DNA of 63,156 bases, filler included, from Chiloscyllium plagiosum (Eukaryota): NCBI RefSeq assembly GCF_004010195.1. It is 5 parts of 5 records of this genome, joined end to end, with 100 filler letters (N's around TTAATTAATTAA, not from the genome) between each part and the next. Parts side by side here need not be neighbours in the genome. Positions count along the whole stretch, not along the records: positions 58,368 to 63,156 come from NW_025196403.1; 4 more parts are not named here. The stretch is one strand, 5' to 3'. The position numbers and the translations under genes are program-made. The notes under the pieces are model-generated. The model was not told where the DNA came from and ran no database searches. It saw only the letters and a program-made list of their open reading frames with translations. Every line of letters begins with the position of its first letter. The first letter of the stretch is position 1. Below are positions 1 through 63,156 of the stretch, in pieces.

Positions 1-1029
1 CTACTGCTCAGACAGATTCTTTACAACCTTGGCCTCATCTTTTAGCCTGACCTACAAATTACAAAGCCACTGAAAATCTCAGCCATGTCCACGGGACTCC
101 AAACATGTCCAGTCCAATGTTGTCCTGGCCCCCATCACAGCCACCACCCTCCATAAACTTCTGCTGGCAGCTCATTCCATATGCGCACCAGCCTTTGTGT
201 AAAAAAAAACTGATATTTGTATCTGAACTCACACCAAGTTGCATTTTCCCATTGCCAGCTCCCCACCTCCTGTTCTCACTGACCTACATTATCTCCCAGT
301 TCAGCAACACCTCCATTTTCAAATTTTCATCATTGTTCTCAAACACCTCCCTGCCCTCTACCCTCCCTATCTCCGTAACCTCCTCCAAGCTGCCTCACTC
401 AGTGTGGTCAGCAATCCTGAATATATTGCTCTCCATTCCTTCCTCCAAGTCATTGAGAAATATTGTGAAAAGTCAAACTCCCAGCACAGATCCCTGGGGA
501 CACCACTATTCACATCTTGCACATTGGAGGACACACACATTATCTTTCTTCTCTGTCTCCTACCTCTAATTCCTGATTGCAGGCAAACACTTTTCTGAAA
601 TGAATGCTTCCATGTTTATAAAGAATCTTTTGCGTGGAACTTTCTTGAATGTCTTGTTGCTCAGAGTGACCATATTGGCAGCCAGTGTTGTTTCCTCAAG
701 GAACTCCAGCTCAGAGATGATGAGCTGGAGTCTGAGCCTGAACACTGTGACACATCAGGGAGGGACATTGTGTTTCAGGAGGCAGTCACACCCTGTCGGT
801 TAGACCCTTCAAATGATGGCCAGTAGTCAGGGACAGAAGAGTGTGACTACAAGGAAGCAGGTTAATACAACCTGAATTTGGCATTGCAGGCGCCTCAGCT
901 CTTGACCTGGTCCAACAGGAATGAGATACTTACTTCCTGCATGGATGAGGGAAAGGACTGCAGGGTAGATGGGCAAACTGACCATTGCACAAAGTAAAGA
1001 AGGGGATTCAATAATGATGGGTCTGATAG

Positions 1030-1590
1030 CACCATTTAGGTCTGATTAGGCCACAGCTGGAATACTGTGTGCAGTTCTGGTCACCACACTATCGGAAGGA
1101 CATGATTGCACTGAACAGGGTACAGAAGAGATACACCAGGATGTTGCCTGGGATGGAAAGTCTCAGTTATGAGGAAAGACTGGAGAGGCTGGGTTTGTTT
1201 TCCCTGGAGCAGGGGAGGCTGAGGGGTGCACCTGATTGAGGTACACAACATTGTGGAAGGCAAAGTAGATCATGAGAATCTTTATTCCATGGAAGATGTG
1301 TCTAAGGGCAGAAGGCATAAGATTAAGATGAGGATTAAGTGGTTTAGAAGGAATTTGAGCAAATATTTTTTCACCCAGGCGATACAGTTATGGGACAGGC
1401 TGCCTGAGAGGGTGGTGAAGGCAGGTACTCTCACAACATTTAAGAAGCATCCGGACAAGTACTTAAAATGCCAGGGCATGTTGGCTATGGACCAAGTGCA
1501 GGTCCATGGGATTAGTGCAGTTTGGTGTTTGTTGGTCAGTACAGAAATGGTGGGCCGAAAGGCCTGTTTCTGTGCTATATCACTCCATAA
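1030..1590 (+). mobile_element. CR1 LINE 3' fragment
   Basis: RPQLEYCVQFWSPH...LGLFSLEQ.RLRG.LIEV and CR1-type 3' UTR. Confidence 0.85.
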
Positions 1591-1597
1591 CCATGAC

Positions 1598-2580
1598 TTT
1601 ATGTTGAAGATAGTGCAGCCTTTGAAAAACTTTGAAGAGAAGGATGTGGAAGCATTTCCCATGTTGTTTGAGAAGATAGCAACACAAGTGAAGTGGCCAA
1701 AAGCAGACTGGAGCTTGCCCATGCAAAGTAAATGAACTGGGAAAGCACAAGAGATTTCTGCATCCCTGTCTAAGGAGCATTCTCAGGATCAAGAGGAGGG
1801 GAAAATGACTATTCAAAACTCATATGAGTCGGTTTCAGAAACATATAGGCAGAGGTTACAGAGCTTAAGGAAACAGCCTGGACAAACTTCTACTGAGTTT
1901 GGGAGAGTGCAACAAAATAATGTTGGCAAGTGGATAAGAACACTGAAGGCTGAGAGTACTTACAATGCTCCCAGAGAAATTATTCTTTGAGAAGAATTTA
2001 TGACTTCCTTTCCTTCCAGAATAAATATTCATGTAGAAGAGCAAAGACCAACAACAAGACAAGCAGCTATAATGATAACTGATCCAGAAACCTTTCTCAG
2101 TCAGCCCCAGAAATGGGAGAAAAATAAAAATTGGGAGAGTGTAAGGAAGACAGGGAGCCGGGGAGAGAATGGACAGGAGGAAACAGCCCGAGAACTCCTC
2201 CTCAGATTAAGAAGGAAATTGCTGAGGGTGGAAGTGATGATCAGAAGCTGAAATGTTTCTCTGGGAATAAGGTGGGTCATGTGTGTTTGGAATGTTGGAA
2301 GTTCTGAGGTAGATCCAAGGGACTTACAGGAGTTAGTAAAAATGAGTCAGAGGAGGGAACACAAACAGATAATCCCACGGAGCAGGTTGTAGCTGTAACT
2401 ATAACAAAAAGGCTGGAGGTGAATTCTGTCATTAGTAAAGGAACTTGGAAGATTGATGAGAGATGGACAGGACTTTTATCAAAAGGAACGGTGACTCCTT
2501 TTTCTTCAGCTAAACCCAGAATCCAACTGAGAGACACAGGGGCAAAACAGTCACTTTTGCTGGAGAAAAAATTGATTGAA
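1598..2580 (+). mobile_element. Decayed Gypsy (Gmr1-like) LTR retrotransposon gag/SCAN-like, zinc knuckle and protease remnant
   Basis: FEEKDVEAF..LFEKIATQVKWP, YESVSETYRQRLQSLRKQPGQT, degenerate knuckle KCF.GNKVGHVCLECW, protease LRDTGAKQSLL; multiple stops and frameshifts. Confidence 0.75.
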
Positions 2581-2584
2581 ATAA

Positions 2585-3700
2585 GGGCCAACATCCCAAT
2601 AGCTTTCCTGATTCCCTGCTGCTCCCATGCGCTAACTTTCTGTGTTTTGGGCACTTTGTTTTTTGCAGCTTTCTCATTTTTTCTCCATTTAAATAATATT
2701 CTGTTGTTTTATTCTCCCTTCCAAAAGATACAACTTCACATTTTCCCACATGAAACTTCATCTGCCAGCCTTTCCTCACTGACCTCACCAATAAATATCT
2801 CTCTATTAACTGTTTGTATCATTCTTGTAACTTGCCTTTCCCCCTATTTTTGTGCCATCTGTAATTTTGGCTACAGTACATTCACTTGCTTCTTCCACGT
2901 CATTGATAAATATTGTAAACAGTTGTGGCCCCAGCACTGATCCCTGTGGAATGCCACTGGTCACAGGTCACCAACCTGAAAAGGAATCCCCTTATCCCCA
3001 TTCCGTGTTTCCTTCCTATTTGCCAATTCTCTGTCCATGCCGATATACTACCTTGAACTCCATGAGCTCTTATGATTTAATTTTCTGTGAGGTACATGTT
3101 GAACACCTTCTGGAAGTCCAATCACAAACATCTACTGGATCCCCTCTACCCACTCTGGTGGGTCTTTCATGATAAACTCTAACAAATTAGTCAGCCTTAA
3201 TATTTTGTTTATTATTACTGTTCCTTAATGATTGATTCTAAAATTTTTCAAACAACAAATGTTTGTGAAATTAGCCTCTGGTTCCTCCCATTTTAGTCAA
3301 TTAATGATAAGAATACATTCCTATCCACTCTATCTCTGCCCCTCACAATCTTATACCTCTCTACCAGGTTCCCTCTCAACCTTCACTGCTCCAAAGAAAA
3401 TAACCCCAGCCAGACCAATCTTTCCTCATAGCTCAGACCCTCCAGGCCAGGCAGCATCCTGGAAAATCTCCTCTGCACCCTCTGGAGTACAATCACACCT
3501 TTCCCATTATGTGGGGACCAGAACTACACACAATACTCCAGTTGTGGCCTAACCAATGTTTTATGCAGTTCCAGCATACCCCTCCCCGCTCTTGTATTCT
3601 AATAAAGGCAAGTATCCCATTTGTCTTCTGAGCCACATATCTCCCTGTCCTGTTACCTTTAGAGATTTGTGGATATACTCACTGAGTTCCCCCAATCTTC
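2585..3700 (-). mobile_element. CR1 LINE fragments
   Basis: WQMKFHVGKCEVVSFGR and [13 protein letters not shown] motifs on the minus strand. Confidence 0.75.
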
Positions 3701-4124
3701 AGTACAATTTTGAGTCCTCACTCTCTGCCATAAACTTTAGCCTTTTACCTTCTCCAAACCTGTCCATCCCTTGACAATCAGGGTTCTCTGGGCTTGTTGG
3801 TCCCACCCTTCATTTTTACAGTAACATGTACTCGCATTATTTCCTTTCGGAAAGACTCCCACTGCTCTGATATAGATTTTCCTACAAGGATCTGCTCCCA
3901 GTCCACTTCAGCTAGCTCCTGCTTCATCATTGGCTCTGGCACCACATGGAGGCCAGACCAGATAAGGATGGCAGATTTCCATCCGTAAAGGACATTGGTG
4001 AACCTGATGGGTTTTTATGACGTTTGTCAATGATTTCATGGTCATCACTGGATTTATCGCATCTTACACCTGAAAAAGATCCTTTGGTCCATTATCAAGC
4101 AGTTGCCTCCACTCATCCCACTGT

Positions 4125-4357
4125 ATGTTTGTGAGAGTGTGAGAGAATCTGGGAGAGTATGCATGTATATATGTGTGCATGTGTGTGTGTATGTGTGTAT
4201 GAATCTGTGTGAGAGTGTGTGACTGTGTGAATGTGTGTGTGCGTGCATGTGAATGCATGCATGAATGGGTTTGTGCAGGTGTGTTTGCATGGTGTTTTTC
4301 TGTGTGTATGTGTGTATGAGAGAGAGAGAGAGAGAGTGTGAGCAAGAGAGAGAGAGA
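4125..4357. repeat. (TG)n/(AG)n compound microsatellite
   Basis: Directly visible. Confidence 0.9.
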
Positions 4358-4369
4358 CCCCCACCTTCT

Positions 4370-5625
4370 CCATTTTGTTTGCTCCATTACTTTTGTCACC
4401 GTTCATCGCCTGCTCCACAAGTCACGGTAATGACAAATGGCTCCATCACTGACCCATTCCCCATTGGGACTGGGACAAGCAGAGCTGTGTCATCGCCCCA
4501 ACACTGTGCTCGATCTACTTCACTGCAATGCTTCACCTCAGCGCTGACAAGCTCCTTGCTGGGGTGGAGCTAACTTACAGAACCTGTGGGAAATTATTCA
4601 ACATCTGCTGCCTTCAAGCCAAAACCAAAGTCAGCCCAACCAGTGTGATCGAGCTGCAGTATGCAGATAATGCTTGTGTGTGTGCAATCTCAGAGAATGT
4701 ATTCCAGACCATTGTTAGCATCTTTACTGAGTCACATGAGAGCATGGTTCTCATCCTGAACATCCACAAGATGAAGGTCCTAAACCAACCTGGCCCAATC
4801 ATCAAGGTCCATGAGGAGGCCTCAGAGAACCTTGACCACTTCCAAAACCTCGGAAGTCTTCTGTCAGCCAAAGCAGCTGTTGATGAAGAGATCCAGCATC
4901 ACCCCCAATGTGTTAGAGCAGTCTTCAGTCACCTGAAGAAAAGGGTGTTCGAGGACAACAGTATCAGATCCAAGACCAAGCTCATGGTTTACAGAGCTGT
5001 GGTGGTTCCCACCCTCCAATATGTCTCTGACACATGGACTGTCAGAGAAAGCACCTCAAGGCAACAGAGTAGTATCACCAATGCTGCCTGCACAAGATCC
5101 TGTGAGTCAGCAGGGAAGACAGACACACAAATACCAGTTAATCCTCAAACAGGCCAACATCCCCAGCATTGAGGCACTGACCACCCTTGATTGGCCACAG
5201 TGGGCTGGACAAGCCGTCTACATGACCGACACAAGCCTCCCCAAGCAGGTGCTCTACTCCCAGCTTTGAAATGGCAGGCAAGCCCCAGGTGGACAGAGGA
5301 AGTGGTTCAGGGATACCCTCAGGGCCTCATTGGCAAAGTGCGGCATTCCCACAGACACCTGGGAATCACTGGCCCAAAACTGTCTAAAGTGGAGGATGAG
5401 CATCGAGCACCTTGAAACTCGCCACCAGGAAAAACAATGGAAGCCAGACAAAAACAGGGAAAGGAACATACTTCCACATCAATACCCCATCTACCCCTTC
5501 CTGTGATCACCACCTGCCCCACATATAGCAGAACCTGCTGTCGCCACATCAGTCTATGCAGCCACATATGGACTCACTCTAAGGGTGGAAGTGTCATCCT
5601 TGTCTGCGAGGGACCACTGTCAACG
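4370..5625 (+). mobile_element. RTE-clade LINE, 3' part (RT and C-terminal Cys/His motif)
   Basis: ELQYADNACV, YLGS-like NLGSLLS, TKLMVYRAVVVPTLQY, terminal TCPT.SRTC...LCSHIWTH. Confidence 0.82.
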
Positions 5626-6071
5626 TTGATGTCTTTTGTATGTGTGTGTGTATGTGTGCATGTGTGTGTGTGTTGAAACTGTCTGAGTGATCCCAGGATT
5701 CAGACTTGAGAATATTACTTCAAGTATGGGAATTTGAGTTCAGAACACATTCCACCGATTTCTGGAACAGGAGGAGGTCTTTCAGGTCATTCACTGAGAA
5801 AGTGTCTAGAATAATGAAACATCTCTGAGAATCACAATAATAACTGTTTTATTGAAGCTTTCAAGAGTTCTGTGTTGATTGACACAATGGTTTGGGCTTT
5901 GCTGTCTGTACGAACCATCTGTAATGTCTTTGCTGCAATGGTTCACATTTCCATCATCAAACTTACACTCAAAATATCCCGTCATTATTCTCTATGGGAT
6001 TCACTGGAATTGGCTAAAATGGGATCCCAGTAGCTCAAATGGATGGAGGGATGGAGCTCAGAGAGATAGAC

Positions 6072-6106
<35 letters not shown>

Positions 6107-7512
6107 CAAAGAGAGATCATTTCCCCACCGAACAGATCCACTCTGGATCAGAGGAAATCTTGGGTTAGGTTTTGGGAGTGAGTGGGACTGCTGGATCTGA
6201 GAGGGGGAAAAGGTAACAATGAGAATCCAATCAGACAGAGCCTTGTCAGGGAGGGAGAGAGGGAGGGGATTGTTGGCACTGGGCACAGTAAACCAACTCA
6301 TGGTGTCCAAGAGGCCGAGTGGGCAGTTTCTGGTGAGAAACTGAAACTTCTGCAGCTTCTCCTGGCTTCCAACTCCGTCATTAAATCAGGAGCAGTTTCA
6401 ACAGAGGAACCCCATTTCTCATCAGCACACACCGACACCATCATCAGAACCAAAGGAATAGGGACAGCAGGAGGCCATTCTGTCTCTCGCTCCCTCCCTC
6501 TCTCTCTCTCTCTCTCTCTCCCCCTGGCCCTCCCTCTGTCTTGGTGCTGACTTTTACATCTGAATGGGTTCTCTGGGAGTCAGTGTTTCATAGAAGAGGC
6601 TGGGTCTCATGCTTTTTGATGCCGTAGTGTTCATGAGTGTGGTGAGGGAGGGGATTCAGGCACTGTTCTTTGATGTCAGGCAGTGACGCCTGTCCCAGTG
6701 TGTCAGACTGTGATGCTGTTGTTTGCTGGCACTGACACTATGATATTGATTGCAATGTCACTCAGTTTGACAGGAGGTTACATGGCTGGATCAGTGGTGA
6801 GGGCAAAGCAGACTGAACAAGGAGCTGCAATCATCAGTCACTGTTGAAACCCTTCATACAGCCCTCACTGTCTGGAAACTTCATCACCAAAGATTCTTTC
6901 AGCTCCTTTATGACAGCCCTGGAGCTGAAAAGGGAGAAAGAGAACGACATCTTTTCGAGAGGCTCCTGGATACAATGTACTCTGTGTATTCCCCATTAAT
7001 GACAGGCCATCTGTCCACATTGAACTCATTGATGAAGCTGCAGCCCAGCTCCTGTTCCTGTCTTTCAGTCAAGGAGACAGAGAAGGATCCAGAACAGGGG
7101 GAGGCTGTTCAGCTCCTTGTGTCAGTGCTAGCTGTTTACTAACATCACTCACAATGAACATCTCTGTTGAATGTGTTGTTGGCAAGTGATTGAATCTGTT
7201 TTTAAGAGATAGAATATCTGACAAATATGAACTGATACAAGAAAGTCAGCATGGATTTTCTCAGGGTCAAACAGCTTGAACTGACATGGTTACATTTTAT
7301 CAAAGAGGTCACTAAAGTGTGAGATAAGGGAATGTCGATGGGTGCTGTTCACATGAACTTCCAGAAGGCATTCAAGAAAATTGCACACAAAATTTATAAT
7401 GTTATAATGAGAACAAAAAGATGATAGAATAATTCAATATATATTCAGGATTTTTGTACACAAAGGAAGACTCGAAAACATTCCCAAATTGTTGTGTTCA
7501 CAGGGTCTAGAC

Positions 7513-7850
7513 CAGGGGTGGGGAACCTGCAGCTTTCAGGCCGCATGTGGTCTTCTAGGCCATTGTGTGTGGCCTTTTGAATGAATCCAAATTTTGCAGA
7601 ACTAATCTTTTATTTTTTATTAATATGTATTTTTGATCCTTCATTACTTTTATTTTAATCTTAAAATGAATGTATTTAAAATACCAGAGAGTAAAAGAAA
7701 GTTCAACGAAATAATCCTCACAGACTGACCACCACAATTAAAAAAATGTGAATTTTCAAGAATATATAATTGAAGTTTCTTGGATGCAGCCTTATTAGAT
7801 TACAACTAACATAATGCAGTGTTCCAACATGAAAAGGCTCCCCACCTCTG
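7513..7850. mobile_element. hAT (Charlie-type) MITE, 338 bp
   Basis: TIRs CAGGGGTGGGGAACCT / AGGCTCCCCACCTCTG; flanking 8-mers GTCTAGAC / GTCGAGAG resemble the NTCTAGAN target duplication. Confidence 0.8.
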
Positions 7851-7889
7851 GTCGAGAGTGAGGGAGAAAAAGTTTTTAAAGGTAAATGG

Positions 7890-10800
7890 ATTTGGGGAAA
7901 ATTGATGGGATTAAAGTTTGATAATCGACATACTAGGTATTCAGGAAATGGCTCAAAAACTTTGGGAACATTGGTGATCATCTTCCAAGATTCTATTGAT
8001 TCTGGAACAATTCCTTCAGAATGGAGAGTTGCTGATGTAACCTCACTCTTAAAATGGGAGGGAGAGAGAAAACAGGGAATCTTAGACCAGTCAGCCTGGT
8101 GTTGGTATTGGGGAAAATACTTGTGTCTGTTATAAAAGATGTAATAGCTGAGCACATGGAAAACAGTGACAGGATTGTACAGAGTCAGCATGGATTGTGG
8201 GAAGGGAAATCATACTTAACAAATCAACTGGAATTGTTTGAGGATGTAAGGAATGGATTTAATAAGGTGAAGCTAGTAGTTTTTTTTCTTTATTCATTCA
8301 TGGGAAGAGGGTGTCACTCGATAGGCAGCACTTATTGCCCAGAGGGCAGTTAAAAGTCAACCACATTGTTGTGGGTCTGGAGTCACATGTTGTCCAGACC
8401 AGGTAAGGATGGCCGTTTCCTTCCCTAAAGGACATTAGTGAACCAGATGGGTTTTTCCAACAATCAACAGTGGATGCATGGTCATTATTAGATTCTTAAT
8501 TCTGGATTAATGTGCTTCATTTACACTTTCAAAAGCCTTCTGATAAATCACACAAAAGAGGATAGCATATAAAATTAAGGCTCATGGGATTGGGGGCAGT
8601 GTATTGACATGGATAGAGAACTGATTGCTGACAGGAAACAAAGTCATGGAGTCATTGAGTCGTACAGCATGGAGACAGGCCCTTCGGCCTAAACTGGCCC
8701 ACACCGACCAAAATGTCCGACCACACTAACTGGTCCATATCCTTCTTAACTTTTTCCACCCATGTATTTGGCCAAATGCCTTTTAAATATTGTTAATGTA
8801 CCTGCCTCAATCACTTCTGCTGGCAGCTCATTCCATACGTGTACCATCCTCTGTGTAACAAAGTGCCCCTCAGGTTCCCTTTTATTCTTTCCCCTCTAAC
8901 CTTAAACTGATGCCCTCTCGTCCTTTATTTACAAACTCTGTGAAAAAGACTGAGTGCATTCACCCTATCCATGCCTCTCATGATCTGAGACACTGCTATA
9001 AGTTTCCCCCTCAGTATCCCATGCTCTAAAGAAAAAGGTCCTAGCTTGTCCAACCTCTCCCTATAACTCAGACCCTTGAGTTCTGGCAACATTCTTGTAA
9101 ATTTCTCCTGCACTTTTTCCAGTTTAATAACATCCTTCCTATAACAAGGTGACCAAAACTGAACACAATACTCCAAGTGTGGCCTCACCAACTTCCCAAC
9201 TTCCATAGTCAATGCCATGACTGATGAAGGTTACTGTGCCAAAAGCCTTCATCACTGTCCTGTCTAACAGTGACTCCACTTCCAGAGTACCATGCATCTG
9301 AACTCCAAGGTCCTTCTGCATCACTACACTCCTTCAGGCCCTACCATTCACCATGAAACTCCTACCTTGATTTGACTTTCCAAAATGTAAGACCTCACAC
9401 TTATCTACATTCAACTCCATTAGCCATTTCTCGGTCCACTTCCCCAGCTGATCAAAGTCCTGCTGCAATTTCTAATAACCTTCCTCACTGTCCATGATAC
9501 CGCCTATTTTAGTGTGATTTGGAAATTTATGAATCAAGTCTTGTACATTCTCATCCAAATTATTGATATAGATATAATGTAGGAATCAACGGGCCTTTTT
9601 CTGAAAGGGCTGGATGAGCTCAGATCTGGACCACAGGCCTGCATACCAATGATTCACATGATATGTTAATGATTTAGATGATGGAATTAAGATTAATATC
9701 TCCAGATTAGCAGATGACACAAAGCTGGTTGAGAGGGGGAGCTGTGAGGAGGATGTAGAGATGCTTCTGAGTGATTTGAATGAGTTGAGTAAGTCACAGA
9801 TGATGTACAATGTGGATAAATGTGAAGTTACTCAGTTTAGCATCAAAAACAGGAATGCAGATTATTATCTGAATCGGGATAGACTGAGAATGGGAAGGTG
9901 CAATATACACCAGTCGCTAAAAGTAAGCATTGCAGTAGCAGCAAGTAGTGAAGAAGGCCAATGGTATTTAGGTCTTCATAACGATAGGATTCAAGTACAG
10001 GGGCAGGGATATCTTGCTGCAATTTTACAGGGCTCTAGTGAGATCACACCTGGAGTATTCCATCAAAATTTGGCTCAGTGACAGGAGACAGAGGGTAGAG
10101 GCAGAAAGTTGTTTGTATGACTTGAGTCCAGTGTGCAGTGGGATACCACAGGGATCACTGCTGGGTCCCTTATTATTTGTGATACTTAGAAACGGTATGG
10201 GTGAGAATGTGATGGTGTGAGGGGTGGGGTTAGTGAATGAAACTAAGTTTGTATATGGCATGAAGATTGGTGGATGGTTAACAGTGAGGAAGAAGGTGTT
10301 AGGTTACAGGAGGATATAAGTGGGTTGGTCAGATAGGCAGTGCAAAGGAAGATGTGATTTAACCCTGCTAAATGTGAGGTGAAGCACTGTGGAAGACACA
10401 GCAGGTTAACAGGGCAGGAATGAAGACATATAGGATGCTTACCTTTATCATTTCAGGGGTGGATGATAAAAACAGAGAGGTTATGTTGGAATTGTTCAGA
10501 ACTTAGGTGAGGCGAGAGCTGAAGTAGGTGCAGTTCTGGTCACCACACTACAGGAAGGATGTGATTTCACTGGATGGGGTGCAGATGAGATTAACCAGGA
10601 AGTTGCCTAGGATGGAGCATTTCAATGATGAAGAGAGGCTGGATAAGTTTGGGTTGTTGTCTTTGTAGCAGAGAAGGTTGCGGGGGTCCCTGATAGAGAT
10701 GTATAAAGTTATGAGGAGAATGCACAGGAGGCAGAGAGTAAATAACATGGTGGCACACATTCTTGTGAAAAGCAGGAGCTTCAGAAGGTATTTGAGGAGC

Positions 10801-11010
10801 ATAATTTTCACCCAGAAGATGGTGAGAGTCTGCATGCATTGACTGGGAGGATAGTTGCAGGAGGAAACACCTTAACCTTTAAAATGTCCTTGTATGAACA
10901 TTCAAGGCTATGGGCCTAATGTTAGAAAGTGAGACTTGTTTAAGTTTAGTGTTGTTTGGCTGGTACAGGATCAATGGGCTGAAGGGCCTCTTGTGTGTGA
11001 TTTTATTATT
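7890..11010. mobile_element. Nested CR1 LINE fragments: plus-strand RT pieces interrupted by a minus-strand 3' copy (8645-9570)
   Basis: WRVADVTSL, RPVSL, ADDTKL, GIPQGSLLGPLLF, RPHLEYCVQFWSP. Confidence 0.85.
8305..8505 (+). mobile_element. DeuSINE-like fragment (related pieces at ~3925-4060 and ~46360-46440)
   Basis: ccagaccaggtaaggatggc..tttccttccctaaaggacattagtgaaccagatgggttttt shared between copies. Confidence 0.6.
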
Positions 11011-11049
11011 CTATTCTGTGCAATTTTGGTCTTCTTATAAGAGGAAGGA

Positions 11050-11470
11050 TATCCTGGCTGTGAAGGGAGGGCAGGGAGGGGTTTGAGGACAAGGATGAGT
11101 ATTTGAAAAATGAATATTGCTAGACCGGGAGCCAATGTAGGTCAGTGACCATGGCGGGAGGACCTGGGGGGTCTTGGTGCAAGTTTGGATATGGGCAGCA
11201 GAGTTTGGGATGACCTGACATTTACAAAGTGCGGTGACTCTGACGTGGTCCAGGATAACATTGGAATGGTCACGTTTGGAGTCCCAACAACATGGCTGAG
11301 ATTTTCAACGGCTGATCTTTGTGATGTGGGGGACATGGGGCTCAGACCAGCCTCAAAGATGATGCCAAGGTTGGAACGAGTCTGGTTGAGCAGCAGACAG
11401 TGCTCAGGGAGAGGGATGGAGTTTGTGCTGGGAGCTGAAGAGGATGGCTTTGATCTTCCCAATGTGTTTC
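11050..11470 (-). mobile_element. L2-like LINE 3' fragment (related copy at ~1-430 on plus)
   Basis: NSIPLP..CL.LNQT..NLGIIF motif; the two pieces resemble each other (gaaaatctcagccatgt...actccaaac). Confidence 0.6.
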
Positions 11471-11914
11471 CCATTGAGCCTGGCTCCTCAGTCCTGACTG
11501 CTCTTAGCTGCTGTGATTGTCACTGATTGGACACTTATTATTAGAGATTCTGACCACAGCTGAAAGCCCCAGTGTAAAAAATAACTGCAAAGACTGTCAG
11601 AGCGCAAGGTTGAAACTTCACCAACAGAGGAAGTGAAAGAAGGAGCTCAGAGCAGCTGGATGTTTGTTACTGAGACGGGACAAAACTGTGAACTCTCTGC
11701 ACTCCCTGGAATCTGATGGCACAGGAGACTGGTTTGGGGAATTTCTTTTTTGCAGAAACGGCATAATGATGGAAACAGAGTCAGTCACTCTCTCACAAAC
11801 ACACACGCCTGCACTCGGAGATCAGAAACACAATCCAGCAGCAGCTCTGTCTCCAAGCTGTGAAACCTGCACAGAATTGTTCCCTCATTCAGTTTTTAAC
11901 TGGCAGGATAGACC

Positions 11915-12430
11915 AAGCAGGGGAGGCAACACAGTGGTGTGTACAGTCGGAAGGGAGTTGCCCTGGGAGTCCTCACCATTAACTATGGAATCCATGAAGC
12001 CTCATGACAGCAGGCCAAACATGGAGAAGGAAACTTCCTGCTGATTACCACATAGCACCGCCAGCCCCTCCAACCTCAACTGAGCAGTCAGTCCTCCTCC
12101 ATGTTGAACAACACTTGGAGGGAGCACTGAGGGTGTGAAGGATACAGGATATACCCTGAGTAAGGGACTTCAAAGTCCACCATCAAGAGCTGCTCAGAAG
12201 CATCACTACTGACCAAGGTGGTCAAGTTCCACCTGATCCAGCTGCGAGACTGGATCTGGGGCGGGTGGTGAGGGAACCAACAAGAGGGAAAAACATACTC
12301 ACTATCACCCTCACCAATCTGCCTGCTGCTGGTGTATCTGTCCATGACAGTATCAGTAAGAGTGACCACCGCACAATCCGTGTGGTGACAAAATCCAATC
12401 TTCACATTGAGATTACCTTACATTCTGTTG
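11915..12430 (+). mobile_element. LINE APE-endonuclease fragment
   Basis: QDRPSRGGNTVV, GDF, VREPTRGKNIL, SKSDH motifs. Confidence 0.7.
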
Positions 12431-13711
12431 GGCAAGAGATACGGGATGTCAGGAAGAACTTTGTTTATAGCAGCAATTGGTAATGACTTGGAAATTAGTG
12501 CTCATTCAGGTGAGGCAGGTGAAGACACTCAGTGATTGCAATGACAGATTGGATGGGCTCTTGATGGAAGTAAATCTGCAAGGTCCTGGGGGTCGAGTAG
12601 GGGAGGGGGTGGGACTGACTGGATTGCTCCATGAAATGACAGCATTTACCTGACAGGCTGAATGTTCTCCCCCTGTGCTGGAAATAGGTCTCACTCAATA
12701 AGGGGTTTGACATTGGAGAGTTTAGATGCAGCAAATACGGGACAAATTGTTTCTCCAGGCAGAAGGGTCAGTAACCAGAGGGCACACATTTCAGAAAAGG
12801 TCTGAAGAACAAGAGAGAAGGTAGGAACATTTTTATCCAGCGAGTTCATGGTGACTGTCTGCAAGGTGAGTGGAAGTGGATTCAACAGCAACTTTCAAAA
12901 GGGCATTTGGAGAAATAGCTGAAAAGGAAACAATTGCAGGGTTATACAGGAAGGGCTGGGTAAATGGGACTCACTGGACTCATTTGACCAACAGTCACAA
13001 TAGGCCCAGTGTCCTCTGTCTGTGCTGTATAAGAGCTTACACATACATATTCTCACCTTTACACAAAGACTGGGAGAAACAGACAACCCAGTTTACAGAA
13101 GAGTGTTTTCTCAAGGAAAACAGTCTTGAACCAACTCAGGGAACAGGCCAGACTAGATTTACTGAAATAATTCAGCAATGCAATGGCAAGGAACAACGAA
13201 CCAAAAATAATGGCATTGAACAGTATATTCAATAGCACTATCATCAAGAGGGGAAGCGATAAATGGTAGGAGGTCAGAGAGTATGCTCTAGGGGTCTGAA
13301 GGCTCTGCTGTCAATGGTGGGATGGAGGAAGCAGCAATGGACAGGAGACCAGAGACAGAAGGTGGAAGGGGGAGGGAGGGAATGTGGGTCTGCAGCAGGA
13401 TACAGAGTGAGGGAAGAGGGAGGCCATGGAGGCAATTGGCTGGCAGTGAGGTCAGGGGTCATTCTGGAATGACATATGAGTAAGACAGGGAAGGGACCAT
13501 TCCATATCAGACAAGTTAGGGTTAATGGCTTCAGGAAGCTGAGAGAGGACATTGGAATCATAGAGTAGAAAATGGGATGAGCAGCAATTAGGGTTTCTAT
13601 GGTCAAGGAGCTGAGGTAGTCCAGAGACGGACAATGTTGTTGAGATTGAAATAAGAAGCCTACGTGATGGGGAGGATGTGGAGTTTGCAGCCTAGGTAAT
13701 GGGCAGTCCAT

Positions 13712-15580
13712 TGGGAAGGAAGCCCTTGTTTATTGGTCTCTTCTGGAGCATTCAGTGGGAAGGAGGCCCATGTTTAATGGTGTATATTGGAGGTTCCAGT
13801 GTGAAGCAGGTCCATGTTTACTGGTCCTGTGGGAAGGTGGCCCATGTATACATCATCAAAGAGTCATAGAGGTTTACAGTATGGCATTAGGCCCTTCAGC
13901 TCAACTCATCCATGCCGACCAAGTTTCCAATACTTAATTAGTCCCATTTGCCTGTGTTTGGCCCAAATCTCTCTAAATCCTTCCTATCCATGAAATGTAG
14001 TAATTGTACTCGCCCCTACCACTTCCTCTGGCAGCTCATTACATATTTGCACCAACCTCTGTGTGAAAAGCTTGCCTCTCAGGTCCCTTCTAATTCTTCT
14101 CCCTCTCAACTTAAACCTTTCCTTCTAGTACTGGACTCTCCTACCCTGGGGAAAAAACTTTGACTATTCACCCTATCTATGACCCTCATGATTCTATAAA
14201 CCTCTATAAGGTCACCTCTCAATTTCCTGCATTCCCTGGAAAAACATTTCGGCCTATCCATCCTCGCCTTACAATTCAAACCCTCCAATCTTGGTAACAT
14301 CCCTGTTAATCTTTCTTTTATCCAAACCAGTGTAATAACTTCCTTCCTATAGAAGGTTGAGCAGAAATGCACACAGTGACCAAATATGGCCTTATCAATG
14401 CCTTGTCCAGCTGTAACATGATGTCCCAACTCCTGTACCCCCCCCGCTTTGACCAGTGAAGGTGAGCATGTCAAATACCTTCTTCAACATCCTGTCTATC
14501 TGTAGCACCATTTTCAAGGAACTATGCACCTGTACCCCTCAGTCTCTCTGTTCAACAACACTCCTCATGGCTCTACCATTAATTGGGTAATTCCTGCCCT
14601 GGTTTGTCTTACCAAAAGGTAACTCCTTGCATTTGTTGAAATTAAACTCCATCTGGATTTGTTGACCCACTGGCCCAGTTGATCAAGATGACATTGCACT
14701 CTTGGATACCCTTCCTCCCTGTCCACGATGCCAACAATTTTAATTTCAGCCACAAACTTACTGACCATTCCTCCTATTTTCTCATCCAAATTGTTCACAC
14801 AAATGATGAACAACAGTGGATCCAGGATCGATTCTTGTGGCAGACGGCTGGTCACTGGCCTCCAGTCTGAAGAACAACCCTCTCTCACCAGCCTCTGCCT
14901 CCTATCATCAGGCCAATTTTATATCCAATTGGCTAGCTCTCCCTGGATCCTATGTGATATAATCTTACTAAACAGTCTACCATAGGGAACCTTGTCTAAG
15001 GCCTTGCTAAAGCCCATATAGACAGTGTGTACTGCTCTACCTTTATCTATCTCCGTGATTACTTCTTCAAAAACTCAGTCATCTACTCATCTCCATAGGA
15101 AACTCCAGTGAATAGGAGGCCCATGTTTACTGGTCTCTCTTGGAGGATCCAGGCAGAAAAAGGCCCATGTCTACTGGTCTCCTTTGGAGAGTCCAGTCAG
15201 AAGGAGGCCCATGTTTACTGGTCTCCTTTGGAGAGTCCAGTCAGAAGTAGGCCAATGTTTACTGGTCTCTCTTGGAGGATCCAGGCAGAAAGAGTCCCAT
15301 GTTTACTGGTCTCTCTTGGAGGATCCAGGCAGAAGGAGGCCCATGTTTACTGGTCTCTCTTGGAGGATCCAGGCAGAAGGAGGCCCATGTTTACTGGTCT
15401 CCTTTGGAGAGTCCAGTCAGAAGGAGACCCATGTTTACTGGTCTCCTTTGGAGAGTCCAGTCAGAAGTAGGCCAATGTTTACTGGTCTCTACTGGGAGCT
15501 TCAGTGGGAAGGAGGCTCATGCCTCTCTCAATCCTGTGAACTGATGTTCATGTTTACTGGACACCGTTGGAGAGTCCAGT
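13712..15580. repeat. 44-bp minisatellite (about 3 copies at 13712-13850, about 10 at 15090-15580)
   Basis: Unit AGGAGGCCCATGTTTACTGGTCTCTCTTGGAGGATCCAGGCAGA; CCATG recurs at 15121, 15165, 15209; two interspersed variants. Confidence 0.92.
13860..15085 (-). mobile_element. CR1 LINE 3' 1.2 kb inserted in a minisatellite
   Basis: WRPVTS.LPQ.SIL.PLLF, KLRGDLIEVYRIMR; flanked on both sides by the 44-bp unit. Confidence 0.85.
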
Positions 15581-16069
15581 GCATCGTGGACATCATGGTT
15601 GGTGTGTGGTCCAGTTCCTTTCTGTTGTAATTGTGTGATGGTCCAACCCACATCCCAGTGAAACATCCTGACTCAGAGACTGATCATGGAAGGGGAAGGA
15701 GAGAAGGAGTTGGGAAAGGATTGGAACATGTTGTGAATGGACAGGATGGGTCAGTGGGTCAGAGCCTGTCCTGTCCCTCCAGCTCACACTGATGGCCTGA
15801 GGATCTCCTCTCTCTGCTGGGCCTTCATGGAATGAGGAGGTTTGTGTCCAAACCAGTCCCCACTGAGAATAGATCAACAGCACAGAACTGTCCTTCATTT
15901 GACAAGAATCTGTCCATTTTCCTGAGAGAGGTCAAACACTGGTCAATGTGAGAAGTAGTGCCTTACTCCATGAGAAGACATGCTTCTGGGGTCAAGTTTT
16001 AACATCCATTAGTGGGGCAGAGCAGAGGGAGATTTATCCTGCATTCAACTGTCACCACCGGGACACTGT

Positions 16070-16815
16070 GAGAAAGAGAGAGAAGCGAGACAGCGAGAGA
16101 GATAGAGCGAGAGTGTCTGTGTGTGTGTGATAGAGGGAGGAGCATCTGAGACAGTGTGAGATATGTGAGAGGAACAAGAGAGAGGTAGAGGGAGATAGAA
16201 ATGGTAAGGTTGAGGCATAGAAACAAGAGGAGAAAGTGAGGTCTGCAGATGCTGGAGATCAGGGATGGAAATGTGTTGCTGGAAAAGCGCAGCAGGTCAG
16301 GCAGCATCTAGGGAACAGGAGAATCGACGTTTCGCAAGATGTGACTGAGAGGGATGGAGTGAGGGAAAGAGGAAGGATGGGTGTGAGACCAAGAATGAAG
16401 GGAATCGGGAGAGAGAGGATAGGGTTGAGTGTGTGTAAGAGAGAGAGAGAGAGACATGAGTATGGTTAGAGACAGAATGACAGAGAGGGAGGGAGAAAGA
16501 CTGTAGATTGGGATGCAGAGAGGGAGGGAGAGAGACAGAGGGAGGAATAGAGAGGGGCAGATAACATTTAGAGGCTTTCAATTGAAGCGAGAGATGGAGC
16601 GAGTGACGGAGACAGAGAGAGATGGAGAATAGAAATTATCCGACAGAGTGAGGAAGCATGAGTGAGTTGGAGAGAGTGGCTATGAGGCAGAGTGAGAGAT
16701 TGAAAGAAAGAGAGAGAGAGAATATGAAAGAGATTAGCAGTGGGAGAAAGAGATAGTAATAGAGTGAAAAAAGTGGCAGATGTGAGTCAGAAAGGGAGAT
16801 AGAGAGAGAAAGGTG
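16070..16815. repeat. Purine-rich degenerate (AG)n tract containing a Penelope-type terminal fragment (16228-16335)
   Basis: GA-rich composition; gatgctggagatcag...gaatcgacgtttcg. Confidence 0.8.
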
Positions 16816-17793
16816 GACAGGTCCTGGTCATCACGTTTTGGGAAGGATGTGATTGTATTTGAGAGGGGACCTGATAGAGGGAGATAAGAATATTTGGGGC
16901 AGTGATAGGGTGGGTGGGAAGGTACTTTTTACAAGAGGAAGGGACTCAATAACCAGGGACAGGGATTGAAGGTAACATAGACATGGACACGGAGAAACTA
17001 GGAGCAGGAGAAGGCCATTCGGCCCTTTGAGTCTGCTCTGTCATTCAGTATGATCATGGCTGACCCTCCATCTCAATGCCATATTCCTGCTTTCTCTCCA
17101 TTCCCTTTATGCTGTTAAAATGCAAACAATTATATCTCTCTTTTTCTTGAATATACTCAGTTCCTTGTCATCCAAAGCTGTCTGTGATAGAGAATTCAAT
17201 ACATTGACCACCCTTTGAGTGAAGAAATGTTTCCTTGTCTCAGTCCTAAATAGTCTACATATCCCCCTGAGACTGTGTCCCCTGGTTCCAGACTCCCCAA
17301 CAGGAGAAACCTCCTCCCTGCCCAGCCCTGTTAGAATTTTATGCATTTCAATCAGATTCCCTCTCATCCTTCTAAACTCGAGTGAGTCCAGGTCCAGTCG
17401 AGTTGCAGAGTAAGAGGAGAATTGAGGAGAAATGTTCTCACCCAGAGGGTGGTGGGAGTCTGGAACTCACTGCCTGAAAGGCTGGTTGACTCACAAACTC
17501 TCGTAACACTGGAGCAGTGTTTAGATATTCCCTTGTGTTGCTGTAGGCTCCAGGGTAATGGGCCAAGAGCTGGAGGATGGGATTAGTGTCATCAGATCGC
17601 TGTTTACCAGCACAGACGCAATGGGCCAAATGGCCTCATTCAGTGCTGTTCACATCAATCACTCTCTGAGACAGAGAGAAAGAGAGAGAGAGAGAGAGAA
17701 GAGGAAGTGTGCGGGGCTGACGTGGCTCTCTCTGCCTGATGCCATTTACATACTGAGGAACATCCAGTCAGACTCTCACATCTGACCCCTCAG

Positions 17794-18092
17794 GTATCAG
17801 TGGGGACATCACCATGACCCAGTCTCCCCCAGTGCTGTCAGTGGGACTGGGCCAGACTGCAACCATCACCTGTACGGCCAGTAAAAGCATTAGTAGCTAC
17901 CTTGCTTGGTACCAGCAGCGAGAAGGTCAGAAACCCTCTCCCCTGATCTATGCTGCAACAAATCGATTCACAGGAGTCTCCAATCGATTCACCGGCAGTG
18001 GATCAGGGACCAGTTTCACCCTGAAAATCAGCAACGTTCAGAATGAGGATGTCGCTGACTATTACTGTCAGCAGCATTACAGCTACCCTCGA
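17794..18092 (+). CDS. IGKV: Ig kappa (shark NS4/type III) light-chain V exon (L-part2 + V region), germline unrearranged, open frame
   Basis: Acceptor CCCTCAG|GT ATC AGT GGG; translation [27 protein letters not shown]...[10 protein letters not shown]...[15 protein letters not shown]...[15 protein letters not shown] with both Cys and Trp; followed by a perfect 12-RSS. Confidence 0.96.
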
Positions 18093-18120
18093 CACAGTGA
18101 CACAGAGCCATACAAAAACC
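18093..18120 (+). promoter_or_regulatory. 12-spacer recombination signal sequence of V-kappa
   Basis: CACAGTG-acacagagccat(12)-ACAAAAACC, perfect consensus. Confidence 0.98.
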
Positions 18121-18527
18121 TTAAAGCACACAGAATCACCTCCTGTACTGACACATCTCACAGTTATATAAAATGCATAATAATGGACAAACAGTCCCAC
18201 CGCCTGAACTGACATATCCCACAGTTAGATCTAAATGAAACTGAACACATTACCCAATGCTGGGATTGTCACTGTCTGCTACACACTCCAGTCCCTGTGG
18301 TGTCCACTGCTCACTGAAGGCCTCAAGTTTCCCCCTTACACTCCATGGCCACTTGTGAAGAGCAGTTGCAAGATTTAACAACGAAAAATAAAGTTCACAA
18401 CCCAGAGGCAGAGACAGAAAGACATATGAATGAGGGAGAGACTGATAGGGGCACAAAGAGGGTGAGAGTGACTGACAGACTGGGAGATAGGGAGAGGGTG
18501 AGAGTGACAGAGGGAAACAGAGAGCTG

Positions 18528-18566
18528 AGGTTTTGTACAGCTTCTGCACTGGGAGCTCTCACTGTG
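18528..18566 (-). promoter_or_regulatory. 23-spacer RSS of J-kappa
   Basis: AGGTTTTGT-23 nt-CACTGTG immediately 5' of J. Confidence 0.95.
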
Positions 18567-18601
18567 GCTTACATTCGGTAAAGGAACCAAGCTCAGACTG
18601 A
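18567..18601 (+). CDS. IGKJ: Ig kappa J segment
   Basis: LTFGKGTKLRL (FGxG motif), phase-1 donor A|GTAAGT; 474 bp from the V end, typical shark V-J cluster; missed by the ORF track. Confidence 0.96.
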
Positions 18602-19739
18602 GTAAGTAAACCTCAATTCTCCGTTATTAAGCTTTCAACACCGAAACTTTCTCAATCACAAATGTTGAATTGTTGAAGGTGTTAGTGGGGAGCTGCAGTG
18701 AATGAAATGGTTGATTGAGGAGCACTGTGTCTAACAGGGTGTCCAGCTGTATTTCTTTAGTTCCATTGCCCCCTTTAAGCAGCAAGATATGTCAGTAAGT
18801 TTTACTCACCGTGTGGAGGAGCTCTGTCCATTTGCAGCCTGTGGTCCCATTCCTGCAGCATGGAGTGAAATCAGTGAGTAGCCTCCTGCCAGTCTCAGTG
18901 TGACGGACACGGGCAGAGTTTGATGTGAGCTCTGGCTCCCTGTCCCAGTCTCTGATCTCACTGACCTCAGCAGCAGCAGCAGCAGCAGCACAGTGAGACA
19001 CCGAGCTCCCACCTCCCCCAGCTTTAACTCTGCTCAATCACACAATCTCAGAATTGTTACAGTGCACAAGGAGGCCATTCTGTCCATCCTGTCTGGACCA
19101 GCTCTCTAAATGAGCAATTGACTGAGTGTCATTCGCCTGCCTTCTCCCTGTCACCCTGCACATTGTTCCTTTTCAAATAACAGTCTCATTCTCTTTGGAA
19201 TATTTCAATTGAAGCTGCCTCCACCACACTCTCAGGCAGTGCAGTCCACACCTTAACCACTCACTGGCTGAAAATGTTTTTCCCTCATTTCACTTTTGCT
19301 TCTTTTACCAATTATTTTCAATCCATGGCCTCTCCCTCTCAATTCTTTCTCAGGTGGGAACATTTTCTCCTGGTTTACTCTGTTCAGACCCCTCCTGATT
19401 TTGAATTTCTCGATCAAATCTGCTCTCTGCCTTCTCTTCTCTGAGAAAGACAGTCCCAACTTCTCCAGTCTATCTTCATAACTAACATTCCTCATCCTGG
19501 ATGGGTCAGATAGCCCACTCCTGCTCCTATTTCTAATGTTCTTATTATCTTATCTTCCAATGTGAGAGACACACATCAGATTTCCACTTAACACTCTGTG
19601 GCTGTACCTTCCCAGTCTTATTCCCAACACTCCGTGCAGTCCCATCCTTACACAGTGACCCTGATTTAGAATTTATTACTCTCTCTCCCTCACTCCTGAA
19701 ACTGGTAAGAAGTTCTATTCCTTATTCTGGTGCTATCTA

Positions 19740-20700
19740 TCTCTCCCAGGATTCTGTGCACCTCTGTGTTCCTCTCTGGTATTATCTCCTGGATCCCACA
19801 GCCCAGCCAAGTTAGTTTAAACCCTCTCCAACAGCACGAGTAAATCACCCCAAAGGAACTCAGTCCCAGGTCTGTTCAGGAGCAACCCGTCTGGTCTGTA
19901 CATGTCCATCTCCCCCCAAAGCCAGTCCCAATGTTAAAATAATCGAAAGACCTTCCTCCTGGACTGTCTTTTCAGTTCCACAGTCACCTGTGCTATCCTC
20001 CTCTTTCTATTCTCAGTTGCGAAGGGCACTGGGGGTAATCTTGGAGATTCCTACTTTTGAGCTCCTGCTGCTAATTCCCTCTGGAACTCCCTACATTCTG
20101 ATTGCAGGACCACATCCCTTTTCTCCCGCTGTCACTGGGACTGATGTGGACCACCACTGCTGCCTGTTCCCCTTCTCCCCTCAGGGTGCTCTGCAGCTGC
20201 TCAGTGACAGCCTTGACCCTGGCACCAGGGAGACAACACACCATTCTGGATTCCCATCTGCAGCTGCAGAAACACCTATCAATTGCCTTCACTCCCGAAT
20301 CTCCCCTCACTATCGCTCTTCCAGTCTTCCTTGTGCCCCCCTGAACAGCTGAGCCCCCTGTGGTGCCAGGGACTTGGCTCTGGCTGCACTCCCCAGATGA
20401 ACCATCATTCTGATCAGGATTCCAAACTGAATCCTGGTTGGAGAGTGGAATACACTCAGGGGATTCCTGTACTAGCTGCCTGGTCCTTTTGGACTGTCTG
20501 CTGCTCCCCCATTCCCTCCCTCCCTGCATACTCTGAAACTGCAGAGTGACCACATCTAGAAACGTGCTCTCCACGGAGCTCTCAGCCTCACGGACGCTCC
20601 GCACTGACACCAGCTGCTGCTCAAGCTCCGGAACCCGGAGTTCCAACTACAGTCACTGACCACACTTCCTGTGCTCATGGTATTCCAGGAAGCAGGACAA
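19740..20700 (-). mobile_element. CR1 LINE ORF1 (SGNH esterase-type) fragment
   Basis: LELRVPELEQQL, AIVRGDS, MVCCLPGARVK, VVVHISPSD (HIGTND-like). Confidence 0.85.
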
Positions 20701-20814
20701 GCAGTTCTCTCATGCAACCTGCTGCACACTCTCACCACTCCCTGATTATCTTTTGTCAAAGTTCTTTTGAGAAACAGCGACAGCAGGGTTCACAATCCAG
20801 TACTTTCAATGTCC

Positions 20815-21155
20815 ATAGAATCACATAATTCCTACAATATGGAAACAGGCCATTTGGTCCAACAAGTCCACACTGACCCTCCGAACAGTAACCCACTCAG
20901 ACCCATTCCCCGACCTTTTTAACCTACATTTACTCCTGACTAATGTACCTAACCTACACTATGGGCAATTGAGCATGGCCAATTCACCGAACCTGCACAG
21001 CTTTGGACTGTGGGAGGAAACCAGAGCACCCGGAGGAAACCCACGCAGTCACAGGGAGAACATGCAAACTCCACACAGACAGTCGCCCAAGGCTAGAATC
21101 AAACCTGGGTCCATAGCGCTGTGAGGCAGCAGGGCTAACCGCTAAGTGACCGTAC
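20815..21155 (-). mobile_element. HE1-type tRNA-derived SINE
   Basis: Reverse complement of the tRNA head, tgtggagtttgca core and CR1-like tail. Confidence 0.85.
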
Positions 21156-21595
21156 TTCCAGTTTTCCAGGGTTTCAAGGAACCTATGCATAAACCCAAAA
21201 TACTTAAGATATAGGAACAGAATTGGGCCAGTCAGAATAGAGTCTGCTCTGCCATTTGATCTTGTGTGATGTGTTCCTCAACCCCATTCTCCTGCATTCT
21301 CCTTTTAACTTTTGATCTCCTTACTGATCAAGAACGTATCTTTCTCTGTTTTAAATACTCTCAACACCGTGGCCTCCATAGACCTCTGTGACAATGATTT
21401 CCGCAGATTCACCACCCTGTGGCTGAAGAAATGCCTCCTTATCTCAGTTCTGACGGATCATTCTTCACTCTAAGGCTGTGCCTTCGGGCCCTAGTTTCTT
21501 CTACTCGTGGAAACACCTTCTCCATGTTCTCCAGGCCTCTCAATATTCTGTAGTTTCAATACGATTCCCCCCTCATCTTTCTGAACACAATTGTA

Positions 21596-21695
21596 NNNNN
21601 NNNNNNNNNNNNNNNNNNNNNNNNNNNNNNNNNNNNNNNTTAATTAATTAANNNNNNNNNNNNNNNNNNNNNNNNNNNNNNNNNNNNNNNNNNNN
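21596..21695. other. Artificial scaffold linker (44N-TTAATTAATTAA-44N)
   Basis: Exact 100-bp spacer whose core has stop codons in all six frames; identical at four positions. Confidence 0.97.
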
Positions 21696-21837
21696 TGTTC
21701 CCAATCTGTGCATTTTCAATAAATAGCTACATTTTACAACAAAATATCAACTGAAGAGTCATTCTTTCGGAAACAGTGAATTATGTGACCAAGGCCAAAT
21801 TTGGAATTAATTAAAATAATGGACCCAAGAACTCGCA

Positions 21838-22160
21838 GGGCAGCATGGTGGCTCAGTGGTTGGCGCTGCTGCCTCACAGCGATTCCACCCTCGGGTGACT
21901 GCCTGTGTAGAGTTTGCACATTCTCCCTGTGTCTGCGTGGGTTTCCTTCGGGCGCTCTGGTTTCCTACCACAGTCCAAAAGTTGGGCAATTCAGGTGATT
22001 GGCTGTGTTAAATTACACATAGTATTCAGGGATGTGTAGGTTAGGGTGCATGAGTCGGGGTAAATATAAATTAGGGGGAATGGGTCTGGGTGTGCGACTT
22101 CCTGTTCAGAGGGTCAATGTGGAATTGTTGGGCCAAATGGCCTGTTTCCATACTGTAAGA
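21838..22160 (+). mobile_element. HE1-type SINE
   Basis: ggcagcatggtggctcagtggtt A-box head, core, tail gggccaaatggcctgtttcc. Confidence 0.85.
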
Positions 22161-23408
22161 ACTCTACTCTTAAAATCATGGGCGGACTTGCTGCAAACAC
22201 AGAGAAATCATTTTACATCGATGTGTTCAGACGTATGCAGAGTTCACAAATTTGCAGAAGACATGAACTAGAGGATAACAGAGTACAATGTTTATTCAGA
22301 CTCTGAAAATAGAGTAATATTTATTTTAATTAATATACTTGACCGATTTATTGCAATGTAGCGATCAGAAGGAATCTGCTCATATTAGTGTGCTCAAGTG
22401 TGACAATCATTTCGATTCGATTTCCTGCAGTAGGTATCGGGCCATTTGGCACAACAAGTCCACAAAAACCCTCTGAAGAGTAACCCAGCCAGACCCATTC
22501 CCCTACCCTATTCATCTCGCGCTTCAAAACCACTTTTATCTGTTAGAAATACAATATTCGATGAGGTGTCTCAGAATTGAGAACCCTGACTAAGTCGGTC
22601 CAATCAGAACGAACGTTTCAGGAAGAAAAGGCAGTTAGCAAGTGTTTTGAAATTGGTTGTTGGCAACAAGAGATATTTGATTGAGCAAGGCAGAGGGAAA
22701 TATGTTGTATATTTTCTTTGTGCCTCAGTTATGCAGGACATGTTTCGTGGCACAATGTAGAATCAGATTTTTTTTTGCATCTTATTATTTGAAAACCTAT
22801 TATCAGCTTTTAATCTCACTGGCAAAGGTCATATTACACTTCAAAACATTTTAATCTTTTTCAAACTAAGTCGACCGTCTGGTGCAGCGACATGCACAGG
22901 GGAAAGAGGAAGGGAGATCTAGGTTGAAATCCCGTGACAGTGAATTGATGGCAATGTAATTCCTAGTTTTATTCCTCCGCAGTTCCCATAGAGTTTGAAC
23001 AATTTGGAGCTGCTGTCAAAGTATTCTTGGAAAAATGTTGAAATGTTACTTTCATTGTACAAACATTCTGGAACAATCCCTGATGTTGGAAGGTGTTAAT
23101 AACTAACATGGTTTATGTACTGTCAAAACAGGTGGGCTGTGTTCTCCGTGATAGTGTCGAGCTCATTGTGTTCAGGTCTGTTGTGAAGCTGTAGTAGGGT
23201 CGCTGATTCTGTGCCAGGTGTCCTGTGTTCACTTACAACCTGTTCGAGAGGTATGTAATACCATCTCTTATCAGGTTACTTCAGTGCAAGAAAGCAGATT
23301 GAAATGTTTGGCTGTTTGTTGGAATTCCACTCACAGAGGCCAGTGAAATCTATTCAATCGCTGTCCTGACTCCTGTCTCTTAGATATTAAACAGAATTTT
23401 GGTGGTTA

Positions 23409-23682
23409 GCAGCTTTTTACAGATCAATATTTGTTCACAAGCTTTTGGGCATCGCTAGAAGGGGTGAATGGAGGAAGTGCTCAAAGAAATCCCAGCTTTT
23501 GACATGCTGTTCGAACAATATCATTTATAACTAATCCAGAATGAAGCAGCTTTTTCCAGATCAATATTTGTTCACAAGCTTTTGGGCATCGCTAGAAGGG
23601 GTTAATGGAGGAAGTGCTCAAAGAAATCCCAGCTTTTGACATGCTGTTCGAACAATATCATTTATAACTAATCCAGAATGAA
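23409..23682. repeat. Tandem duplication 2 x 137 bp
   Basis: Near-identical copies (2 differences seen). Confidence 0.93.
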
Positions 23683-24527
23683 TCATTTTCGAAGCATATT
23701 TGATGAGATTATGCTTAGGCCGTTTTACCTTATATTAAACCAGTGCTGTGGCTGAATTTGATTTTTCAGTACGATGGGGGTTCTGCTGAATCCAACACTT
23801 GCAGCAGATGGTGATAGCTTTTCAGTTGGTCTTCAATTGCTATCTCAGACCATCCAGTACCTCTGCTAAGAATNNNNNNNNNNNNNNNNNNNNNNNNNNN
23901 NNNNNNNNNNNNNNNNNNNNNNNNNNNNNNNNNNNNNNNNNNNNNNNNNNNNNNNNNNNNNNNNNNNNNNNNNNNNNNNNNNNNNNNNNNNNNNNNNNNN
24001 NNNNNNNNNNNNNNNNNNNNNNNNNNNNNNNNNNNNNNNNNNNNNNNNNNNNNNNNNNNNNNNNNNNNNNNNNNNNNNNNNNNNNNNNNNNNNNNNNNNN
24101 NNNNNNNNNNNNNNNNNNNNNNNNNNNNNNNNNNNNNNNNNNNNNNNNNNNNNNNNNNNNNNNNNNNNNNNNNNNNNNNNNNNNNNNNNNNNNNNNNNNN
24201 NNNNNNNNNNNNNNNNNNNNNNNNNNNNNNNNNNNNNNNNNNNNNNNNNNNNNNNNNNNNNNNNNNNNNNNNNNNNNNNNNNNNNNNNNNNNNNNNNNNN
24301 NNNNNNNNNNNNNNNNNNNNNNNNNNNNNNNNNNNNNNNNNNNNNNNNNNNNNNNNNNNNNNNNNNNNNNNNNNNNNNNNNNNNNNNNNNNNNNNNNNNN
24401 NNNNNNNNNNNNNNNNNNNNNNNNNNNNNNNNNNNNNNNNNNNNNNNNNNNNNNNNNNNNNNNNNNNNNNNNNNNNNNNNNNNNNNNNNNNNNNNNNNNN
24501 NNNNNNNNNNNNNNNNNGGAGATCAGA

Positions 24528-24701
24528 GCTGAAAATGTGTTGCTGGAAAAGCGCAGCAGGTCAGGCAGCATCCAAGGAGCAGGAGAATCGACGTTTCGGC
24601 ATGAGCCCTTTTTCCTGAAGGGGTCATGCCCGAAACGTCGATTCTCCTGCTCCTTGGATGCTGTCTGACCTGCTGCGCTTTTCCAGCAACACATTTTCAG
24701 C
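24528..24701. repeat. Inverted repeat of about 80-bp arms (two Penelope-type termini)
   Basis: gctgaaaatgtgttgctggaaaagcgc...gcgcttttccagcaacacattttcagc. Confidence 0.9.
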
Positions 24702-24838
24702 AGTTGCTAAAATTGAGGGAAGCTTCATTACAATTATATGATTAAGACATAGCTGTTCATTCAGTGCAAACACAGTCAAATCACACACAAGGAAACCATG
24801 ATTTGGAGGTGTTGGTGTTGGACTGGGGTGTACAAAGT

Positions 24839-25002
24839 TAAAAATCACACAACACCAGGTTATTTTCCAACAGGTTTAATTGGAAGCACACGAGCTTTCG
24901 GAGCGACGCTCCTTCATCAGGTGATAGTGGAGCGCCGCTCCGAAAGCTTGATTGCTTCCAATAAAAGCTGTTGGACTATAACCTGTTGTTGTGTGATTTT
25001 TA
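24839..25002. repeat. Inverted repeat of about 70-bp arms (another Penelope-type family)
   Basis: taaaaatcacacaacaccaggttat...ataacctgttgttgtgtgattttta. Confidence 0.88.
24889..24923 (-). ncRNA. Minimal type I hammerhead ribozyme motif in a Penelope-type terminal repeat
   Basis: cac-CUGAUGA-a-GGAGC guc GCUCC-GAAA-gc-UC-gug. Confidence 0.72.
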
Positions 25003-25287
25003 AAAAAGGAAACCATGTCACCTTGTGTAGACATACAAGTGCCTCAAATAATTTTCAATTCGTCCAGTGGTTGTTTGAATCTCTAGACAGGTGTGGAAGT
25101 ATTAGACTTTTTATCTCGCCTTGAGAAACCAGTTGTCACCAGTCTATTTGAATTACTGAAGTTTGAGTGGCATTAGCACATTCACAGCGCTGTTAGGAAG
25201 TGAGTCTCATGGCTGTGATTGAGGAAGAGGAGACGGGCAGGGAAATAGTTGAGAGTCAAGTTGAAGTCTGATTTGGAGGAAAGCTTT

Positions 25288-26683
25288 ACATGCAATGCGC
25301 GCCCTTAGCGTCAAGGATCACAATTTTGGAACATGCTGCCGAAGGGACATGTCCGCATGCAAAATGGAAGCTGAAGAAGGCATCTAGGCCTCTCTAGAAG
25401 GCTATTCCATTCATGGGACCATCATTAATCTTGCTGCTCTCCAGTCTTCCCAACACACCGATAACATTGAACCTGATTGTTTACTGTTCAATGAAAGAAT
25501 GGTGAACCTTTGGAATTCTCCACCACAGAAATTCATAGATTCAAGACTCATAGATTCTTGAAAGCGTTGTCTCAAGTAGCTAGTGTGTTGAAGGTGTTTG
25601 GCACATTTACCTTCATTGGCCAGAGCACTGAGTACAGGAGTTAGGGCTTCATGTTGTAACTGTCCAAAACATTGGAATGAACTGCCAGAGGAAGTGGTAA
25701 ATGCAGAGATAGGCCCAACGTTTAGAAGACATTCGAACAGCTATAGGAACTGGATATGTCTGGATGGATATGGGCCAAAGGCAGGCAGGTGGAATTAGTT
25801 TAATTTGGGAACTCTGGTCAGCATGGATGAGCTGGACTAAATGGACTGTTTCTGTGCTGTATGACTTATGACCCACTGACTTTATGGTGGAGTAGGCTCA
25901 AAGTTGGAAGGTGGTGAGCAAGTGAGGGGCTAGATTGGGCATGTGGGAGAGTTTGGGCTGGTAGGCTGTGAGGTGTTGGCTGGCTACATGCATGCGCGCC
26001 CTTGTCCTCAAGGATCACAATTTTGGAACATGCTGCCGAAGGGGCATGTCCGCATGCAAAATGGAAGCTGAAGAAGGCATCTCGGCCTCTCTAGAAGGCT
26101 ATTCCATTCATGGGACCATCATTAATCTTGCTGCTCTCCAGTCTTCCCAACACACCGATAACATTGAACCTGATTGTTTACTGTTCAACGAAAGAATGGT
26201 GAACCTTTGGAATTCTCCACCACAGAAATTCATAGATTCAAGACTCATAGATTCTTGAAAGCGTTGTCTCAAGTAGCTAGTGTGTTGAAGGTGTTTGGCA
26301 CATTTACCTTCATTGGTCAGAGCACTGAGTACAGGAGTTAGGGCTTCATGTTGTAACTGTCCAAAACATTGGAATGAACTGCCAGAGGAAGTGGTAAATG
26401 CAGAGATAGGCCCAACGTTTAGAAGACATTTGAACAGCTATAGAAACTGGATATGTCTGGATGGATATGGGCCAAAGGCAGGCAGGTGGAATTAGTTTAA
26501 TTTGGGAACTCTGGTCAGCATGGATGAGCTGGACTAAATGGACTGTTTCTGTGCTGTACGACATATGACCCACTGACTTTATGGTGGAGTAGGCTCAAAG
26601 TTGGAAGGGGGTGAGCAAGTGAGGGGCTAGATTAGGCTTGTGGGAGAGTTTGGGCTGGTAGGCTGTGAGGTGTTGACTGGCTG
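25288..26683. repeat. Tandem duplication 2 x ~697 bp
   Basis: Near-identical ORF pairs 25598/26295 and 25649/26346 are offset by 697. Confidence 0.95.
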
Positions 26684-27204
26684 CTGGGTAAGCTTGCATG
26701 CACTCTGTCTGGCAAGGTGGCATCAAGGTAAATGGTAATGGTCACAGGATAATTTGGTCGAATTGTGCTTGGTAGGTGAGGGGTAGTTTGAGCTGAAATG
26801 CAGGAGGTCTGTCTTTGCCAGGCTGGTTTATGGAGAGGTGGACAGGATGCCAGACTGGTTAGTGTAGAGGTGGGCAGAGTGCCAGGATGTTTCGGGGGTG
26901 GAAGGTCACTGCAATGAAGTGACAGGTGGACGTGTTGTCAAAATGCAAAGCTCGGAGTCTGGCAAAATGGTAGGTTGTAAAGCACAGATGCGAAAGGAGC
27001 TTGGATGCAATGTGCACAGGTTGACTTGGGTAAGAGGAGAGGTCGGTGATCAAGGGTTGAGGTCATGTCTTGGGTAGTGGGCTTTTGTCAGACGTTGTGA
27101 AAATGATGGTGCCAGGTCCAGTCATGGCCAGATTCACCATGGGCAGGTGCAGGGTGGCAGGAGTGTAAATGACTGAAAGGAATTGAGATCATATGTCCAT
27201 CTGG

Positions 27205-27880
27205 AATATAGAACATAGAACATTACAGTGCAGGACAGGCTCTTCAGCCCTCGATGTTGCGCTGACCTGTGGAACCAATCTGAAGCCTATCTATCCTACA
27301 CTATTCCATTTTCATCCATATGTTTATCCAATGACCTTTTAAATGCCCTTAAAGTTGGCGAGTGTACTATTGTTGCAGGCAGTGCGTTCCATGGCCCTAC
27401 TACTCTCTGAGTAAAGAAACAACCTCTGACACCTGTCATCTATGTCCTCTCCTGCTCGCCATCACTATTTAAGGAACAAGACTTTCACTGTCCACCCTCT
27501 GTTTATCTTTTATGTCTCAATTAAGTCACCACTCAACCTTCTTCTCTCAAAGAAAAACAGTCTCAAGACCCTCATCCTTTCCTCATTAAACCTTCCCGCC
27601 TTACCAAACTACATCCTGGTAAACCTCCTCTGAACTCTTCCAAAGCTTCCACATTCTTTCTATAATGTGGTGGCCCGAACAGTACACAATACTCCCAAGT
27701 GCGGCCACACCAGAGTTTTGTACAGCTGCAGCCTAACCTCGTGGTTCTGAAACTCAGTCCCTCTCTCGATGAAAGCCAACACAAAGTGTGCCTACTTAAC
27801 AACTCTATCAAACTGGCTGGCAACTTTTAGGGATCTATGTACATGGACACCGAGATCTCTCTGCTCAGCTACACTACCAA
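27205..27880 (-). mobile_element. CR1 LINE 3' end
   Basis: EYCVLFGPPHYRKNVEALE; short tandem tail atagaac. Confidence 0.82.
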
Positions 27881-28696
27881 TATGGATTGTCTTGGATGTG
27901 TTTCGTGTGATAGGGGTTGTGCGTTCTGGGCATGAATAGGTGTATAGCATGGTAGGGTTTGTCAATGAGAGTGGAAATTTAGATCTAGACAGAGTAAGTG
28001 CAGTGGTTAGTCTGACAGATGAGGTTTGGTGGTGAACTGCGTGTCAGTTTGATAGTTATTAAAGTTAAAGATCACTTGTTCATTTCTCAAATCATATTTA
28101 CATAAATACTCAGCTGTAACACTCCAAAGTCCCTGAACCTTAATGGTCCTCCATTTTTCAGAGGCCTCCAGAATTCAGATAATTGTAAATTAGATGTTTC
28201 AACTTCCAGCCAATTGGCATAAGTTCAGCCGTGACAGCCATCCTCCTCGTCCCAATGCTCAGCTCCTGCCTGTGCTGCTGCTGCAGTGGCCTTCCTCCCA
28301 GAGAGAACATTCTGCCTTGCAGGCTCACTGGACCTGATTTCCAAGTATGGGGACGGCAAACAAGAGGGGACAGAAGTTTAAAGTGAGGGGAGATAGATAT
28401 AAGACAGATGTCAGAGGTAATGTCTTTACTCAGAGAGTAGTAAGGGTATGGAATGCTTTGCCTGCAACGGTAGTAGATTCGCCAAGTTTAAGTACATTTA
28501 AGTCGTCATTGGACAGGCATTGGACATGGAATGGTGTAGGTGGGATGGGCTTCAGATTAATATGACAGGGAAGCGCAACATCGAGGGCCGAAGGGCCTGT
28601 ACTGCACTGTAATGTTCTATGTTCTATGATTCACTCTGATTTCTCTCCGGGGGTACTGACAGCTGTTGGGTATTTCCAAGAGCACGGTACCTAATG

Positions 28697-29005
28697 GGGC
28701 AGCACGCTGGTTCCATGGTTAACGCTGCTGCCTCACAGCGCTAGGGACTCGGGTTCCATTCCAGCCTCGGGTGACTGTCTGTGTGGAGTTGGCACTTACT
28801 CCCCCTGTCTGTGTGCGTTTCCTCCCACAGTCCAAAGATGTGCAAGCTGGAGGAATTGCAAATGTTGTGTTCAGTGATTGGGAGGTTAGGTGCATTAGTC
28901 AGGGTTACCTGTAGCATAATAGGGTAGGGGAATGGGTCTGGATGCGTTACTTTTCAGAGGGTGGGTGTGGACTTGTTGGGCCAAATGGCCTGTTTGCACA
29001 CACTG
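28697..29005 (+). mobile_element. HE1-type SINE
   Basis: A/B-box head, core and tail as in the other copies. Confidence 0.82.
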
Positions 29006-29354
29006 TCGAATTTCGATGAATCTGCATTTCATTGGTTTGTATTTGTGAAACTTCTCTGCTCTTCACAGCAATCCAGTGAAAGTGTCGGTGAGATCTTCAA
29101 ACAGTTACTGGGATGGGATCAGGATGTTCTTCTTCCTAAATTATATGGCAATGGACAAGGTCGAGGGCATGTTTCTAAAGAGAGAACCAATGATCATGAT
29201 CAGCAACTGGTAGGAAACAAAAATAATCCCCAGTTATGCTGTAGACTCAGCGGGAGCATACTGGCAAACGTTTACAGCTGAGGATACATTTGAGTAACTG
29301 ATGAGGTCAAATTAACAGAAATTAACATGCTCAATTGGTCATTATATTGTACAG

Positions 29355-29657
29355 ACACCATCTCCCCCACGCTTTATGGCCTGGCCTCCTCCTGTCAGGA
29401 GCACAACACCGGTTCTGCGAGCTTTGGTTGTTTGGCGATGGACTATTCCCCTGACGTCCCCAAGGTAATCTGGAAGAAAGGAGGGGAGCTAATCACGACT
29501 GGATTGAAGATTTACCCATCAGTGAGAAACAAGAAGGGAACCTACACCCTGAGCAGCCAGGTAACCCTGCCAGAGTCAGCGGTAGGTTGCCCCAGCAAAA
29601 TCTACTGTGAGGTTCAACACAGCGGGTCACACAAGAGCAAAGAAATGCCATGTCCAG
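29355..29657 (+). CDS. IGHM: IgM heavy chain CH1 exon (open frame; the same scaffold has a damaged CH2)
   Basis: TGTACAG| acceptor, [12 protein letters not shown]...[10 protein letters not shown]...WKK...[16 protein letters not shown]...YCEVQHSG...MPCP, donor G|GTATGT; 303 nt, phase 1/1; matches shark C-mu1. Confidence 0.93.
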
Positions 29658-29729
29658 GTATGTGTTGTGGGAACTGAGATAAACAGAGCATCTGGGATTA
29701 ATATGAAGAAGACATTATTTATAACCGTT

Positions 29730-32720
29730 TTCACAGAATCACCTTGTACAACACAGGAAAAAGGCTCTTTGATCCATCCAGTTCACGCCTATCAATAACA
29801 GCCAGTCTCATGTGCCAGCACATGATCCATTGCCTTGTGTGGCTTGCCTTTGCAAGGATGCATCTCAATACTTCATACTTATTATGAGGGGCTCAGTCTC
29901 TACATGACTTATATGTGCTGAGCTCCAGGCTAACACCACCCTCTGTTTGATTTTGTTTTCCCCTGAGATCCACTTGGAACCTCCTGGCCTTACCTTCATC
30001 CTGTGCCCCTGAGGCATTAAGGGGAAAGGTTTCATCTAGTTTACCGTGTCTATGCCTAAAATAATTCTAGACATCAGGATAATCTTCTCCCTAATTCTCC
30101 TCTGCTCCAAGGAAAACCCCTGTCTATCTAATCTTGTTTCATAACTAAAACCCTCCAACCCAGGCAAGATCCTGGCAAATCTCATCAATACTGCCTTCTG
30201 TGTAATCACATTCCTCCGGTAACACGCACACAACTCTTCAATATGGCCTAACCAGTGTTCTATTAAGTTCCAGTATCATCTCCCTACTCTTCATTGTCAA
30301 TATCTAGGCTAATAAAAGCAAATATCCTCCCACTTTCTTAGCCTCTTTATCCAGACGACACAGAATTATAGGGGATCGGTGGGTACATGCACCAAAGATC
30401 CTCAGGCCTTTCCAGGGTTCCACCATTGAAAGCGTCATACCTCACAGATTCTTCTGCCGAATTACATCACCTTACATTTATCCAGAATAATTTCCATTTG
30501 CAACTTCTCTTCACATACAAACAACCCTTTTATATCCTCCTGCAATCTAAAACCTTTATGCTCATGAGTTACCAACATGACAGTTTTCATTCCATCTGTG
30601 AATTCACTGGTTAATCCTCCTAAATTTGAGTCTCAATCATTGGTATGTAAGAGAAATAGCAAGGAAATCAACACCAATCGCTACAGAACACCAGGAGACA
30701 TAGATTTCCAGTCACGCAGACACCCGATGACTACTATCCCCTGCTCCCATCACTCAGCCAGTTCTAGATCCAATCTGTCAAATTAACTCGGATCCCATTG
30801 GCTCTGATTATTGCTATCATCTGGACATCGAGTTATCTCTATGAAAACTACTATCAAATTGTTACACATTACTTCCTCTCAATAAAACCGTGCTGAAAAT
30901 TGTTGATTTATCTTCCAAATGAAGACTAATTTCACTTCTCAATAGTTTCCTTACCACTGAGACTAGCTTGACAGATCTGTGTTTTCATTATTTATCCCTT
31001 CCTTCGTCCTGCATAACAGTGCANNNNNNNNNNNNNNNNNNNNNNNNNNNNNNNNNNNNNNNNNNNNNNNNNNNNNNNNNNNNNNNNNNNNNNNNNNNNN
31101 NNNNNNNNNNNNNNNNNNNNNNNNNNNNNNNNNNNNNNNNNNNNNNNNNNNNNNNNNNNNNNNNNNNNNNNNNNNNNNNNNNNNNNNNNNNNNNNNNNNN
31201 NNNNNNNNNNNNNNNNNNNNNNNNNNNNNNNNNNNNNNNNNNNNNNNNNNNNNNNNNNNNNNNNNNNNNNNNNNNNNNNNNNNNNNNNNNNNNNNNNNNN
31301 NNNNNNNNNNNNNNNNNNNNNNNNNNNNNNNNNNNNNNNNNNNNNNNNNNNNNNNNNNNNNNNNNNNNNNNNNNNNNNNNNNNNNNNNNNNNNNNNNNNN
31401 NNNNNNNNNNNNNNNNNNNNNNNNNNNNNNNNNNNNNNNNNNNNNNNNNNNNNNNNNNNNNNNNNNNNNNNNNNNNNNNNNNNNNNNNNNNNNNNNNNNN
31501 NNNNNNNNNNNNNNNNNNNNNNNNNNNNNNNNNNNNNNNNNNNNNNNNNNNNNNNNNNNNNNNNNNNNNNNNNNNNNNNNNNNNNNNNNNNNNNNNNNNN
31601 NNNNNNNNNNNNNNNNNNNNNNNNNNNNNNNNNNNNNNNNNNNNNNNNNNNNNNNNNNNNNNNATGTTGACTGCTATTATTTTCTCCTGGGCCCTTTTGC
31701 TCTTCTAACTCCTTTGTCTTTCGAACTCCCCCTTGCACGTTCTGTACTCCATATTGTTTTGAGATTTCAGTATAGCCCGGAAGCCTCCCTTGTTTCTCTT
31801 TATCTCCCCCTCCATGCCCTTTGGTGTCCAGAGCCCGCTGCATTCTTGGTCCCACGCAGTGGCTTCCTGGGAAATGTCCTCCCTGTGATTTTCCTATCTC
31901 TTTCTTAAATGTGTCACACTGCTCTGACTCAGATTTACCAATAAGTGTCAGCTTCCAGTCCACTCTGGTCAAGTCATTACCTGATCTTACTAAAATTGTC
32001 CTTCCCCTTTTCAGAACTTTGGGCCAATTTCTATTCCTTTGCAGTACAATCTGAAATCCAACTGATTTACGATCACTGTCTGCAAAGTGCTCCACCATTG
32101 ATGTTTTACCCACTGGGTCGACTTCATTCCCTAAAGTTAAGTTCAGGTTCACCCCTCTCTTGCAAGGTCTGGATTAAAATTCTCTGTATTACACACATAC
32201 TTTGTTAAAATATTCTCCTGGGGCATTTTCAGAATTATGCTCCCTCTGAATTTTTGACACAATGAATATCCAAGCCTATGCTGAGGAAGTTAAAAACCTC
32301 TTTTCTCATTCCCCTATTTAATTGACATTTCTCTGAAATTTGCCCATGTATTTCTACTTGGTCTTTTGGACCTATAGTAAGGTCTATAGTGCTCTCCCAG
32401 TAGTCATTTTTGCTGTATTTTGGTTTTGAAGTACTGTCCATTTGCCTTTGTTCGAGGAGGTATCCATGGTTTCATTTCTCTTTACAGCCTAAAATACTCT
32501 TGTCAGAATTGCGACAGAAACAACATTCTGTACCCCCGCCCCCATCCTTTTCCATCTTTCCCTGTCTCGCCTGAAGGCACTAAATCCTGGAATATTGAAT
32601 AGCCACTCCCGCCCTGCTCTCAATATGTCTCCGTGATAGCAACCGCATCATTTCCTCATTTATGCCGGTAATTCATCTGCCTTGTTCATCAGACTCTGTC
32701 ATTAAAACGAATACCATCTA
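29730..32720 (-). mobile_element. Old CR1 LINE fragments filling the CH1-CH2 intron (contains a gap)
   Basis: FARILPGLEGFSYETRLDR, LNLTLGNE...EHFADSDR. Confidence 0.7.
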
Positions 32721-32966
32721 ACGTTGCATCTCCCTTCTGATTTAACCGGCCTATAGTTTCTATGCCTCCTTGAGTCCCTTGCTGTGTCCTATAATTTTAG
32801 CCTTTCACATTATCCTGCTTTTCTTTCTGTGTGGACCCCAGCTTCTCCAGCACTCTGCATAATTATGATTCTTGTATCCATTAACCACAAGAAACCTTGC
32901 TATATGAGAACTGATTGTATTTGTTCTGAAATTCGTCAGATAATTTATGCGATGTGTTTCCGAAAG

Positions 32967-33263
32967 ATCTAGGTATTCTCCAACCAACTCTTCTCCTAAC
33001 TGTGAGCTCCAGTGAAGAATCGCAAGCAGCAAGTTTGCAACCGTCGTCTGTTCAATCATCGATTTCCATCCGAAGTCAATCTCCGTGATTTGGTTGAAAA
33101 ATGGCCGACGCTTGGATTCTGGCTTCTTCACGTCTCCCGTGTGTGAGGCGAACGGGAACTTCTCGGTGACGAGTCGGCTTATGGTCCCTTATGGTGAATG
33201 GTTCAACAGCGCAGTCTATACCTGCCAGGTCACTCATGGAGAGAACATTCACCGCACTCCAGG
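32967..33263 (+). pseudogene. IGHM: IgM CH2 exon with frameshifts
   Basis: [12 protein letters not shown] in one frame, then [28 protein letters not shown]...[14 protein letters not shown]...[11 protein letters not shown] in another (1 nt missing at ~33019); the upstream frame hits TGA at 33086; second shift near 33249 before donor |GTAAGA; alternative in-frame acceptor at 32973. Confidence 0.88.
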
Positions 33264-33554
33264 GTAAGAGACACATACTGAGAGAGCTACAAATCATTCT
33301 GAACTCTGATGTGAATCAAACACACTAATTTATCAGGCGTAGTAAACAGCACGTTACAGCTTCTCATTTCCCAACATGCCACGTATGTCATTTCAGTTTG
33401 AGTGTTACATTAGCATTGCTCATAATTCAACCTTTTGGCAAGTCAGAAAAGCATGTTTCCTCTCTGTTGAAGATAGATATATAGACAGTGAGCTTTGTTA
33501 AATAGTTTGTTGCCTGACCATGCTGGGAGAGGCATTCAGAGTGCTGAATCCTTG

Positions 33555-33654
33555 NNNNNNNNNNNNNNNNNNNNNNNNNNNNNNNNNNNNNNNNNNNNTT
33601 AATTAATTAANNNNNNNNNNNNNNNNNNNNNNNNNNNNNNNNNNNNNNNNNNNN
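33555..33654. other. Artificial scaffold linker
   Basis: 44N-TTAATTAATTAA-44N. Confidence 0.97.
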
Positions 33655-34466
33655 CCTCGCCGACACTGAGAAATTGGGACTGTTCCCCTCTGCTGATAGT
33701 TTCCCGACGCTGTGAACAGTTGCTATGATTGGTTCTCAATTCCATCTTGCGTCACATAGATCCAAATGGCTGAATATTTCCAGTACTTCTGAGCGCTGCC
33801 TTGCCTGATCAACATCGACCTCTGATTTATTATTTTTGAGGGTTGCTGTTCAGTAATATCCCTGTATCTGATAGATCTCAGTCTGATTTCCTGGGATTTG
33901 ACAGGCGTGTGTCAAATAGATCCCAGGAATTATGCTCCATGAGGTTTATTTGCGAGAAAAACTCCAGTTCTGAGAATCCGCCCTAATGACTGACTGGACT
34001 TGAAGAAAGAATTAAGCAAACTCAAGGTTAGTGCATATTCATTCGAGATTTATTAACCATTTCAGTAAGCAATTTATCCAAACGTTAATGTTAAAGTTAA
34101 CAGACGTGAATACAATGGCTGGATGCCACATTGAAACGAGATCGTGTGCACTCGGAGCTGAGAGTTTCTGTACATCGTAACCATCAACAGAAAAGGAATA
34201 CAATAGCTCATCCTAAAGGGTAGGCAACCATTCTGAATAAGGAACAAATTAAAAGAAAAACAAATGGGTTTTAAATAACTGGCAGCTACAATTTTTTTCA
34301 ACTACAATCAACTCGACAATATCAAAGTAAAAAGGAAAATCCATGATTAATTATCCCAGTTACACGCTGAGAAGCAAAAATGAGTCAGCAACAGGACAGA
34401 TTGTAGATTGGGAATTCAGAGACCTTGATAAGCAGATCAGCAAAATCAAAGGGGTCCACAATTCAT

Positions 34467-34475
34467 TCACTTAAC
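34467..34475 (-). CDS. IGHM: IgM transmembrane exon TM2 (VK-stop)
   Basis: TCTCTCTTTTCCAG|GTT AAG TGA 139 nt downstream of TM1, giving the KVK cytoplasmic tail; AATAAA at 34054-34049 and 33950-33945. Confidence 0.88.
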   Translation of the reverse strand, partial: VK

Positions 34476-34614
34476 CTGGAAAAGAGAGATAAAGCAATGA
34501 CGCAGATATTTATGATCAGGGACATTCAGATTTAATTTTTATTCAATGGTACCCTTAGAGATTTTACAAAACGTACTGGGCTGTTTGGCGTGAGAAAGAT
34601 GTGATTATTCTCAC

Positions 34615-34742
34615 CTTCACTAGAGTGACGGCAGCGCTGTAGAAAATACTCAGGAAGAACAAGGTGATGAACGTGGAAGCAGTTGTCCAGATGTTGCTGT
34701 TATCATCCTCATAGTCTTCAATCCAAGTGTGGTTCATTGAAT
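34615..34742 (-). CDS. IGHM: IgM transmembrane exon TM1
   Basis: CATAG| acceptor; DSMNHTWIEDYEDDNSNIWTTASTFITLFFLSIFYSAAVTLVK (CART motif); donor |GTGAGA. Confidence 0.94.
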
Positions 34743-36135
34743 CTATGAATATAAATCCGAGAGAACGCATTTAAAATGTTTTTTGATCCAGTCCGATCTA
34801 TCTGCATCCAAGTCATATAACTCGAGACCATTGCATCTTCATAAAGCAGGTAGATGTTTCTCAATTGCGACTATTTGTATTTCGTAGTGCATTATTGACT
34901 CTCGGCAAGAACTTGCAAATAATAAATGCACATGTTCCTTCTTCACTGTCTGAAACAACATTTTAAATTACTTTTTCTTTTAATGTATTATTGAAGGATA
35001 TTATTATTTCAGGGATGCTTATTAGGCACGATTATTTTAATTCTATCATTATATTTTAAATATAGGCTGAGACAGCAGTTTAGTTGAAAATCGTGGCCAT
35101 CATTAGATAAAAGTTCAAATGTGATTCTCATCTTTATTTATTGGTGAGAAATTGCTTGGCAGATTATGAATATAAGTTGCATTCTCAATAAAAACTTTGC
35201 TTCATATTTTTGTTTGTAGGGTCTGTATATTAAGGAATATGTTTTTGTGCATGAGTCCCTTAATTTACTTGATCTACTGCTTGATGTGTATGGTTTTCCT
35301 TTAATGTTTGTGCATGTGGTCATGATTTACTGACTTCACTCTTGCCCATGTTTGAGTCTGTGCATGAATAAACATATTCATGCTCCGTTATTGCTGGTGT
35401 GCTCATGTATTTGTGCACGTAAGTTTTGTTCAATTCACAATGTATAAGCATCATCATGCAAATATGCCACGTCATTGATGCCGACGTTTATCTCGTAATG
35501 TCTTTGTGACTGTTCGTTTTTCGTTAGTGCTGTCTAAAATGTGTGTTCATGTGTCAATTTCAGATTCTAGCTACACTCGGTTATTTTCATGTTTGTGTTT
35601 AATAAGTGTTAACATGCAACATCATGTTTTGATGGATGTTTATATTTATGTGATGATATCTGCTTGTGTGGCAATCTATCCTAAACCATACCCTGATAAG
35701 CTTGTATGTGTTATTGTGTGTGGATGCTTGCTGATGCTTGTACCATTATCCTTGTTTAATAAATGCCCCACTTTTTGTTGATCTGTGCACTTGCGTGTCT
35801 GCATGTGAGACTCTGAATTTGTGTGTATGTGTGACCGCGTATATGTGCTGATCAACGTGATTTAAAAATAAAAAAATAAGCTGCCTCTGTCATCATATGT
35901 TTGTTATTATAAAAATGGGAAAATAATTAAATTAACGTTTTCTCTGCGCACTTATGTGCCTGTGTGTATCGACATGCAGGAGGGCATTTTTGGCATGTTG
36001 TATCTGTGTTCATGCATGTATGCCTGTATGCAGTGGTGCTAGGAAAACGTGAGGACTGCATATGCTGGAGATCAGAGCTGAACAATTTGTTGCTGGAAAA
36101 GCGCAGCAGGTCAGGCAGCATCCAAGGAGCAAGAT

Positions 36136-36170
36136 AATCGACGTTTCGGGCACAGGCCCTTCTTCAGGAA
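36136..36170 (-). ncRNA. Minimal type I hammerhead ribozyme motif (second family) within a Penelope-type terminus (36043-36172)
   Basis: uc-CUGAAGA-a-GGGC cugu GCCC-GAAA-cg-UC-ga. Confidence 0.7.
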
Positions 36171-37554
36171 TGCATTGTGCTGTATGAATGCATTTGTATT
36201 TGTGGCCATTTGTGTGTTACCGTGTGTCTATGTTTTTCATGTTTATGTATGAGTACCCCTGTTTATTTCTGTAAGAGCTTTTCTTTCGGTGTATGTGAGT
36301 TTTTGTAAATCCTTAGATGAATGTTCAAGTGCCATTTGCATGTGTGGCTCTGTGCGTGTATGCGTATGTGACGTCTTATGTTTATGCACATCTGAGTGGA
36401 TGTGCATAACTATGTGTCTTTATGTGAGAGCCTGTATATGCGTCTTTACGTGTGTACTTGTGGGCATCTCTCTGTATCTGTGTGTGTTTCTGCTCTTATA
36501 CCAAACTGCAATTTTTATTATTCTAAGTTTATTGTTCTAATTTTAATTGATTGCCCACAATTACATCGACCTTGGTGTTGTAGGAAACATTTCCCGTCAT
36601 CGTGAAGAGATAAGTGTTTTATGTGCGATTCTTCTGTTGCAGTGATAGAAGTTCTGTCTCTGAGACAAAAGGCCTGAGTTCAAATCCCGACTGCCCCAGA
36701 GATGTTTAGTAACATTTCTGAATATGTTTATTAGAAAATGGTTACTTGTGTTCTGTATTTGAAACAATGGCACAGCAGTTGTTAGAATGCCATAATTGAT
36801 CCTATGTGTTCCAGAAAACTGAGACAAGACTATGAAATTCACACCGGGACGATGCAAACATCAGTTCTGGATTATGGGAGTCACTGTTAATCATTTGTTA
36901 ACAGGGCCAGTCATGTCCCACATGCTTCAAAGGTATTATTTTGCACGGAAATGTTACATTTTCAAACAGTATGCAAGAAGCTGAATGGTCCTGTTAGTAA
37001 CTGGGTTACATTATAGAGGGCCGCCACCGAGAAAACTCTGCACTGGGAGTAAGAGTACAGACCGTTCATCGTGCTCCTCTCCTCTTCCCTGTGCTCCCCA
37101 ACAACTTATCTGTCGGTTTTCATTGGTGTGAAACTAAAGAAGCATTCTGTCAACTCATGAGTTGGTGCAAGATCCTTTGCATTTCTTCAGAAACAAATAT
37201 TAAATTCAAATTGATCTCCACACTTTACTATTGGTATGTCCAATCAAAACTAATATTAAAAGTCTCTTAGTTTGCGTTTCTAATTGGTGAATTGTGACAG
37301 TTTAAAACTGACGTGAATTTTGTAAGAATGGCCAATCGGGAAATCAGGAACACCAAGATCAAAACTTGTGTTGTCCCCTTGATGTTGAATGGACATTGTC
37401 AGATTCCGTCACAGTGGGATTTAGGATGGATGAGGTACTTAGCGGAATCCTGCAATGAATGAGCTTTACTCTGTCTCTCACCCAGGGCGTATCGGAGCAG
37501 GGAACATTAACTGCACAAGACACACTTCCCAGACCTGTTAATGATCCAATTTAA

Positions 37555-37790
37555 CATTGTGGAGTTTGTGCATTCTCCGCGCATCTGCGTGGGTTTCCTT
37601 CAGGTGCTTCAGTTTCCTCCCACAGTATAAAGATGTGCAGGTTAGGTAAATTGGCCATGCTAAATTGCCCGTAGTGTTGGTTTCATTTGTCAGGGGTAAA
37701 TGAAGGGGAATGGGTCTGGGTGGGTTGCTCTTCGGAAGGTCGGTGTGGACTTGTTGGGCCGAAGGGCCTGTTTCCACATTGAAGGGAATC
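37555..37790 (+). mobile_element. HE1-type SINE, 5'-truncated
   Basis: tgtggagtttg core to gggccgaagggcctgtttcc tail. Confidence 0.82.
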
Positions 37791-37931
37791 TAATCTCATC
37801 TAAACTGCACAGATGGAATAGAAGTAAGAATGAGAATCAATTAATTCAGCAGTTGTGTATTTAGCTCATAACTGGAGGAACAAAAACTACTTTATTACTT
37901 TTGTTGAATTATTAAATCAACTTTGAGATTT

Positions 37932-37991
37932 TTATTGACATAAATTAACAGTGTCCATCAGTGCAAGTGAAATGTTTACAAAAATGTTCAC
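37932..37991 (-). pseudogene. IGHM: IgM secretory tailpiece, frameshifted
   Basis: Ancestral frame [16 protein letters not shown] (N-glycan site, penultimate Cys) is out of frame with CH4, which reads [15 protein letters not shown]; AATAAA overlaps the old stop (37936-37931). Confidence 0.9.
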
Positions 37992-38321
37992 CACTGGATT
38001 TGTCGACAGTTCTGTTGATGATCTTGAACGGAATCGCTTCATGTCCCACCACACAGGAGTAAGAAGCACTGCTGGCCCACTCCTCCGCTGTAATGGATAA
38101 CAGGCTGTACATGAAGAAGGAGGTGTTGTTGCTCTCCACCATCACCTCGGTGTTCTTGTAGTTACTGGGATTCACCGGCTTGTCATTGTTTGTCCACTTG
38201 ACGAAGATCTCTCGGGGGAAGAAACCGCTCACTAAACAGGTGAGGGAGAGAAACCTCTTAGCGGAGATTTCTTCTGTTGGTGGCAGGAGCACAGACACTG
38301 ATGGCTCCAGTGCATTAATCA
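37992..38321 (-). CDS. IGHM: IgM CH4 exon (to the internal donor used for the membrane form); open frame within a disabled gene
   Basis: TTTGCAG| acceptor; [10 protein letters not shown]...[20 protein letters not shown]...YKNTEVM...[29 protein letters not shown]; donor G|GTGAAC. Confidence 0.94.
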
Positions 38322-38779
38322 CTGCAAAATATTTGAGACAAAGATAAATCAACTATAAAAATCCAGAATCAATATCACGATTTCACTAAATATTAAAATA
38401 TGCCGTTTTTAATTTGGGATTTATTCACGTTCAATATCTAAGAGGAGCAAAGTGGTAGACACTATGTTCAATAAAAGATGTAAAAAGTTTAATTTGAAAC
38501 TCGCATCCATGTTTCCAGCCCACAACGAGTACATTCTGTCCATGTGTCATTGCTGATGGTGACGTCACAACCCAGATTCCTTCCCACCTTATCTGATTTA
38601 ATCGGAATAGAATAGCCTTTGGTCTGTCTCTTTCTTAATCAGATACTTAGATTTTCTGCCATCAAATGCATTATTTATGCTCCCAGCAGTGTTTGCTCAT
38701 TACCAATCAAAGCTTGCCATTGATGTACCTGGATCTCAATTACACTTGGGATTCTTTGTGCTTTAATATCACCGCTCAC

Positions 38780-39085
38780 CTTTCTTCTTGTGGATGGAGT
38801 CTCTCAGCGGAGTCGGTAGATTCTGATGGTACACCACACATTAAAAAGTAACGCCACTCAGCCAGGCATCAGTCGAAATATCTAATTTGCTGATCACACT
38901 GTCGGGATTCTGTCCAGACAGGTCAGCAATCTCTGATTTCAGAGGCTTCTTTTCCTTTATCCAGGTGACGTTGACTCCAGAAGGAAGATTGGACACAACA
39001 CAGCTTAACGTCACCGTCGCCTCCAGCAAGACCTGTTCTACTGGTGGCGGGAGGATTTTAACCGTGTAATCGTGGTGCACAGTAT
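38780..39085 (-). pseudogene. IGHM: IgM CH3 exon with premature stop
   Basis: [25 protein letters not shown]...WLSGVTF-TAA(38843-38841)-CVVYHQNLPTPLRDSIHKKK, donor G|GTGAGC; 306 nt; 5' acceptor weak and approximate. Confidence 0.92.
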
Positions 39086-40743
39086 CTCCGATGAAACAGC
39101 AATCAAAATCAATGTAAAATGCCTCTTTAGGATCAGTATACCCACTCTTCAGGTTATTTCCTCACAGGGTGAAGAAACCAACTTCGAAATGGCAACTTCT
39201 AACTCTTGCTGAAACGATACTTACTATTGTTCATATATTTTGATCTGTGAAATAATTCGTGATTACCTATAACGTAGCCTGTGTAATTATTCCTAAAAAA
39301 CACTGTTTTTGTAAAAAGTGAAACCTGTGAAAAAAGTAAAATCATCGATGATGCTATAATGTAATTCACTGAGTTATATTTCTTTCAGAGTTGGTCTCTT
39401 ACTTAAGACCATCTATTGATACTTGGGGCAAGAGTAATCTGTACATAATGAGTTCATTTCTATGACCATGAACGTTACGTTGCTGGTCACACTAAGTGCC
39501 AAATCAGATACCGAATTTCGGAAAATTGTAATTAGTCATAATTATTCTCTTAGTCTTCATGCATTTGCAGAGGATTTAAAGTGTTACAGGAGCGGTGAAT
39601 GGCCATGGAAATTCTATTCATTATATTTAATGTGATCGAAAATACTTGGCATTATTGGTGTGAGAGCATTCTCTAATTTATGTCATTATTCCTTGTGGGC
39701 TGAATTTGGAGTTGACCTGAAAACAAGGCACCGAGTACAGCATTAGACATCGTGACGAACACCCATCCCCTCAAGTCTTTCCTTCCATTCAAAGAGTTCA
39801 TGACTGGCCTGTAGATTCACTTTATTTACCAGGCTGCATTTTTTACTTTCTTCATTGAAAAAAAAAGCAGAAACATCTTGAATTAATCTACAAACTCGAT
39901 GGAAATTTGCACTGTTTTATTCAGATGTCTACCAATCACTATGTAAACATCTCCATCCCAAATCAGGCTGAATTAGCCTGGCATTCATTCCTAGTTCATT
40001 CATCCCTATTGTCGCATTCCCACCAGAATTTATTCACCTGCCTCATTCGCTAATTGCAGGGAACGTCTGAAAAAAGCTCAGTGATATTACGTTTATCCTA
40101 GTTAATCAAATGTGAAACCCACTTGGTCTGTGGTCACATCCCATAAATGAAGTGGAAGAGCTCAATACCAGATATAAAAAAAAGTCTGTGTCGTACAATG
40201 CCCAAGGCCAACAGGTCATTCCTGAGCAGGGAATGAAGTATTGAACGTATTTTCATTTATTTCCAAGTAAGGGTTACTGCATATTTTTACCATGTCATTT
40301 TGAGATCACAAAACTATAAGATAGAGGATCAGAATGAGGCTATTCGCTCAATCAAATCTTCTCCGCCATTCGATTATGGCTGATATGTTTCTCAACCCCA
40401 TTCTCCCGCCTTCTCCCTGAACTAAGCAAGAGCCGATCCATCTCTGTCTTGAATACAGACAATTGCCTGGGCTCCACAACCCTCTGCAGCAATGCACTCC
40501 ATAGATTCATCACCCTCTGGAAGAAGAAATTCCTCCCCATCTTAGTTCCAGATGGTGCTCCCTTTGACTCTGAGACTGTACCCGTGGGTCCTATTATCGC
40601 CTACTGGTCAAAACATCTATTCCTCGTTTACTCAAACTCGGTCTGTCAGTATTTTCTAGATTTCGATCAGATACCTATCAGACACCCCTGACCCCAAATT
40701 ATCCTTGCGCCCGCTACCAGGCAAGGACTCGGCACTCTGAATG

Positions 40744-40843
40744 NNNNNNNNNNNNNNNNNNNNNNNNNNNNNNNNNNNNNNNNNNNNTTAATTAATTAAN
40801 NNNNNNNNNNNNNNNNNNNNNNNNNNNNNNNNNNNNNNNNNNN
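40744..40843. other. Artificial scaffold linker
   Basis: 44N-TTAATTAATTAA-44N. Confidence 0.97.
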
Positions 40844-41099
40844 CTTCATTGACTTGGACATTAATTGTACTTTTCAAGTTCCACAGTTTAATGAAGAGTG
40901 CGGAAGATTATAGCTTTGGGTTATTTTCTAATATCATTGTTGCTGTCTAGAAGGCTGTGAAGGACACAGAGTGGAAGAAGTACTTTCCAAAAGAACAGAC
41001 TGCTCCTGTCTTCAAAGGGTTGCCATCCCTTGAGTGGATATGAGACAGAACCACATGCATGCTTCAGGGCTAGAATGGAAAGCAGGAACTTAAATTTGT

Positions 41100-42025
41100 A
41101 TCATAGAATCCCTATAGTGTGAAAGTAGGCCATTCAGCCCATCGAGTCCATACTGCCCCTCCGAAGGGCATTCCACCCAGCCACCTAATTTATCCCTGTA
41201 TTTTCCAATGGCAAATCCACCTAGCCTGCACATCCCTGGACACTATGGGCAATTTAGCATGGCCAATTTATCCAGCCTGCAGATCTTTGGACTGTGGGAG
41301 GAAACCAGTCCACCTGACAGAAACCCACACAGACTCAGTGAGAATGTGCAGACTCCACACAGACCTGCCTGAGGTGGGTCCCTGGCACTGTGAGGCAGAA
41401 GTGCAAACCACTGAGCCATCATACCACCCCAAAAGTGTAGCATCTTTTGTCACCTGAGGATGTTCCAAAGCATTTTACGACCAGAGCTGAGGGCTTGAAA
41501 CACGAATAAGGTTACATTTGTGCCACACAACTGCCAGGCAATGACTGTCTCCAACAAAAGAGAATGTAACAATCTCCCCTTGATGTTCAGTGGCTGTGTG
41601 ATGTGTGCACACATTGCCTTTAAGAAAGTCCACCCCTGTGTATGTACAGTGTTGCACTCTACCTACCAGTTAGTCATCTGTGAGCCTGCAAGCTGCACAC
41701 ACCGAGATCAATTCACAGAATCCCTACAGTGTGGAAACAAGTCCAGACCGGATCTTCCAAGTGCATCCCACTCCCTCACCCCATGACTTTACATTTTCCC
41801 TGACTACTGCACATCCCACACATCCCTGAACACCATGGGTAATTTAGCTTGGCCAATTCTCCCAACCTGCACATTTTTGCACCATAGTAGGAAACCAGAG
41901 CACCCGGAGGAAACCCACACTGTCACAGGGAGAATGTGCAAACTCCACACAGACAATCGCCTGAGGCTGAACCCAGGTCCCTGGTGCTGTGAGACAGCAG
42001 TGCTAACCACTGAGCCAACATGCTG
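41100..42025 (-). mobile_element. Two HE1-type SINEs (41100-41430, 41715-42025)
   Basis: Reverse-complement head, core and tail. Confidence 0.82.
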
Positions 42026-42629
42026 AACATTATTGCTTGCTGTAATGCCTTCTTCATGACTTGTAACATGTTTTATTGTTTTAAATAAATCAACTCACAG
42101 AGTTAATGGATTGATTATGGGACCATTATCTTTAACATGTCCTGGTGAAAAGCAGGAGAAAACACTGCGCAGATGAAGCATATTGTACAAGCAGCGTAAT
42201 CTGCAGGTGGAAAATATAAACTACATTCTCTGATCGTGTGAAACATTTTTCCTCATCTCTGTCCTATAGAGCTTTTCCATTAAACTTAAACTATGAGCCC
42301 TGGTTCTGGACTTCCCCACCATTGGGAACATCCTTCCTCCATCTAATTTGTCTCGTCCTGTTCCAATTTTACAGCTTTCTCCAAGATTCCCTTCCTTCAT
42401 TCTTCTAAACTCCAGTGAACACAATCCTCACCAGCTCAACCTCTCCTTATACGTCAGGCCTGCCATTACAGAAATCAACTGGCATTCAGTAATTAATATT
42501 AATCAGCCCATTGTGGAAGACAGACTTTGAAGGTCAGGGTTATAAGACAATCTTTGCCTGTTCTAAAATTCAGGTTTCTGTTGCAGTAATCACAATGGAA
42601 TCATTGGATACAATCTTACAACAGCAGAA

Positions 42630-42750
42630 AGATGGGCGGTGTGGATGGAGGATGCAGACAGTGGTGTAGACAGTGGGTGAAGATGGTGGTTGCAGACTGA
42701 GTCTGCAGACGGTGGGTGTAGATGGTGGTGTAGACGGTAGTGTAGACATG
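42630..42750. repeat. Degenerate ~12-bp tandem repeat (gtagacggtggt)
   Basis: Directly visible. Confidence 0.7.
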
Positions 42751-43384
42751 AGCAAGACTTTGTGTGGTGACCAGAAGAGTGGCTGTGTGGAATCACAAAG
42801 AGAGCAGCCAGTGAGCCCGACACAGTCAGGGACACGCCCTGGTGCTGAAGGTCATGCTGCTGCTGGCAAAGGTCACATTTCATCTGGAACTGCACTTCCT
42901 CCCTCCACACTCCCCTCTTGTCCCCACATGCCTCACTACAACCTCTGGAGATGCCAGCCAGCACCTTGTGCCCTCGCTCAGTCTCTATTGACCTTGTCTC
43001 CATTAGCCTTGACCCTCCTTCCAAGCATCTACTTGGGCCTTCACTGAAACTTGAGCCATTTCCTCTGAGTTTAGATCATGTATTTGCCATCTTGTGACTG
43101 CCTCACCTAGTCACCATTAACCTGCACTGCCCTCTTAGCATGGAGCATAGATTAATTCAGCGCAGAAAAGTCCCTTTGGCCCATTGAGCCTGCACAGACA
43201 TAACTACCGCTAAAGGCACTCTAATCCCAATTTCCTGCACTTACCCCAAATCCTTGAATGTTATGATATTTAAAGGTTGTAAGGTTTCCAGCATCCACTA
43301 CCTTCCCTGACAGAGGGTTGTGTGTTTATAGCTTATATCACATCAGGCTCACGGAACTTAACAAAAGCTCAACTCTTTTGTATA

Positions 43385-43700
43385 GGTGGCGTGGTGGCTC
43401 AGTGGTTAGCACTGCTGTCTCACAGCATCAGGCACCAGGTTCAATTCCAGCCCCAGGTGACTGTTGTGTGGAGTTTGCACATTCTCTCTGTGTTGGTGTG
43501 GGTTTCCTCCCCAGTTTCCTCCCACAATCCAAAGATGTGCAGGTTAGGCTGAATTGACCATGTTACAATTGCCATAGTGTTCAGGAATGTGTCGGTTAGG
43601 TGCCTTGGTTTGGCGAATGGGTTGAGGTGAGTCTCTCTTCGGAGGGTTGTTGTGGACTTGTTGGGCCAAATGGCCTGTTTCCACACTGTTGGGATTCTGT
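43385..43700 (+). mobile_element. HE1-type SINE
   Basis: ggtggctcagtggttagcactgctg...ggttcaattcc. Confidence 0.85.
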
Positions 43701-44552
43701 GACAGTCCATTCCAGATTCCCACCACGCGCTGAATGAAAACATTATTTCCCAAATCTCATTTGTGATGTTTGTAGTGAAATCCTCCAAACCATTCATTTT
43801 GTCTCGTGTTGTTTACCTCTTGAGCTGCTTGTTCAATAAATGTTTTATTCCTTTTGATAAAATATAAATTCCCGGACAGCGACTGTTAACCTTGTTCAAT
43901 CAGGGAGCCCTGGCTGACAGATTAAAAAGGGGAGTGTCAGAAGTACTGATACTCTGGTACCTGACTCTGAATAACAACCTGCCAACCAACCCCCTCCTTC
44001 TGTCACCCTCACTCTTGATGCCCCTTCGATCCAGCTTGTGCTGCCTTTGGGAGAGGTTGGCCTTTCGTCCATCACCGAGGAACGTGGTCATCATCCCAGA
44101 GAAACATAGTCTCACTCATTACAGACAGAGACGACTGACGGTGTGATTAACCTGAGGGTCACTACAGCTGAGGCAGGGGGAGAGAAGGTGGCACCTTCTT
44201 GGTGGTAGCACCCTTCATTAATCCACTTCAACCCTCTTGGAATTCAAGAATTCAACCTCTCTTGTTCAGACAACTCCCCTCCCTGTAATGTAATATTGCT
44301 CCATCTAGTTTAGGGCTGATTGACCATTGAAATACGACTATGGCTAGTCAGCATTGGCTGGGCAGGCAGCCACTACTGCAATGACCCCAGCTCCAGAATA
44401 TCCCCTTGTAATCGGGCAACACATTAGGGAATACAGTGTGCACTGCCTCTGAAATCCCTCCCTTACTGAGAATACACTCTCAGCATTCACCTTTCTCAGC
44501 TACCATCTCAATTTACTATAAATTCTGTGTCCAACAATTCAGCCCCACTAGC

Positions 44553-44587
44553 TACCTGATGAAGGAGCAGCGCTCCGAAAGCTTGTA
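44553..44587 (+). ncRNA. Minimal type I hammerhead ribozyme motif (same family as 24889)
   Basis: uac-CUGAUGA-a-GGAGC agc GCUCC-GAAA-gc-UU-gua. Confidence 0.68.
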
Positions 44588-44747
44588 CTTCCAAAGAAGC
44601 CTGTTTGACTCTAACCTGGTGTTGTGTGAAGTTTAATAAAGACTGAATTGTTTTCCATCCGAGATTTGGGAAGATTAAAGACTCATCTTCAATCCCCATC
44701 ACAAAGCCCATTCTCTGTCCATCACTCAGAGACAAATGCCTTAGCAA

Positions 44748-45000
44748 CACCTACAGGCAGCACAGAGTGACACACTCACACTCAGTCCGATACCTACAGG
44801 CAGTACAGAATAGCACGCACACACTCAGAACCACTTACATGCAACACTGAGTAACATACACACTCAGAGAGACAGGCAGCACTGAGTAACATGCTCACAC
44901 TCCATGCTGCCTGGAGGTGTCTCTCTGAATAACACCCCACACTCAGAGTGACATCTACAGGCAGCATTATGTAGTACACTCGCACTCAGAGAGACACAGC
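44748..45000. repeat. Degenerate ~43-bp minisatellite, about 5 copies
   Basis: ctacaggcagcac.gagt.aca..c.cacactcag recurs. Confidence 0.7.
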
Positions 45001-45367
45001 ATGCAGTGTCAGCGATTGGCCTAAGATCATTTCAGGTACTATCCAGCATGCAGCAGAGAGTGGACAGTGCAATCCCAGCAACTGGGACTGGACCAGCAGA
45101 GTGAAGGGGAATGCCTTAGATTGTAACCATTGAGTCCCATTAGATTTCAGTTTCTGTTCTGTTTGGAATCTTGTAACCTCCACAGATTCCAGATCGAAGA
45201 GATCATTTGAAAGTGATTAGCTGGCAGTCTATACAATAACAGATGTCTTATTGATTGACAGGCCAAGCAGCCAATTGAGACAACATCATGCTGAAATGCA
45301 GCCAATCAGCTGAATGGAGTGGTCCATTTCCAAAGCACACAGAGACAGAGACTGAATCTTCTTCATC

Positions 45368-45373
45368 TTTATT
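45368..45373 (-). terminator. Candidate polyadenylation signal of C-kappa
   Basis: First AATAAA I found downstream of the stop, about 530 nt away. Confidence 0.5.
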
Positions 45374-45900
45374 CCCTTTTCCAGTCTGACATTGACAGAA
45401 AACAGACTGCAATTAACAGCCCAGACAGAGGAAGCTGCTCAAATTCACAGCCACAATGGAGCTTGAGGAAAACACTTGTGGAGATTTTCTCAATAACATG
45501 AGAATCTTGTCCCCTTTAAACAGTGATAAAAACTTTAAATTGGAGTTGGTGGCTGAGCAGGAAGGAGATCTGGTTGACTGAAGCAGAAACTTCTGAGATT
45601 CACATTGTGTTATACAGCTGACAATCTTCAGCAACTTGTAGAGATTTTACTTGGCATCACAAATCACCCCTGTTCCCATCAAACACTCACAGGACAAGGA
45701 CAGCATGAGATTTGACACATTGTAAAGCTCTCTCTACACTGTCCCAATGACCTGCCTGAACTCCTGAACCTCAGAAATGCCTCTGAGGAGTTCTGAGAAG
45801 GAAAAGAATTGAAATTTAATGCTCACAATGATCTTTGTCCTGCCAGCTCAGCCCTATCCTATTTAACGTTGTGTCTCCTCTGTGGACTGTCTCAAACACT

Positions 45901-46231
45901 CTACACATATTCTGATCTCCCGATGCTCTTGTTGAGGGGTGAGAGGAGGGTCACATGGGTGAGGGCACAGGAGAAACGAGCGTTGGACTCCCAGTCAGAC
46001 CCAGAGAGAGTCAGCAGACTGCTGACACTGTAGGTGCTGTCCGAAGCTCGCAGATAGTTGCTGGTCTGAACACCGTCCGAAATGACTGCACCATCATTCT
46101 TCCACTGCACCTCCAGCTCATCGGGATAGAAGTGATTGGCAAAGCACACCAGGGTGGCAGTGCCCTTGGCATTGACCTGCACCGGGGAGGGGGGGGCAGC
46201 AGGGTGAGCTTGGGCTGAGAGTTGTCACGGC
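45901..46231 (-). pseudogene. IGKC: Ig kappa constant exon with frameshift and lost interchain Cys
   Basis: CTTTCAG|GC CGT GAC (phase matches J-kappa); RDNSQPKLTLLPP then a C8 run (46196-46189) shifts the frame by 2 before SPVQVNAKGTATLVCFANHFYPDELEVQWKNDG...FSCALTH; ends RSEYV* where C is expected. Confidence 0.88.
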
Positions 46232-47549
46232 CTGAAAGACAAGAGAAACAATTTTAATCCCTGCCAGTTTCAACTTTCAGAATATTCACTGGGAAAATGT
46301 TTGAACATTTGTAGCCAATACCTAACAAACCCGACGAAAGTACAGGCATTGTTTAAATTGCTTCTTGGGATGTGGGTGTCACTGGCAGGGCCAGCATTTA
46401 TTGCCCATCCCTAATTGCCCCTGAGAAGGTGATGGTGAAAGAGAAGGGACAGTTTTGGACCATAATTTAGGAAATGAATGTGGGCAGCTGGAAGGGTGAT
46501 CAATGGGAGAGCATTTCAGTGACAGTGATCAGAACTCAGTGAGATTGAGAGGAGGGATGGAAATGGAGAACAATGGAGCAAGTGTAAAGGTTTTCATTTG
46601 GGAGTGAAATATTTTACTAAACTGTGCGGTGCTTTGATAAAAGTGGACTGGAACCAGCGACATGATGGGAAATCAGTGTCGGGGCAGTAGGATCCCTCAA
46701 AGGTGGAGAAAGAGATCGTTCAGAATCTGTTCCCACAATGAGTAAGGGTGGGGACTCCCAAATCTAGACTCTCAGTCTGGGATGTCAAAAGGCAGCCCGA
46801 GTAGGGCAGACCAAACAGGGAAGGTGATGTTGGTTATCTGGAGTTCACATCTGCAGAAAGCTGAGAGGAGGATAGAAAATGCAGGAGTGACATTGAACAG
46901 GACCTGAGGAAAGCAAAGAGCTGACAGGATGAAATCGAATAATAGAATTTACAGTACAGAAGGAGGCTATTCAACCCATCATGTCTGTGCTGGCTCTAGA
47001 AAGAGCTATCCAGCTACTCCCACTCTCCAGTCCGATCTCTGTTGCTCTCTAACTTCATTCATTTGCAATATGCACGTTGAAACCTCCAACAGAATCCACC
47101 TCCACCATCCTGTCAGGCAGCATGTTCCAAATCCTAACAACTCCCTCATCTCACTCCAAGCCGACTTGTTGACCATCTTGAAATTGTTGCCTCTAGTTAC
47201 AGACGTACCAACTCATGGAAACAAAATATCCTCCTTAACCCTGTCAAACATTGTTCAAAACAGTGAACAACTCTATAAGATCACCTCTTAATCTTCTCTG
47301 CTCAGAGGGGAATAAGCCCAATCTCTCAAAACTTTCCTTGTATCTAAAATCACTCATTCCTGGTATCATTTCGATAAAACTCCTTTGATCTTTCTCCAGG
47401 GTTTTAATATGGCTGTTTAAATAAGGTGTTCATAACTGAACACAATCTTCCAAATCTGGTCTGATCAGTGATCTGTAGAGGTGTAACATTGCTTCCTTGC
47501 TTTTACTCTGTGCTATATTTTAAAACCCAAGGATTCTGTAAGTTTATCA

Positions 47550-49310
47550 CTAAAAATACAATAAGGGGTTAGAAGATGAAATATGAAGGTTTGCCAGCCA
47601 GTAATATAAAAGAAGATTGCAAGACTTTTCTTTTTGTCGAAATATAATAGCTAAGAGGAAGGCAAGACTGGATGTTGGACTGCTGGAAAATGAGGCTGGA
47701 GAAGTACTAATGGGGAACAAGGAAATGGCAGAGGATCTGAATAGTGACTTTACATTAGTCTTCACAGTAGAAGACACCAGTAGTATACCAGACACCAGTA
47801 GTATACTAGAACTTAAAGAGATTCAGGGGCAGAGATGAGAGTAATGGTGATCACTGAGGAGAAGTTGCTGGAGAAGCTGAAAGTTCTGAGATGGATAAAT
47901 CAGCCGGACTGGATAGACTACACCCCAGAGTTTGAAGGAGATAGCTGAGCAGATTGTGGAAGCATTGGTGGTGATCTTTCAGGAATCACTGAAGTCAGGG
48001 AGAGTTCAAGAGGACTGTAAAATGGCTAATGTAACGCCCCTGTTTCAGAAAGGAGGGAGGCAGAAGATGGGAACTTACAGGCTGGTTAGTCTGACCTCAG
48101 TCTTTAGTCAGATTGTAGACTTCAGTTTAAGGACGAGATTGCAGGGGAGTTGGAAGTGCATGGTCAAGTCGGGCTGTGCCAGCATGGCTTCATCAAGGGG
48201 TGGCCTGACAAATCTGTTCGAATTCTTGGAGGAAGGAATGAAGAAGTTAGATAAAGGAGAGCCAGTGGACGTGATCTATTTGGATTTACAGACAGCCTTT
48301 GACAATGTGCCATGCAGGAGGCTACTAAAGAAGGGAAAAGCCCGTGGTGTTCGGGACAAGGTCCTGGCATGGATAGAAGGTTGGCCACCTGGCAGAAGGC
48401 AGAGAGTGGAATAAAAGGATCTTTTTCAGGATGGTAACCGGTGACTAGTGTGGTTCTGCAAAGGTCCGTGCTGGGACTACAGCTATTCACCAAAAATGAA
48501 TGATTCATTAATGATCTGGATGAAGGATCTGAGGACATTGTTGCTCAAGGTAACCCAAAGATAAGTGGAGGGACAGGTCGTGTTGAGGAAGTGGAGAAGC
48601 TGAAGAAGGAGTTGATCAGGCTCAGAGAGTGGACAAAGAAGTGGCAGATAGAATACAGTGTGGGAAAGTGTGAGCTTATGCACTTTCGTAAGAAGGATAA
48701 AGACATAGACTGTTTTTTAAATGAGGAAAGGATTCACAAATCTGAATCACAAAGGTACTGAGGAGTCATAATCAGGTTTTTCTTAACGTTACCATGTAGA
48801 TTCAGTTAGCAGTTAGGAGCACAAATGCAATGTCAGCATTCATTTCCAGAAGGCTAGAACATGCGGCACGGTGGCTCAGTGGTTAGCACTGCTGCCTCAA
48901 AGCGCCGGGGACCCGGGTTCGATTCCTGTCTCGGGCAACTGTCTGTGTGGAGTTTGCACATTCTCCTCGTGTCTGCGTGGGTTTCCTCCGGGTGCTCCGG
49001 TTTCCTCCCACAGTCCAAAGANNNNNNNNNNNNNNNNNNNNNNNNNNNNNNNNNNNNNNNNNNNNNNGGATGAAGGGAATCTCATTAAAACTTACAGAAT
49101 ACTGAGAGACCCATCTCGAGTGGATGTGGAGAAGATGTTTCCAACAGGGGAAGAGACCAGGACCCGACAGCACAGCCTCAGAGTGAAGGGAAGACCCTTT
49201 TGAACTGAGATAAGGAGGAATTCCATCCACCATCGGGTTGTGAATCTGTGGAACTCACTGCAGAAAGCTAGGGAGGCCATGTCATTGAGTGTACTTCAAA
49301 CAGAGGTAGC
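47550..49310 (+). mobile_element. CR1 LINE ORF2 fragment interrupted by a SINE (48864-49021) and a gap
   Basis: ANVTPLFQKGGRQKMGTYRLVSLTS, VDVIYLDLQTAFD. Confidence 0.88.
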
Positions 49311-50260
49311 TAGGATCTGGACGCTTCCCACCATGAGTGGAGGAAGTGTGGTCAGTGACAGCAGTTGGAGATCCAGGTTTCGGAGCTTGAGCAGCAGTTG
49401 GTGTCAGTGCAGAGCGTCCATGAGGCTGAGAGCTCCGTGGAGAAATGTTTCTAGATGTGGTCACTCTGCAGCTTCAGAGTATGCAGGGAGAGAGGGAATG
49501 GGGAAGCAGCAGACAGTCCAAAAGGACCAGGCAGCGAGTACAGGAATCCCCTGAGCGCATCCCACTCTCCAACCAGGATTCAGTTTGAAATCCTGATGAG
49601 AATGATGGTACATCTGGGCAGTGCAGCCAGAGTCAAGTCCACGGCACCACGGGGATTTCAGCTGTTCAGGGGGACACAAGGAAGACTGGAAGAGCGATAG
49701 TGAGAGGAGATTTCGAGAGCGAGGGCAATCGATAGGTGTTTCTGCAGCTGCAGATGGGAATCCAGGATGGTGTATTGTCTCCCTGGTGCCAGGGTCAAGG
49801 ATGTCACTGAGCAGCTGCAGAGCACCCTGAGGGGAGAGGGGGAACAGGCAGCAGTCATGGTCCACATCGGTCCCAGTGACAGAGGGAGAAAAGGGATGGT
49901 CCTGCTGTCAGAATTTAAGGACCTCAGGAGGGAATTAGCAGCAAGAACTATAATGTAGGAATCTCCGGATTACTCCCAGTGCCCCACACAAGTGAGAAGA
50001 GGAACGGGAGGGTAACGCAGGTGAATGTGGGGCTTGAAAGAGGATCCAGAAGGGAGGGCTTCAGATTCTTGGGACATTGGGACTGGGTCTGGGGGAGATG
50101 GGACCTGGACAGACCAGATAGTGTTGCTCCTGAACAGAGCTGGCATTGAGCTCCTTTGGAATGATTTACTAGCGCTGTTGGAGAGAATTTAAACTAACTT
50201 GGCAGGACTGTGGGAGCCAGGGGGAATATCAGAGAGGAACACCAAGATCCACAGAATTTT
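49310..50260 (+). mobile_element. CR1 LINE ORF1 (esterase-type) fragment, same family as 19740-20700
   Basis: MVYCLPGARVKDVTEQLQSTLRGEGEQAAVMVHIGPSD. Confidence 0.85.
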
Positions 50261-50698
50261 CAATGCAGTCAATAAGTCACCACCCAGTGGGAAGGATGTG
50301 GAGGAATACAAATGCAAGAGACCTGAGAGTGTGATAGAGTCGTTATAATGTGGGGGAAAAGGGGGATTTAATTTCTGAATATAGATTGGGGTAGTAGCAG
50401 TGTAACGGGCAGAGAGAGGCCAGAGTTGTGAGAGTGTGTTCAGGTGAAGTTTCAGGTGGCATCGTGGACAGTGAAGAAGGTTGTGTAAGAGTACAATGGA
50501 ATCTTGACCAACTGGGCCAGTGGGCTGAGGAATGGCAGATGGAGTTTAATTCAGATAAATGTGAGTTCTGTATTTTGGTAAGACACAGGAGATGGGTGAG
50601 ATCCCAAACAAATATTTCAGTTCAGTATTTATTGTGGCGAAGGACATGAAAGCGAGGGAATATCGAAAAATAGTGATGTCTTGAAAAGAGTCCACATA

Positions 50699-53142
50699 CA
50701 AATGAGGAGATGCTAAAGGTCATATAAAGGTCGATAAATCCCGAGGACCTGATCAGGTGTATCCCAGAACATTTTGGGAAATGAGGAAAAAGATTGTTGA
50801 GCCCCTTACTGAGATATTTTCATCATTGACAAGCATAGGTAAGGTGATGGAGAACCAGAGAGGTTGGCTAATGTTATGCCATTATTTAAGAAAGACTGTA
50901 AGGAAAAGCCAGGGAACTATAGACCAGTGAGCCTGATGTCAGTGCTGGGTAAGATGTTGGAGTGGATTCTGAGGGACAGGATTTATATCCATTTAGATAA
51001 TCAGTGTGGTCTTGTGCATGGAAAATTATGTCTCCCTAATTTGATTGAGGAGGTGACAAGGAAGATTGATGAAGGCAGAACAGTAGACACTGTCTATATG
51101 GACTTCAGTAAACTGTTTGACAAAGTTCCACATGATAGACTGGTTTGGAAGGTTAGACCACATGGGATCCAGGGGAACGAGCCATTTGAGTAAAGAATTG
51201 GCTTTAAGATAGGAAACAGAGAGTGGTGGTAAAGTGTTGCTTTTCAGACTGGATAGAGAGATAGGTAGAACAATACAGCGCAGAACGGGCTCTTCGGCCC
51301 TCGATGTTGCACCACCTATGAACCAATCTAAGCTCATGCTCTGCACTATCCCATCATCATCCATGTACTTATCCAAGGATTGTTTAAATCTCCTTAATGT
51401 GGTTGAGATAACTACATCAGCAGGCAGGACATTCCATGCCCTGACTACTGTCTGAGTAAAGAACCTGCCTCTGACATTTGTCTTAAATAAATCATCCCTC
51501 AATTTGTAGTTATGCCCCCTCATACAAGCTGACATCATCATCTGAGGAAAAGGACTTCACTGTCTCCCCTATCTAATCCTCTGATCATCTTGAATGTCTC
51601 TATCAAATCCCCTCTTAGCCTTCTTCTTTCCAGTGAGAACAGACCCAAGTCTCTCAGCCTTTCCTCATAAGACTTTCCCTCCAGACTAGGCAACGTCCTG
51701 GTAAATCTCCTCTGCACCTTTTCCAATGCTTCCACATCCATCCTGTAATGAGACGACTAGAGCTGTCCACAGTATTACAAGTGCAGCTGCATTAACGTTT
51801 TGTATATGACATTACGGCTCCGGAACTCAATCCCTCTACCAATAAAACTTAACACACACTCTGCCTTNNNNNNNNNNNNNNNNNNNNNNNNNNNNNNNNN
51901 NNNNNNNNNNNNNNNNNNNNNNNNNNNNNNNNNNNNNNNNNNNNNNNNNNNNNNNNNNNNNNNNNAAATGAGGAGATGCTAAAGGTCATATAAAGGTCAA
52001 TAAATCCCAAGGACCTGATCAGGTGTATCCCAGAACATTTTGGGAAATGAGGGAAAAGATTGTTGAGCCCCTTGCTGAGGTATTTTCATCATTGACAAGC
52101 ATAGGTAAGGTGCTGGAGAACCAGAGAGGTTGGCTAATGTTATGCCATTAATTAAGAAAGGCTGAAAGGAAAAGCCAGGGAACTATAGACCAGTGAGCCT
52201 GATGTCAGTGCTGGGTAAGATGTTGGTGTGGATTCTGAGGGACAGGATTTATATCCATTTAGATAATCATTGTGGTTTTGTACATGGAAAATTATGTCTC
52301 CCTAATTTGATTGAGGAGGTGACAAGGAAGATTGATGAAGGCAGAACAGTAGACATTGTCTATATGGACTTCAGTAAAGTGTTTGACAAAGTTCCACATG
52401 ATAGACTGGTTTGTAAGGTTAGACCACATGGGATCCAGGGGGAGCGAGCCATTTGAGTAAAGAATTGGCTTGAAGATAGGAAACAGAGAGTGGTGGGAAA
52501 GTGTTGCTTTTCAGACTGGATAGAGAGATAGGTAGAACAATACAGTGCAGAACGGGCTCTTTGGACCTCGATGTTGCACCGACCTATGAACCAATCTAAG
52601 CTCATGCTCTACGCTATCCCATCATCATCCATGTACTTATCCAAGGATTGTTTAAATCTCCCTAATGTGGTTGAGTTAACTACATTGGCAGGCAGGACAT
52701 TCCATGTTCTTACTACTGTCTGAGGAAAGAACCTTCCTCTGACATTTGTCTTAAATAAATCATCCCTCAATTTGTAGTTATGCCCCCTCATACAAGCTGA
52801 CATCATCATCTGAGGAAAAGGACTTCACTGTCTCCCCTATCTAATCCTCTGATCATCTTGAATGTCTCTATCAAATCCCCTCTAGCTTCTTCTTTCCAAT
52901 GAGAACAGATCCAAGTCTCTCAGCTTTTCCTCATAAGACCTTCCCTCCAGACTAGGCAACGTCCTGCTAAATCTCTTCTGCACCTTTTCCAATGCTTCCA
53001 CATCCTTCCTGTAATGAGGCGACCAGAACTGTACACAGTATTCCAAGTGCGGCTGCACTAACATTTTGTATAGTTGCAGCATGACATTACGGCTCTGGAA
53101 CTCAATCCCTCTACCAATAAAACTTAACACACACTCTGCCTT
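50699..53142. repeat. ~1.17-kb duplication either side of an N gap (period about 1266)
   Basis: aaatgaggagatgctaaaggtc at ~50700 and 51966; both copies run to aacacacactctgcctt. Confidence 0.92.
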
Positions 53143-56100
53143 CTAATAGCACTATCAACCTGGGCGGCAACTTTCAGGGATCTATGTAAATGGACTTCAA
53201 GATTCCTCGATACATCCACACTACCAAGAATCTTTCCATTGACCCAGTCGTGTTATTCTTCCTAAAATGAATCACCTCACATTTAGCTGCATTGAACTCC
53301 ATTTGCCACCTCTCAGCCCAATTTTGCAGTTTATCCAAGACCCCCTGCAACATGCAACATTCTTCCACAATGTCCACCACTCCACCAACTTTAGTGTCAT
53401 CTGCAAATTTACTAATCTATCCACCTGTGCCTGTGTCCAAGTCATTTATAAAAATGACAAACAGCAGTGGTCCCAAAACAGATCCTTGTGGCACACCACT
53501 CGTAACCGGACTCCAGACTAAATATTTTCCATCAACCATCACTCGCTGCCTTCTTTCAGAAAGCCAGTTTCTAATCCAAACTGCTGAATCACCNNNNNNN
53601 NNNNNNNNNNNNNNNNNNNNNNNNNNNNNNNNNNNNNNNNNNNNNNNNNNNNNNNNNNNNNNNNNNNNNNNNNNNNNNNNNNNNNNNNNNNNNNNNNNNN
53701 NNNNNNNNNNNNNNNNNNNNNNNNNNNNNNNNNNNNNNNNNNNNNNNNNNNNNNNNNNNNNNNNNNNNNNNNNNNNNNNNNNNNNNNNNNNNNNNNNNNN
53801 NNNNNNNNNNNNNNNNNNNNNNNNNNNNNNNNNNNNNNNNNNNNNNNNNNNNNNNNNNNNNNNNNNNNNNNNNNNNNNNNNNNNNNNNNNNNNNNNNNNN
53901 NNNNNNNNNNNNNNNNNNNNNNNNNNNNNNNNNNNNNNNNNNNNNNNNNNNNNNNNNNNNNNNNNNNNNNNNNNNNNNNNNNNNNNNNNNNNNNNNNNNN
54001 NNNNNNNNNNNNNNNNNNNNNNNNNNNNNNNNNNNNNNNNNNNNNNNNNNNNNNNNNNNNNNNNNNNNNNNNNNNNNNNNNNNNNNNNNNNNNNNNNNNN
54101 NNNNNNNNNNNNNNNNNNNNNNNNNNNNNNNNNNNNNNNNNNNNNNNNNNNNNNNNNNNNNNNNNNNNNNNNNNNNNNNNNNNNNNNNNNNNNNTGGCCC
54201 AAGGGACTTGTCGACTTTCACTCCATCTAGAATAGGTAACACCTCTTCCCTACTCACCTTGATCCTTTCTAGTCTAATATCTCGTATCTCATTCTTTTCC
54301 TCTACAATATTCTCCTTTTCCTGAGTGAAAACCAATGAGAAATATTCATTTAGCACCTCTCTGACCTCCACAGGGGACATACACAACTTCCCAATTCTGT
54401 CTTTGACTGGCCCTATTCCTACCCTAGTCAACCTTTTATTCCTCACATACCTATCGAAAGCTTAAGGGTTCTCCTGCTAAAGACTGCTCATATCTTCTCT
54501 TTGTTCTTCTTAACTCTTTCTTTAAATCCTTCCTAGCTAATCTGTTAATCTCTATCACTTTGTCTGAACCATCTTGTCTCATTGTCACAGAAGCCTCTTT
54601 CTTCTGCTTAACAAGAGATGCAATTTCTATAGTAAACCACAGTTCCTTTACCTTATCACTTCCTCCCTGCCTGACAGGGACATACCTATCAAAGACATGC
54701 AATATCTTCCTGCAGCCAGCTCCACACTTTGATTGGCCCCATCCCCTGCATTTTGCTCCCCCATTCTCTGTATCCTCGGTCTTGCCTAATCACATTATAA
54801 TTGCTCTTGCCCCATCGATGACTCTTGCCCTATGGATTGTATCTATCCCTTTCCATCGATAAACTAAATGTAACTGAATTTTGGTCACTCTCTCCAAAGT
54901 GCTCACCTACAACTAAATCAAACACCTGACCTGGTTCATTACCAAGCACCAGGCCTCCCCTCTTGTCAGCCCTTTGACATACTGTGTCAGGAAACCCTCC
55001 GGCACACATTCGACAAAAACTGATCCATCCGACGTACTAGCTCAGATTACTCAGTATGGAAACAGGCCCTCCAGCCCAAACCGACTCTCCGAAGAGCAAA
55101 CACCCAGACCCACTCCCCTACATTTACCCCTTCACCTAACATTACGGGCTATCCAGCATGGCCAACTCACCTAACCTGCACATTTTTTTGGATTGTGGGA
55201 GGAAACCTGAGCACCCGAAGGAAACACATGCAGACACGGGGAGAATGTGCAAACTCCACACAGACAGTTGCCCAAGGCGGGAACTGAACCCCGGTCTCTG
55301 GCGCTGTGAGGCAGCAGTGCTAATCACTGTGCCACCATGCCACCCAGTGCCGACTTATAGCATTTCCAGTCAATGTTGGGGAAGTTAAAGTCTCCATAAT
55401 GACCACCCTGTTCCTTTCACTCNNNNNNNNNNNNNNNNNNNNNNNNNNNNNNNNNNNNNNNNNNNNNNNNNNNNNNNNNNNNNNNNNNNNNNNNNNNNNN
55501 NNNNNNNNNNNNNNNNNNNNNNNNNNNNNNNNNNNNNNNNNNNNNNNNNNNNNNNNNNNCTTGACTAACAAAGCCACACCTCCCCCTCTTTTACCATCTT
55601 GCCTGTTCTTAACGAAAGATCTAAACCCTGGTACTTGCAATATTCCAGACCCTGTTCTATCCATGTCTCTGAATGGCCACAACATCAAAGCACCAGGTAT
55701 CTATCCATGCTGCAAGCTCACCTAACTTATTTCGGATACTTCTAGCGTTGAAGTAGACACACATCAAACCAGCTTGCTATCTGCCAGCACATTCCTGTGA
55801 CTGTGAAATTCTGTCCACACCCTCCCTACTCTCATCCTCCTGTGTACTGGAACGACACCTCAGGTTCCCATCCCCCTGCTGCGCTGATTTAAACCCACCC
55901 AAATAGCACCAGCAAATTTCCCAGCCAGGATATTAGTACCCCTCTGGTTCAAGTGATGACCGTCCTGTTTGTAGAGGTCCCACCTTCCTCAGAATGAGCC
56001 CCAAGGGAGGGAGTACTTGAAACCCTCCCTCCTGCACCATCCCTGCAGCCACGTGTTAAACTGATATCTCTCTCTAGTCCTTGCCTTGCTATCATTTGGC

Positions 56101-56330
56101 CCGGGCAACAAACCAGAGAAAACAACTGTGTTTGTTTTAACTCTCAGCTTCCACCCTAGCTCCCTGAAATCCTGCCTTACATCCCTATCCCTCTTTCTGC
56201 CTATGTCGTTGGTACCGATGTGAAGCATGACTTGGGGCTGGGCACCCTCTCCCTTCAGGACCCCAAAAACAGGATCCGAGATATCATGGACCCTGGCACT
56301 TGGGAGGCAACGCACCAACCGTGAGTCTCG
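52525..56330 (-). mobile_element. Near full-length decayed CR1 LINE (ORF1 esterase, endonuclease, RT, 3' UTR) with gaps and a SINE insertion
   Basis: In order on minus: [65 protein letters not shown], 3' tail. Confidence 0.9.
55045..55345 (-). mobile_element. HE1-type SINE inserted in a CR1
   Basis: Reverse-complement head, core and tail. Confidence 0.85.
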
Positions 56331-56501
56331 TTCTCAGTGGAGATCTGTGAAATGAGGAAGCTGGAGAAATCTACATTCATCCTGTGTGGCTGGAGGGTTC
56401 TTAGAGGGTTCTTCCTCCTGATTGGAGGGTTCCTAGGCGGAAGTTGAGATGCTGGAGGCAAAGCGCCTCATCTTCTGCCGAGGAACCCTCCAACCCTCCA
56501 A

Positions 56502-56635
56502 GGGCGGCACGGTGGCACAGTGGTTAGCACTGCTGCCTCACAGCGCCAGAGACCCGGGTTCAATTCCTGCCTCAGGCGACTGACAGTGTGGAGTTTGCAC
56601 GTTCTCCCCGTGTCTGCGTGGGTTTCCTCCGGGTG
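56502..56635 (+). mobile_element. HE1-type SINE 5' part (runs into a gap)
   Basis: gggcggcacggtggcacagtggttagcactgctgcctcacagcgccagagacccgggttc. Confidence 0.88.
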
Positions 56636-56897
56636 NNNNNNNNNNNNNNNNNNNNNNNNNNNNNNNNNNNNNNNNNNNNNNNNNNNNNNNNNNNNNNNNN
56701 NNNNNNNNNNNNNNNNNNNNNNNNNNNNNNNNNNNNNNNNNNNNNNNNNNNNNNNNNNNNNNNNNNNNNNNNNNNNNNNNNNNNNNNNNNNNNNNNNNNN
56801 NNNNNNNNNNNNNNNNNNNNNNNNNNNNNNNNNNNNNNNNNNNNNNNNNNNNNNNNNNNNNNNNNNNNNNNNNNNNNNNNNNNNNNNNNNNNNNNNN

Positions 56898-56932
56898 TTC
56901 CTGAAGAAGGGCTTATGCCCGAAACGTCGATT
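56898..56932 (+). ncRNA. Minimal type I hammerhead ribozyme motif (second family)
   Basis: uc-CUGAAGA-a-GGGC uuau GCCC-GAAA-cg-UC-ga. Confidence 0.7.
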
Positions 56933-56999
56933 CTCCTGCTCCTCGGATGCTGCCTGGTCTGCTGCGCTTTTCCAGCACCCCACTTTTCAACATTGCTTT

Positions 57000-58267
57000 T
57001 CGTCATTTAACAAAATGATTTGGGTGTGAACATAGGAGTAATGTTAAGTTTGTAAATGACACCAAAACTGGTGGGACAGTGGATAGTGAAGAAGATGATC
57101 TCAGGGTACAGCGGGACCATGATCAGATGGGGCAATGGGCAGAGGTGTGGCAAATGGAGTTCAGTTTAGATAAATGTGAGATGTTGCATTTTGGAAAGAC
57201 AAACCAGGGCAGGAGTTATACAGGTAATGGTAGGGCCCTGTGGAGTGTTGCTGAACAAAAAGACCTCGAGGTGCAGGTGCAAGTGCATTATTCCTTGACA
57301 GTCGAGTCTCAGGGAGACAGGGTGATGAAGAAGGTGTTGGGTACGTTTGCCTTTATTGGTCATTGCACGAAGTATCAGAGTTGGGACATCGTGTTGCAGC
57401 TGTACAGGAGACTGGTGAGGCCACTTTGGGAACAATGTGAACAATTCCTCATCCTGCGATAGGAAGGATGTTGTTAAATTTAAAAAGCTGTGGAAAAGAT
57501 TTACCAGGACATGACCAGGAACTGGAGGGTTTGAGCTCCAGGGAAAGGCTGAATAGACTGGGGCTATTTTCCCTGGAGCATTGGAGGCTGAGGATTGACC
57601 TTATAGATGTTTATAAAATAATGAGGGGCATGGACAGGGTGTGTATCCAAGGTATTTTCCTTCAGTACGGGAGTCCAAAACAAGACGGTATGGGTTTAAG
57701 GAGAGGAGCAAAACATTCAAAAGGGACCTGAGGGGTAACTTGTCACACAGAGGGTGGCATGTGTATGGATCGAGCTGCCAGAGAAAGTGTTGGAGGCAGA
57801 TACAATTACAGCATTTAAAACACATTGGGATGGGTACATGGATAGGAAGGGTTTAGAGGGATGTAAGCCAAATGCTGGCAAATGGGATGAGGTCAGTTTA
57901 GGATATCTGGTTAGCATGGACAAGTTGAACCGAAAGGTCTGTTCCACACTGTATGACTCCAGGACTATGAGAGGCTGGAAAAGCTGAGACTTTTTACCCT
58001 GAAGCAGAAGGTTCTGAGGAGTGACCTTACAGAGGTTTAGAAAATCATGAGAGACATAGATGATGTGAAGAATTTTAGAAGGAGGCGAATGTTTTGTAGC
58101 GATGGCAAAAAATGTTCCCAAAGATCATTCAGGGATGAGGGACATCAGTTATGAAGATTAATTGGAGAATTTGGGACTGTCTTCTTTGGAGAAGGCTGAG
58201 AGGAGATTTGTTCGAGGAATTCAAAACCAGGAGTGGCCTGGACAGAGTAAATAGGGAGAAAATGTTC
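57000..58267 (+). mobile_element. CR1 LINE 3' fragments
   Basis: WAEVWQMEFSLDKCEMLHFG, LGLFSLEH.RLR.DLI. Confidence 0.85.
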
Positions 58268-58367
58268 NNNNNNNNNNNNNNNNNNNNNNNNNNNNNNNNN
58301 NNNNNNNNNNNTTAATTAATTAANNNNNNNNNNNNNNNNNNNNNNNNNNNNNNNNNNNNNNNNNNNN
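58268..58367. other. Artificial scaffold linker
   Basis: 44N-TTAATTAATTAA-44N. Confidence 0.97.
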
Positions 58368-59517
58368 GACACAACTTAAAATTCAGACCATTGCACAGAA
58401 CATAGAGGAGCGCTCACAACATTGGAAATGATTTTGTTTGATAAAAGAATCCATCGTAGACTTTCTCAGACCAATTCGTGTCAACAAACTTTTTTTTTGT
58501 GTGTGGGGTAGCGCACGAAATGTTACTTTAATCCGATTTGCACTTAAGAAATTGTTTGAAAACGTGTATCACAGTAGATACGCGAGTAAATTTTACAAAT
58601 CATTGATCAAAGGGGACAATCTTTTTTGGATTCGAGGAAGATCCACAGTGATATTTTGTAAATGTTTGGAGCTGGAATTGTTTTCAATTTTTGACCCAGA
58701 CATTGGTGTATTTTCCGTATGGTGGGGGATTTCAACAAGAGGGAACATGTTTTTCCAATGAGTGGAGAAAAATTTTAAAAAGGATATCAGAGACACAGAG
58801 AATGATTTGTGTGTGGGATGGTCTGGCGGTGGATACTTACAACCTTTAGAAGACATTTGGATAAGTAAATGAATATCAAATGTTTGGATGGGTATGGGCC
58901 AAGTACACACAGGTGGGATTAGTTTAGTTTGGGATTAGGACTGGCATGGACTGGGGGGACCGAGGGGTCTGTTTCCATGCTGTATCACTACATGACTCTG
59001 TGACTATTGATCAATTTTTCTCAATACTAAACAGTGCTGTAGTGATCCTTGAATGAACTGTTGATGTTAAGGTTGTGTCTGAGACTCTGCGAATATTTCC
59101 TTCAATGAGAGGAGTGACTAGTTCTCCAAGTTACACAACTGAAAATAAACTTTTCTCCAGCATTGCTGCTGAGTNNNNNNNNNNNNNNNNNNNNNNNNNN
59201 NNNNNNNNNNNNNNNNNNNNNNNNNNNNNNNNNNNNNNNNNNNNNNNNNNNNNNNNNNNNNNNNNNNNNNNNNNNNNNNNNNNNNNNNNNNNNNNNNNNN
59301 NNNNNNNNNNNNNNNNNNNNNNNNNNNNNNNNNNNNNNNNNNNNNNNNNNNNNNNNNNNNNNNNNNNNNNNNNNNNNNNNNNNNNNNNNNNNNNNNNNNN
59401 NNNNNNNNNNNNNNNNNNNNNNNNNNNNNNNNNNNNNNNNNNNNNNNNNNNNNNNNNNNNNNNNNNNNNNNNNNNNNNNNNNNNNNNNNNNNNNNNNNNN
59501 NNNNNNNNNNNNNNNNN

Positions 59518-59880
59518 ATCATGGTTGATCATTCCTAATCAGTATCCTGTCTTATCTCCATAACCCTTGATTCCACTATCTTTGAGAGCTCTATCCAACT
59601 CCTTCTTAAATTAATCCAGAGAGTGGGCCTCCACTGCTCCCTGTGGCAGAGCATTCCACACAGCCACCACTCTCTGGGTGAAGAAGTTTCTCCTCATCTC
59701 TGTCCTAAATGGTCTACCCCGTATTTTTAACCTGTGTCCTCTGGTTCGGCACACACCCATCAGTGGAAATATGTTTCCTACTGCCAGAGTGTCCAATCCT
59801 TTCATAATCTTATACGTCTCAAGCAGATCCCCTCTCAATCTTCGAAACTCAAGGGTATACAAGCCCAGTCGCTTCAGTCT
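59518..59880 (-). mobile_element. CR1 LINE 3' end
   Basis: LEFRRLRGDLLETYKIMKGLD, RRNFFTQRVV..WNALP. Confidence 0.85.
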
Positions 59881-60342
59881 TCCAGGGCCCTTTATACATG
59901 GTTAACACTGTGTCGTGTAACAGCGAAGTTTTGCTGATTTTTATGAGTTAACTGCCCTGTCAGAGCTAACAGTGAGCAGAGAAATGTACTGTTTATAACA
60001 TACATTCGTGGTAATTATTACTGTAATACTCTCTAACTTAACCAAACATTCCTGATGTACCCAGACTGTTACGTGCAATGGTTTAGCCATTGAGGATTAA
60101 AAAAAAACTTATAGACTGTTTTGTTCTAGTTCATTAGATGCTCTTTCAAAAGTTTACCTAGGTGTTATGTATCACTGCGGACTCACATTTTGTTTCTCAG
60201 GCACACAACTTGCCTTTACTGTGCATTTTAGTGTCGGAGCAATTTGAAAAATAAGATGCAGGGAGAGACATTCTGCAATGTAAGGAGGTGCTTCTAATCT
60301 CCGGGTCCAAACTGTTTAGTGACATACACTCACATTCTGAAC

Positions 60343-60790
60343 ATAATCACTTTAGACATGTTCCATATTAGGTTGCCGAAACTGAATTTAGAAACGCAGA
60401 TTAGAAATGATATGTTATTTTGTAATATGAGAGAGACTTTGAGTGACAGCAAAAATAAAGTCATTCATTTTGTTGGCTAATAATATTATTGAAGTTCTTT
60501 TTAGCTTTATCTGCTTGTGGTGGAATGTAGGATTAAAGGGAGTTAACTTCTAATTGAATATTATAAATATAATCACTTTGGACACGCTCTGTATTCAGTT
60601 GTCTAAATTGAATTCTGAAATGTTTCATATGAATTACATGTTATTTTGTAGTGCGACAGAGACTTGCTGTATCCAGGGAAGAAAAGCTCAACTGTTTTAT
60701 TAACTAGTAATATGTTTGAACTTTAATTTTACTTTTATCTGCTTGTGAATGAATGTCGAAATAAAGGGAGCTAACTTCCAGTTGAATTTG
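60343..60790. repeat. Diverged tandem duplication, ~226-bp period
   Basis: ataatcacttt.gaca, tgttattttgta, tttatctgcttgtg, taaagggag.taacttc each occur twice in register. Confidence 0.8.
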
Positions 60791-61037
60791 TTATATTAAA
60801 CAAAATACATGCAACTATCATGTGAAACAGACCTGAAGCTACTCAAATTTACTTCCAAATAAGCTATTCAGCAAAACCAATATCCCAAGATGTGTATGTG
60901 TCCATGTTTAAGCAGAACCTCATGTTAAGACATGACCCCATGTGTTCAGGCTGTGCAAGCTGACACCAGGATCCAGTCTGAGCCTCCAGCAGGACACCAA
61001 CATGCGGAAGCTGTAAGCCTGTCCCTTCCGATGGCCA

Positions 61038-61043
61038 TATAAA
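61038..61043 (+). promoter_or_regulatory. TATA box of the VH promoter
   Basis: TATAAA about 90 nt upstream of the leader ATG; ETS-like CGGAAG at ~61005. Confidence 0.75.
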
Positions 61044-61130
61044 TCCTGGGCACTGGACCGTAATTCAACACTCCTGGGTCGGCTCTGTTTAGAAAGATCT
61101 TGACAGAACCGTTTCCCACAAGTTATCAGA

Positions 61131-61179
61131 ATGATTGTGTCGACACTTTTTCTCAGTTTGTTACTGACTTTCTTATCAT
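61131..61179 (+). CDS. IGHV: IgH leader exon (L-part1)
   Basis: MIVSTLFLSLLLTFLS + phase-1 donor T|GTGAGT; 127-nt intron to the V exon. Confidence 0.93.
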
Positions 61180-61306
61180 GTGAGTATTTTTTGTTCAAGT
61201 CTCTCTTTGTGACTGTCTCAATGTTAGTCTACGGCAGGAATGTAAAAGACTCAGACATCATTTCACCAACATTAATGCTCATGGTTTGTTTGTTTTCTTT
61301 TTAAAG

Positions 61307-61611
61307 GTGTCCAGTCGGAGGTTGTTTTGACCCAGCCAGAGGCAGAGACTGGCCGTCCCGCAGGCAGCCTGAAACTGACCTGTAAAACCAGCGGGTTCAA
61401 TCTTGGCAGCTACTACATGAGCTGGGTCCGACAGGTTCCCGGACAGGGTCTGGAGTGGCTGCTGTCCTACTATGATTCATCGGACAATAGCTATGCGCCA
61501 GCGATTAAGGGTCGATTTACTGCGTCCAAAGACACTTCAAACAACATTTTCGCGTTGGACATGGGGAACCTGAAGATCGAAGACACCGCCATCTATTACT
61601 GTGCAAGAGAC
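61307..61611 (+). CDS. IGHV: IgM-type heavy-chain V exon, germline unrearranged, open frame
   Basis: TTAAAG| acceptor; [52 protein letters not shown]...[13 protein letters not shown]...[11 protein letters not shown]. Confidence 0.96.
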
Positions 61612-61650
61612 CACAGCGAGAGGAACCAGGGCTGGACCCGTTCAAAAACA
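61612..61650 (+). promoter_or_regulatory. 23-spacer RSS of VH
   Basis: CACAGCG-23 nt-TCAAAAACA. Confidence 0.92.
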
Positions 61651-62134
61651 GCTCGAGGGAACATTTTGTCAATACCATTATAAACTGATGGTCAGTACGA
61701 GTTTTAAATGCAATTATACCACGGATTGATTTTTGTTCAGACTGATTATAGACTTCAGTTAAGGCTCAGCAAATAGTTACAGTGGGGATGATGGAGTCAG
61801 TTACTCGGTGTATCTCTTTTTTTGATCAGATGGGCATTCTGTGTGGCTGGGTTACTTGAAACACCTAATGTTTCTTAATCAGTCAGCTATAAATAATGTT
61901 TAATACCAGTGACATCCTGACTGTGAGTTTTATTATCAACAACAAAGGCTAAGAATTCAAAGATGTTCGAGATATTACTAAACATGATTAAAATATGCTA
62001 AAATATCATGATTCACTTCTTGAATATATGTTCTTACCCTGATTATATTTTCTCATTTATTTTGTTAATTTTGTTGATGACAAGCAGGTTAGAAACTGTC
62101 ATAAAAATTTTCTTGCGGCGCTATATTGCATTCT

Positions 62135-62390
62135 GATGATTAGATTCTGAGTTTGGTTTACTTGATTCTGTTGAATTGAGTTGATTGGATTTTGGCTTTG
62201 TTTTAGTTGATTCGGTTTGAACTGTGTTGATTGGATTCTAGACTTTGTTTTTACTTGGTTTTTTGAATTGTGTTGATTGGCTTTTGTTTTATTTATTCTG
62301 TTGAATTGAATTGTTTGGATTCTCATTATGTTTCATTCAAATCTGTTGAATTGAGTTGATTGGATTCTTATTCAGTTTGTGAAATTGATC
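62135..62390. repeat. Degenerate T/G-rich short tandem repeat
   Basis: Recurrent ctgttgaattga / ttgattggatt units. Confidence 0.75.
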
Positions 62391-62808
62391 AGCGTTTTCA
62401 TGTTTTCTGTAATCGGTGTTTTCTTTCTGGTGAGGAGATTGACTCTCTGGATTACTTTTCATTACCAATATTTGTGAAGTTCTTTTGTTTTTCATGAATC
62501 ATTTCTGCTTTTGTTAAACTTGTATGACACATTTTTCTCTGCTTGATTGACAACATTACATCCATTTGAAACGGTCTGAAAACAACTTAAGGCAGGAACC
62601 CGGAAGTGTGAGAAATGAAAAAAAAAGAGTTTTTAATGCATTGACTTTTAACAAAAAAACTCAGTTCTAATTGTAAACTAACTGAATTTTGTTTTGATTA
62701 GCCTCATTCAAAATAAAATTTGGGACTAAAATCTGAAACTGCAGAATTGATCAGATTATGTAATTGAAACTACCTTAAAATTATAATGTGGTAATATTTG
62801 TCCATTCA

Positions 62809-63082
62809 GTAATTTTGTTTTGACAATGAAGTGATTAATCAAATATGCCGTCAACCGCTCTACTGTGCGCTGCACAAGATTGTCATGATCAGGAAGGGTG
62901 TACAGGTTGGAAATAAATTGAACTGTTGCCAGAAACGTTACAGCTGTAATTTTGTTTTGACCATGAAGTGATTAATCAAATATGCCGTCAACCGCTCTAC
63001 TGTGCACTTCACAAGATTGTCACGATCAAGAAGGGTGTGCAGGTTGGAAATAAATTGAACTGTTGCCAGAAACGTTACAGCT
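62809..63082. repeat. Tandem duplication 2 x 137 bp
   Basis: gtaattttgttttgac...gaaacgttacagct twice, about 6 differences. Confidence 0.93.
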
Positions 63083-63156
63083 TTAAGTGTTAAGTCCCTT
63101 CACAAATATGGCTGCTGTTATGATTGTTATTTCTATTCAATTTAATCATTAGTTTG

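Follow-up and report, generated by a model that had tools for sequence, protein, structure and literature searches.

An IgM minilocus of Chiloscyllium plagiosum that has probably lost its D1-D2-J block through a germline deletion

Main finding

The V segment described here probably belongs to a copy of an ordinary shark IgM minilocus that lacks D1, D2 and J, likely as the result of one germline deletion, and that is predicted to be a pseudogene, unable to assemble a heavy chain of its own. The original prediction preferred a stand-alone VH donor for TCR-delta or a neighbouring cluster, a reading for which no support was found, since the V has on either side IgM-cluster DNA, from which the D1-D2-J block is missing. 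Its fallback, a dying cluster, agrees with the full IgM-cluster frame around the V. As a dying cluster the copy matters little: it contributes one more type of lesion to what is known of birth and death among IgM genes in sharks, and it illustrates that V counts overstate the number of working IgM clusters. A title-level look at the literature found no D-D-J-deleted shark IgM cluster, which does not establish absence from print.

Sequence setting

The window, the whole stretch of DNA that was analysed (63,156 nucleotides), is a pack of five stretches, of which the V-bearing one, 58368-63156, comes last. This stretch is all of contig G000:C82998 (NW_025196403.1), which is 4,789 bp long, unplaced and interrupted in its upstream region by a 343-N gap at 59175-59517. 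Over its full length the contig aligns with ordinary IgM miniloci from the same genome; the one exception is 61721/61722. Because the upstream 2.7 kb is IgM-cluster DNA, the V has not moved on its own. RSS-like sites were scored by mismatch counts against shuffles, in place of RIC scores. The features are collected in Table 1.

Table 1. Features of the V-bearing stretch, in window coordinates
Feature	Position	Strand	Basis or remark
Upstream and promoter region of IgM minilocus	58368..61130	+	83-97% identical to upstream DNA of other IgM clusters
TATAAA	61038-61043	+	motif scan
Leader exon	61131..61179	+	ATG, open, GT donor
IgM-type VH exon	61307..61611	+	open; mature domain from 61318; Pfam V-set E 8.6e-16
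23-bp-spacer RSS, usual form in IgM family	61612..61650	+	CACAGCG-23-TCAAAAACA
Start of V-D1 spacer, first 71 bp	61651..61721	+	stop TAA at 61681-61683; GT donor at 61691
Deletion junction	61721..61722		1,261 bp absent relative to L031
5' part of J-Cmu1 intron	61722..63156	+	98.6% identical to sister C74473, 84-96% to other clusters
Weak 12-RSS-like intron motif	61898..61925	-	no D or 3' RSS after it
Second 12-RSS-like intron motif, in low-complexity DNA	62199..62226	-	1+2 mismatches; 7.8% of shuffles give one
137-bp tandem duplication	62810..63083	+	units 62810-62946 and 62947-63083

Elsewhere in the pack, 17790-18620 holds a light-chain V and J, both open and unrearranged, the V with a 12-RSS at 18093 and the J with a 23-RSS at 18566; we take them to be kappa-like. 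Further stretches hold Cmu1-Cmu2 (29366-33255), Cmu3, with a stop, and Cmu4 (37935-39071), and a light-chain-like C exon (45913-46194); these are found on other contigs than the V and need not belong with it.

The V segment, its leader and its RSS

The TATA box, leader, open VH and 23-RSS of the original prediction stand where it placed them, as judged by motif scan, reading frame, the V-set match and the RSSs of paralogues. The VH exon holds both cysteines and the FR2 tryptophan, and its amino acid identity reaches 94% to V segments of paralogous IgM clusters, 86-89% to Chiloscyllium punctatum models and 73-80% to nurse shark and Triakis IgM. In a protein search, the closest named proteins were shark IgM heavy chains, with Chiloscyllium nearest at 86-89%. 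Among the best 150 of 453 candidates, placed relatives of at least 62% identity are found on C8, C11, C37, C4, C26, C33 and C16, with none on C44. The heptamer and nonamer are identical in the unrearranged paralogue L031 and in other unrearranged copies, and V(D)J joints occur at the matching place of the L031 RSS in runs X2 and X5. The homologue of the leader intron in L031 is spliced out in RNA-like runs.

Private letters of the window copy stand at 61466, 61497, 61674 and 61679. The exon carries two private changes, and V exons remained open in 77-90% of trials after 2-5 random changes, so that an open V needs no selection as its explanation; these trials gave no sign of selection maintaining it. 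In the remnant of the V-D1 spacer there is a read-through stop (TAA, 61681-61683), at which an unrearranged transcript of this copy would terminate, and a GT donor at 61691 whose homologue is used by paralogues in sterile transcripts.

In the sterile transcript of unrearranged IgM clusters, the splice donor is a GT about 40 bp 3' of the V nonamer and the acceptor lies shortly ahead of the J RSS (L031:2847-3943); this splice is seen in L031 in contigs of X1, X2 and X5 and in four raw reads of X23. A second sterile splice in L031 starts in the D1-D2 spacer and runs from 3305 to 3944. Of the first splice, the window copy retains the donor, at 61691, and has lost the acceptor.

The missing D1-D2-J block

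The claim that no D or J is found in the 1,545 bp 3' of the V is confirmed, the distance being counted from the start of the heptamer, and no WGxG J motif occurs in any frame of 58368-63156. Alignment to an intact IgM V-D-D-J region, proposed with the original prediction as a means of finding the breakpoint, located it at 61721/61722. The missing 1,261 bp comprise, in L031 terms, the rest of the V-D1 spacer, D1, D2, J and the first 105 bp of the intron. On the left, the break lies 71 bp 3' of the V nonamer and 311 bp short of the D1 heptamer; on the right, it lies 106 bp beyond the J splice donor. Between the two matching pieces, intact copies hold D1, D2 and J with their RSSs, in a block of 1,261 bp in unrearranged L031, 1,256 bp in L033 and L034, and 1,231 bp in L046.

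A genome search with 60900-63156 returned at least 61 matches (best 40 of 152 candidates scored), in which the paralogues match as two pieces that meet at 61721/61722. The same breakpoint emerges against all 14 paralogue loci compared, on the left side in 9, on the right side in 13 and on both in 8. Among the best 40 of 68 candidates, only G000:C82998 spans the junction. Gap-free spans from the leader intron to the J-C intron are available for 22 of 47 loci; 21 of these keep J, and the window copy alone is without it. By our reading of the block map, the 21 divide into 8 unrearranged spans and 13 with at least one D or J join. In a functional IgM cluster, D1, D2 and J would lie no more than about 2 kb from the V, and a germline-joined cluster made by RAG would have its junction at RSS borders with J kept; the window copy shows neither arrangement. 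The collinearity of its flanks with clusters that bear D1-D2-J and Cmu, together with the IgM-type VH, leader and 23-RSS, nevertheless marks it as an IgM minilocus by descent.

The junction itself is blunt, with no microhomology and no RSS or heptamer at either end. The missing block has no CAC at its start and no GTG at its end, and the nearest segment borders are 311 and 106 bp away. The break ends have no heptamer, and RAG cutting at cryptic sites there is rejected for this reason. Both cuts fall in WRCY/RGYW motifs, yet so do 34% and 25% of nearby positions, and an origin at AID hotspots was therefore given no weight.

The J-Cmu1 intron and its motifs

Everything after 61722 is J-Cmu1 intron, and D or J segments are therefore not expected just past the scaffold end, a location that is rejected. 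The distance from J to Cmu1 is about 10.1 kb in the L031 cluster, and L034 likewise has Cmu1 downstream, so that the contig ends about 8 kb short of the expected Cmu1. The J of the IgM family is spliced to Cmu1 in runs X2 and X5, where loose ends match the Cmu1 start of P0003.

The decayed RSS proposed at 61896-61925 is best read as a minus-strand CACAGTC with a 12-bp spacer and did not hold up, being intron sequence common to intact clusters and at chance level. Homologous sequence is present in the J-Cmu intron of 33 of 33 paralogue rows among the matches listed, and a site as weak arises in 46% of 500 shuffles; on both grounds the motif is rejected as a relic D. A weak score alone does not exclude cutting, because the working D1 5' RSS of the IgM family has itself only 4 of 9 nonamer matches. 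The frames after the motif reach a stop within 8-24 codons. The second motif, at 62199-62226, scores better and was previously unmentioned. It too is intron sequence common to paralogues; among 47 loci, its spacer measures 12 bp in 6 others and 11 bp in 8. All three frames after it contain stops, and no D or J follows.

The duplication noted in the original prediction is borne out as a 137-bp tandem pair whose units differ at 7 of 137 positions. Both units have two rare letters in common with the sister contig C74473, and among the best 40 of 46 candidates the boundary between them is spanned by G000:C82998 only.

Kinship and the likely origin of the deletion

On either side of the deletion, the flank groups with C74473 (FastTree support 0.96 on the left, 0.93 and 0.97 on the right), with which the window copy has rare letters in common, 6 on the left and 3+5 on the right. 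This kinship fits a deletion inside one cluster lineage. Identity to C74473 is uneven, at 96.2% on the left and 98.6% on the right, and C74473 has its own 532-N gap. The V-containing segment 61022-61721, at which C74473 has a gap, groups weakly with L053 (0.84).

The deletion is probably real. It may have arisen from a germline double-strand break repaired by blunt end joining, and the V may still look intact because the event was recent. An aborted germ-cell RAG cut with long resection would be possible, because parts of PMC2193156 describe, for light chains, RAG activity in the germ cells of sharks and the sister C74473 carries a D2-J join; it finds no support at these ends. The window copy would be expected to yield no heavy chain. 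The most that might happen to its V is cutting to a cryptic 12-RSS in the intron, and the resulting product, without a J, would run into a stop within 8-24 codons.

D-J loss is a recurrent type of decay among the IgM clusters of this genome, given the lesions of L120, L121 and L125, of L134 and of four further blunt cases. L120, L121 and L125, on C74861, C21966 and C55886, have one identical deletion junction, from mid-V to the J-Cmu intron, in three contigs; they differ from each other at 10-13 of about 700 letters, and their deletion was therefore copied after it arose. L134 (G000:C8, about 69.48 Mb) is a J-less IgM cluster that keeps an open V, the 23-RSS and D1, with D2-J missing and a short repeat at the join, followed by deep J-C intron. 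Among the four blunt lesions, the one in L049 ends exactly on the D1 3' heptamer. Twenty further, mostly more distant loci comprise 12 that keep J, 4 that are uninformative and 4 without J, the last being L120, L121, L125 and L134.

Blunt lesions at L049:1487-1488, L050:3241-3242 and L036:8024-8025 lie at or a few bases from an RSS heptamer and look like aberrant germline RAG events. At L035:2950-3890, a V-RSS-to-J segment is inverted in an IgM cluster that also has a D2-J join.

Alternative explanations

An unlikely alternative is an assembly or library artefact: the real cluster would have D1-D2-J, and the contig would wrongly link two pieces of it, or pieces from two sister copies. Short, unplaced and with a gap, the contig belongs to a multi-copy family and has a second oddity unique to it in the 137-bp duplication, while the uneven identity to C74473 and the gap in the latter leave room for an origin from two clusters. 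No contig or read bridges the junction in any of four runs (11 records in X6, 7 in X8, 3 in X14 and 16 raw reads in X23), all loose ends at 61721 continue as undeleted sequence, and the joint is absent among the 15 of 36 L031 joints listed. The power of these runs is, however, low: the private letters at 61674 and 61679 are absent from all three contig sets, as are other paralogues' variants, and X23 reads have the paralogue letter in 9 of 10 cases at 61674 and 9 of 9 at 61679. A run search listed no RNA run for the window copy, the best share of its words being 0.44, with 73% of the words occurring in paralogues. Against a misjoin, the two junction sides have no letters in common, which a walk through overlapping words would presumably not create unaided; the right side starts in sequence identical to several paralogues rather than at a natural contig end; both flanks are sister to C74473; and three separate contigs carry a comparable deletion that takes J away.

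If the deletion is real, the J-less V might still be used occasionally, its 23-RSS being paired by RAG with a D that bears a 12-RSS, in a neighbouring IgM cluster or at TCR-delta, and this we regard as improbable. Promoter, leader, V and RSS are intact while D1 is gone, L134 provides a second J-less copy with an open V and is placed on a chromosome, the IgM clusters of C8 lie about 17-45 kb apart in one orientation, and rearrangement of IgM/W VH to TCR-delta D is described in parts of PMC12227049 and PMC6795676. In the nurse shark, however, according to passages of PMC2435157, rearrangement stays within the minilocus, with interlocus joining in 1 of 58 thymic clones; moreover, the window V shows no sign of being kept by selection and its contig is not placed near any D. 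Were such a V used in rearrangement, it would offer a testable step between the minilocus arrangement of sharks and the arrangement with multiple V segments that other vertebrates have. The broader proposal that deletions which strip D and J and spare promoter, V and RSS, as in the window copy and L134, create free V donors for the next cluster or TCR-delta is a long shot; if true, a minilocus V would have been caught in the course of becoming a translocon-style or TCR-associated V.

That the V is a dedicated solitary VH inside the TCR alpha/delta locus is scarcely credible: the genome does have such segments, with 8 full-length Ig-like V (7 with a 23-RSS found by scan) among TCR V at C44:14.2-14.35 Mb, but these form their own clade (99/99), which excludes the window V, are 44-61% identical to it and belong to a different family, while its nearest rows are IgM cluster V, its flanks have no homology across 400 kb of C44 around these segments, and no V above 61% identity is found on C44 among the best 150 of 453 candidates. 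Membership in that clade would mark a TCR-delta-associated Ig-like V, and the window V falls outside it; beyond its nearest rows, the IgM part of the V tree is without resolution. In protein searches, a weak test, none of the proteins found was named as an IgV-TCR-delta chimera.

The region C44:14.09-14.49 Mb is a TCR-type V array with 27 RSS matches at 22-23 bp spacing, in which no J motif and no Cmu match were found. It was named TCR from its V sequences and from a source-named TCR-alpha-like model that matches two array segments at 98-99%. A Pfam PF09291 search of the genome for a TCR constant region gave no match, and C-delta was not located. Within the array, at 14.20-14.35 Mb (L068-L083), TCR V are interspersed with at least 8 solitary Ig-like V of full length, two of which have the opposite orientation.

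Comparison with known systems

The window copy, read as a decaying IgM cluster, resembles the elasmobranch IgM minilocus VH-D1-D2-JH-Cmu, as set out in parts of PMC2435157 and PMC5192425, in its leader, VH, 23-RSS, start of the V-D1 spacer and J-Cmu intron, and differs from it in being without D1, D2 and J and in a contig that ends before Cmu. Pseudogene and partly joined clusters are counted as normal in sharks in passages of PMC5192425 and PMC4279169, and the window copy is like such pseudogene and partly germline-joined clusters (also described, for light chains, in parts of PMC2193156) in carrying a germline lesion within a family of many copies. In germline joins the ends fall at RSSs and J is retained; the window deletion takes J away, its ends lying 311 bp short of the D1 heptamer and 106 bp beyond J. 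Finally, the Ig-like V segments of the shark TCR alpha/delta locus, presumably the TAILV segments, resemble the window V as Ig-like V with a 23-RSS and no D or J of their own, but they are of another V family, lie among TCR V segments and, unlike the window V, are without IgM flanks.
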